From Bispira polyomma (lineage: Eukaryota): a stretch of 64,000 nucleotides of DNA. This document shows positions 1-64,000 of the stretch, one piece after another. The position numbers and the translations under genes were made by a program. Where the stretch lies: NCBI GenBank assembly GCA_965649765.1, contig OZ287761.1, forward strand, positions 7,688,001-7,752,000. Reading direction: 5' to 3'. Each line of letters starts with the position of its first letter. Within the stretch, counting starts at the first letter, position 1. Below the pieces are notes generated by a model that was not told where the DNA came from, did not search any database, and saw only the letters and a program-made list of their open reading frames with translations.

Positions 1-568
1 TACACCGCTCTGATGTATGGCATTAAAAGACTCCAGTATGGTACTATTGTCCAGTTTTTACTGAACCCCAAGTGTGATTTAACACTAAAAAAACAACAAA
101 GGAGAGGGCTTGCAACAGATTGTAGAAAGACTGGATGACGCCACAACCTTCATTAAAGATGCAATTCGCATTGCAATAGCAAGATCATCCACGGTTCCGA
201 GTGCAAGTTCCAAGCCAGCAGAAGACCATGTGCAGTTGTTACTGGATGCTGTTGGCAAAGACAGTCGCTTTGGATCAGAATTGAAGTAGTATTTAAAGCA
301 AGAAATCCAGTGCTTGGAAGCAGACCTAAAAACATTTAGCGGTGGTCGATATGGCCATGAACTAGCTCTGTCAAAAGAGCACAGGGACAAACTTAGAGGC
401 TGCAGGGTCCATATTTGTGATGAACTCATACCAGATCCTATTTTTGCTTACCTTGTGGAGGACGGTGTATTGAATGATGACATTGTGGACGAAATAAGGC
501 AGGAGAAAACCAGAAGAAAGATCAGTGATCTGATAAATACTAATGATGTCCTTATCAGGATAGGATAA
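1..568 (+). pseudogene. Disrupted ankyrin-repeat + CARD (death-fold) coding region, 5' end outside window
   Basis: Frame 1 from base 1 reads YTALMYGIKRLQYGTIVQFLLNPKCDLTLK and, after a frameshift in the A-run at ~87-93, continues NNKGEG, matching the ankyrin consensus TAL..A.....IV.FLL....D....NN.G. Frame 2 then runs to an in-frame TAG at 287-289, followed by LSKEHRDKLRGCRVHICDELIPDPIFAYLVEDGVLNDDIVDEIRQEKTRRK (CARD helices 1-3 pattern) and a stop at 566-568 before a full CARD. Confidence 0.75.
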
Positions 569-1415
569 ACATTCAGTAAAACTTATGATAACATTGTAAT
601 GATGCTGTTATGAATTTGGATTTTTAACTTTTGTTTACTTAAATATCAGTGACTGTGTGTGATAATTGATCACCGTTCAAACAAACTTTAGAGTGTTTTA
701 TGTCTTTTCTTCATGTTAAACCCTTTAAAGTAAAGAAATGTGAACTACAAAGTTGGTGATAAGTTGGTGATAAATTTTGAAGAAGGTAGTGCAAATAATG
801 TTTGATATTATGGATTAACTATCTTTCTCAGAAGTGTTATTAATAACACGCTCAAACTATTCATAATGTCTACATATACTTAACTTCTGTATTTCATGAA
901 CACTGTGTAACACTATACAGTTATCTTAATCAACTTAACCTTAGTTCAATTAATTTTTTATGATTTTTTTATTTTTTTTTTTTTCGTTCTTCAAGTTTAG
1001 GAAGAAAAAAAAATTAATACATAATGTGTGTGTCGGTTTATAAACACATAAATCACAATGTATGTGTGAAATTATTCATAATTTACTGAATATTAAAGCC
1101 AAACTGAAATATGCTATATAAAGATAGGCTGTTTTCTCAACATTCTGTAACTTATGTGTGTGTCATTTACATATCAAAAGCTCACAATGTAAAAAGAGTT
1201 GGGTTTTTTTGTTCTGTGCTACAAATAAGCTGGCTGTCTTTATTACCCTATATATTTGTCACCCAAGATATTTACATCTACGTCATGCACTGTGTGTCTG
1301 GTGGACTGTCTCTCTCCATGCCTATTTCTGACTTTATTTCTACTTGTTGTTTTGGGGTGTTTTGTTTTTTTGGCTTCTGTGATATTCATGTTTTTATATA
1401 TCTATAAAACATCAG

Positions 1416-1633
1416 GGTCCGTATTCTCTGAAATAGACTCAGACTCAACTATTTCGAAGTTCTTGTAAATGGAAATAACCTGGACTTGTAACCATTCATT
1501 TTAATAGAGCTTTAAGCGCTGAATTCAAATATGCAGTCGAATTTTACTTAACTTTATCCCAGCCAGAGATATGGGGACTTCAGATATGAGCTTGAGGCCG
1601 ACTTGAGCCAGAGATTTTTGGAGAATACGGCGG
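1416..1633. mobile_element. MITE (family M1) with terminal inverted repeats
   Basis: CCGTATTCTC at 1419-1428 and GAGAATACGG at 1621-1630 are inverted repeats; internal TTGTAACCATTCATTTTAATAGAGCT recurs reverse-complemented at ~12287-12313. Confidence 0.75.
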
Positions 1634-2154
1634 CCACAGCTAAATATAGAGAAAATCTATCTATTGTGACTAGTATGTGAACCATCTTGAAGAACTATTC
1701 ACATTTTACTTCGCCAGACTACTTGTATAGACTTAATACTTCAACACTATTTGGTCATATTTTAAGCCCATAATTGCCATACAGTTTGTACTAAAACTAG
1801 GCAACTAAGAGAGATTTCAAATTCTACCAAGGCTCACAGTCTTCCATTTATTTATATGCATAGAATGATCATGTAATAAATGATGCCAAACTGACTGTGT
1901 AACTGTTTACATTATAAATTACAATTATGCACTTAAACGGATGTCTTATGTGGTTCATATAACGTGTGTAAAATACTTAAAGTAAGTAACAGGGTGCATT
2001 TCATATTAAGTATTTAAATATATATATCTTTTCCTTAACTTTTCACCCAAAAAATATTAGATAAAAATCAATTAAGGACGTCTCCAGTGACTAGAAATTT
2101 ACAATCCGTTAAAATCTCTGTTATATCTTAATTTGGTGTCAGATTATGTTAATT

Positions 2155-2186
2155 ACTTCCGGTTACATAGTCTTGGCCTCCATTTT
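2155..2186. promoter_or_regulatory. Candidate promoter: ETS motif next to a YY1-like motif
   Basis: ACTTCCGG at 2155-2162 and GCCTCCATTTT at 2176-2186, ~1.4 kb upstream of the CD225 ATG, whose exon is preceded by an acceptor-like TTCACACACTGCAG ending at 3542. Motif match only. Confidence 0.35.
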
Positions 2187-3558
2187 AGATATTTTTAGGA
2201 TGTGCCAATTAAACTTGTGACTAGTGTCTGTAAATATAAAACCTCGACGTGAATTGGTACAGCTTTTGGATTTTCTTATGATATGTAAAACATAGGCAAA
2301 GTAGAAAAAAAACTGAAATTGAATAAATGATTATTTGTAAAAAAGAGGTTAAATGATATTTAGTATATTTTACGCCTTGGCTAGACTAAAGACAACCCAA
2401 CACATGCATATAGTTACTTGTATCCACATAAATACTTTCAATGGTGAATTTTAAGTGTACTTTGTATCCTTCCAAAAACAGACACAAAGACATACCACAT
2501 ACATGAATAAGTTTGAACAGTTTATAAGTAAACACTGCCTCTATGACGTCATTGAAAAACGTCGACCTCCAAAGAATTGTTTGAATTGTGAGATTATGTA
2601 TGTATATACATAAATAACCAGTGAGGTTTGAAATTTAAAAGTATCACCAGATGTGCGTATATTTAGGGGGAACATTAAGTATGTTTGTATTATATTTATA
2701 TATATGGCAGATATAAAGGTTACATAGGATATTTGACTACATACATTATGTACACTGGTAAGTTCCCATTCCCATTCTAATTTCACTTACTGATATATAT
2801 ATGCATTCTGTCATTAAACTATACTGATGCTAGATGTATTGTAACCAGTATGTTATATACTGTATATTAAAATAATTCTTCCTCCACTTTTTCTCACTAA
2901 CTTGTGCTGCTGCATGGGAGGATCAAAGTATGTGATCAATTCATTTATATATATCTTCTGAGTTATAATATATACACAACATTCTTCTTATTATTCCTTT
3001 ATATGTTAGTTGTTTACAATATATTGTGAGGAATTAGTAAACTTAATGGGGTGACCCATTTATAAAATGATAATGTGTAGGGTACTGGAAACCAGAATTA
3101 TGACTATTAACAGGATGTAAATCAGTCTAATTCATAACTCAGAGATGCTATCTACATTTGTGACCAAATCTAAGCAACTGCATATTGACATATTATAGTC
3201 TCAAGCATGGGAGATCTGTTACACTAAGACCTTGTTTAACACATATATGCACTCATATATGACCTTGACACAAGAGGAAGTTTCAAATCCTTGTAAAAAT
3301 GATAATATATGCACATGAACTATATCAAATGTAGTTATAATACCAGACTATTCCTTGGTACACTAGTCGTTTGGGTTCAAATGTCTCACCAATCTGTAAA
3401 AAGGCAAGTCATCATTTCTAAAACAAAGAGTTCAAATTCTAAGTTGCTGCAATTACTTGATATCTGTTGATCAAGGTGACTGCTCGAAAAAGCTGTCAAA
3501 TAGGATGTTTTGCAAAAAACTGTTTTACTTCACACACTGCAGGTAATCCATTTTCACA

Positions 3559-5014
3559 ATGGCTGACAAATTTGCTTCTCTGGGATACAGACAAGGTACC
3601 AATGGGCAGTTGACCAACCTGGCTTACCAGGATGATAACATAATAGTGAAATCTCAGCAGAGAGCTGATCAGAACACTGGTAAAGAACCAGTCCAAACAA
3701 GCACCAACAGTCTCCATGAGAGGAGAACAGCGTCTGACCTTTTTAACGGAACAGTGACTAAGGTGAATGATAAAATGATATCTAACAACACCCAGTCAAA
3801 TTTAGATGTTGAGAGGGTAAGTGAGGAAATGGCTGATCATGTTAACAACAAAAACCCAAATACTGGCGGAAACACCAGAAACCCATGTAATGACATTAAG
3901 GAAGACACAGGTAAACCTTTGGGAAGTAGAGTATTGCCTGGTCAGGTGTTGGAAGATACGAGTACACAGCCTGACAAAAGAAAGCTGTCAAGTAATAGTT
4001 CTCAAGGGATTAACAGAGGACATATGTCTAAAAATAGTATGACTGACAATGACAGTAACTCAGTACATAGTCCCGGATGTAGGAGTGAGAACAGCATCCA
4101 GTCCCCATACACAGAGAGTGTGTGCCTGAAGATGTTTGATGACTGCTTTGATTCTTCATCCAACTTTACCTCCAGGAGTTCAGGCAGTGAACTTGAATCT
4201 TCTGCGCTGAGCTGTGTGAATCTAGAAGACATCACTGAAGAGGATGGCTACCTCCCTGATACAGAATCAGTGCTAGCTGATGATGTATTCAATACTGCTA
4301 CAGAGGGGGAATGTGACAAGGATAAATTTGTAAACAGTAATAGTTGCCATAATAAAGAGCATGACTTACCACATCATGGTGTTTCTTATTCTAGTAAAGA
4401 AAAGCATAGTGTTAGTGGAAGTAATAGCAAGTCTGCTTCACCAGTCAAAAATAGTGAGAAATTTACAAAGATACCGGTGACAGAGACTGTTATTGAAGCA
4501 CCTGTATATAAAGATGACAAGGGTGAAAAGAAACAGTTATTGCTTAAAACTGATGGTAAAAATGATGATAAAGCTTTGCCCCCAGTGTCGACTAAAGGTG
4601 AAAAATCTGATAAGGCTAATAAAGAAGAAACCAATAATCTTATACCTGACCAAGATGATGGACATGATATAGTTTGTGTAAAGCAAGGTTCAGGTACAAC
4701 AGAATCCACTGATAAGCAAGATAGCAGTAGTCAAAAAGACAGGGGTAAATCCAGCTTCCACATTACCCAACCAAGGGAATACAACATGCGTCACGATACT
4801 CGGCGTACTTTGGTAATGCAGTCATCTGATGTGATCCATTGTCAGTTCCTTGAGGATGACTATGATGTCTATAAGGGGAGGAGAGCCAGGCTGTCAGTGT
4901 ACAGCAGAGACCAACCCTTTATGCCACCAAGAAGTAAGGATTATCTCCTGTTGTCGTGTATGGTGCTGTGCTGCTGTAATCCCCTCGTTGGCATCATTGC
5001 CTTCAGTTTTTCTG
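3559..5014 (+). CDS. CD225/dispanin-family (IFITM/PRRT-like) membrane protein, coding exon 1
   Basis: Long ORF with S/D/N/K-rich N-terminus ending in PPRSKDYLLLSCMVLCCCNPLVGIIAFSFS (first hydrophobic segment of CD225 with Cys cluster); donor G|GTAAGT at 5014/5015, phase 1. Confidence 0.9.
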
Positions 5015-5706
5015 GTAAGTCTTGCTGTTAGAGAAAAATAAGATACTGTTCTACCCTTAATTTGTAATTGTGCTAATTGTAAGTCAGTTATTGTATTGTA
5101 AAATTGTATTTTCTACATTCAATTGCATACGAATCATTTATTTCACGTTCGAAAATTAATAAAAATTCAAGTACATCGATACATTCATTCAACCAAAGGT
5201 GCTATCTGGACCATAAATTTAACTCACTGTTTAAAGCGATTTCACCATATCAGATGGACTATTGTCTCTCCAGTCTGACCATATTTTAGAAGTCATGCAA
5301 TATATTACACAAAATTGCAATTTGCATGAACAATAACCATGGCTGTAGGTGTCCAGCATAAGGTCAACTTGACCAAATTAGGTTGCTTTTTGAAGTTTAA
5401 CTAGTTGTTGTGAACTAATCAACCAGAAGTGACTTCCAATAGCCTTTGAAATGATTTGGTCCCAGTCTTTGGCTCCCAGGTCAGGTATAGGCAGATACAT
5501 GGTGGCTCTGTTGATTATTAAAACTGGTGGTCCTCTGTCATTGGGTCCTATTCCTAGTGTGAGGCTAAAGAACATTGAGGATGTTGATAAATTGTCATCC
5601 TCAACACTCTGCCTTCAACTGTCCTTTGAATACCAGGCAAAGGTAGATACAAATTCTACATTCTTTGTAGCCACCATAATTATGACTGATACTTTTGCAT
5701 TTACAG

Positions 5707-5873
5707 TTGCGGTGAACAGTACCTATGAAGCAGGACAATATGACCGATCTGTGTCCTTCTCTAAATGGTCTTTGCGCATGTCTGCAGCGGGTATAGCAAT
5801 AACATGCTTCATGGTATTGATTTTATTGATTTGCTATTGGCCCGACAACTACAGGAAGGTGGCTGAATCATGA
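5707..5873 (+). CDS. CD225/dispanin-family protein, coding exon 2
   Basis: Acceptor TTTTGCATTTACAG ends at 5706; phase-1 join gives (V)AVNSTYEAGQYDRSVSFSKWSLRMSAAGIAITCFMVLILLICYWPDNYRKVAES*, the CD225 loop plus C-terminal TM helix. Spliced CDS is 1623 nt (540 aa). AATAAA at 6392 and 6561. Confidence 0.9.
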
Positions 5874-6663
5874 GAGGATAGTATTAATGAGAATATACAA
5901 TGTACATTTTATCTCTAAGTGGCTCTGTAAAACTTTATCTTTAAAATACATATAATGTTGTCACTGCAGCTAATTAGCTTACTTCAATGTATGTGTTCAC
6001 ACAATTACTGAAATGAGTCATGAAAGCTACTGCACGTCCATGTTATATTACATAAGTATTTCATTTGCTCTAGGAAATCTTATACAATTTTACTTGTACA
6101 AATACCCATACCAAATAGCCACAGCTAATGCTAACTCTATCACCTGATGTATTAGTAACCATTTGCCTATTTATTACTGTATATTATTGGCTGCATTTGT
6201 GGTATCTTTAAAGAGTTAACAGGCAAATGTAAGGTAAAAATGTTCAGTCAGAAGTGTCCAACTTCTTCATAAGTCAGCTTCTATATATATATAGAAATAT
6301 ATGTCCGATGTATATTATGTATATGTTGCACACACATGCATTGGGTTGTAACAACCTTAATATGTGTACTTTGTGTATTTGTCAGTATCAGAATAAATAA
6401 ATTTTACACAGATATAAAAGACTGAAAGTGATCAACCAAGGCTTAGCAATAAATTAGTTACATGTCCAGTTAAAGGTTTCATAATCATTTGAAACAGCAC
6501 AGAAGTGGCACAATGTGTTTAGAGGATGATTGTGACTAAAATTTTAATTTTAATACTATGAATAAAGGCTATGCACTATACAGTCAAATGATATATTTTA
6601 TCATTAATAGCTTACTAATGCATTTCAAACATATTTCACAATGACCACTTATATGTGGTACGT

Positions 6664-6791
6664 TATGGTAACTTGCCCACCATCTATGGTGCCTTGCCCA
6701 CCATCTATGGTGCCTTGCCTACCATCTATGCTGACTTTGCCCACCATCTATGGTGACTTGCCTACCATCTATGGTGACTTGCCTACCATCT
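6664..6791. repeat. 21-bp tandem repeat, ~6 copies (TTGCCYACCATCTATGGTGMC)
   Basis: Directly visible; followed by a 12-bp duplication TTCATCAGTCTA. Confidence 0.95.
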
Positions 6792-7429
6792 GTTTGTTCA
6801 TCAGTCTATTCATCAGTCTATTCAAGTATTCTCACTGGACCATAAAAAGACATGGTTACAACAGTTTTAATCTCAACTAAACTGGTGTGGTACTTCAGTC
6901 TTCGCTTTTATAATATATGAGAGCATTATAGTCTTATCCTAAACATTGAAGCCAGGTTGTGTAAGTGCTTCTGAATGAGAACATAATGATACACTGGTTA
7001 TTGGAAGAACTTTTAACTGGTTCTTCAGATCCTGAATATAATCCTAGTTCATGTGGACTTGCATCAAAACCATATTATATAGACAGAAAGTGTGCATCAA
7101 ACAAAAAATTTGCAATTCAAATCCGTACTTTATCTGGGAGAATAATGTACGCTTAAATAGTTTGCATTAAGTACAAAAAATAGTGCACAGTAAGTTGGAA
7201 AATATTTTAATATTTCACTTTAACATATGCTGTTGTCAGTCTTTATAATAGAGATAAGGTAGTCAAGCTTGTACTTTATAGGTGATTAAAGGACAGCCTT
7301 TTGGCACAATGGACTCGCGCCCTCATCCATTATTCCGCCATAAGTTGGTCTTTTAATCGCCAATACAGTATGCATCCGCGAACTTTATTTCTGCATCAAA
7401 TCTACCCTCATCACTCAATGGAAGTATAT

Positions 7430-7661
7430 TTGAATTTATTTGGGTTTCATCCAACATTCGATATCTTTGGTCATATTGTGATGGCCTGATTTGTCACTAA
7501 AAGAAAATCAGTACACTATCTGTACTGGACACCACCGACTTGTGGCAAGTGCCTGACAAACCTTACCCACCTGTAGAAAGCAATGGTAATCAAACACACT
7601 GTCCCACTTTGAGAGGCTAGTGGTATTAAAGTGGATGCTTATAACCACTGGGCCACCACGA
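7430..7661 (-). mobile_element. Old tRNA-derived SINE
   Basis: Ends AACCACTGGGCCACC (A box on minus strand); body resembles the copies at 11633 and 15983. Confidence 0.6.
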
Positions 7662-8855
7662 ATCCTCATTCAGGGTAGAAACACTGCATTTAAGCATCAA
7701 TGCCAAAATAGCTTTGGGGGTTATTTAAAGTCATTTTTGTCAGAATTCTGTTTAATTTTGTTTGTTTTTTCTAACATAATATTTCTAAGCATTTCTAAGC
7801 ACTTTGGCTGGTCAGATTTACTGTTGAGATCTACATTTTTTAGTGGAATGTATTTGCAAGAGTCATTTATCTCAGTCAATATGCTCACCATATTTTTTGA
7901 GCATTAGTTGTAAATTTTATATTTTATGCATTGTGTTAAAATGGTAAAAATTTGAATTGTAAAACAGTCATCTTGTGGCGTTTATCTTCATGTTTGTTCA
8001 AAACAATCCACTAATTGTCAGTGGTTAATTCATTTATACATACATGCATCACGTTTTATAGAGCCAGGAATACTTTTTGCATCACCAGGGCCGTATTTAT
8101 GAAATGTTTTAACTGAAATGCCATATATGTCAATTTCCTGATCATTGGGAATAACCAATACATGTTACCATTGATTTGAATTTAGCTTTCAGTGAGAAAC
8201 TTCAATATCAGATTCGAGCTATCTATACTACTAGCTACACAAAGATAAACCAGGATATATTTGAGATTGATGTGAGTCTAAGACAATTGATAAATATTTA
8301 CCTGTTAAACTTTGTAATAGACATATACAGTGACTATAAGAGTCATAGCTTAATGACTGATTGTATTGCAGTCCTAGAGCTTTAATGCAGCAATTAGTAC
8401 TACCTCATTGTGCAGTATAGTGAATGACTGCCATAAAGTTAATTTGATTAATGCTATTAGTTTTACTGATGTTCATTAAAGCATTGTCATGTCATTAGAA
8501 CTATCATCATAGGTATTCAACTGCTCCCATTTATATCGGCATGTTTAATTTGTCATATTTCCCTTTGTTGCTCAAATATTTGTGTCAGCTGCAGAGAATA
8601 TTACTTTTTTTACAAATGTAGATATTTAAGTCATGGGGTAGCATAGTAAATATTTAAGTACAGATATTTTTTTTCTAATAGCAAGTAGATAACACAATAA
8701 TTAATTTAGACTTTGAAGTTTCTATCCACAAATGATCCTTAGTCCGATAAGCTTAACTTCAGAAAGGATATTTGAAAGGGGGCAAAATTTATAAAATTAC
8801 ATAAAGGCTTCAAAAAAGTCAGTGTTACAGCATGACTGACTTGATAACTATGATA

Positions 8856-9165
8856 AACAAGAGCTGTCTTCTAAAAAGGACACAAGGGCACAGCGTGAGA
8901 TATATTAATGTGACACCCCTCAGTTTGGCCAGGTCAATTGTTTCCAACCAATCCACGAGGGCCTTAAATATTATTTCAAACATTGCAGTCATATCAGGCA
9001 GTGTATGATATTATGAAGATGACACCCCTCAGTTTTGCTGGGTCAATTGCTTTTAACTAATCAATGAAGGCCTTACATATTATTTCCAACATGGCGGCAA
9101 CTTCCAACATGGCCGTGCCCTTTTCAGAATGCCTGATCAAAAAGATAGAAACTGATGTCCCCCCA
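8856..9165. repeat. Dispersed repeat starting AAACAAGAGCTGTC with an internal ~110-bp tandem duplication
   Basis: GACACCCCTCAGTT..GGTCAATTG..GGGCCTTA.ATATTATTTC.AACAT occurs twice; reverse-complement relatives at ~28130-28310, 29730-29890, 43470-43650, 55500-55685 and 58005-58170. Confidence 0.7.
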
Positions 9166-9222
9166 CCTCCCTCATTTATTGCAAGTAAAGTACAAATAAA
9201 TCCATAATAGATGTAAAGAAAA

Positions 9223-11247
9223 GCTGTCACATAAAGTACAGCCTATTTTAGTCACATCTAAACTGTCACATGTAGTCCAGCATATCTTAGTCACAACTAA
9301 ACTGTCACGTGCAGTAAATCATATCTTAGTTACATCTAAACTGACACATGTAGTACAGCATATCTTAGTCACATCTAAACTGACACATGTAGTCCAGCAT
9401 ATCTTAGTCACATCTAGATGTAAAGAAAAGCTGTCACATAAAGTACAGCCTATTTTAGTCACATCTAAACTGTCACATGTAGTCCAGCATATCTTAGTCA
9501 CAACTAAACTGTCACGTGCAGTAAATCATATCTTAGTTACATCTAAACTGACACATGTAGTACAGCATATCTTAGTCACATCTAAACTGACACATGTAGT
9601 CCAGCATATCTTAGTCACATCTAAACTGTCACGTGTAGTCCAGCATATCTTAGTCACATCTAAACTGTCACGTGTAGTACAGCATATCTTAGTCACATCT
9701 AAACTGTCACATGTAGTACAGCATATCTTAGTCACATCTAAACTGTCACATTTAGTACAGCCTATCTTAGTCACATCTAAACCGTCACATTTAGTACAGC
9801 CTATCTTAGTCACATCTAAACTGTCACATGTAGTACAGCCTATCTTAGTCACATCTAAACTGTCACATGTAGTACAGCCTATCTTAGTCACATCTAAACT
9901 GTCACATGTAGTACAGCCTATCTTAGTCACATCTAAACTGTCACGTGTAGTACAGCATATCTTAGTCACATCTAAACTGTCACATGTAGTACAGCATATC
10001 TTAGTCACATCTAAACTGTCACATTTAGTACAGCCTATCTTAGTCACATCTAAACTGTCACATTTAGTACAGCCTATCTTAGTCACATCTAAACTGTCAC
10101 ATGTAGTACAGCCTATCTTAGTCACATCTAAACTGACACGTGTAGTACAGCATATCTTAGTCACATCTAAACTGTCACATGTAGTACAGCATATCTTAGT
10201 CACATCTAAACTGTCACGTGTAGTACAGCATATCTTAGTCACATCTAAACTGTCACATGTAGTACAGCATATCTTAGTCACATCTAAACTGTCACATGTA
10301 GTACAGCATATCTTAGTCACATCTAAACTGTCACATTTAGTACAGCCTATCTTAGTCACATCTAAACTGTCACGTGTAGTACAGCATATCTTAGTCACAT
10401 CTAAACTGTCACATGTAGTACAGCATATCTTAGTCACATCTAAACTGACACGTGTAGTACAGCATATCTTAGTCACATCTAAACTGTCACATTTAGTACA
10501 GCCTATCATAGTCACATCTAAACTGTCACATGTAGTACAGCATATCTTAGTCACATCTAAACTGTCACGTGTAGTACAGCATATCTTAGTTACATCTAAA
10601 CTGTCACATTTAGTACAGCATATCTTAGTCACATCTAAACTGTCACGTGTAGTACAGCATATCTTAGTCACATCTAAACTGACACGTGTAGTACAGCATA
10701 TCTTAGTCACATCTAAACTGGCACATGTGATACATCCTATCTTAGTCACATCTAAACTGACACGTGTAGTACAGCATATCTTAGTCACATCTAAACTGTC
10801 ACGTGTAGTACAGCATATCTTAGTCACATCTAAACTGTCACGTGTAGTACAGCATATCTTAGTCACATCTAAACTGTCACACGTAGTACAGCATATCTTA
10901 GTCACATCTAAACTGTCACATTTAGTACAGCCTATCTTAGTCACATCTAAACTGTCACATGTAGTACAGCATATCTTAGTCACATCTAAACTGGCACATG
11001 TGATACATCCTATCTTAGTCACATCTAAACTGTGTCGTGTAGTACAGCATATCTTAGTCACATTTAAACTGGCACATGTAGTACAGCATATCTTAGTCAC
11101 ATCTAAACTGTCACATGTAGTACAGCATATCTTAGTCACATCTAAACTGGCACATGTGATACATCCTATCTTAGTCACATCTAAACTGTGTCGTGTAGTA
11201 CAGCATATCTTAGTCACATTTAAACTGGCACGTGTAGTACAGCATAT
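9223..11247. repeat. 39-bp minisatellite, ~50 copies (CATATCTTAGTCACATCTAAACTGTCACRTGTAGTACAG)
   Basis: Directly visible; gives a 13-aa period in the ORF track; includes a 207-bp duplication of the left edge (9208 and 9415) and a 117-bp three-unit higher-order repeat near the right end. Confidence 0.98.
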
Positions 11248-11632
11248 TTTCAGAAAAAAATTATTACTACTTCCGATTTTAGAATTTGTATTGAAACCCA
11301 ACAATGCATCAACTTACTTTTATTATGAAAGAGATGTATTTTATTTTAAATATTTTGTACTTTAGACGGCTCACTTTGCATGCCATAATTGGATAAACAT
11401 ACCAATGAGGACAACACATTATAGATATTGATAAAGTAGGTGATAATACACTAGAACTGAACAAGCAGATTATTCTGAAGGTATAAGTGCTAGACACAGC
11501 CCAGTTGCTGCTAGAAACCTAATGGCATGTGTTGATACAAACAAAGATACAGTGGATAACATGAGCTAAAACTGAAGTACTTTGAAAACAAGATCAGACT
11601 ACCTGTCTGTATGCTGTTTTCTGTTCTATATC

Positions 11633-11851
11633 TTTGAGTTTAGTTGGGTGTTACGTCCAATTCACCAATTCAGGTCATTATCACGACAGCCAGACTTAAA
11701 TGGTGAAAGAAACCAGTGCTGAAACAACTGTATAAACCACCAGCCCACCTGACCGACTTTCCCGCATGAAGGAACAAACATGATTCGAACACTGATTAGT
11801 GAAAGGCTAGTGGTTTTGAATCAAGTGCTTCTAACCACTGGGCCCACCCCA
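11633..11851 (-). mobile_element. tRNA-derived SINE (older family)
   Basis: TTTGAGTTTAGTT tail, GATTCGAAC (B box), CTAACCACTGGGCCCACC (A box); body matches the reverse complement of 15983-16198. Confidence 0.75.
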
Positions 11852-12180
11852 CGGTCCATGCTCTAGACACACACTAATGCAATTCACTTGTTTTTAGCTG
11901 TGTAAACCCTTTTTTCTCCATCTTTTTTTGCTTACAATGGTAAAAAAATCCATGACACTTGTCTCTATACATTTATCTAGTTGATAGACACCTATAGTAA
12001 TACAATTAACATGTTTTTTTCCAGTGTAAAAATGAGAAATTAGATCACACTCAGACTCTTTTTTTCTTAGCCTACGCTTCCATGTGCCAGATATTTTTCG
12101 GTGGACATTGGATTTTAATTTTTCCGTCCGACTACATAAGCTGTTGACAGTTCTATGTGTCTGATGTACAACAGATGAAC

Positions 12181-12404
12181 TTATACTCGGCTTAAACTCA
12201 TACTCAACTCAAATTTGGATTCTCTATAACTCTGGATATGGTAAATAGATCTAAAATCGGACTTGATATTTGAATTCAGTGTTAAAAGCTCTATTAAAAT
12301 GAATGGTCACAAATATGGGTTATTTTTATGTACAAGGATTTCCACATGGCCTTTATTTGAGTTGAGTATGCATTTAAGCTGAGTATACGTTCGAGAATAC
12401 GTCC
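12181..12404. mobile_element. MITE family M1, opposite orientation to 1416-1633
   Basis: Palindromic arms TATACTCGGCTTAAA..CATACTCAACTCAAAT / ATTTGAGTTGAGTATGCATTTAAGCTGAGTATA, ending GAGAATACG. Confidence 0.7.
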
Positions 12405-13572
12405 TTAGATGTTGGCAGAAGATTACAATTTATTGCCTTTTGAATGTACTTCTCCATTTTTTATTTTCCAAAAAAAAAAAAAAAATGATTCCAATATAAT
12501 GTGTCACACACAGAAAGATCTTTGTAGGGGCTGCATGGAGGCATAAATCGTCTGACAAAAACAACCTAACTGATCGGTGACATGGATGTGTAGGCTAATC
12601 AAATGGTGTCGTAAACCAAACAGCAGTATGTGGGTGCTGTGTGCTGGCTAGAAGACTTCAATTATCACGAGCATCGTGACAATCTGCTGTCATCCACTAT
12701 GTGTAACTCTAGAATTGAACCTTGTCCCCATTGCTAATTAATTAAATCCTATATTTTGTACACAAGAAATATCAGTTCTGTTCACAGAAAGTTTTTTAAT
12801 ATATATGTATATATAATGCAAACAGTGGATTTTATGTACAGGGTTCCAAGCAAGGTTTGGAATTACTTGATCATGGACACATATCTGTGCACGATTATAA
12901 TTTTATATCTATGTCCAACAATGATATTATTTTTGTATTATCAACTGTTTCGAAAAACACATATTAGTGACTCATTAGCCTTTAATAATAGCAAACGCAT
13001 TTCACTTTATGTTACTAATGACTTGCAGTTTTTTTGTAATTTTTTTTTAAAATGCTAAAATGTCTCCATGTAGGACTTTTCCAATAATTTTATGTTATCT
13101 GTCAATTTGCCAAATTTACAGTCATTTTAAATTTTGTAGGATGATTACTTGCCATTCCCTAACAAAGGTTAGGGAACGGTAAAGGCAATTTTCGCAATAA
13201 AATGCCTTGCTAACAAATTACATTCCACTCCTTGGTGTTGTATTTTATTATCATTTCGGTATTTTTGGTAAATAAATATATTCCTTCTTCTTCCCTATAC
13301 CATAGCTTTTTCTTGGTAATTGATACGCGCAGGCACCTAAAACCAGAGCCGAACCCTGTTCATGTTAGCTGTTGAAAATAGCCCTCAATGTTAGTCTTGA
13401 GTCACCATTGCCATGCCCTTCTTAAATCTTCTTAAATTCCAGTAATTACTCTAATGTACTTTTTACACACTAGTCCTTTTTCTGTTGGCCTTGGCACTCG
13501 ATCAAAAACAGGAAAACTTTTAAAACAATTAACAGTAACCAGAAACAGTAACCAGAAATGACAGAAACCAGT

Positions 13573-13990
13573 GGCCGTATTCTCCAAATATCTCAAACTC
13601 AGATCATCTGGACTGGTATTCACAAAGATTCTTATTCTTAGAAATATTCTTATTCTTATAATTTTCTCAGAATTTCTACTAATCTAAGAATTTTCAAAGA
13701 AAAATTTTAAAAATAATAATAAATTTCAAATTTGTTGCTTTCTTAATCTTAGATTTTTACAACCCACAAAGTTGCTAATTTTTTGTACCATTTTTAGATT
13801 TTAGCTTAATTTAAATAAATAGGAATAGAATAAATTTGAAAATTGTTATTCTTAAAATTTGTCTTAAATTTTTTTCTTAGAATTACGAATTTCTCAATAA
13901 CTGTAATTCTAAGAAGAAGAATCTTTGTGAATATGACCCCTGAAGACCCCCCCACATCTCTAGCAAGAGTGGACTTAAGTAAAATCTGCC
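13573..13990. mobile_element. Partial M1-like MITE interrupted by a second MITE
   Basis: CCGTATTCTCCAAA.ATCTC..CATCTG | CTGAAGACCCCC..ATCTCTAGC matches the reverse complement of 1555-1630 once 13611-13939 is removed. Confidence 0.65.
13611..13939. mobile_element. MITE with ~30-bp TIRs and CTG target-site duplication (Harbinger-like by TSD)
   Basis: TATTCACAAAGATTCTTATTCTTAGAA / TTCTAAGAAGAAGAATCTTTGTGAATA; CTG at 13608-13610 and 13940-13942. Confidence 0.8.
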
Positions 13991-14748
13991 TGACTTTTGT
14001 ATTCAAAAAACTCAAAAGAAACTCTCCAAATTCAAACTCAACTGACGTGAGAACCAACCATGGTGGCTTGAAGTTTGTGTGCATGTACCAGTGTCATATT
14101 ACATTATATAACTTTAAACATGAACAATAATAAGTAATAGTAGTTAGGTTGGGTTTCGTGACTTATTGTATACAGCCAATAGAAAATCAAATTAAAGAAA
14201 AAACAGAAAAAAGTTCTAGTGTTTTTTTTAGAAACCCACCGGGAAAACCTCCACCCAGGAAGTAACATTAGTAGACACATTAACTTCAGAGCACAGAAAC
14301 TTTCACAAATGACTATACTGCTGGCAATATCCATTATGTGTGTCAGTTTCTGGCTGATTTTGTCTGTACAAGAAAAGGCTTTGTAGTTTGGAATCCAATC
14401 CCACCACACTGAAACATGAGCACTGCAAGTGAGAAGTGTATCATATTCACCTAAATTGTGACTTTGTTTCTGATATAACAGTGGAATTGTAGTATTATGT
14501 ATTTTAGGGCGTCAACGTCTTTTAACATTAATGGAGAACACTTTTATTTTGTATTGTCAATATATTATTGTTTGCCTACATGATCAGTTACCTTTTAATG
14601 ACCCCCCCCCCCCCCCCGCTCAAGAGGTAACCTGTTTTGGTTGTTAATATACCTATTACACCTCTCTACTCTAAGACCACTACATGCTTTAAGACGGGGT
14701 GAGGGCATGTGGTGGAAAGACACCAATAAAAAAAGAAAGAATTGTTAC

Positions 14749-14996
14749 NNNNNNNNNNNNNNNNNNNNNNNNNNNNNNNNNNNNNNNNNNNNNNNNNNNN
14801 NNNNNNNNNNNNNNNNNNNNNNNNNNNNNNNNNNNNNNNNNNNNNNNNNNNNNNNNNNNNNNNNNNNNNNNNNNNNNNNNNNNNNNNNNNNNNNNNNNNN
14901 NNNNNNNNNNNNNNNNNNNNNNNNNNNNNNNNNNNNNNNNNNNNNNNNNNNNNNNNNNNNNNNNNNNNNNNNNNNNNNNNNNNNNNNNNNNNNNNN
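14749..14996. other. Assembly gap (248 N)
   Basis: Run of N. Confidence 1.
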
Positions 14997-15982
14997 GCAG
15001 TTTGCAGCGTTTTGCCCAATTTCATTGGTTTGTTTGTTTGCCATAGGAACTAGCATAGTGATGGCCACATTTAAGGCTTTAGGAAGCTGTTAACTATTAA
15101 CCACCACCCAACTATCAAAAGTCAAGAAGAATCCTTTAAATGCTGTACTGTATCCAGATCTAGGGAATTATAGGAATGTTTCACGGCTTGGCAAGTTAGT
15201 GCCTGGAGGGAGCTATTCTAGATGCTATACAGAGTGCCATTCTATGGGTGTTGTACTCATTTGGCAATAAAGACCACTTGTTTAAATCCCATGAGCCAGT
15301 TGTACTTTACCCTAAACCTCTGTCAAAGTATTCCTTCTAAATCCCTTGTCAAAGTATCCCCTCTAAATCCCTTGGCCCAGCTGTACTTCACACGTTGGCT
15401 TCTCGTGTAAATGGAGCTCCTCGTGCTTAATGCATTCATCCAATTAGCTGCAGCAATGAAGGCAGCTTTTAGGGCGAAAATACTATGGAACTTCCCATGT
15501 CCAATAACTTTGGCAATAATTTTAATTTGTTTCTGATGACAAACAGACTATGGACTGTGAAGCCTGATTAGATCAGCAACACAAACCGGGTTTGATCTGC
15601 TTGATGGGGGAAATCGATGACAGACTTAAATAATGTGTGGTAGAAAAACTAGTCAACACACATATACACTATTAACGGTAAAATGAACACCCACTAACGT
15701 TAATGGTGTCAAGGGGGTGGGGAGGAAATCACCAAAAAATATGAACCAGTAACCGTAGTAAACAGCTTCTGAATCTGATGACATTCAGACAATAATAACA
15801 ATGTATCAGGCTTGGCCTATGCTGCATGTCAAATCATTCTGCCCAGGGTTGGCAGTATTAGACATATGGATTAGAACAAGAATTAACTACCTTAATAATC
15901 TTGTACCTTAGAATTTTTTTTTAATTCCTTCCAAAATAGGCATTCACTAAACTCTTGGCAAAAGATACCCATTTGCATTTAA

Positions 15983-16198
15983 GGGGCGCGGTGGTCTACT
16001 GGTTGGACGTGTTCGCTTTACAATTACTGGTCCCTCACTAATGGGTCTTACAATCCTGTATTGTTCCCTCATGTATGAAAGCTTGTCAGGTACTTGCCGT
16101 ACGCTGGTGATTTACAGTGTTTCAGCATTGGCTTCTTCCACCATTAAATCTCACTTAAGCTGTTGAACGTGACGTAAAACTTAACTAAATTCAAACTA
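15983..16198 (+). mobile_element. tRNA-derived SINE (older family) with a 12-bp TSD
   Basis: Head GGGGCGCGGTGGTCTACTGGTTGG, tail AACTAAATTCAAACT; flanked by ATTTGCATTTAA (15971-15982) and ATTTGCATGTAA (16199-16210). Confidence 0.75.
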
Positions 16199-16549
16199 AT
16201 TTGCATGTAAATGACTTTAACGACTCAATTACAGTTCGAAGTTTGATCTTGAAGAGTTTTTTGATCGGATAAAAAGGAATTTTGAATTTTTATCTCACGC
16301 TATCATAATATATTTTCCTTATCTCTCACCAGTCACAGACTGTCTCTGTGTGGACATTTGTTTAGTCACAGGGAAAGTAATGGCCATATTTATCAACGGT
16401 CTTAACCTTCAACTTAATATAATAATGATATTTGAGTGATACACAGAGATATATATACAATACATATTTTGACATTATTGTTAGTTGAAGAACTTTCATT
16501 AATTACAGGTCCAGTCGATTTACAGCACATTTGACACGATTATTGTTTA

Positions 16550-16786
16550 TGAATTTGGATATTTAACGTCCACTCTAGTACCTGTTTAGTAGGTTATATT
16601 AGGACGGGTAGTTGGAAACTGCATACAGTTGATCAAGGTTCTGCACTGAAACCAGTGGCCCACATTAAGGAACTACCACCTTTCCCACATAATCATCGAC
16701 GGGAGTCGAAGTCACGCCGCCCAGAGGTGAGAGACCAGTGATTTTGAAGCGCAATGCTTGCTAACCACTAGGCCACCGCGGCCCCC
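16550..16786 (-). mobile_element. Young tRNA-derived SINE (family S1)
   Basis: Same sequence family as 53966-54220; A box TGGCCTAGTGG on minus; no TSD, flanks map to 34295 and 37019 in copy B. Confidence 0.9.
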
Positions 16787-16987
16787 ACTTTCTTTTGAGC
16801 AGCAGTTTCGAAATGTTAAAGTATATTGTACCTTAACACAGAAAAGACATTACCTCTACTATATTGTCCATATATTCTGTTATGGCTGACATTTATTCAG
16901 GACTAGACTGAATTTTTTTACTCCATTTCTGCCCTATTTTTGTGTTTATCTGAGTATAATTTCAATTATCTGAACTATTTATATCAT

Positions 16988-17212
16988 CATAATCTAATCT
17001 AATCTTAATCTCTGTCGTTACCAGGGAGGGAGTCGGTGATGGTAAGACAGTGTCAGGAGAGATAAGCTTTTTGATAGAGATAAAGGTCTTGAGCTTACTT
17101 CTAAAAGTCGAAAGAGAAGGCGAGCATCTAATATCCTGTGGTACGTCATTCCATAACTCAGGTACAGCGTACGAGAAACTACGATTGAAAAGGACTTTTG
17201 ATCTGTGTATAA
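16988..17212 (-). mobile_element. 5'-truncated non-LTR retrotransposon (CR1/L2-like ORF2 C-terminus plus short 3' UTR)
   Basis: NRSFSYAVPELWNDVPQDIRCSPSLSTFRSKLKTF is the typical LWN.LP..IR....L..FK..LKT end; (ATTAG)n tail; absent at the paralogous sites ~37225 and ~48415. Confidence 0.8.
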
Positions 17213-20200
17213 ACTGAAACGGAAAATACATTTTCCTGTTTTCTTATGTAATCCTACAAACCAAATACAACGTGTGAGATGGGGAGTTTATTGACCCCTG
17301 GGATGAGACCCTTAAACAAGGTTTCTAAGAATATCTCCCAGACAGAGTCTCAGTAGATTTGGTAATAAGCTTCACAGAATTGACATAAAGATATTCACAT
17401 AAAGGCCTGACCTTGAGACTTGTCAGTCTTGCCAGGGAGATAATTTCCTTGAACTAATTCCTTGTATATTGGTGGCTTTGTAAAAAATGTTCAGTTTATA
17501 TAAAGTAGTGTCTGTCTGTTTTGTCTGTGGGGAATGTCAGTAGTAGACCAACAGCATACTGATATCATTGCTGTAAAATATACGTCAACAACTTCACCTA
17601 TTTTATAAAACATTTAAAAGATGTTTTGTCCTGTACCAGATAAGTCATTGACATGTCAAACCATCCATAATTTACAAATTACAACAAAAAATAATGGAAT
17701 AATGCTTTTATTGCATTGAGACTAGAATGTCCTTATTTTTTCTTGTATGTAGAGATTACATATTGTAAGAAATGAAACATATATATATATAGTGTGACGT
17801 GGCCATATACTCAAGATCTCACTAATTCAATAATGTTTACTCATCCTCGAATTCATATATCAGGTCTCCCTATGCAATCATTATCTCTTACTGTATGATT
17901 AGAGTCATGTCCATTTACAAGGTAGATAGCCAGATAGCCCCATTTTGGTTGAATATAAATATTTGCTTACAGAGTACAGGACAATGTTCTTGATCTTGTA
18001 TTTTCACTCTAAAGGTACAATAAGGTAAAAATGAATTCAAAGCATAGTGCTGTACATCTTTGTGTCCTATAACTTGTGCCAAATGCAAATTATGGCAAGT
18101 ATTCTCTGATATGCAATTCTAGCAATGTATAAAATGTACATACACCTAATTATATTGGGAAATAGCAATGGCTTGTCAGTTATTAATGGGTATGGGTTAA
18201 AACCTACCCAAAAGTCCAATTACTACTGCTAACAAATATAAATATTGAGTAGTGGTTCTTTATGGTGTGTTTATGATGGTTTAAAGTATCACAATGATTG
18301 CAGGGAAATTACAGAATACTATTACTGAGGCTAATATCATCAACCTTTTACCCAAAAGATAAATTTACACTGACCTTGGTTGATTAGAAGTGGAATAAAT
18401 TACAAAGAACACCTGTTACTTGCTTCAGGGTAAAGCAGTAAAATAAAAATGAGTAGTTGATAGCTTTGTATCTTTATGGTTCATACTCTTAGCTATAACC
18501 AACTATAAGAGACCGCACTGATATATAGTACATATAGTTTGATATTTTTTAATATTAGAAGATGTAAAACTATACCTTGAATTGGTGTACAAAAAGTGGA
18601 AAATGTGAAAAAAACATCACCAGAATGGCCATCAAGATATTTGACTTTGCTATTTGTTAATGCCATTTGTTCACAGGCACAGTTTGTAAAGGGTTAAAAC
18701 AAATGTCACTTGCTCTATTATGAAACTTCGCAACAAACAACCGTTTGCTCCTTTCCTATTGCCTATATATGTAGCAGGAAAACTGCGTAATCCCTAGAAA
18801 TTTCGAGAAATCCCTGTCTTACAGGCAATTTGTGAAATGACTGAAATTTCCAGGGATTTCGCAAAATGAGAGAGAAAAAACACATTTGCAATCATCATTA
18901 CTGGTTTGTGTTAATGCAACTAACTATGAATGAAATCGCATCACTACTAGAAGTAAATCATCAATCACTATGCTAATATACATGCTAACAGAAGTATATC
19001 TCAAAGCAATATCTCACTGATTGTTCCAAGTCTCTATTTTAAAACCATTGACCTACTACAGCAAGTATCTGATAAACTTTCCTACACAAAGGAACGAAAA
19101 AGATTCGAACATGCTTCTAACCACTAGGCTACCCAGGAAGAGAGAAAGTGGCATCTATACAAGTCCAACCTGACATACTTTATAACATGTAACAAGCGGT
19201 ACCATTATATCCTCTCTCCTCTGAAATGAGGCTTACAGTAAGAAGATAAACTAAATGTCACCTTCTCAGTGATTTCTAAATTAAGGCTTCAAAGCTCTGA
19301 CTCTTTGCAAGAAGTGATTTTTTTATAGAATGCAAGCTGTATAAGTGAATGTCGTGATAAAGGGCTTTTAGGGAGGACACTGTGATTCTAGGATTAGATT
19401 TTGGATTGTCCTTAATTTAATCATCTTAAAAGTCATGTTAAACCAGCTTTAAAGATTGTTTTTTACTGTTTAAATCCATAGTTATGGTAGCAAACAACAA
19501 AAAACCATTACGTTTTGGGTTTTATCCGACAACCTTTTTCCATTTTATTTGACATGTTTTTTATCAGAAGCAGATTATGGCATTTTTTATGACATGAATA
19601 GCTTGTGTAAGAAAGTCTCTTTGATTGAGATAGGTAAGCTTTCTTCCTTGGTGAGTGTGTATTGTGACCTCTACACATAGTCCTTTGTCTAATGGAGTGG
19701 TATGGTCCGATATTCTAAGTATATCATATAAAATTGACTTTACTTCACTTTCTTGTAAAAAAGGAAAGAATTCAGCAGTTAAGTAAATATCTAACACAAG
19801 GACCTTGAGATATATCCATTGGAGAGTTTGCTGGTTTTTCAAGCAGGGAATTAACAGCACTTAGAATGTCAGAGGGTACACCTTAAAATTTCGCACTTGA
19901 TTAGCAAGCTTGTCATTGTAATGCTACCCAGGAAGTGCCTTCACTTAATGGGAATTCTTCACATATAAAAGTTAATTGAGCAATCACCCCTGAAATAAGA
20001 CTATCTCCATGTAACATCAGTCAGTCCTGTCACCCTTAACCTGCCTTGGACTATACTTAATCTTTGTCAAGGTACCGTACCACTGTCACACCATGTCTGG
20101 GTGTTCTAATGGTGTTGTTATACAAGGTTCACATATATACTTAGTAAGTACATGTACTATCTCTTGATCAGGATTTCTCAAATTTGTCCCAGTTTGCAAT

Positions 20201-22478
20201 TGGACCACTCGATTTAAAAAAAAAACCTACATGGTATCATTAATAGTGTCGGAACCCTACGTACCACATTAATTTCAATGGTGATTTCAGACTGAAACTG
20301 AATTTTCCAGCCAGACTTTAGTTATATGATATTATTTTGTAGCGAGTTTAACTAATAGTGCCTTTCATTCAGGTGGAATTTTGTATTGCTTACATCTTCA
20401 CTGTTATCAATCACATCATAAGAGTTACTATCTTAAAGTAACATCTACTCCCTCACCAAAAAAAATTACGATGTATACTTCATTTTTTAAGAGTAGACCC
20501 AGGATTTGTTTCACTGTGTTGTTCTTCTGTATCATAATTATAAATGTGGTGAGTATTGCCTTTCATTGCTTAAAACCATGTCACTAAATCAGGACAGTCT
20601 GAGTAAAATTTAAATTACATGCTTACAATCGTTTTAATAACGAAAGGAAAAAACTGTGAAAGATTGTTTTATATACGTATGCTAAATGGACTGTTGTTTT
20701 TCTCAGAAATTGTTTGCACAAAGATTGAGCAATTATATTTCGTGGATAAAGCTAGACAGTTTGAGATATAGGAGTTAGAGATAAATAAATGTATTTGGTT
20801 AAACCTAAACTCTAGTACTACTAGTAACTAGGGCTACTTAGTTCAGTCTTTGACTTAGTGAAAAGACAGGTAAACTTACTTAGTTCAGTGGTTAATTCCA
20901 CAAACCATTGATGGATAACATTGTAATCTTCATTGCCTTTACATGGCTATAGGTTCTCTAGTAAAAATTGCCTACAGTCACTCAATGACCCTTGTCAGTG
21001 TCAACAAAATAAGGCTGGTTAACAGTGCTGCTAATGAATATGGTCTGTATTTAAGCAACCAATTTGTGAAAATGTCTCTTTTTGAAGCCCTTTGATCACC
21101 GTTAGGCACTGAGTGACTTCAATTTTGCAATTACTTTTTGTGAAATTCTACAGGAACTACACTTAACATATATATTACTATGTAACTATGTTGCATTCAG
21201 TAGAAGTTATTACTGAAATATCAACAAAATATAATAAAAAAAAGCAACTTTATTTTGGGCGCATGATACTTAAAACCTCAAATTCAGAAGGCAAGGGGTT
21301 ATGTGGATACTTTGTCAGAAAGCAGTGATCTAATTGATACAATCCTTAATACACAAGATGGACTTAAAAAGCAGGTATCAACAGACATATTGTATAAGTA
21401 TATTGCTTGCACAATCAAAAGGAGACAGAGTCGTGGATGGTGTGTTTGTCAGTCAACAAGCAGCATTAACTGTAACAATTTAAAACTGTATCTCAATTTC
21501 TACCAAGAACTCTCAGAGGCAAAATATAGCCAAGTATCAAGTACCTCTGAGATTGTCTGGGCTTCCCATTTACCACATGTCTTTAACTTAAAGTCATGCT
21601 TAAAACTGTAATACCCACATAGATATAGATTACCCTTTAATTATTGTTGGAAAGAACCTAGACATGTTGTCACCATGATGCCTGTTACTAGGAACTCTGG
21701 CAGGCAGATTTCTTTAGAGATATATCTTTCGTGTACACAAAGATGCACAGCAGATAATATTTTGAGTTTATAGTGAGTTTAAATTTGAAGAGCTTTGATA
21801 AGTACTGGCCCTGTTCAGTGATATAAATGTCTTGAGATTTACAAGATACAAATACCATTTACAGTGAGTTAGAACTTTACATCTATATATTTTTCAACCT
21901 GCATTTCCAAACACAAAACTTCCAATGCAATTCTATTGTGAATTATTTCAAAAAAAATATGTACACATCATATAGGTACCATATATTATTTTTGTCAAGT
22001 AAGTAGATTTAAATCAAATTTAAATATTTACTAATTGCTACACTAAGTCACAAAAAAGTGTAAGTTTTAATTTTAATTCTCATTGGAAACTAATTTTCAC
22101 TTTTTGAGTTCATCAGTTAAAAAATTTATTCCTAGTTAAAATGTCCACTTATGCAGTGTGACTAGCAAGCACACTTTAGGTGGCTGATGTGTCAGTTACC
22201 AAACACATTTTTAAAATCTATTCTTGTTATTCACTCTGTCCAGCATGAACTGAGACTGACCAATCAGCATTTAACACACCTCCTTCAATTGGCTTGTGTG
22301 TCCCCCCACATACAATCTGCCATTTTAACTCCAGCAAGACAAGGGTAAACACGTGAATGCAAAAGTGTTGAGAAAAAAAAAGCTTCTTTTATGATTTTAT
22401 GAACTTTACGTGTTTTATATTGTTTTTAGTATATGTTTGTTTTTAACATTGTACGCGCTTGTTGATTATATTACCATT

Positions 22479-23561
22479 ATGGGACGTGCTAAGAAGACGC
22501 CAGAGAGTGCTCCACAGAAGAACAAGACTATGGCAATCAACGAGAGGTGTAGTATCTGCCCGTCCGGATCCGATAGTACAAAACCTTCAAATACCCCTAT
22601 CCGAGCCTGAAGTTAATATCAGTAACAATCCGGACAGTCAAATGCTTGCCATTCTTCAGCGGCTAGAGACGGAAAATGGAGAAATAAACAGGCGCCTAGA
22701 CCGAGTAGAAGCCAGAGGGACCCATAACTCAACACCGAGTATTCCCCACAATGACTCACTAGCTGATCTGAGGCGTCAGAATGTTCACATCCAGATGACA
22801 CACGGTCCCACGAACCCGATGGTTCAACCAGCCATAAACCAAAGGTCAACCATACCTGGTCAAGACTACCAACGGAATGGTACCATTCCAAGGGTGGACG
22901 TTTTACGTAACATTCTTGGAAGTTACTGCTGCTGTTAACGCAAGACTAGCAGCTTATGACACTCGATATTCACAGGACCTTGCTCAAGTTAAGACAACTA
23001 CTAGGCAGAAGTCGGGTAGATACAATTCCACAGATGTTTGTTTAGCAGAGCCCCAGTTTCGATGGCCCAACGAGGGCTGGGTCGGGGGCACAGCCCGCAA
23101 GAAAACGCAATTTGACGAACTGTCCCTATCACAGTGGGCAGCGGGCCAGTTGGCCAACGCGGTCCAGACAACGGACATCACAGTAATGAAATCCATGTTA
23201 AACCAAATGATCTATGCTTTGAGGGATGCACACGCTCTGCCCTGGCCAGCGGTTCGAGCTGCGTGGGGCCATAATATGCAAGAGATAGAGGAAGGAAGAC
23301 TCGACTGGTCCAATGCCACACAATGGGCCCTGAATCGCCTTAGCTTATCTCAACTGGCCCTGGTAAACGGTCATTCCTCGTTATCGAACCAACAGAAGGC
23401 CAAGGTTATCTGCAAATATTTCAACAGCGGGTGACGACGGTGATCATGGCCAGTATAAGCATCACTGCTCATATTGTTTTAAAGTGTTAAACAAGGAAAA
23501 CAGTCACCCTGAGTTTAAATGTCTGAAAGCCAATTCTTCAAACACCAAGTCTGGCAGCTAG
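22479..23561 (+). pseudogene. gag-like ORF1 of element 1, frameshifted
   Basis: MGRAKK start; coiled-coil ILQRLE..NRRLDRVE; KSGRYN..RWPNE..FDELS..AAGQL; C-terminal Cys/His finger CKYFNSG..HGQYKHHCSYC..HPEFKC split over several frames. Confidence 0.8.
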
Positions 23562-23930
23562 GTTGGAGGTCGACGTTCCTGTACAGCTGTTAACAATGCT
23601 AGGTGTGTAATAGAGTTAATAGAGACGTAAATGTTAAAGTATATAAGAATAGTAAAATTAGAAATAGCATAGTTAATGCAGTTCATTCAGACAATAATAA
23701 AGAGACGAACAATAGTCAAGAAAATACTGAATTTAATTTAATGTGATTAATAATATCAAGTCACCTGTCAGGAGATACTACATGATGACATTATTGCAGA
23801 GCAGGGCAAAAGGGAAAATCATAACGTATACAAAAATGGGGGTCATTATGATTCTTATCAGTCAAATTTGTATTACACTAACTTCAACAATGCACCTATG
23901 TATGTTGGTGAATAGAATCTAGCCTGCAAA

Positions 23931-26181
23931 ATGTCAATCATGAATTTTTCATATGTGAACAGCTGGGGTCACAACCTACCAGTTGTTCACTTACATGTGC
24001 CAGATTACACAGGAATTTCAGGTTTTTACTGTGAAAGTCATAGCGTGTTCTCTAACAACTTTACCTATACTCCACTGGGGGAAATACCCAGCTTTTCCAT
24101 GGGGGTTTGTTACTCTTTTGATACTAGAATTAATGTCGACTATAACTCGGTAAGAATTAAAACCCTTAACGAGAATCAAGTCATGTATGCAAAATTGTCC
24201 CACAACAATCACAGTAGGGACCTGGAATGCCAAAATTTATTTGGCCATGATTATACTACATACTTGCAGCATGTTATTGACTGTATTATTGAACACGATG
24301 ATTTCAATACTGAGAAATCAAAAATACCTGGGAAGACAAGCAAATACCAAAACATGAGTATGGTCGAACCTGCACCTGTCAAATTGAGCGAGGCTGTGTT
24401 CCAACAAGTCTCTGAATCTTCTCGAAAAAATATTTCCATTAAGGATATTTGTGATCCCAATAAAACAGTAGGCTTCATAAAACTCTCAAATAAGGAATTC
24501 CAATTCACTGGACCTGACAGGGATTCGGTTACAGTTGATTCCATGGACACAATGTGCAGCATTGCTGACATTGTAAGGTCAACAGGGATGCCCAATTACA
24601 AGCAAGCTAGAATTGCCATTACTTGTGGTTTAAATATAGAAGCATGGGAAGACATTACACGTGGCCATCATGACCAGCTTCTGTGTCAGTATCTCAAGTT
24701 TGGATTTCCACTTTCTTTGTACAATCCTCAGTCACTTAACCAAACCACAGAAACTAACCATCATTCTGCATTACAATTCACAGACGCAGTAAACAAGTAC
24801 ATACACAAGGAACAAAGCAAAGGTGCTATGTTAGGCCCCGTTTCCAACATTCCAAATGTACATTACCATTGCTCACCTCTCCTTACAAGGCCTAAGGACA
24901 TCAGTGACAGACGTGTAATATTAAATTTATCACACCCAAAGGGGTTTCAGTTAATGACCATGTCTTTTGATGATATAAAATTTATGTTAAAATTTCCCAA
25001 CATAGATGACGTCACTGACGCAATAAATAACATTAAGGACCCATTACTATTCAAGGTTGACATCGCCAGGGCCTTTAGAAACCTGCGCATCGACCCAGTA
25101 GATGCAGTCAAATTTGGCATAAAATGGGATGATAAATGTTACATGGATCCGGCGGTGGCGTTTGGATGGGCCCACGGAAGTGGGGCCTTCCAGCGCTGTT
25201 CTGACATAATAGCCGACCATATGAAGAAATTAGGTTATATCTTACACTGCTACATAGATGACTATTTATGCGCATGCCCAAGGGCCAAAGCCAATGAAGG
25301 TTTTTGCTAAATTGTGTGATCTCTTAAATGACCTAGGTCTTCCTATGAACCCAGGTAAACTTTCTCCCCCCTCTACTGAGGTAACTTACTTGGGCATTGA
25401 TATAAACATCACAACCAACACAATAAGTATTACCAAAGAAAAAATACAACAGATATATACAGACTGCATTGAAGCCCGTAGTAAGGCCTGGCTTTCACGT
25501 ACACGACTTCAATCAGTATTAGGCAAGCTTCTCTACATACATAAGTGTGTCAAACCAGCCAGGTGCTTTGTAAACAGACTCCTAGCAGTATTTAGGGCTT
25601 CTCCCAATGCCAAACGTTTTAAGGTTACTAATAACATAAAGAAAGACCTTGATTGGTTCATTCAATTTCTACCCAATTACAATGGTGTCACATATTATAA
25701 TCCACAAAATATAAAAGCAGTTAATGAGTTCCATTTAGACGCCTGTCTTACGGGGATGGGGGCTATATGGGGATAAGAAGTTTATTTTACTCCAGTTTTG
25801 GATATTTATGGTCAAAAATTAGCCATCACCCAATTAGAAATGCTCAATCTAGTTATCGCTTTAAGAATGTGGGGCAAGGACTGGCAACACCAATGCGTTA
25901 TCATTAACTGTGATAACATGGCAGTTTTACAGGTCGTCGAGACCAATAAGACCAATGATTCTTTCCTTGCTGCCTGTATTAGAAGTATCTGGCTGCTTAG
26001 CGCCATACACGACATAACTATACAAATTAAACACATAAGGGTTAAGGCTAATATATATGCTGACGCATTATCGCATATATATTCTGAACATCCAACTAGT
26101 AAAGAAACACTACACTTTCTTAGTAGGTGCACACGTAAGGTCGTGCCCATTCAATACTACAACCTAGATTCTCATATATAA
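23931..26181 (+). pseudogene. Reverse transcriptase / RNase H of element 1
   Basis: SPLLTRPK..RRVILNLS, FKVDIARAFRNL, FGWAHGSGAFQR, YIDD; RNase H DACLTGMG, LEMLN, CDNMAV, NIYADALS; frameshift ~25305 and in-frame TAA at 25774-25776. Confidence 0.93.
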
Positions 26182-26187
26182 TTACAG

Positions 26188-27158
26188 GTTCCACAGCAGC
26201 ATCTTCTTCTCTGGGGAACGCTGCTATCCAAAGAATACAGTCAGCACTCCATCAACCACTTCAGCATACACATCACAGTTCAAGACTTTCCTAGCTTTTC
26301 TGCATTATGTACAGATACAAGAAATCTCCATTCACTCCATCTTGGTGTTCATGGAATATTTAGTACGGAACAATCTCACCAAGAGTGGTAAAGAATTATT
26401 TAGCAGCATTGAAGTTCATGACACAAAAGTACAACATCCTTCCTGATATATTTCATCATAATGCTATCTCTCTATTTATCAGGAGTCTTACACACAATTC
26501 CCAATTTAGGCCAACACCCAAGGGTGTGTTCACAATTAAACACATCTCTCTCATATCACAAGCATGTGAAATACTAGAAGACCCTATTCTATACAGATCC
26601 ATCTTTTTAATTGCTTTTTACGGGTTTCTAAGGATGTCCAATATTGCACCTCACTCTGGGGCCAAGTTCGATCCAACACGTCATTTATTACGACAAGACG
26701 TAACCTTTGGCCCCCCTGGTGCTCACGTGATTGTCAAGTGGGCTAAAAATATGCAAAATAGGTCCTCATCACATGTGATTCAACTCCCTACAATTTCTGT
26801 TCCACATATGTGCCCAGTGCTGGCCCTCACAACACTTATCAAATCTAGACACACTTCTCCTTCTGCTCCTCTATTTGTTGTGTCCACTGTGCCACACCAA
26901 CCTATAATTGATTCACACATCCAATCTGCCCTCAGACAAATATTACAACACCTTGGAATTGACCCATCATTCCATGGTTTCCATACCTTTCGCAGATCGG
27001 GTGCTACAGCAGCTTTCAACAATAATATATCACTCCAGAACATCATGGCACATGGCCTCTGGCGTAGTTCAGCCGTATGGATATACCTCCAATCCACTTC
27101 ACAAGCAGCTGCTGTAGTCCCCTCTACTTTCTCCACTATCATACCCTCCTCCCTCTAG
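26188..27158 (+). pseudogene. Tyrosine recombinase of element 1
   Basis: Catalytic set intact in 26385-27158: GFLRMSN (R), HTFRR (HxxR), HGLW, WIYL (Y). N-terminal part (PSTTSAYTSQFKTFLAF..FMEYL) lies upstream with two frameshifts and no ATG at its start. Confidence 0.93.
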
Positions 27159-30100
27159 TTGGGATTTGGGCTTATTTTTAAAATTTTATTTCACAATATT
27201 TTAATATATTCTAACCTTCTCTGTACATATCCATTAACATGTACAGAAAAATAAAACCGCAAACAGCATCTTTTATTTTCACATTCTTTACTCCCACTTC
27301 CAATGGTTAACTCTACTTTTTCCATTATCACTCAGAATAGGGAACTGTTTTAATGTCCATTAATACTTTAAATATACACACCACACACTAAAGGACAGGG
27401 ATTGTCACTATCTTGCAGGAATATACACTAAAACAAGTGTCATTGACAAACCTGGTGCCTTTTGCTTTGTTATGTATTTTAAAGAAAAAGTTGCATCAGG
27501 CAAAATCTGACAGGAAAGAGCAAATAAGGAAAATCACACACTGCCATGGAACAGCCATGGAGAAAGGTACACAATAGTCCATTACCAATTTACAAATGCG
27601 ATGTTAGCCAAAGTCCTACAATTTGTCAGACATAGGTACAAGTAACCAGACAGGTAGGTCAAATTTGATCTTATAAAATACTTTTTGACAGAAAGTTTAA
27701 AGTTTTAGCAGGTTAAGCCTGTTGAATTGTATTTTACCAACAAAAAGCAGTAATCTAATGTGTGCATGTCAATCTCTGGATGGACATGTCGGACTCAACT
27801 ACAATGATAATATGTTTACAGTAATGTCATGCATGCAACACACTGTTCATCTTAGAGTATGCAACTTGAGCTAAATTAGTAAATGATGCACATGGTATTG
27901 CAGTCCTCTTTCAGCACTATTGTACATGTTTAAATCACTACTCCAAAATATGTATCGAGTTGAAGGTGAAATACTGTGTTAACAATGTCAGTTGAAAGTC
28001 ATGATAAAGTCAGATTGAATAAGGACTGATGCTGTTTTGGCAAATTTATTTACACAAGTTCAGTTTTAATTTACATCTATACATAAATTATATGAGCAGG
28101 TACAGTCTGATAATGTTTTTATTCGAATGGAGAAGGGTGCCGCCATGTTAAAAACAATAAGTAAGGCCTTCATGGTTTGGTTGGAATCAATCGACCTATC
28201 GTAACTGAGAGGTGTTAGATTAGTATTTGTTGGGGTGCCAAGCTGGCCCGAGTTTACAGTGGCCATATCAACGTTAGTGTATTTCACACTGGGTGCCTAT
28301 GTCTTTTGTTTACTTTGATCAATGCCAACAAGCGGCTACACAAATTAAGGATTCTTGGTGTCTTAATATGTAGTGGTAACACACAAGAAAACTTATTGGT
28401 CATCACAAGTCTTCAACTGAGCGTCTAGTTTCCATTGGAAGTGCATGTTATACTCCTTCAAAATATCTAAATTTAACACTAGAAGCTCTGTTAAAGTGGC
28501 TTCCACAAAACTCTGAACCAAATAAAGTTTACACTGGAAGCTCTGTACCAACAGAAAACATAAAAGAATCAATTCTACCTATTGTTCCTACATCCTGTCC
28601 AATTTTGTCATTCAGAAGCTGTAATATGGTGTCTGTTGCTTTCCTTTAAAATAAAACTAATGTCTTGCTGCTTTTTTTTTTTTTTTGGTCTACTAGACAA
28701 ACCAAAATAAAACACATGACAAATTACTTCCAATCAGTCCAAATAAAAGCACTTTGTGATCTGCATAAAAAGCAGATTTAAAATGGAGAAGTGTTTTTTA
28801 TAAGTTGTAAAGCTGACTAGGTGTTTAAGTAATAGCTAGCCTTCACAATATAATCGTCTAAATGTTTGTCAGCTTATACCAATATAAAAGTGACCTAACC
28901 TTGTCTTTAGCATTTGATCATATATATCACTGAACAGTTTGTATGAAAACCAATGGTATAGTTTTCATTTATAACAACACTAGAGCACCAAGTTATCGTA
29001 CAATTGTTGTTAAATGAACATTGAGGGGTTTAATGCTCAGTGATATATTATGACATTAGGATGCTTTTGAATAAAGTGCTTCTTCTTTTTAAATTCTACT
29101 TTGGGGTACAATACATTTAAAAATTGTGATTTACCACAGCTAAAGCATTGTGAAGCTACTTGTTTTATTAGTTTAAAATCTATGATAAGCTACAGTACAC
29201 CATTTTTAAAAACTAAAATTAGCTCTACATTGGCTTCCCTGTCATATACAATACAAAAGATGGGTGTTCTGTGAGAAATGAATGGAACATACCAGGATAT
29301 TGCTGGATTTTATATTCATTATGTAATTACATAGAGCCAGATAGACTTTACATTTTGTGGGTATATGTGTTTGTTGTCCCTAAAAAATTTTTTTTTTTTT
29401 TACATTTTAAGTTTGAGATAGAAAATAAAAATTACATGTTCCATGACCTTTCTCTATATTTACACTATGAGAGTTGATAGACATCAAAAGACATTAAGTA
29501 ACGGGAGCCTATGATTAATGAACATAAATAGTACTTTATAACCAAAAAGAGCCAACATCTAACAAGAATGCTTTAAATGAAGTTGACTATCTGTTTGAAA
29601 TCAAAACATCACACATGGCTCTACTTAAATGGCAATGATATATTTACATGGAACTTATAGTACCAAAATACCATTTTTATTGGCTACTTTGATTAAAATG
29701 TAAAAAAAAAATTTGTTGTTTTCACTCTAAAAAGGGCGCAGCCATGCTGCAAAGTGCCGCCATGTTGGAAACAATATGTAATGTCTTTACCAATTGGTTA
29801 GAAGCAATCGACCTGGCCAAACTTAGGGGTTGTGAGCTTAATATTTCTCACACTGTGCGACTGTGTCTTTTAAAAAGAGACAACTCCTGTATTTTTTCTA
29901 GAAGAACAAAATGGAAATCACACAAAGACCAGACAGTTCTGATGAATTGTCCTCCATAAAGGAGTGACAATGTAACAACTGGTCTTTTGTGCCCAATCAG
30001 TCAGCATTACCATATGAAGAGGGACGATTAATGTAAAACCTGAGCAGCAACTTTGCTTCTGATGTTCAGTTTACTGAACCATATGATGAAGTCAGCAGAG

Positions 30101-30887
30101 GTCTTAAGGCCAGGGATTTATTAGAACTCAAAATGGGATGGAATTTGTTTTTGTAAGATAAAAACATGTTGGAAAGTAGATGTCAGGTAAATGCCTAGTA
30201 AAAGTTTTTAAGGTGTTAGTTATGGTTGCCATATTCTTTTCTCTGATAGTAAGTCCTATGCACATACAAGACAAGATGAAGACAATGTATGCTTTTGTCA
30301 ATGTGTATACATAATACAATTTGTTTGGAAGATAAAACATCATCTTTTTAAATACAAGCAGAAACTGGCATTTTAGACGCTGGCTGTTTTTTAAAGGAAC
30401 TCAAATATAATAATAAAACAAACCATTTGATCAGTGGAGACACACAACAAAAGATATGTTAAAAAATATCAAAGATGGGAGAAGTTATATTATGCAAACA
30501 CAGTGAGGGATTATTTCTGAAGTTACGGAGAGCATTAACTAACTTACAAATACATAGTTAAACTATCCCTTAATATATTACCTTAATATAAATGTGCATC
30601 TGCAGTATCAAATTTTGTCTGGGGGAGAAGTGGCAAGTACCAGTTTATTTACTGGTAGGCATACTAAATGAAGATGAGTTCCTTGTTTGCCTGTATAGCT
30701 TTACAATTACCTCCCCTGTGAAAACTGGTGACAGTTTTGGGGGTTAATACAGTTAATCAAACTCGACATGGCCTGAGTCCCCCTATATTTCTGTCTATTA
30801 ATGTTAAGTAATGAAGTTTTCAGCTGCTAAATAGACTGTAGACCACAAGATAAGTAAGGGGAGTCAATAGCCCTCCCAGGAGAAATA

Positions 30888-31022
30888 TAGGGCTGTATTC
30901 ACAGATATTCTTAAAATGTTCTTAGTTTACAACAAAAGAATCTTTTAGAAGAATACTTTCAGCCAATCAAATTGGTTGAGACAAATATTTAAAAATAAGA
31001 ATGATTGTGACCATCAGGCCTG
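30888..31022. mobile_element. Decayed short MITE (also at 59183-59316)
   Basis: GGGCTGTATTCACAGATATTCTT / AAGAATGATTGTGACCATCAGGCC imperfect TIRs resembling 13611-13939. Confidence 0.5.
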
Positions 31023-34000
31023 GAGTTTTACACAAGGAATACTTAAAACTGCCAATTTTTCCTATTTACAGTTCTCATTTGGTGTATAGCCTGCTTGTTG
31101 GGTATTGTTTATAAATAACCATTATACATATCCACAATCTCCCAATATTTAGTAAATATACAATACTTGCAAGTACACAAAAAAATGAAATTCAACTTTT
31201 ACTATTGTTGAAGCATATATATAGTTGCCCTACAATTGATACATAATCCTCGAAGGCACTCATTCTCTGAAAAGGATGGTCCTACACCATAGCCTGGGTC
31301 GTCATTTGCAGGAAATGGCAAGCTCACATCTTATCTAATGAATGTTGTCTGACCAATTAACATAGTGGCATTAGTGGGAGTTGAACCTGGGGACCACCAG
31401 ATCAACTCCCCCAACAAGGGAGTCAAACCTGGGATCTTCTGAACGCCAAGTGCAACTCCCTAACTACTAGGCCATGGGGATCACTTGACTCACTTAAGTA
31501 GTTTTTTTAGCAAAAATACAAGCATAAATACAAATTTTACAAATACATACTGGACCCAGTAATAACTGGTTTATTCCTAACTAATGTTCTTATTGACTCA
31601 AATGAAGAACACATTGCTAATTAAAGGTCATATACAGTAACTAGTCTCCATACCAGTCACGCAAGTTTTTCCTTGTCATGCAATAATCATGGAATGTATC
31701 TAGTTGGATATGGTCAAGACTATATGTCTGCTACATATATATGATATATGTGGGTGGATGTTTGGAGTAATTGCTCTATTGAAATAATAACTTAATATAT
31801 ATATATATGTATCCTTTATCAAATTGGTCTTGCCAGAGATCCATAAAGAAGTCAATAGCATTTCATATTCAGTCAATAGCATTCATGTTTTATGCTTATG
31901 TATAAGATGATGGGATTTTATAAAGTAAGCCATTTAAGTGTCATAATAATGGGTAATTGAGAAACTCATAGACAGACACTGTTATTCTTTTTATGTACCA
32001 ATACAACTGCATGCCATTTGGTGCAGTTAATAAGCAATCTCTTTCAGACTTACTTTAAGAGCTGATTTTTTTTTCATTTTCTCCCAATGGCAAAATCATG
32101 ACAGGTCTCAGAAAAAGAAGAAATTCTTCTTATGGGGATAAAAAGCTATAGAATCGATATATTGATGACGTTTCCTTCTAATGCCAGAAACAATACATTT
32201 AATTTACTCCAGGAAAACATAGTCTACCCTGCTTTGGTAGTATAAAAAGGTGAATTTTCTCCTTGCCCTCTATCTATCAAACAAGTTAGACTTGAAAGCT
32301 GACTAAAATCTCAGTAAATCTAAAAACCATTGACATTTGGAGTACAAATGACTTGCAGTCAAATGTGTTTTTTTATCAAAATCTTTAAACAAAACCCCAT
32401 AAAGATTATATTCCACATAAAAACTCTAGTTCATGGAGAAACAAGTCACTTAGAGAAAGCATGAGAGGTTTTGTGGTTCTAATAGTGTTACCTTAAACCT
32501 GATAGATTTTTACTTTATATCATGGAGCTATGGAAAAATATCTTATGTAATACTTAAAGAGCCAACCCTTAGACATGTTTAAAGATATTTTTACCGGAAC
32601 CAGAGCAAAATTATTTTTTTTAAGTCACAGCATAGCAAAAGAAACAATAATTTTTCTTGAACCAGTTGAACTTCCAAAGTGTTTTTTTCACAGTTTGAGT
32701 GATTTACCCTTGTTAAAGACTGAACTCGATATCTAAAAATAAATCATTTGCAAAAACCAAGTCAGTGTCGCAGTAAGATGTCCAAACTGTCAGGAAATGA
32801 TTGATGAAGCGATGCTTGATTTCATACCCACCATGACTAAAACTATTACAAAATATTCATAAACCTGCGGCCAAAAAGGGACATTGTAATAGATCTTCTC
32901 AGTTTTAGTGGGTTTTTTACAAAATAACTCATACTTCATCAAAAACAAATAAGCAATAATGAATTGAATGGAAAACTTGACATTGGAAGATTAAAAAAAT
33001 GTGCAATTTCACGTTTCAAGGGTTATTTTATTGTAGAAAGACTCTCCCCTTTTCAGTACATTCATATAAACGTGTTTGACATTGTTTTCTACATAAACTT
33101 AGCAACAGATCTGATAAATCACATAGTTACTACATAACTCCCCCGTAGCATCCCTAATTGTAAGTACAGTAGAACCTCTATTATCTGAACACCTTTGTAG
33201 AGCAAAGATCTGTCATAGATGCTTCATCAATTAGAAGACTGATAGAAAAAATTAATTTAAGGTAAAACTAGTTTACCAAAATTGCATAATAGAAAACAAG
33301 TCCTTTTGTGTAATTTAAGTCACATAATACTTAGCAGCATTGGGAACAGAGGCAGTTGTTGATCAAAGTGCCATAAATCCTGACTGTGAATTATTTACAG
33401 GTGACATGGTACAAAATATTCTTTTGTGGGAAATAACCAAACAAGTGAAAACACCTCACTGACACATTGCCTGTTATCATGAACATCACACCCTTCAATG
33501 TCAAGAAAACATTTAAAAAGGGCAGTAATCATTGGGTGCATAGGGTAAAAACCCAGATATGTTCAACTGGATACATATATTGGTTGATATCTAAGGGTCT
33601 GTGTCATAGTGTGTAACGTGACAATCCAATCAAGCTTAAACATAAATTATAGATTTTATTTATATATGAAGATTAAATATATGTTGTTTAATATTATTAT
33701 CAATCTTTTTTTTTTTTTGCTATTTATTTTTGATTATTATATCAAATTACAAGGCACTAGATTAAATGATAATTAGAACACAAAAAATATATCAGTATTA
33801 TTTCATCACTATATCGGTTTGTATTGAATGTATAGCAGATGCTACCACCGAGCTAGGGTAAAAGTACGCGACATTACCATATCCCTTGGTGAAAAACCAA
33901 TCAAATTAGTACTCACTAAGTGTTGTTTTTAAGGGTCTTTCAGGGTGGGTTTTTGTGTCATTAGCTTTTGCCAAACACCCTTCTAATATAATTGTCATTG

Positions 34001-36407
34001 TTGGGTGTTTTAACATTTGTGAAGAAAAACAACAAAATAAATCCCCGCAAAGACACATTTTTACTAGAAATCTTTAACAAAGGCAGCACTAAAACCCATA
34101 CTTAAGGTGAATAATGAATTGTATATTGTGGGAATGTATTATTAGAGCAGAACAACTCATTTACGGTGACATTTAGACATAACAAAATTCAATTACAAAG
34201 ACATTGTAATCTTGAGATTATTGTGAGTTGAAGAACGTTTAATAATTACAGGTTCAGTAGATTTACAGCACATTTGACGTGATTAATGTTTATGAAAAGA
34301 AACAAATTGGGGTTGGCTACAGTGTAATACAACTGACCGGAAATGTCTCAGCCAGAATTGGTAATAGATATATGCATGTTTGATGGGAAGTGACTCTGAA
34401 TATTGACCTTATATTTCCTTGCAGTCCATTTGAAGATACAGACTTTATATATTATTCTCATATTCATATGACAATTTGTTGAAGTTACATTAACTCTTCA
34501 GTATCAAATATTGCAAACAAGAAGCTACCAAGTAATGTTAAGTGGCATTTATATATGAAGTAGTCACTCTGTCATTATGGGGAAAAGAGGCTCCATTAAA
34601 ATGCCAAACAGGGACAACACGTTATTTTTAGTATCATGTGACCTTGATAAAGGTCAACAGGTAAGCAAACTACAATGGATAGTCTGCTGAAATATCTGCA
34701 CCAAAAGTGACGATTATTGAACCAGAAATTCAAAGTTTAGTAAGGGGAAATTGTAGTATGCAACTGGTGGGGAAACAAATCAGTGTGAAAGAAAACAAAT
34801 GGCCCCTTTAGGGGCAGTTAATTAGAGAAAAAAATGCTAATTTGTTAAATTATAACTTATAAGTCATTTTAGGTGGCTAACAGAAGATTGAAAAAAACCC
34901 AGCAGAGATCTAAAAGCCAGTATGGGCAACCCTTAAGGGTTAATGCTATTAGCAGTTTAAAAGCTGCCTCCTTATTAAGTTTGGCAATTTTTCCCCTTTA
35001 TTCCCCCTTCTGGTATGTAGAACAAAGAGAGTAGGAGGTAACTTTATCACTGCTAGGAGCTGTGAAGTCAAATTAGATCAGCGATACAAACATTTAGTCT
35101 ATCTGACTGATAGGAGGACACACACATAGAACTACAAATAAATTGTGTGGTAGCAAATTACTGAGCCCACCCAAAAACACTTAATAGCTTTATTCTCTTG
35201 ATTCGCTCATAAAGACATTGCAAAAGGAACCCGAGGTCTAAAATGATAAAGTGTAAAATCCTTATGGCTGAAACCGCCATATCTCATATGTGTCATGATT
35301 TATCTTGTAGTTAGAATTTTCATTTTTAAATGTGCGTTATTGATGCGAGACATCTTCTAAAAGTGCAACAACAGAAATAATTAACCAATTCAGAAAGTAA
35401 AAAAAACATAGCCAGCTCCTAAGGAGGGATGAATGGGAGTGTACAGGAGGGGGGGTTTGCAAGTTTGAAGAGATAGGTTTTAATGTTTTTTCAGAACCCA
35501 GAAAGACTTTCCGGTGTTCAATAAGGACCTTTAAAAATGTGCAGTACAATAAAATGCAATAGAATACAGTCAGACACCTTGCTTGACTAATACAACTCTT
35601 TGACATTATGCTATATTAAAGCTGTAAATGTCTCTGATGACTTTTAACAGCTACAAAATACATCAATCTATGGTTGCCTTCTTTGAGCAATAACAAAAAG
35701 CGTTACAAGTTCAACATTTATTAACTAAAACCAGACAGTTATATCCCACGCCTCAGTAATCACACTATGTGATTATTCTTATTACACTATGTCAATGACA
35801 TTATTTTCTATCACATTTGAAATATGAAATATCTCTTTCTGTTGTTTTGCTAGGATTGATGTCATCTTGACATTTTGAATTACACTGGAATGCTGTGCTG
35901 TGTACTGGTCAATAGGAATGAAAAGGTTGCACATTTGGCTTGCATGCAATAATTTAAGTCATCTGGGAGGTTATCCGAGAAGTACCAGCAAAGAATAAAA
36001 GGTCCCTTTGTGTATGCCCTCTCCATCATATTTCATTATATACAGAACTTCAGACTGTCTCAAGCTACCCTACAAATTATTGTTAATAGAAGAACTTGTC
36101 ATTTTTATCTGTCAACCCAACCATTTGATCATATATGATAAATGACTCCAGCAATATTTGTTTTTATTACGTTTAAGCTAGAAATGCATCATTTGCAAAA
36201 GGATTATATATGGTAGATGGGTTTTTTGTTCTCTGATAGCACAGGATTCAGTAACAAATGTCAATAAAAATGTGAATATTTCACAACTGTATAATGATTC
36301 ACGTTTTTTTCCAGGAATATGCCTTGGTGGACATTTCTATTTTTTTGTTGGTGCAAAACTGTTTTTATATGTTAAAAGTTTAAGGGTATAAAGATACGAG
36401 AGAAAGA

Positions 36408-36960
36408 AGAGTTCTCAATAATAACAAATTTATATTTGAGACTTATTATTTGTAACGTGTGTAGCACTTAACAAACTAAAATAATTGCTTTGTGTAGATA
36501 GATGTTCTAATTTGTTGATCAAATACTCAATAACAGTTCCTCTTCTCAAAGCAAAAAAACAGGGAATTTCCAATAGGTTTCAAATTGCATTTAACTGCCA
36601 TTCACAATCTTAATATGTGTAGCATGTTAGCACCTCAATAAACTCAATCTAATTGTCCTGTGTACAAAGATGCTTCAATTTGTTCATCAAGTGCTCAATC
36701 ACAGCTTAAATGGAACAAAAGTTTTCAATAAAAGTTCTCAATTATATTAAATACACATCTTAAACATAATCAAATAAAATAATTGCTTTGTTTATCAACC
36801 ACTCAATGACATTTCCCCTCGAACAGGAACAAAAACAGGACATTTCCAATAAGTTTAAAATTGCATTAAACTGACATCCCAGTCTTAATATGTGTAACAT
36901 ATGTAGTACATAGAAGCTTCAATTTGTTGACCAAGTGCTCAATCACAGCCCAAATGAAGA
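36408..36960 (+). repeat. Degenerate ~300-bp local tandem duplication (also 47790-48345)
   Basis: TTTCCAATA.GTTT.AAATTGCATT..ACTG.CAT....TCTTAATATGTGTA and GCTTCAATTTGTT..CAAGTGCTCAATCACAGC each occur twice. Confidence 0.75.
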
Positions 36961-39900
36961 ATTGAACACTTGCATTTAAACAAGAAGCAACAGTATTGCT
37001 TAAATGTCACCCTTATGACACTTTCTATTGAGCTGCAGCTCGAAAATGTTAAAAGTATATAGACCATTTATACAGAAAAGACGTCACCTCTCCTAGTTTG
37101 TGTAGATCTTCTGTTATGGCTGACATATATTGATGAAACGGGCAGAATTGTATGACTTTATTTCTGCTCTATGTTTATATTCATGTGAGTACTAAGTCAA
37201 TTATCTGTACTATTTATATCACCATAACCAGAAATGTGAAAAAAAATGTTGTTTTTGTATGTAATCCTACAAACCAAATAGAACGTGTGAGATGAGTTTA
37301 TCGACCATCAGGATGAGACCATTAAACAAGGTTTCTAAGAATATCTCTCAGATTCTCAGTAGATTTGGTAATAAGCTTCACTTACAGAATTCAGTAAAAT
37401 ATTCACATAAAGACCTGACCTTGAGACTTGTCCCCCTCTTAGAGATTCTCTTCCATAATACAGAAAAAGAAATAAGCTGACAACAAATCGGTCTTGCCAT
37501 GGAGATAATTTACTTGAACTATTTCACTTGTTTATTAGCGACTTTGCTAAAAATGTTCAGTATACACAAAGTAGTGTCTGTCTGTTTGGTGTGTGTATGG
37601 AATGAGGGTAGTAGACTAACAGCATACTGCTATTATTGCAACTTTGCCTATTTTTTAAAACAATTTAAAGATGTTTTGATTTGTACTGCATAAGTCATTG
37701 ACATGTCAAACCATCCATAATTTATAAATTAAAGTATAAACCACAACTACAGCAACAACAAAAAGAACACAATTTTGTTGGTGTATTACATTGACACTAG
37801 AACGTCCTTATTTTTCTCGTATGTAGAGATTACATATGGTAAGATATGAACATATATTGTTTACTAATCCTTAGGTTCATATATCAGGTCTCCCTATCCA
37901 ATCAATATCCCTGACTGTACGATTGAATTCATGGCTAAACATCTCTTGTTAAAATAAATAGTTAGAAGGGTCAACCATGTCCATTTCATTGGGGTTGAAT
38001 ATGAATATTTGCTTACAGAGTACACAACAACAATGTCCTTGATCTTCTATTTTCACTACAAGGTAAAAAAGGTAAATTCAGTGCATAGTGCTGCACATCT
38101 TTGTGTCTTATAACTTGTGTCAAATGCAAACTATAGCAAGTATTCCCATGGCAAGTATACACCTAATTAAAAAGGGAAATAGCAATGGTCTGACAGTCAT
38201 ATTAATGGGTACGGGTTAAAACCTACCTAGAAATTCCCAACTACTACTGTTAACCAATATAAATGGTGAGAGTAGTGGTTCTTTATGGTGTGTTTATGAT
38301 GGTTTAAAGTATCGAAATGGTTGCCGAACAATTACAGAATGCTATTACTGAAGGTAATATCATCAACATGTTAGCCAACAGATAGTTGACACTGACCTTG
38401 TTTTTATTACAGGTGTAATTTACGTTACTTGCCTCAGGGTGAAGCAGTAAAACAAAAATTACTAGTTGATAGCTTCGTATCTGCATCATTCATGCCATTA
38501 GCTATAACCAACTATCAGAGACTGCACTGATATATAGTATATGTAGTTTGATGGGTTTTTTAATTAAAAGATGCAAAACTATACCTTGAATTGGTGTAGA
38601 AAACATTGTTCATCAGAAAAAGTGGAAAATGTGTATATACATCACCAAAATGGCCATTAAGACATTGGACCTTAGTTATAAGTTATTTGTTTACAAGCAC
38701 AGTTGGTCAAGGGTTAAAACAAATGTTATTTGCTCAATTATGAAACTTGCCAACAAACAACTGTTTCCTCCTTTCCTGTTGCCTATATATATATAGCCCT
38801 TTTTGTGGAGAGAAAAAAAAATATTTTCAATTATCATTACTGGTTTCTGTCAACATCCCGTGAATGAAATCACATCTCTGCCAAGAGTAAGTCATAAATG
38901 ATCGTGCTAATATACAGAAGTATATCTCAAAGCAATATCTGATTAATTGTTCCAAGTCTCTATTTTCGGCTTTCAGTAAGAGTTTGAACCTACATTCATG
39001 AAATTTGAAATATTTGAGTTTACGTCACTTTCAACAGCTAGTGTTGAAGCACTGTAAACCATCCACTTACACAGCAAGTACCTGACAAACTTTCCCGCAC
39101 AAAGGAACGAATGGGATTCAGACCCGTTAGGCTATTCCAGAACAAAGAAAGTGGCATCTGTAGGACCAAGCCCAACCTGACATACTTTGTAATATGTAAT
39201 AAGTAGTAGCATTATATCCTCTTTCCTCTGAAATGAGGCTAACAGTAAGAAGATAAACTAAATGTCACCTCAGTGATTCCCAATTTAAGGCTTCAAAGCT
39301 CTGACTTTTTGCAAGAAGTGATTTTTTTATAGAATGCAAGCTGTATAAGTGAATGTCGTGATAAAGGGCTTTTAGGGTGGACACTGTGATTCAAGGATTA
39401 GATTTTGGATTGTCCTTCATTTAATCATCTTAAAGGTCATGTTAAACCAGCTTTAAAGATTGTTTTTTCACTGTTTAAATCCATTGCTATAGTAATAAAC
39501 AACATAAAACCATTAGGCTTTGTCTTTTGACAACCTTATCCCATTTTATTTGACATGCTTTTTTATCAGAAGGAGATTAAGGCATTCTGATATGGCAAGA
39601 GTAGCTGTGATTTTGACAGACTCTACACTATAGCGCTTTGGGGAAGTATGGCCAGATATTCTGAATATAATATAAAATTGACATTAATTCACTTACTGGT
39701 GAAAAAGGAGAGTTAGCAGTTAAGTAAATATCTGTGCAGTGACTGAAAGAAAAATAAGCTTCCCTAATTTAGTAATTAACTTCACCAAGTTGAGTTTAAT
39801 AGGAGTTAACACAAAGGCAGGGCCTTGAGATATATATCCATTGGAGAGTTTGCTGGCTTTTCAAGCAGGGAATTAACAGCACTCAGAATATCAGTGGGTA

Positions 39901-40137
39901 AACCTTGAAATGTCGCAGTTGATTAGCAGCTTGTCATTGTAATGCTACCCAGGAAGTGGCTTTACTAAATGGGAATTCTTGACATATAAAAGTTAATTGA
40001 GCAATCACCCCTGAAAAGAGGCTATCTCCATTTAACAGCAGTTAGTCTTGTTACCCTTAACCTGCCTTGAACTAAGCATAATCATTGTCAAGGAACCACA
40101 CCTCTATTAAACCATATCTGGGTGTTCTAATGGTCTA

Positions 40138-40401
40138 ATGGATTTTGCAAAATCCCTGATTACACAGTTTGCCTGTAACATATATATATATAAGCAATGG
40201 GACAGAAGCAAACAGTTGTTTGTTGGTAAATTTAAAAATTGAGCCGGTAACATTTGTTTTAACCCTTTACAAACTGTGCTTGTAAACAAATAACTAAACA
40301 AATAGCTAAAGTCAAATGCCTTGATGGTCATTCTGCTGATGTATTTTTTTCATATTTTCCACTTTTTCTGATGATCCTTTTTTGTACACCAATTCGAGGT
40401 T
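40138..40401 (-). repeat. Inverted copy of the ~270-bp sequence at 38580-38795 / 18573-18868 (also 51055-51317)
   Basis: ACATTTGTTTTAACCCTTTACAAACTGTGC is the reverse complement of GCACAGTTTGTAAAGGGTTAAAACAAATGT; absent at the paralogous site in A (~20112). Confidence 0.85.
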
Positions 40402-43240
40402 TACTTCTACACTTAATAAGTACATGTACTATCTGTTGATTCAGATTGAAACCCCTAGTAAACCTAAATGGTTATCATTGACAGTGTCTAAAACCTAAGT
40501 ACCACATTAATTTCAATGGCGATTTTAGACAGGAACTGACTTTTTCTAGTCACATTTTAGCTGTATTCTTTAACACAGATATACGTCATGTTATGTTTGC
40601 AGTTCATAGCGAGTTTAAGTAATTTAGTGCTTACCGTTCAGGGAGAATGTAGCATTGCCTACAACTTCACTGTTATTAATCACATCGCGAGTGTCACCCC
40701 CATCTTAAAGTAAAATTTCTCCCCCTCCCCAAAAATTACAATGTGTGATTCATTTTTCAAAAGTAGAAACAGTATTTGTTTCACCTCTTCTGAAATTATT
40801 ATTGCCTATGATTGCTTAAAACCATGTCACTAAATCACACTTTAATAAGAACCATTTAGGTTAGAGTTAAATGCTTACAATCTTCTCAATATCTAAGGAC
40901 AAAACTTTTGGAAGCTTATTTTCATATGTATGCCAAATGGATTGTTGTATGCCTTAACATTTGTTCGCACAAAGATTAAGCAATATATATTTTTGGGATA
41001 AAACTAGACATTTAGAGATGTAGGAGTTTAAATATTTGAATGTGGCTCATTTGTTTTGGTTAAACCTAAACTCTAGTACTACTAGTACCTTGGGCTACTT
41101 AGTTCAGTCTTTGACTCAGACATGTAACCTTACTCAGTCAGTGGTTGATTCCACAGACCATTGATGGATAATATTGTAATCTTCTTTGCTTTTTTTATAG
41201 CTACATGTTCTCTAGTGAAGAGTAAATTACCTACAGTCACCAAATGATCCTTGTCAGTGTCAACAAAATAGGGCTAGTTAACAGTGCTGCTGATGAATAT
41301 TGTCTGTATTTAAGCAACTAATTTGACAAAATGTCTTTTTTAGGCCCTGCGATAACCGTCAAGCACTGAGTGACTTCAATTTTGCAGATATGTTTAAAGT
41401 TGAACTTTTTGTGAAATTCCACAGGAACTGAACTCAACATATATATTGCTATGTAATTGCTGCATTCAATAGAAGTTATTACTGAAATATCACAAAAATA
41501 TCAGAAAAAAAAGCAATTTTTTGGGGGGCGTATGTTGCTTAAAACCTTAAATACAGACGTTAAGGGGTTATCTGGATACTTTGTTAAAAAGCAGTGATCT
41601 AACTGATAGACTCCTTAATACACAAGATTAGCCTTAAAAAGTAGGTATGAACAGACATATATTGTATAAGTATATTGCTTACACAATCAAAGGGATACAG
41701 AGTTGTGGATGGTGTGTTTGTCAGTCAACAAGCAGCATTAACTGTAACAAATAATAAATATAACTCTATTTCTACCACATAGTTATTGTTTATCTGCCAG
41801 GTAGGTCAGACATTTCACTCAATTGGGGAAAAGCTTAATTCATAACAAAATGCTTGAGTGTCCTAAAAGCAATTTGCCATGAATTTACCAATGGTGGTAA
41901 TCTTTTTTCAAGGGACCATTGCATTTCAATATTTGACCATATTGTTGTTGATATATTCCCACAAAAATGAATATTTGACTATATTGTTGTAGTTTATATA
42001 TTCCCACAAAAATGAATTAACTCCCTCAATACTTAACACAGAAAATCCAGACCAAGAACTGAAATCTTAGTTTTGTATTGCAAGAACTTTCAGTCAGACA
42101 AAACACTGGAATCCCTATATTGATAAACATTAAGAAGTCTACCAAAAAGCTATTTGTCACTGATATAAATGAAGCTCATATCTAACTGCCTATTTATTTC
42201 TTTTGCCAATCTCCGGTTTTATCTTTGAATTTATCAGATGAACAAATTAAGAAAAGACAAAACATAGCCCAGAATCAAGCATCTCTGAGATTGTCTAGGC
42301 TTCCTATTTACCACAGGTTTTAAACTTACAGTCATGCTTAGAACTCTAATACCCACATAGATATAGATTGCCCTTTAATTATAGTTGGAAATAACCTAGA
42401 CATTTATATGTAACTAGGGCTTTTAGTCAAGAATTCTCAAGTATGCAGTCAGATTTGAGAGATATCTTTCTTGTATACAAAGAGACACAGCCGGCCTTAT
42501 TTTGAGTCAATGGTGAGTATAAGTTTGAAGTGCTTTGATAAGTGCTGGCCCTGTTCGGTGATATAAATGTCTTGAGATTTACAAGATACAAATACCATTT
42601 GCAGTGAGCTGGAACTTTACATCTAGATTCTTTACCCTGAACTTCCAAACACAAAATGACCAATGCCATTTTATTGAGAATTAGTTCAAATAGAATATGT
42701 ACACATCGTATATGTACCCTATAATTTTTGTCGAGTAAGTAGACTAAACATTTTATTATTTACTAAGTTATTACACTTAGTCACACAAAAGTGTAAGTTT
42801 AATTTTAAATTCTTATTTGAAAACTAATTTTCACTATTTAAGTTAATTAGTTTAAAATTAATTCCTAGTAAAAATGTCCACTTATATAAAGTGTTTTAAT
42901 GTCTATTAATACTTCAAATATACACACCAAAGACTAATGGACAGGGATCGTCACTCTTTGTTATTGACAAACCTTAGGCCTTTTGTTTTGTTATCCATTT
43001 TAAAGAAAAAGTTGCATCAGGTAAATTTTACAGGAAACACCAAATAAGGAAAGGCACACCCTGCTATGGAGCAGCTACGGAGAAAGGTACACAATAGTCC
43101 ATTAACACTATACATATGCAATGTTAACCAAAATCCTACAATTCTACAGTCATAACTACAATTAACCAGATAGGTCAAAGTTGATCTTAAAAATATTTTT
43201 ATATTTTCAATCTCTGAATAGACATGTTTGACTTAACTAG

Positions 43241-43451
43241 ATTTGAATTTGAATTTGGATATTTAACGTCCACTCTAGTACCTTTTAGTAGGTTATTTTG
43301 GGACGGGTAGTTGGAAACGCTGGAGGAAACACTGCATACAGTCGGTCAAGGTTCTGCAGAGAAACCAGCGGCCCACAGTAAGGAACTACCACCTTTCCCA
43401 CATAGGCATTGACAGGATTCGAACTCACACCGCCCAGAGGTGAGAGACCAG
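43241..43451 (-). mobile_element. S1 SINE lacking its 5' head
   Basis: (TTTGAA)n tail and B box present, A box missing; right flank jumps ~300 bp relative to copy C (55186 to 55490). Confidence 0.9.
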
Positions 43452-46400
43452 TTAATTGTTTTCATTCGAATGGAGAAGGGTTCCGCCATGTTAAAAACAA
43501 TATGCAAGGTCTTCATGGTTTGGTTGAAAGCAATCGACCCATCGTAACTGAGGATTTTCAGATTAGTATTTGTTGGGGTGCCAATCGGGCCTGAGTATAC
43601 AGTGGCCATATCAACGTTAGTGTATTTCACACTGTGTGCCTTTGTCGCTTGTTTAATTTGATCAATGCCAACCATCAATGTTTTAATAAGTAACAGTAAC
43701 ACACAATAAGACTTAGTGATCATCACATGTCTTCAACTGAAAGTCTAGTTTCCATTGGAAGTGCATTTTATACTCCTTTAAAATATCTAAATTCAACACT
43801 GGAATCTCTGTTAAAGTGGCTTCCACATATACCCTGAACCAACAGAAAACATGAAGGAATCAATTTTACCTATTGTTCCTTCATCCTGTCACATTTTGTC
43901 ATTCAGAAGCTGCATAGCAAGTCCACCCCAGGGGACTGCTAGATCAGTCCAACCTCCTTTTTCTATCACACTACCTTAATCCCTAGCGAATGCAATAGCA
44001 TTATCCAACTTTCTGTCCATCTGGGCCTTGTCCAATCACAGCATTAGCTATTAGTGACCCCTAAGCTAGGATAGCTATCCTCCATATTGAATTTGTGTTT
44101 TCACCTGTGAACAGGATATTTAGAAAATTATCCTCAATCTCACAAGCTTTAGTAAATATAAAATACTTGCAAGTAGACACACTAAAGCTGAACTTTTAGT
44201 ATTGTTAAAGCATTTATATAGTTGCCTTAAAATTGATATATAATCTTTCATGGCACTCATTCTCCAAAAGGGATGGTTCTACACCATAGCTTCGGTCATC
44301 ATTTGCAGGCAATGACATACTCACATCTTACCCAATGGATGTTGTCTGACCAATTAGCATAGTGGCATTAGTGGGAGTTAAATCAGCCGGACCACCAGAT
44401 CAATTCACCCAATCAGGGAGTCAAACCTAGGATCTTCTGATCCGCAAGTACAACTCCCCAACTGCTAGGCCATAGGGGATCACTTGAGTCACTTAAGTAG
44501 GATTTTTTTTTCATATCTATACTGTTATTTTAACAAAAATATATATCTACTTTACAAATATATATTGGACCCAGTAACTATATATTCCTAACTACATGTA
44601 CTTAGGGACTCAAATGAAGAAGACGTTGCTAATTCAAGGTCAAAGACAGTAACTAGTTTCTATACCAGTCACGGGAGTTATATCCTTGTCATGCAATAGC
44701 CATGGAATGTATATAGTTGGATATGGACAAGGCTATATGTCTGCTTCATATATACGATATATGTGGGTGGGTCTTTGGTGCAATTGCTCTATTGAAATAA
44801 TCATAAAAATAATAATAATAATATGTATGTATCCTTTATCAGATTGGACTTGCCAGAGATACATAAAGAAGTCAATAGAATCATATATAATATATGTAGT
44901 GAGGGATTTTATGCCTTTATGCTATGGTGTTTTGTTTATGAGGATGGGATTTTAAAAGTAAGCCATTAAGGTGTCATAATAAGGGGTAGTTGAGAAGCTC
45001 ATAGACAGACACTGCTAGTCTTTTTTATGTACCACTACAACGGTATGCCATTTAGTGCAGTTAATAACCAATCTCTTTCACACTTACTTTAAGAGCTGAT
45101 TTTTTTCGTTTTCCCCCATTGTCAAAATCATGACAAGAAATTCTTCTTTTGGGGATGAAAAGCTATAGAATCGATTTATTGATGAAGCTGCCTTTCAAAT
45201 CAGAAACAATACATTTAATTTCCACCAGGAAAACATAGTCCCCCTCTGCTTTGGTAGTATAACAAAGTGAATTTTCTCCTTGCCCTTTTTTTATCAAACA
45301 TGTTAGACTTGAAAGCTGACTAAAATATAAGTCAATATAGAAAAAACCATTGACAATTGGAGTACAATAGTTCAGTCAAAATTTGTTTTTAACGAACATC
45401 TTTAAACAAAACTCCATAGTGATTATATTCCACATAAAAACTCTAGTTAATGGAGAAACAAGTCGCTTAGAGACAGCATGAAGTGTTCTGTGGGTCTAAT
45501 TGTGTTAATTGTTGTCTAATTGGAAAAATATCTTATGTAATACTTAAAGAGCCAACCCTTAGACATGTTTAAAGATATTTCTACTGGAATCAGAGCAAAA
45601 TTATTTCTTGAGGTCACAGCATAGCAAAAGAAACAAATTTTTTTTCTTGAACCAGTTGAACTTTCAAAGTTTTTTTTCACAGTTGGAGTGACTTGCCCTT
45701 GTTAAAGACTGAACTCGATATCTAAAAATGAATCATTTGCAAAAACCAAGTCAGTGTCACAGTAAGATGTCCAAACTGTCAGGAAATGATTGATGAAGCA
45801 ATGCTTGGTTTCATACCAACCATGACTAAAACTACAACAAAATATTCATAAACCTACAGCTAAAAAGGGACATTGTAATAGATCTTCTCAATTTATTTTT
45901 TTTTTACTTCATCAAAAACAAATAAGCAATAATAAATTGAATGGAAAATTTGACATTCATTTGAAAGATTTAAAAAATGTGCAATTTCACGTTTTACGGG
46001 TTATTTTATTGTAGAAACACTTCCCTTTTCAGCACATTCTTATAAAGGTGTTTGACATTGTTTTCTACATAAACTTAGCAATCGATCTGATAAGTCACAT
46101 AGTTACTACATAACTCCCTAATTGTAAGTACAGTAGAACCTCTAATACACCTTAATGGAGCAAAAATCTGTCATAGATGCTTCATCAATTAAAAGACTGA
46201 GGTAGTTTAGTATACAATCATAGGAAAGATTAATTTAAGGTAAAAATAGTTTACCAAAATTGCATAATAGAAAACAAGTCTTTTTGTGTAATTGAAGTCA
46301 CAAAATACTTAGCAGTATTAGGAACAGTTAATGAGAGTTAATGCTATTAGTATTTTAAAGCTGTCTCCTTATTAAGTTCGGCATTTTTTCCCCTTATTCC

Positions 46401-49400
46401 TGGTATGTAGAACAAGGAGAGTAGGAGGTAACTCTATCAATGCCAGGAGCTGTGAAGTCAAATTAGATCAGCAATACAAACACTCAGTCTGTCTGACTGA
46501 TAGGGGGACACACACATAGAACGATAAATGAATTGTGTGGTAGCAAATTACTGAGCTCACCCCAAAAACACCTAATAGCTTTATCCTCTTAATTCATTCT
46601 CAAAGACATTACAAAAGGAACCCGAGGTCTAAAATGACAAAGTGCAAAATCCTTATGGCTGAAATCGCCATATCTCATATGTGTCATGATTTATCTTGTA
46701 TTTAGAATTTCCATTGTTAAATGTGCATTATTGATGCGAGGCATCTTCTAAAACAGAAATAATTAACCAATTCAGAAAGTAAAAAAAAACATAGCCAGCT
46801 CATAAGGAGGGATGAGTGGGGGTGTACAGGAGGAGGGTTTGCGAGTTTGAAGAGACAGATTTTAAGGTTTTTTCAGAACCCAGAAAGACTTTCCGGTGTT
46901 CAATAAGGTGCATTAAAAATGTGCAGTACAATAAAATGCAATAGAATACAGTCAGACACCTTGCTTGACTAATACAACTCTTTGACATTATGCTATATTA
47001 AAGCTGTAAATGTCTCTGATGACTTTTAACAGCTACAAAATACATCAATCTATGGTTGCCTTCTTTGAGCAATAACAAAAAGCGTTACAAGTTCAACATT
47101 TATTAACTAAAACCAGACAGTTATATCCCACGCCTCAGTAATCACACTATGTGATTATTCTTATTACACTATGTCAATGACATTATTTTCTATCACATTT
47201 GAAATATGAAATATCTCTTTCTGTTTTTTTGCTAGGATTGATGTCATCTTGACATTTTGGATTACATTAGAATGCTGTGTTGTGTACTGGTCAATAGGAA
47301 TGAAAAGGTTGCACATTTGGCTTGCATGCAATAATTTAAGTCATCTGGGAGGTTATCTGAGAAGTACCAGCAAAGAATAAAAGGTCCCTTTGTGTATGCC
47401 CTCTCCATCATATTTCATTATATACAGAACTTCAGACTGTCTCAAGCTACCCTACAAATTATTGTTAATAGAAGAACTTGTCATTTTTATCTGTCAACCC
47501 AACCATTTGATCATATATGATAAGTGAGTGCAGCAATGTCAATTTTTTTAAGTCTGAGCTAAAAATGCATCATTTGCATAAGGATTATATATGATAGATG
47601 TTTTTATGTTCATGGATAGCACAGGATATAGTAAAAAATGTCAATAAAAATGTGAATATTTGACAAATGTATAATGGTTCATGATTTTGTACAGGAATAT
47701 GCCTTGGTGCACATTTCTATTTATTTTTGTTGGTGCAAAACTGTTTTCGTATGTTAAATGTTCACGGGTTTTAAGACAGGAGAGATCCAAGAGTTCCTAA
47801 AATTAACAAAATTATATCTGAGACTTAATATTTGGAACATGTGTAGCACTTAACATATTAAAACAATTACTTTGTGTATATAGATGTTCTCATTTGTTGA
47901 TCAAATACTCAATAACATTTTCCTCTTCTTAAAGGAATAAAAACAGGGAATTCCCAATAAGTTTCAAATTGCATTAAACTGCCATTCACAGTCTTAATAT
48001 GTGTAGCATGTTAGCACCTCAATATACTCACTTAATTGTCCTGTGTACATAGTTACTTCAATTTATTCATTAAGTGCTGAATCACAGCTTACATTGAAGA
48101 GTTTCCAAAAAAAGTTCCCAATTATATTAAATATACATCTTAAACTTAATAAAATAAATGGATTGTTTATCAACCAGGACATTTCCAAAAAGTTTCAAAT
48201 TACATTAAAATGACATCCCAGTCTTAATATATGTAACATATGTAGTATCTGTGTACATACTTAACATACATGTCTACTCATATAATGGTCTTGTGTACAT
48301 AGATGCTTCAATTTGCTGATCAAGTGCTCAATCACAGTTTAAATGAAAAACTGAACATTAGCATTTTATTATCAATTATCTGTACCATTTTTTTGGTGAT
48401 TCATTTATTTCACCATGGAACAAAAACATTTTCCAGTTTTCTTGTGTAATCCTACAAGCCAAATAGAAGGTGTGAGATGAGAAGTTTATTGACCACTGGG
48501 ATGAGACCCTTTAAGAAGGTTTCTAAGAATATCTCTCAGACAGAGTCTCAGTAGATTTGGTAATAAGCTTTACTGAATTGAGTAAGATATTCACATAAAG
48601 GCCTGACCTTGAGACTCCCCCCCCCCCCTAGAGATTCTCTTCCCTTATACAGAAAAAATAAATTGACAACACGTCAGTCTTGCCATGGAGATAATTTACT
48701 TGAACTATTTCACTTGTTTATTTGCGGCTTTGCTAAAAATGTTCAGTATATACAAAGTAGTGTCTGTCTGTTTGGTGTGTGTATGGAATGAGGGTAGTAG
48801 ACTAACAGCATACTGCTATTATTGCAACTTCACCTATTTTTTTAAAACAATTTAAAGATGTTTTGATCTGTACTGCATAAGTCATTGACATGTCAAACCA
48901 TCCATAATTTATAAATTAAAGTATAAACCACAATTACAGCAACAACAAAAAGAACGCAATTTTGTTGGTGTATTACATTGACACTAGCACGTCCTTATTT
49001 TTCTCGTATGTAGAGATTACATATGGTAAGATATGAACATATATTGTTTACTAATCCTTAGGTTCATATATCAGGTCTCCCTATCCAATCAATATCCCTG
49101 ACTGTACGATTGAATTCATGGCTAAACATCTCTTGTTAAAATAAATAGTTAGAAGGGTCAACCATGTCCATTTCATTGGGTTGAATATGAATATTTGCTT
49201 ACAGAGTACACAACAACAATGTCCTTGATCTTCTATTTTCACTACAAGGTAAAAAAGGTAAATTCAGTGCACAGTGCTGCACATCTTTGTGTCTTATAAC
49301 TTGTATCAAATGCAAACTATAGCAAGTTTTCCCATGGCAAGTATACACCTGATTAAAAAGGGAAATAGCAATGGTCTGACAGTTATATTAATGGGTACGG

Positions 49401-51990
49401 GTTAAAACCTACCTAGAAATTTCCAATTACTACTGTTAACTAATATAAATGGTGAGAGTAGTGGTTCTTATGGTGTCTTTATGATGGTTTAAAGTATCGA
49501 AATGGTTGCTGAGCAATTACAGAATACTATTATTGAGGGTAATATCATTAACCCGTTAGCCAACAGGTAGTTGATACTGACCTTGTTTTTGTTAAAGGTG
49601 CATCAATTACACCTATGTTACTTGCCTCAGTGTGAAGCAGTAAAACAAAAATTACTAGTTGATAGCTTCGTATCTGCATCATTCATGCCATCAGCTATAA
49701 CCAACTATCAGAGACTGCACTGATATATAGTATATGTAGTTTGATGTTTTTGTTAATATTAGAAGATGCAAAACTATACCTTGAATTGATGAACAAAAAG
49801 TTGTTCATCAGAAAAAGTGGAAAATGTGTATATACATCACCAAAATGGCCATTAAGACATTGGACCTTAGTTATAAGTTATTTGTTTACAAGCACAGTTG
49901 GTCAAGGGTTAAAACAAATGTTATTTGCTCAATTATGAAACTTGCCAACAAACAACTGTTTGCTCCTTTCCTGTTGCCTATATATATATAGCCCTTTTTG
50001 TGGAGAGAAAAAAAAAACATTTTCAATTGTCATTAGTGGTTTCTGTCAACTTCCCGTGAATGAAATCAGATCACTGCTAGGAGTAAGTCATAAATGATTG
50101 TGCTAATATACAGAAGTATATCTCAAAGCCATATCTCATCGATTGTTCCAAGTCTCTATTTTCGGCTTTCAGTAAGAGTTTGAACCTACATTCATGAAAT
50201 TTGAAATATTTGAGTTTACATCACTTTCAACAGCTAGTGTTGAAGCACTGTAAACCATCCACGTACACAGCAAGAACCTGACAAACTTTCCCGCACAAAG
50301 GAACGAATGGGATTCAAACCCGCTAGGCTATTCTGGAACAAAGAAAGTGGCATCTATAGAACCAAGCCCAACCTGACATACTTTGTAACATGTAACAAGC
50401 AGTACCATTATAGCCTCTCTCCTCTGAGATGAGGCTTACATTAAGAAGATAAAATAAATGTTACCTCAGTGATTCCTAAATTAAGGCTTCAAAGCTCTGA
50501 CTCTTTGCAAGAAATGATTTTTTTATAGATTGCAAGCTGTATAAATGAATGTCGTGATAAAGGGCTTTTAGGGAGGACACTGTGGTTCTAGGATTACATT
50601 TTGGATTGTCCTTTATTTAAGCTTCTTAAAGGTCATTTTAAACCAGCTTTAAAGATTGTTTTTTTACTGTTTATATCCATCATTATAGTGATAAACAACA
50701 TAAAACCATTAGGCTTTGTCTTTTGACAACAAAGGCAGGGCCTTGAGATATATATCCATTGGAGAGTTTGCTGACTTTTCAAGCAGGGAATTAACAGCAC
50801 TCAGAATGTCAGTGGGCAAACCTTGAAATGTCGCACTTGATTAGCAGCTTGTCATTGTAATGCTACCCAGGAAGTGGCTTCACTTAATGGGAATTCTTCA
50901 CATATAAAAGTTAATTGAGCAATCACCCCAAAAAGGATGCTATCTCCATGTAACAGCAGTTAGTCTTGTCACCCTTAACCTGCCTTGAACTAAGCTTAAT
51001 CATTGTCAAGGAACCACACCTCTATTCAACCATATCTGGGTGTTCTAACAGTTTAATGGATTTTGCAAAATCCCTGATTACACAGTTTGCCTGTAACATA
51101 TACATATAGGCAATGGGACAGAAGCAAACAGTTGTTTGTTGGTAAATTTAAAAATTGAGCAGGTAACATTTGTTTTAACCCTTTACAAACTGTGCTTGTA
51201 AACAAAAAACTTTAACAAATAGCTAAAGTCAAATGCCTTGATGGTCATTCTGCTGATGCATATACATATTTTCCACTTTTTCTGATGATCCTTTTTTTGT
51301 ACACCAATTCAAGGTTCACTGCTACACTTAATAAGTACATGTACTAGTGAACCTAAATGGTTATCATTGACAGTGTCTAAAACCACATTAATTTCAATGG
51401 CGATTTTAGACAGGAACTGAATTTTTCTAGTCACATTTTAGCTATATTCTTTAACACAGATATACATCATGTTTTGTTTGGAGTTTATAGCGAGTTTAAG
51501 TACTTAAGTGCTTACCGTTCAGGGAGAATGTAGCATTGCCTACAACTTCACTGTTATTAATCACCCCCATCTTAGAGTAAAATCTCTACCCCTCCCCAAA
51601 AATTACAATGTGTGATTCATTTTTCAAAAGTAGAAACAGGATTTGTTTCACTGTGCTGTTCTTCTGTAATTATTATCGCCTATGATTGCTTAAAACCATG
51701 TCACTAAATCACACTTAAATAAGGACCGTTTGAGTTAAATGCTTACAATCTTCTCAATATCTAAGGAAAAAAGTCTTTGAAAGCTTGTTTTATATACGTA
51801 TGCTAAATGGACTGTTGTTTTTTTTCAGAAATTGTTTGCACAAAGATTAAGTAATATATAAATATTTTTGGGATAAAACTAGACATTTTGAGATATAAGA
51901 GTTAGAGATAAATAAATGTGTTTTGGTTAAACCTGAACTTTAGTAAAACTAGTAACCAGGGCTATTTAGTTCAGTCTTTGACTTAGTGAA

Positions 51991-52454
51991 TTTGAATTTG
52001 AATTTGGATATTTAACGTCCACTCTAGTACCTTTTAGTAGGTTATATTGGGACGGGTAGTTGGAAACGCTGGAGGAAACACTGCATACAGTCGGTCAAGG
52101 TTCTGCAGAGAAACCAGCGGCCCACAGTAAGGAACTACCACCTTTCCCACATAGGCATTGACAGGATTCGAACTCACACCGCCCAGAGGTGAGAGACCAG
52201 TTAATTGTTTTCATTCGAATGGATATTTTAACGTCCACTCTAGTACCTGTTTAGGTTATATTGGGACAGGTAGTTGTAAACGCTGGAGGAAACACTTCAT
52301 ACAGTTGATCAAGGTTCTGCACTGAAACCAGCAGCCCACAGTAAGGAACTAGCACCTTTCCCACATAGGCATCGACGGGATTCGAACTTACGCCGCCCAG
52401 AGGTGAGAGATTGTGAAGCGCAATGCTTGCTAACCACTAGGCCACCGCGGCCCC
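51991..52454 (-). mobile_element. S1 SINE dimer inside one 15-bp TSD
   Basis: CTTTGACTTAGTGAA at 51976-51990 and 52455-52469; empty site in A at ~20848; monomers 51991-52200 and 52220-52454. Confidence 0.92.
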
Positions 52455-53965
52455 CTTTGACTTAGTGAAAAGACATGTAAACTTGCTTAGTTCAGTGGTT
52501 AATTCCACAGACCACTGATGGATAACACTGTAATCTTCATTGCCTTTACATGGCTACAGGTTCTCTAAAAATTGCCTACAGTCACTCAATGACCCTTGTC
52601 AGTGTCAACAAAATAAGGCTGGTTAACAGTGTTGCTGATGAATATGGTCTGTTTTTAAGCCACTAATTTGTCAAAATGTATTTTTTAAGCCCTGTGATCA
52701 CAGCCAAACACCGAGTGACTTTGATTTTGCAATTTTGTTTAAAGTCAAACTTTTTGTGAAATTCTACAGGAACTACACTTAACATATATCTTACTATGTA
52801 ATTGTTGCAATCAGTAGAAGTTATTACTGAAATATGATCTAAATAGAAGAAAAAAATCAACTTCATTTTGGCCGTATGATACTTAAAACCTCAAATTCAG
52901 AAGGTAAGGGGTTATCTGGATACTTTGTCAGGAAGCAGTAATCTAACTGATAGACTCCTTAATACACAAGATGGACTTAAAAAGCAGGTATCAACAGACA
53001 TGTATTGTGTAAGTATCTTACTTACACAACGAAAGGAATACAGAGTTCTGGATGGTGTGTTTGTCAGTTAACAAGCAGCATTAACTGTAACAATAAATGT
53101 ATCTCAATTTCTAACAAGTAGTTATTGTTTATTTGCCTGGTAGGTCACTCATTTCACTTAATTCGGGAAAATCTTAATTCCTAAAAAATGCTTAAGTGTG
53201 CCAAAACAACAGTCAGAAACGTCAGGAATTTGCCAATGGTAGTAATCTTTTTACAAAGGGGGATTGCATTTCAATATTTGACTATATTGTTGGGTTGGTA
53301 ATATTCACACAATAAATTAATTCTTACTCAACCCTATTCTTACTCAGTAATTATCATCATATTGTGTTTCTGTGTTATGTATATTATTTGTTTTGTATTT
53401 TGTGTTACATGCAGAAATAAAAATATAAAATGTTTGACTATATTGTTGAGTTGTTAATATTCCCTCCAAAAAGAATAAACTTCTTACTCAACACTTGACA
53501 CTGTTCAGGTAGAATTTCTTTCACTTTTGTGGGACACATTGGCAGAGGTATACACTCTACTAGTGCCCTCCTAGTTCATCTCAGTCTCACAATCAAATAA
53601 AAATACTAACCAGTTTTAACCAGGAAAATCCAGACCAAGAACTGCAATTTTGGGGGGGTTTTGTATTGCGCAGAAACTTTCAGTCAGACAAAACACTGGA
53701 ATCCCTGTTTTGATAAACATTAAGAAGTCTACCAAAAAGCTATTTGTCACTGATATAAATGAAGCTCATATCTAACTGCCTATTTATTTCTTTTGCAAAT
53801 CTCCGGTTTTATTTTTGCATTTATCAGATGAACAAATTAAGAACTCTGAGAGACAAAACATAGCCCATAATCAAGTACCTCTGAGCTTGCCTGGGCTCTC
53901 TATTTACCACAGGTCTTAAACTTAAAGTCATGCTTAAAACTCTAATGCCCACATAGATATAGATT

Positions 53966-54220
53966 TGAATTTGAATTTGGATATTTAATGTCCACTCTAG
54001 TACCTTTTAGTAGGCTATATTGGGACGGGTAGTTGAAAATGCTGGAGGAAACACTGCATACAGTCGGTCAAGGTTCTGCAGAGAAACCAGCGGCCCACAG
54101 TAAGGAACTACCACCTTTTCCACATAGGCATCGACGGGATTCGAACTCATGCCGCCCAGAGGTGAGAGACCAGTGATTGTGAAGCACAATGCTTGCTAAC
54201 CACTAGGCTACCGCGGCCCC
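53966..54220 (-). mobile_element. Full-length S1 tRNA-derived SINE with a 15-bp TSD
   Basis: A box TAGCCTAGTGG, B box GAGTTCGAATCCC, (TTCAAA)n tail on minus; ACATAGATATAGATT at 53951-53965 and 54221-54235; empty sites at ~21617 and ~42355. Confidence 0.95.
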
Positions 54221-57200
54221 ACATAGATATAGATTGCCCTTTAATTATAGTTGGAAATCACTTAGACATGTTGTCGCCATGCTGCCTGTCACTACGGCTT
54301 TTAGTCAAGAAATCTCAAGTATGCAGTCAGATTTGAGAGATATCTTTCTTGTATACAAAGATACACAGCAGGTCTTATTTTGAGTCAATGGTGATTATAA
54401 GTTTGAAGTGCTTTGATAAGTGCTGGCCCTGCTCAGTGATATAAATGTCTTGAGATTTACAAGATTCAAATACCATTTGCAGTGAGCTGGAACTTAACAT
54501 CTAGATTCTTTACCCTGAACTTCCAAACACAAAACGACTAATGCCATATTTTGAGAAATACTTCAAATAGAATATGTACACATCGTATATGTACCCTAAT
54601 AATTTTTGTCGAGTAAGTAGACTAAACATTTTATTCTTTACTAAATTGCTACACTTAGTCACACAAAAGTGTAAGTTTTATTTTTAATTCTTATTTGAAA
54701 ACTAATTTTCACTATTTGAGTTAATTAGTTTAAAATTAATTCCTAGTAAAAATGTCCACTTATATACAGTGTTTTAATGTCTATTAATACTTCAAATATA
54801 CACACCACAGACTAATGGACAGGGATCGTCACTCTTTGTGCTATTGACAAACCTTAGGCCTTTTGTTTTGTTATCCATTTTAAAGAAAAAGTTGCATCAG
54901 GTAAATTTGACAGGAAACAGCAAATAAGGAAAGCACACCCTGCTATGGAACAGCCACGGTGAAAGGTACACAATAGTCCATTAACACTATATATATGCAA
55001 TGTTAATCAAAATCCTACAATTCTACAGTCATAACTACAATTAACCAGATAGGTCAAAGTTGATCTTAAAAATATTTTTACAGAAAGTTTCAGCAGGTCA
55101 AATCTGTTGAATTGTATTTGACCAACAAAAACAATAATCTAATGCTTGCATGTCAATCTCTGGATGGACATGTTGGACTCAACTACAATGATAATATGTT
55201 CACAATAATGTCATGCATGCAACACACTTTTCATCTTAGAGTATGGAACTTGAGCTAAATTAGTAAATGATACACATGGTCTTGCATTCTTCATTCTGCA
55301 TTACTCTACATGTTTAAAAATCACTACCCCAAAATATGTAGTGAGTTCAAGGTGAAAGTGTGTTAACAATGTCAATTGAAAGTCATGATAAAATCAGGTT
55401 GAATAAAGATTGATGCTGTTTCGGCAAATTTATTTTCAGTTATAATTTACATCTATACATAAATTATATAAGCAGGCACAATCTGATACTGTTTTCATTC
55501 GAATGGAGAAGGGTTCTGCCATGTTAAAAACAATATGTAAGGCCTTCAAGGTTTAGTTGAAAGCAATCGACTCATCGTAACTGAGGGGTATCAGATTAGT
55601 ATTTGTTGGGGTGCCAATCGGGCCTAAGTATAGAGTGGCCATATCAACATTGGTTTTTTAACACCGTGTGCCTATGTCTCTTGTTTAATATGATCAATGC
55701 CAACAAGCGGCTACACAAATTAAAGATCCTTAATGTTTTAATATGTAGTAGTAACACACAGGAAGACTTATTAGTCATCACAAGTTTTCAACTAAGAGTC
55801 TACTTTCCATTGGAAGTGCATGTTATACTCCTTTAAAATATCTAAATTCAACACTGGAATCTTTGTTAAAGTGGCTTCCACATATACCCTGAACCAACAG
55901 AAAACATGAAGGAATCAATTTTACCTATTGTTCCTACATCCTGTCACATTTTGTCATTCAGAAGCTGTAATATGCTGTCTACTGCTTTTATTTAAAGTAA
56001 AACTAATGTCCTGCTCTTTTTTGCTTTTTTTTTTTTTTTTTTTTTTTGGTCTACTAGAGGAACCATTGGATAAAACACATGACAAACGACTTCCAATCAG
56101 TCCAAATAAAAGCACTTTGTGATCTGCATGAAAAGCAGATTTAAAATGGAGAAGGTTTTTTTTGATAATTTGTAAAGCGGACTGGGTGTTAAACTAATAA
56201 CCAGCCTTCACAATATAATCGTCTAAATGGTTGTCAGTCTATACCAATATAAAAGTGACCTAACCTTGTCTTCAGCATTTGATCATAAAAATGACCAGGT
56301 ATTTTTAATTTGCAACATCACTATAGCACCAACTTATGATGCAATCTTACAATTGTTGTTGTTAAATACACAATAATGGATTTAATTCTTAGGGATCCGT
56401 TGTGACATTACAATGCTTTTTAATAGAGTGCTGCTTTTTTTTCTTATTCTACTCTGGGGAACGATACATTTAAAAACTGTGATTTACTACAGCTAAAGCA
56501 TTGTGAAGCTACTTCTTTTGTGAGTTATAAAATCCATGAAATATGCAGTTTAAAAGGGATAATTAATCAACAGATGATACAATAAAGTAAATCATTCTTA
56601 GAAACTAAAAAAAAATTTGCAGAAACTTTTAAATGTAGCATTTGTTAACAGCTTACATCCTTCAGTGTTAGCCTTGGTCGTTCTGTTAGATACAACAATT
56701 ATGTGTAATATCGAAACCTTGTTTACAAAAAAAGAGACGAAAGATTATATTCCTGTTTTTATTCTGAATAAAGTTTTGCGATACATTTCTATGGCAATGT
56801 CAAATTTCAGTAACCCACACTGAATAGCTGGTTAGGTTCCAGCCCGCTAGTTTTATCAAAATCCATTTGTTACTGAACTTTATACAATATCTAGCAAATA
56901 ATAACCCAACACTTGCACCACTGAAAGCCAGCTCTTATGAATTGCAGTCCTTACAGTGGATTCCTTGTCATATAAAAAATTGGTGTTCTTTGAAAAATCA
57001 ATAAAACATACTAGGATATAGTTACTTACTTGATTTTATATGCATCGTGTAATTACATAGAGCCATGTAGACTTTACAATTTGTGGGTATTTGTGTTTCT
57101 TTAAAGATTTTTTTTTTAGTAACCAATCAAAATAGCCAATAAAAATGCACTTATGGTATTTTAAGTTCCATGTAAATATATTATTGCTGTTTAAGTAGGG

Positions 57201-60200
57201 CTTAGTGTGATATTTTGATTTCAGACAGATAGTCTACTTTATTTGCATTGTTGTTAAATGTTGGATCTTTTTTGTTATAAAATACTGTTGATGTTCATTA
57301 AATATAGGCTACCGTTACTTAATGCTTGTTGATGTCTATCAAATCTGTAGTATGTAAATATAAAGAAAAGTCAAAGAACATGCAATTTTTATTTTCCATT
57401 TTAAACTTAATCATGACTTTTTTCATTTGCCAAAAAGTTAAATTCATTAAAATTATTTAACAATTTTAAATTAAAAGTAACAATTTTTAGATTGAAAATA
57501 ACCATGTGGTAAAGTTAAACTACCTGTACTAATCGACTTACGTAGCTAATTTTCTTTGTAAAACAGACAAATGTATTGTTAATGTATCAGTGTCAATAAA
57601 AAAATTAAATTCTCATGAAGCAATTTATTCATCAATACCAATTTCTATAGCATTTTGGGCCTTAGATTACAAAGAGATTTCTTATCACGCCCACATATTT
57701 TAACAACAGTAAAGCCTTCTGTAATAGTTGAATGGGTCCTACAATAAACCAGGCAAATTTCAGTTTTTTTGGGACTCACTGAATGGAGCCTTGCATGAGC
57801 AGATATGCCATGTTCTTCAGTGTGACAATGGAAGTCATTCAGTGTATGGTATAAGGAATTCCTGTGTGTGATTGTCTCTAGTCACTTTTTAATTTCCTCC
57901 CATGTCATAAATTTAATAAATTGCTCCAGGAAAAAAATTTAACTTTTTTAGCAAAAAACAAAAAAGGTTTTTTATCAAGCACAGCCTAATATTGTTTTTA
58001 CTCTGAAAAGGGCCCAACCATGTTGAAAAGCACCGCCATGTTTAAAATAATATGTAAGGCCTTCATGGATTGGTTGGAAGCAATTAACCTGGCCAAACTG
58101 AGGGTGTGTGAGCTTAATATTTCTTACACTGTGTGCCTGGGTCTTTTTCAAAAAGACATCTCCTGTTTATATTTTCCAGTAGAACAAAATGGAAATCACA
58201 GACCAGACAGTTCTGATAAATTGTCCTCCATAAAGGAGTGACAATGTAACAACTTGTCTTTTGTGCCCAATCAGTCAGCATTACCATATAAAGAGAGACG
58301 ATTGATGCAAAACCTGAGTAGCAACACGCCAAACCAGCTTTGCTTCTAATGTTCAGTTTACTGAACCATATGATGAAGTCAGCAGAGGTCTGAAGTCTAG
58401 GTATTTATTAGAACTCAAAAAGGGATGGAATTTGTTATTGTAGGGTAAAAACATGTTGGGAAGTAGACGTTAGGTAAATGCCTAGTAAAAGTTATTAAGG
58501 TGTTAGTTATGGTTGCCACATTCTTTTCTCTGGTAGTAAGTCCAATGCACATACAAGACAAGATGAAGACAATGTATGCTATTGTCAATGTGTATACAGA
58601 ATACAATTTGTTTGGAAGATAAAACATGCTCTTTTAAAATACAACCAGAAACTGACATTTAATATGTTGGCTGTTATTTAAGGAACCCAAATATACTAAT
58701 AAAACAAACCATTTGATTAGTGGAGATATACAACAAAAGATATGTTTAAAAAACTATCAAAGATGGGAGAAGTTATATTATGCAATCACAGTGAGGGCTT
58801 CTTTCTGAAGTAAAGGGCAATAACTAACTTACAAATACATAGTTAAACTATCCCTTAATATATTACCTTAATATAAATGTGCATCTGCAGTATCAAATTT
58901 GAAATCAACATATTGTCTGGGGGAGAAGTGGCAAGTACCACTTTTTTATTGGAAGACATACTAAATGAAGACGAGTTCCTTGTTTGCCTGTATAGCTTTA
59001 CAATCTCCTCCCTTGTAGAACCTGGTAACAGTTTGGGGGTAGATACAATTGATCACACTCGACAAAACCTGAGTCACTATAAATATGTCGATTAATGTTG
59101 GGTTATGAAGTTTTCAGCTGCTAAATAGACCATAGACCACAAAAAAGGTAAGGGTGGTTCATAGTCCTCCCAGGGGAAATATGGGGCTGTATTCATAGAT
59201 ATTCGTAGGATGTTCTTTGTCTAAGCTAATTAGATCTTTTCGGAAGAATACTTTCATTCAATCAAATGGTTGAGACAAATATATAAAAATAAGAATGTTT
59301 GTGACTATCAGGCCTGGACTTCTAAACAAGGTATACTTAAAAATTATCAATGTTTGCTATATACAGGTCTTATTTAGTGGATAGCCTCCTTGTTGGGTAT
59401 TGTTTATAAATGACCATCAGACATATCCTCAATCTCACATGCTTTAGTAAATATACAATACTTGCTAGTAGACACACTAAAACTGAACTTTTAGTATTGT
59501 TGAAGCATTAAAATAGTTGCCCCAAAATTGATATATAATCTTTCAAGGCACTCACTCTCCAAAAGGGATGGTTCTACACCATAGCTTCGGTCGTCATTTG
59601 CAGGCAATGACATGTTCACATCTTAACCAATGGATGTTATCTGACCAAATAACATAGTGGCATTAATGGGAGTTGAACCTGGGGACCACCAGATCAACTC
59701 CCCAAACCAAGGAGTCAAACCTGGGATCTTCTGACCCCCCAGTGCAACTCCCTAACTACTACTAGGCCATGGGGAATCACTTGAGTCACTCAAGTAGGAA
59801 TTTGTTTTCATGGCCATACTGTCATTTTAACAAAAATACAGGCATAAACACCCAGTTTACAAATATATATTGGACCCAGTAAAAACCTAAATATTCTAAC
59901 TACATGTACTTAGGGACTCAAATGAAGAAAGCGTTGCTAATTCAAGGTCAAATACAGTAACTAGTCTCCATATCAGTCACATGATTTATATCCTTGTCAT
60001 GCAATAGCCATGGGATGTATATAGTTGGATATGGTCAAGGCTATATGTCTGCTACATATATATGATATATGTGGATGGGTCTTTGGTGTAATTGCTCTAT
60101 TGAAATAATAACTAAAAATATATATATGTATGTATCATTAATGAGATTGGACTTGCCAGAGATCCATAAAGAAGTCAATAGAATCATATATCATATTTGT

Positions 60201-60389
60201 AGTGAGGGATTTTATGACTTTATGCTACAGTGCGATTTTATGCTCTAGTGTTTTGTTTATGATGATGGTTTTTAAAAGTAAGCCATTAAGGTGTCATAAT
60301 ATGGGGTAATTGAAAAGCTCATAGACAGACACTGCTAGTGTTTTTTTATGTACCAATACAACGGTATGCCATTTAGTGCAGTTAATAAT

Positions 60390-60890
60390 AGCCCAGTCAC
60401 ACCTACACGTAGCATCGTAACCCAACGTAAGTAAGCAATTTCACTGAAAATGTAGTAGTTTGTGTCAAAGTGACGTCATTTCCATGAAGGGGGAGTTGAT
60501 TGTGACGTTTTTGTCACGTTTTATGACGTTTCGTGACGATGTTTATAGTTATGCACACAAAGCAGAGGCAAAAATCGATCACTTTACTGGTAGGATATCA
60601 CTACCTACAACTACGTAAATATACTGTTTGCTACTTACGGCTTCGTCTTGCTGCCTAGTGAAAAGTTCCACGATGAATACAGACGAGTGGAGACAATGTC
60701 ACTACTTACTCCTACATAATGATACATACACAGACGAGTGGAGACGTCCTCGAGAAACGGAGAGCTCTGTCACGATTATTTTAAACAGTTTGAAATAATT
60801 GTTGTAGGGGACCAAACGGAGACGTTTCCGGAATGATATCATCCATTAAGCAACGTCACAGAACGAATGCACCAGGGATCCTCACTTAGG
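60390..60890. mobile_element. CpG-rich insertion, probable non-autonomous DNA transposon fragment (one Harbinger-like end)
   Basis: Absent from A (~32033) and B (~45067); begins AGCCCAGTCACACC just after TAAT; many ACG/CGT motifs; matching right TIR not found. Confidence 0.55.
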
Positions 60891-61830
60891 CATTTCCTCT
60901 CAATGTCAAAACTATGACAAGTAATTCTTCTTTTGGGAATGAAAAGCTATAGAATCATTTTATGATGAAGCTGTCTTTTAATGCAGAAACAATACATTTA
61001 ATTTCCACCAGGAAAACATAGTCCCTCCTGCTTTAGTAGTATAACAAAGTAAATTTAGACTTTAAAGCTGACTATCATCTCAGTAAATATAAAAAACATA
61101 TATGGAGTACAAATGGCCTGTAGTCAAATGCGTTTTTTTTATCAAAATCTTTAAACAAAACCCCATAAAGATTATATTCTATATAAAAACTATAGTTGAT
61201 GAAGAAACAAGTTACTTAGAGACAGCATCAAGTGTTCTGTGGTTTTAATTGTGTTACCTTAAACCTAATAGAATTTTACTTTATATCATGAAGCTGTGGA
61301 AAAATAAACATGTTCTGTAATACTTAAAGAGCCAAGCCTAAGACATGTTTATAGATATTTCTACTGGAACCAGAGCAAAATTGTTTTTTTTAATCTTCAT
61401 CACTGCCACAAAGTAGCATGGCTAGTCAGCCGCGGAAATGCTATACTTTACTGTACTTCTGTTTTCAAAACTACTTGCTTATCACAGTCACTTCTCACCC
61501 CAATGCTGCATTCAGATAACACCTCCACTCTCCTCGGCGTTTCCCGCCTTTCTTATAATCTCACTGATAAGTCAGAAGACAAATCTCTCTTACTCTCCCC
61601 AGCACTTTCGCGCCCTTTGTATGATAAGCTCATTATTAAGTCAGAAATCAAACTAACAAACTATCAAAAATCTTAAGACATCAGCGGCCATATTGGAAAT
61701 TTTTATACATTATAACTAAAAATCCAATTGCCTGCTTAAGTGTCTATTATTTTACAAAATTACAACAAGTTTCACACGGAGGATAATATTGTGCATCTTT
61801 TAAGTTAATTTGTGTGGATATTACTTAAAA

Positions 61831-62912
61831 ATGGGGAGAGGAAAAAAGAAAAACTCTATTGAAACAGCCTCATGTACTAGATGTGAAATCTTCCACACAC
61901 GACCAGTAGGAAATCGTTGCAAACGAACCGCAGACACAAGAGATGATCTTCTCCAGCCTAGCTTTGATAGTGATGATCAAAGCAGTGTTTCTGAAGCAAG
62001 TGGCCAAGTTAGCAGTGAAAAATTCTATCGTGAGGCATACTCCACACAGCAGAATATGATGGAAACTCTGTTATCTACAGTCTCCAAGCGACTCATCCTC
62101 TCCCTACAGATTCTCCTTCACGTCACCTCACTAGTTCACAGAGCCGGTATGATCATGAAGCCACTCAACATGCTCTCAAAGATACCATTCTCCCGACTCC
62201 CGAAGTGCTGAAGCAGTCGTCCCTCATACAGAACGAGGTCTCCAAACGACTAGCGAGATATGAAGCCTGGGCCACAGATGAGAGCATTCAAGGTAAGTTC
62301 ACTACCAAGCGAAAATCTGGGCGCTACAATACCTCTGAATTATGTGTATCTGACCCCATGAAGCGGTGGCCGAACGAGGCCTGCTTATCTGGTGTTAACA
62401 AAAAGCGTGTATCTTTTGATGAATTGTCAGTCTCACAGTCCGCTGCTGGCCAGATCCAAAATATTCTTGAGGTTAAGAATCCTGATATTTCACGAGCCAT
62501 GCTATCCCAACTAGCAGACACCCTCAAAGATGCCTCCAACATCTCTTGGGAGATCACTCGTGGAGCATACGCCAGTAATATGCATGATATTGAAGAGGGC
62601 CGTTTGAGTTGGATCAATGACACAAAATGGAATATGAATCGGCTTTCTTATTCTCAAGCCCTCATATCCAGTACTACCGCACCATCGACCAGTTCGTTTT
62701 ATGCTTCATCTTCAAACAAAAATGAAATGCCTTGCAGGCGTTACCAAAAAAAGGACTGCCAACACCAAAAAGATCATGAGGGCAATAACATTACATTCCG
62801 TCATATCTGTGCCAACTGTTTCCGACTCAACAAGAGAATGAACCCACATCCCGAGTCGAAATGTTTCAAGTTACACGGACGCCCAAATGCGCCCGCGAAC
62901 GCCCCTCAATAG
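61831..62912 (+). pseudogene. gag-like ORF1 of element 2, frameshifted
   Basis: MGRGKKK..CTRCEIFHTRPVGNRC; KSGRYN..RWPNE..FDELS..AAGQI..IEEGRLSW; finger CRRYQKKDC..H..HICANC..HPESKC; two frames needed. Confidence 0.85.
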
Positions 62913-63630
62913 GGACGCGGACTGCCAGCAGACACCACAGCTACTCACCTTAAGTACACTTCTGATGTCGTTATTAACCATTGTGTACTGACAAGAAGTT
63001 GTGATTTAACCAGTAGTACTAATAAGCAAACTTGTAAGAAAAACAGTTTTAAGAATGATTTCATAAATAATTTTAGTTGTCAACTCAATGAGTCAATTAC
63101 TCAATTGAGTTATAGTGATGCCAGTAAGACATCTCAAGCATTACCTGGCACTGTTCCCTTAATGACTTATGTAGGCAAGAATTGCCTGTTAAATTGAATG
63201 TTATGAACTCTTTTCAGTGTGATAATAATGGTCAAAAACCATCAGCTGTCTTTCATACAGTAGACGTTTATATTAGCACCAGTAATTTTAAGTCTGATTG
63301 TCTAACTCATTGCTATATCGTTTGTTATGATGAGTCATGTATTTCAGGTGTATACAAATGGACTTATGGCCAAAATATCACATATGGCCTTTATCCTATG
63401 TGAACACCAGTTGTGCCACAACACTACGTCACACTCAACCAAATCAGCCAAAAAATCGTGCAAAACATAATGTGGCACATACACACACAAAAATTGGACA
63501 AACTTTCTATTATACAGATATCATTGACAAGATTTGCAAGTCAAATTTTCAACACCAGAGCAATTCAGATTGTAGCCATCAAGCCCACTTACCCCTTGAG
63601 TATCAAATTAATCAAGGTAATGCACTAGTA

Positions 63631-63875
63631 CATAATGACAAGGTTATGAGTCAAAAACCTATATTAGTGCATAATGAAACGTCTATGATTCAAAAACTTA
63701 CATTAGTGCATAATGAAACTTCTAGGATTTAAAAACCTATATTAGTTCACAATGATACTTCTGTGATTTAAAAATCTACATTAGTGCATAATGAAACTTC
63801 TATGATACAAAAACCTATATTAGTGCACAATGACGATTCTATTATTCAAAAACCTACATTTGTACATAATGAAGA
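63631..63875 (+). repeat. 39-bp tandem repeat (~6 copies) inside element 2's pre-RT region
   Basis: CATAATGAAACTTCTATGATTCAAAAACCTATATTAGTG; encodes HNETSMIQKPILV; two copies carry TAA where the others have CAA. Confidence 0.9.
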
Positions 63876-64000
63876 CGTCATGATTAATGACATTTTACCA
63901 CTTCAATCATCAGACACTAATGTGGACAATGTCGAACATGAATCCTTTCTTATTTCTAGGGACAGAGCTTATGGTTTCATACCACACAGAAAGTACAGTT

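Follow-up and report, generated by a model that had tools for sequence, protein, structure and literature searches.

Conserved phase-1 splice signals predict a Gag-tyrosine recombinase fusion in Ngaro-type retrotransposons

The window, a 64,000-nt stretch of the Bispira polyomma genome (1.04 Gb in 75 contigs, here G000), carries two retrotransposons in the forward orientation (Table 1). Element 1 lies entirely within it, and element 2 is represented by its 5′ part. The two belong to different families, referred to as family 1 and family 2, which share only ~38-47% amino-acid identity in RT and in the tyrosine recombinase (YR). Both copies are dead: gag and pol are frameshifted in each, as is the YR of element 1, so that neither would be able to make the fusion protein discussed below.

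Table 1. Features of the two elements, in window positions. A slash within a motif marks the predicted exon-intron boundary.
Feature	Position	Strand	Evidence or remark
Element 1 (family 1): A..B unit of a decayed YR retrotransposon of the Ngaro type	22157..27348	+	blastn against siblings L033/L035/L036: 95% over 5.2 kb
Predicted exon-1 coding part, element 1: N-terminal half of Gag with the coiled coil and the conserved helix; frameshifted	22479..22988	+	Translation, family comparison
Phase-1 donor position, element 1: CAAG/TTAAG in the decayed copy	22985..22993	+	Siblings have GTAAG
Predicted 3199-nt intron, element 1: Gag core, C-terminal zinc fingers, whole RT/RNase H	22989..26187	+
gag TAG stop, element 1; pol stays in the same frame (readthrough-like in family 1)	23559..23561	+
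pol (RT and RNase H), element 1, broken by stops and frameshifts	23562..26181	+	Pfam RVT_1 E 2.6e-6, RVT_3 E 2.4e-6
Phase-1 acceptor, element 1: TTACAG/GT (AG 26186-26187)	26182..26189	+
Predicted exon 2, element 1: YR lacking a start codon; frameshift close to the 5′ end	26188..27158	+	Pfam Phage_integrase E 1.6e-7
Element 2 (family 2), 5′ part; runs beyond the window end	61394..64000	+
Predicted exon-1 coding part, element 2	61831..62292	+	~130 nt shorter than siblings, frame broken
Phase-1 donor, element 2: CAAG/GTAAGT (GT 62293-62294)	62289..62298	+

The order of the ORFs (gag-like, then RT/RNase H, then YR) is the Ngaro-like one. Complete siblings of both elements have split direct repeats of the form A1..B1 A2..B2, which are present in the loci L033, L058, L053, L056, L062 and L065; element 1 lacks the second A and B repeats that its sibling L033 retains (A1-B1-A2..B2), and like several other copies it consists of A..B alone. 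In five regions examined, the element ends showed no inverted repeats of the DIRS1-like kind. Element 1 has no ORF for an SGNH hydrolase in the interval from YR to the B repeat. The YR itself has the catalytic site of a tyrosine recombinase instead of a DDE integrase: residues R153, K190, H269, R272, W295 and Y303 of the catalytic site are invariant or near-invariant in the alignment, and the family profile matches Cre (E about 7e-5). The window elements are Ngaro-type YR retrotransposons, an assignment made by structure, the tree comprising only loci from this analysis.

The YR frame of element 1 (GSTAASSSLGNAAIQ...) has no ATG near its start and is preceded by TTACAG, the six bases that follow the RT/RNase H stop codon (TAA 26179-26181). 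The first-pass annotation had placed both features correctly and had proposed that this AG serves as the acceptor of an intron whose donor lies far upstream in gag. For a broader view of the proposed sites, we used 60 further elements from the same genome, picked via protein searches, together with 14 metagenome loci. Those with a mappable YR start form 17 clusters at 70% identity, and YR identity between clusters has a median of 31%. No relatives were found among viral contigs.

At the donor side, element 2 reads CAAG/GTAAGT in phase 1, as first described, and the corresponding CAAG/TTAAG of element 1 had been taken for a one-base-damaged version of the same site. Its siblings bear this out: GTAAG is present in 18/18 mappable copies of family 1 (20 examined), with CAAG (15), CAAA (2) or GAAG (1) on the exon side. 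In family 2, AAG/GTAAG occurs in 21/21 copies, the window's own included, although the base at +6 is C rather than T in most siblings; a further family-2 tally of 50 rows, in which some places recur, is left out of this count. The donor position is common to two divergent families, as the first-pass annotation had proposed from one copy of each. Across the wider set, 45 of the 46 gags with an intact frame, representing 13/13 clusters, have a phase-1 AG/GTA between the Gag helix and a conserved W-P; the same motif occurs once in phase 0 and never in phase 2. Sites were counted from the Trp as an anchor because the donor loop cannot be aligned by column, and eight frame-broken gag rows, all of which have the motif, were left out of the count. 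Outside families 1 and 2, many of the donors are weak past +3.

Several features indicate that this conservation is not a by-product of the encoded protein. The residues flanking the donor Gly vary, with S, Q, K, T, A, L or R before it and T, N, K, S, R or I after it, and the Gly itself floats within a loop of variable length. Hence the constraint acts on nucleotides. In keeping with this, control gag windows contained the motif in just 9/254 cases, and the A-GGT-A context was seen at only 9/417 other Gly codons.

The acceptor side gives a matching picture. The AG is retained in 32/38 family-1 loci (24/30 in another locus set), and the six loci without it are near-identical copies grouped on contig C7; in family 2 it is present in 38/38 mappable copies (of 40). 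The first-pass annotation had suggested looking for an equivalent acceptor before the YR of element 2, and one indeed lies 1706 nt beyond the window end (L031:5206-5207), where TAA TTTCAG/AC reproduces the layout of element 1: a stop codon, then six bases ending in CAG, in phase 1. More generally, a phase-1 YAG with a T-rich tract, located 17-22 codons before the YR motif RP.T, was detected under a strict filter in 63/73 elements and 16/17 clusters, as compared to 0/73 in phase 0, 1/73 in phase 2 and 155/3186 control YR windows. The strict tract filter was failed by three acceptors of the L091 cluster; dropping it, a manual count found a phase-1 YAG before YR in 71/73. The residue encoded just after the acceptor varies between G, D, E and A. 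Among 267 database YRs examined, 47 reach far enough upstream to be informative, and 43 of these show the translated footprint of the acceptor, against 610/2221 in the control, which is indirect support.

Together, the two sites have the form of a spliceosomal GT-AG intron, that is, a donor AG/GTR and a pyrimidine-tract YAG in matching phase. Donor and acceptor are both present in the metagenome elements L132, L134, L135 and L136. Three of these, L134-L136, sit on a long, fully supported tree branch and have a single phase-1 AAG/GTACG in gag; L136 resembles a cluster that includes a Porites protein.

What such a splice would keep of Gag is a sizeable N-terminal part. Exon 1 comprises 130-250 codons across clusters and always contains the conserved helix. 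The proposal of a ~3.2-kb intron removing the gag zinc finger and all of RT/RNase H stands in its main part, since the predicted intron measures 3199 nt and RT/RNase H lies wholly inside it. The loss of zinc fingers must be narrowed: most families, family 1 excepted, have an N-terminal CxxCxxxH motif that stays in exon 1, so that the losses are limited to the C-terminal zinc fingers and the helical core of Gag. A structural model of Gag (mean pLDDT 74.9) places a helix at residues 27-49 and the donor Gly at residue 51, within a linker of low confidence that is followed by the helical core. On this model, the splice would put YR in place of the core of Gag at what is predicted to be a domain boundary. 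Foldseek returned no solved fold matching the Gag model, and Pfam gave no Gag domain above threshold.

We consider it very probable that splicing provides the mRNA from which these Ngaro-type elements produce their recombinase, the phase-1 donor behind the Gag N-terminal helix being joined to the acceptor just behind the RT/RNase H stop. For families 1 and 2, the predicted product is a Gag(N)-YR fusion about 500-530 aa long. RNA that stays unspliced would act both as the genome and as the template for translating Gag and Gag-Pol; Gag-Pol probably arises through readthrough of the stop codon in these two families and through -1 frameshifting in most others. We infer that splicing is the normal route to the YR protein.

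An alternative would be that the splice is real and serves as a regulatory or host-silencing decoy that removes pol, with working YR being made from its own ATG, a near-cognate codon or an internal promoter. The start of the YR frame speaks to this point. In clusters L100, L104 and L116, an in-frame ATG is often found 5-8 codons upstream of the acceptor, as the decoy would have it; in several close relatives, however, this ATG is replaced by ATA. In families 1 and 2, the first in-frame Met comes only at residue 57 (family-1 siblings) or at residues 54-229 (four family-2 siblings), past the region that aligns with the DNA-binding helices of Cre. Moreover, every cluster has the two sites in matching phase, a feature for which a decoy has no use. 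Database proteins, most of which are prokaryote-style gene calls, are more accommodating to the decoy: no Gag-YR fusion was present in the 4 long matches, nor was a Gag fusion among the 10 of 150 listed YR matches that were checked for N-terminal extensions, and searches for long YR proteins returned RT-YR read-throughs rather than Gag fusions. On balance, we regard a decoy as very improbable.

The printed explanation for YR synthesis is a different one. According to Poulter and Butler 2015, as quoted in PMC13003380, the Ngaro YR overlaps RT/RH in the -1 frame and is probably expressed by programmed frameshifting, in which case the GT and AG sites described here would be incidental. Indeed, YR overlaps the end of RT in -1 in both of the window's families, by 43 nt in family 1 and 13 nt in family 2, and 24 of 60 usable rows have a -1 frame with overlap. 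In the same 60 rows, from which 9 with an RT stop >70 nt away had been dropped as probably broken, the YR frame relative to RT is -1 in 31, +1 in 17 and 0 in 12; all three frames occur inside one cluster, and 7 of the -1 rows have no overlap. This variation speaks against the proposed -1 frameshift, which is a review's suggestion rather than a formal Ngaro criterion and does not hold across the elements studied here.

The first-pass annotation had named an ATG-initiated or RT-overlapping YR as evidence against an intron. The former is absent from families 1 and 2, no early ATG being found, and the latter exists in the form of the -1 overlaps. These do not amount to a refutation, given that the relation between the two frames differs from family to family and that neither of the two overlaps contains a slippery heptamer. 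Across all elements, such a heptamer is seen in just 3/69 RT-YR overlaps. By contrast, the gag-pol junction retains AAAAAAY in 46/49 copies of ten clusters, and the remaining clusters retain an in-frame stop. Recoding signals are thus conserved at gag-pol and not at RT-YR. Since frameshifting would also leave both the donor and the intron-less copy described below unexplained, we judge it very improbable as the source of YR.

A footprint of the splice itself may be preserved in the genome. Among 20 family-2 YR matches without a listed gag partner, we found a copy (L146/L196; G000:C1:95.31 Mb) from which exactly this intron is missing. It reads ...CAAG/ACACT, so that the base preceding the donor is followed at once by the base with which exon 2 begins. 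An open frame of 426 codons runs through the joint, and a single stop lies further upstream in gag. The copy starts precisely where A starts and ends precisely where B ends, as unspliced copies do, and has no poly(A). The simplest reading is that the element's own machinery reverse-transcribed a spliced RNA and integrated the product; its exact intron loss points to splicing rather than to a slip of the ribosome. Both of its flanks are present in public runs, and no contig bridging the joint was among the pieces listed from these runs.

L196 has so far no counterpart among the loci searched: using its joint as a query, no other among 40 scored family-2 copies (of 297 candidates) lacked the intron, nor did any of 60 loci from two other families or any of 19 further loci, chosen because they had long open frames or had parts missing. 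One could also suppose that conserved protein sequence and AT-rich DNA gave rise to the motifs incidentally, and that L196 lost the segment by chance through a microhomology of 2 nt, the AG common to exon end and acceptor; about a dozen other internal deletions do occur among the fetched copies. This is hardly credible given the control counts at both sites, the constant nucleotides amid varying amino acids, the scattered endpoints of the other deletions as opposed to the exact match of L196 to both sites, and the exact joint at the acceptor in the contigs described next.

Two metagenome contigs, L140 and L141, which may represent RNA or DNA, contain an ATG-started ORF joined in frame to a YR of the L143 type exactly at its acceptor. 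The 5′ ORF encodes the N-terminus of a Gag, and 8/8 full-length Gag homologues have Gly at the position of the join. The two halves derive from two different families.

As a separate observation, three public runs behaved like genomic contigs, with even depth over unique flanks, and among the joints listed for L033 none connected donor to acceptor, a result that is neutral toward the splice.

How far the route extends, and what the Gag portion does, are matters on which we are less firm. We lean slightly toward the view that spliced Gag(N)-YR is a general and ancient route of animal Ngaro elements, in which a single transcript would give rise to Gag, through recoding to Gag-Pol and through splicing to Gag(N)-YR, the shared Gag N-terminal helix would load YR into the particle, and the splice could also join neighboring elements of different families. 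More speculatively, the N-terminal helix and coiled coil of Gag might bring YR into Gag particles, allowing it to travel with the cDNA, for which we see about even chances.

In retroviruses and gypsy errantiviruses, the env mRNA results from a splice that starts at a donor close to the 5′ end and removes pol, so that the 3′ ORF is reached. The arrangement predicted here is alike in that a 3′ ORF would be reached through a splice that removes pol, and differs in that this ORF is a recombinase and that exon 1 contributes about 130-250 codons of Gag instead of a short leader. Ty1/copia elements, too, have a conserved splice of their own RNA, which sets the protein ratio, as PMC5580714 describes. 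Whereas the spliced RNA makes Gag alone in that system, the splice predicted here would leave out pol and attach the enzyme of integration to half of Gag.

Ngaro-like YR retrotransposons (order DIRS) have been described in PMC3783388, PMC8547959 and bioRxiv 10.1101/2021.08.05.455354, with YR overlapping or frameshifted. The gag-like/RT-RNase H/YR order and the A-ORFs-B-A-B repeats of complete copies are the same as here; the difference is that an intron or a Gag-YR fusion is not described in the passages covered of these sources or of PMC13003380. Likewise, a gag-YR splice was not found in the passages covered of PMC7192593, PMC9341512, PMC2632668, PMC4157794, PMC6681497, PMC4495291, PMC8547959, PMC3783388, PMC13003380, PMC9940879 and bioRxiv 10.1101/2021.08.05.455354. 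The full-text literature searched, which does not extend to subscription reviews and Repbase Reports, contained no report of an endogenous gag-YR splice. Splicing of retroelement RNA is already known; a spliced Gag-recombinase fusion was not found in the literature searched and conflicts with the route in print.

Ideas on how YR retrotransposons express their recombinase have so far rested on a ribosomal frameshift proposed in the review that PMC13003380 quotes. If the splice is the real route, the annotated YR ORFs of these elements would be wrong at their N-termini and the enzyme would be a fusion protein, and biochemical work would therefore need a different construct. It would also suggest how the recombinase meets its cDNA. 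Finally, the splicing ratio would become a regulatory step for both hosts and elements, one that could be measured by a single RT-PCR or in existing RNA-seq data.

Two styles of recoding were seen at the gag-pol junction among the elements compared, that is, the window's two Ngaro-type families and the fetched loci L072 to L136. In both of the window's families and in the metagenome elements, an in-frame TAG or TGA separates gag from pol, an arrangement whose sequence would be compatible with readthrough. Of 49 copies from ten other clusters (groups of tyrosine recombinase, YR, at 70% identity), 46 have pol in the -1 frame and carry the motif AAAAAAY close to the gag stop, often with an apparent hairpin 3' of the motif. 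A single open frame of 1095 codons spans gag and pol in the L104 copy.

The N-terminal part of family-2 pol contains a 39-nt tandem repeat (13 codons). An N-terminal CxxCxxxH-x7-C motif in the predicted exon 1, the N-terminal half of Gag, is kept in the predicted Gag-YR fusion of most clusters and is absent from family 1.

Many of the copies consist of an A..B unit whose ends are exact, and lack the second A and B repeats of the complete layout (A1..B1 A2..B2). Six near-identical family-1 copies, L020 to L025, all carry CAT where the acceptor CAG is expected, and probably represent segmental amplification of one dead copy.

Elsewhere in the window, a long low-complexity tandem repeat has an open reading frame on each strand (721 and 595 aa) and is probably not a gene. 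A low-complexity open frame of 494 codons, ending in a weak, below-cut-off CD225 match (E 0.0018), is possibly a host exon.

Coordinates of features in the window and in fetched loci
Feature	Window	Other loci
Gag-pol in-frame stop	23559-23561 (element 1); 62910-62912 (element 2)	
A..B-only copies	22157-27348	L055, L061, L064, L052, L070, L196
Family-2 pol tandem repeat	about 63590-63900	
Low-complexity tandem repeat	9200-11365	
Low-complexity open frame	3547-5031	
Family-1 copies with CAT		L020-L025 (contig C7, 24.3-25.0 Mb)
Hydrolase-Gag-YR order		L140:865-2457; L141

In the metagenome loci L140 and L141, an SGNH/GDSL hydrolase ORF is followed by a Gag N-terminus from one family and then by a YR from another (the L143 type), joined exactly at the acceptor. 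This joint is apparently a cross-family splice or a retrocopy of such a splice.
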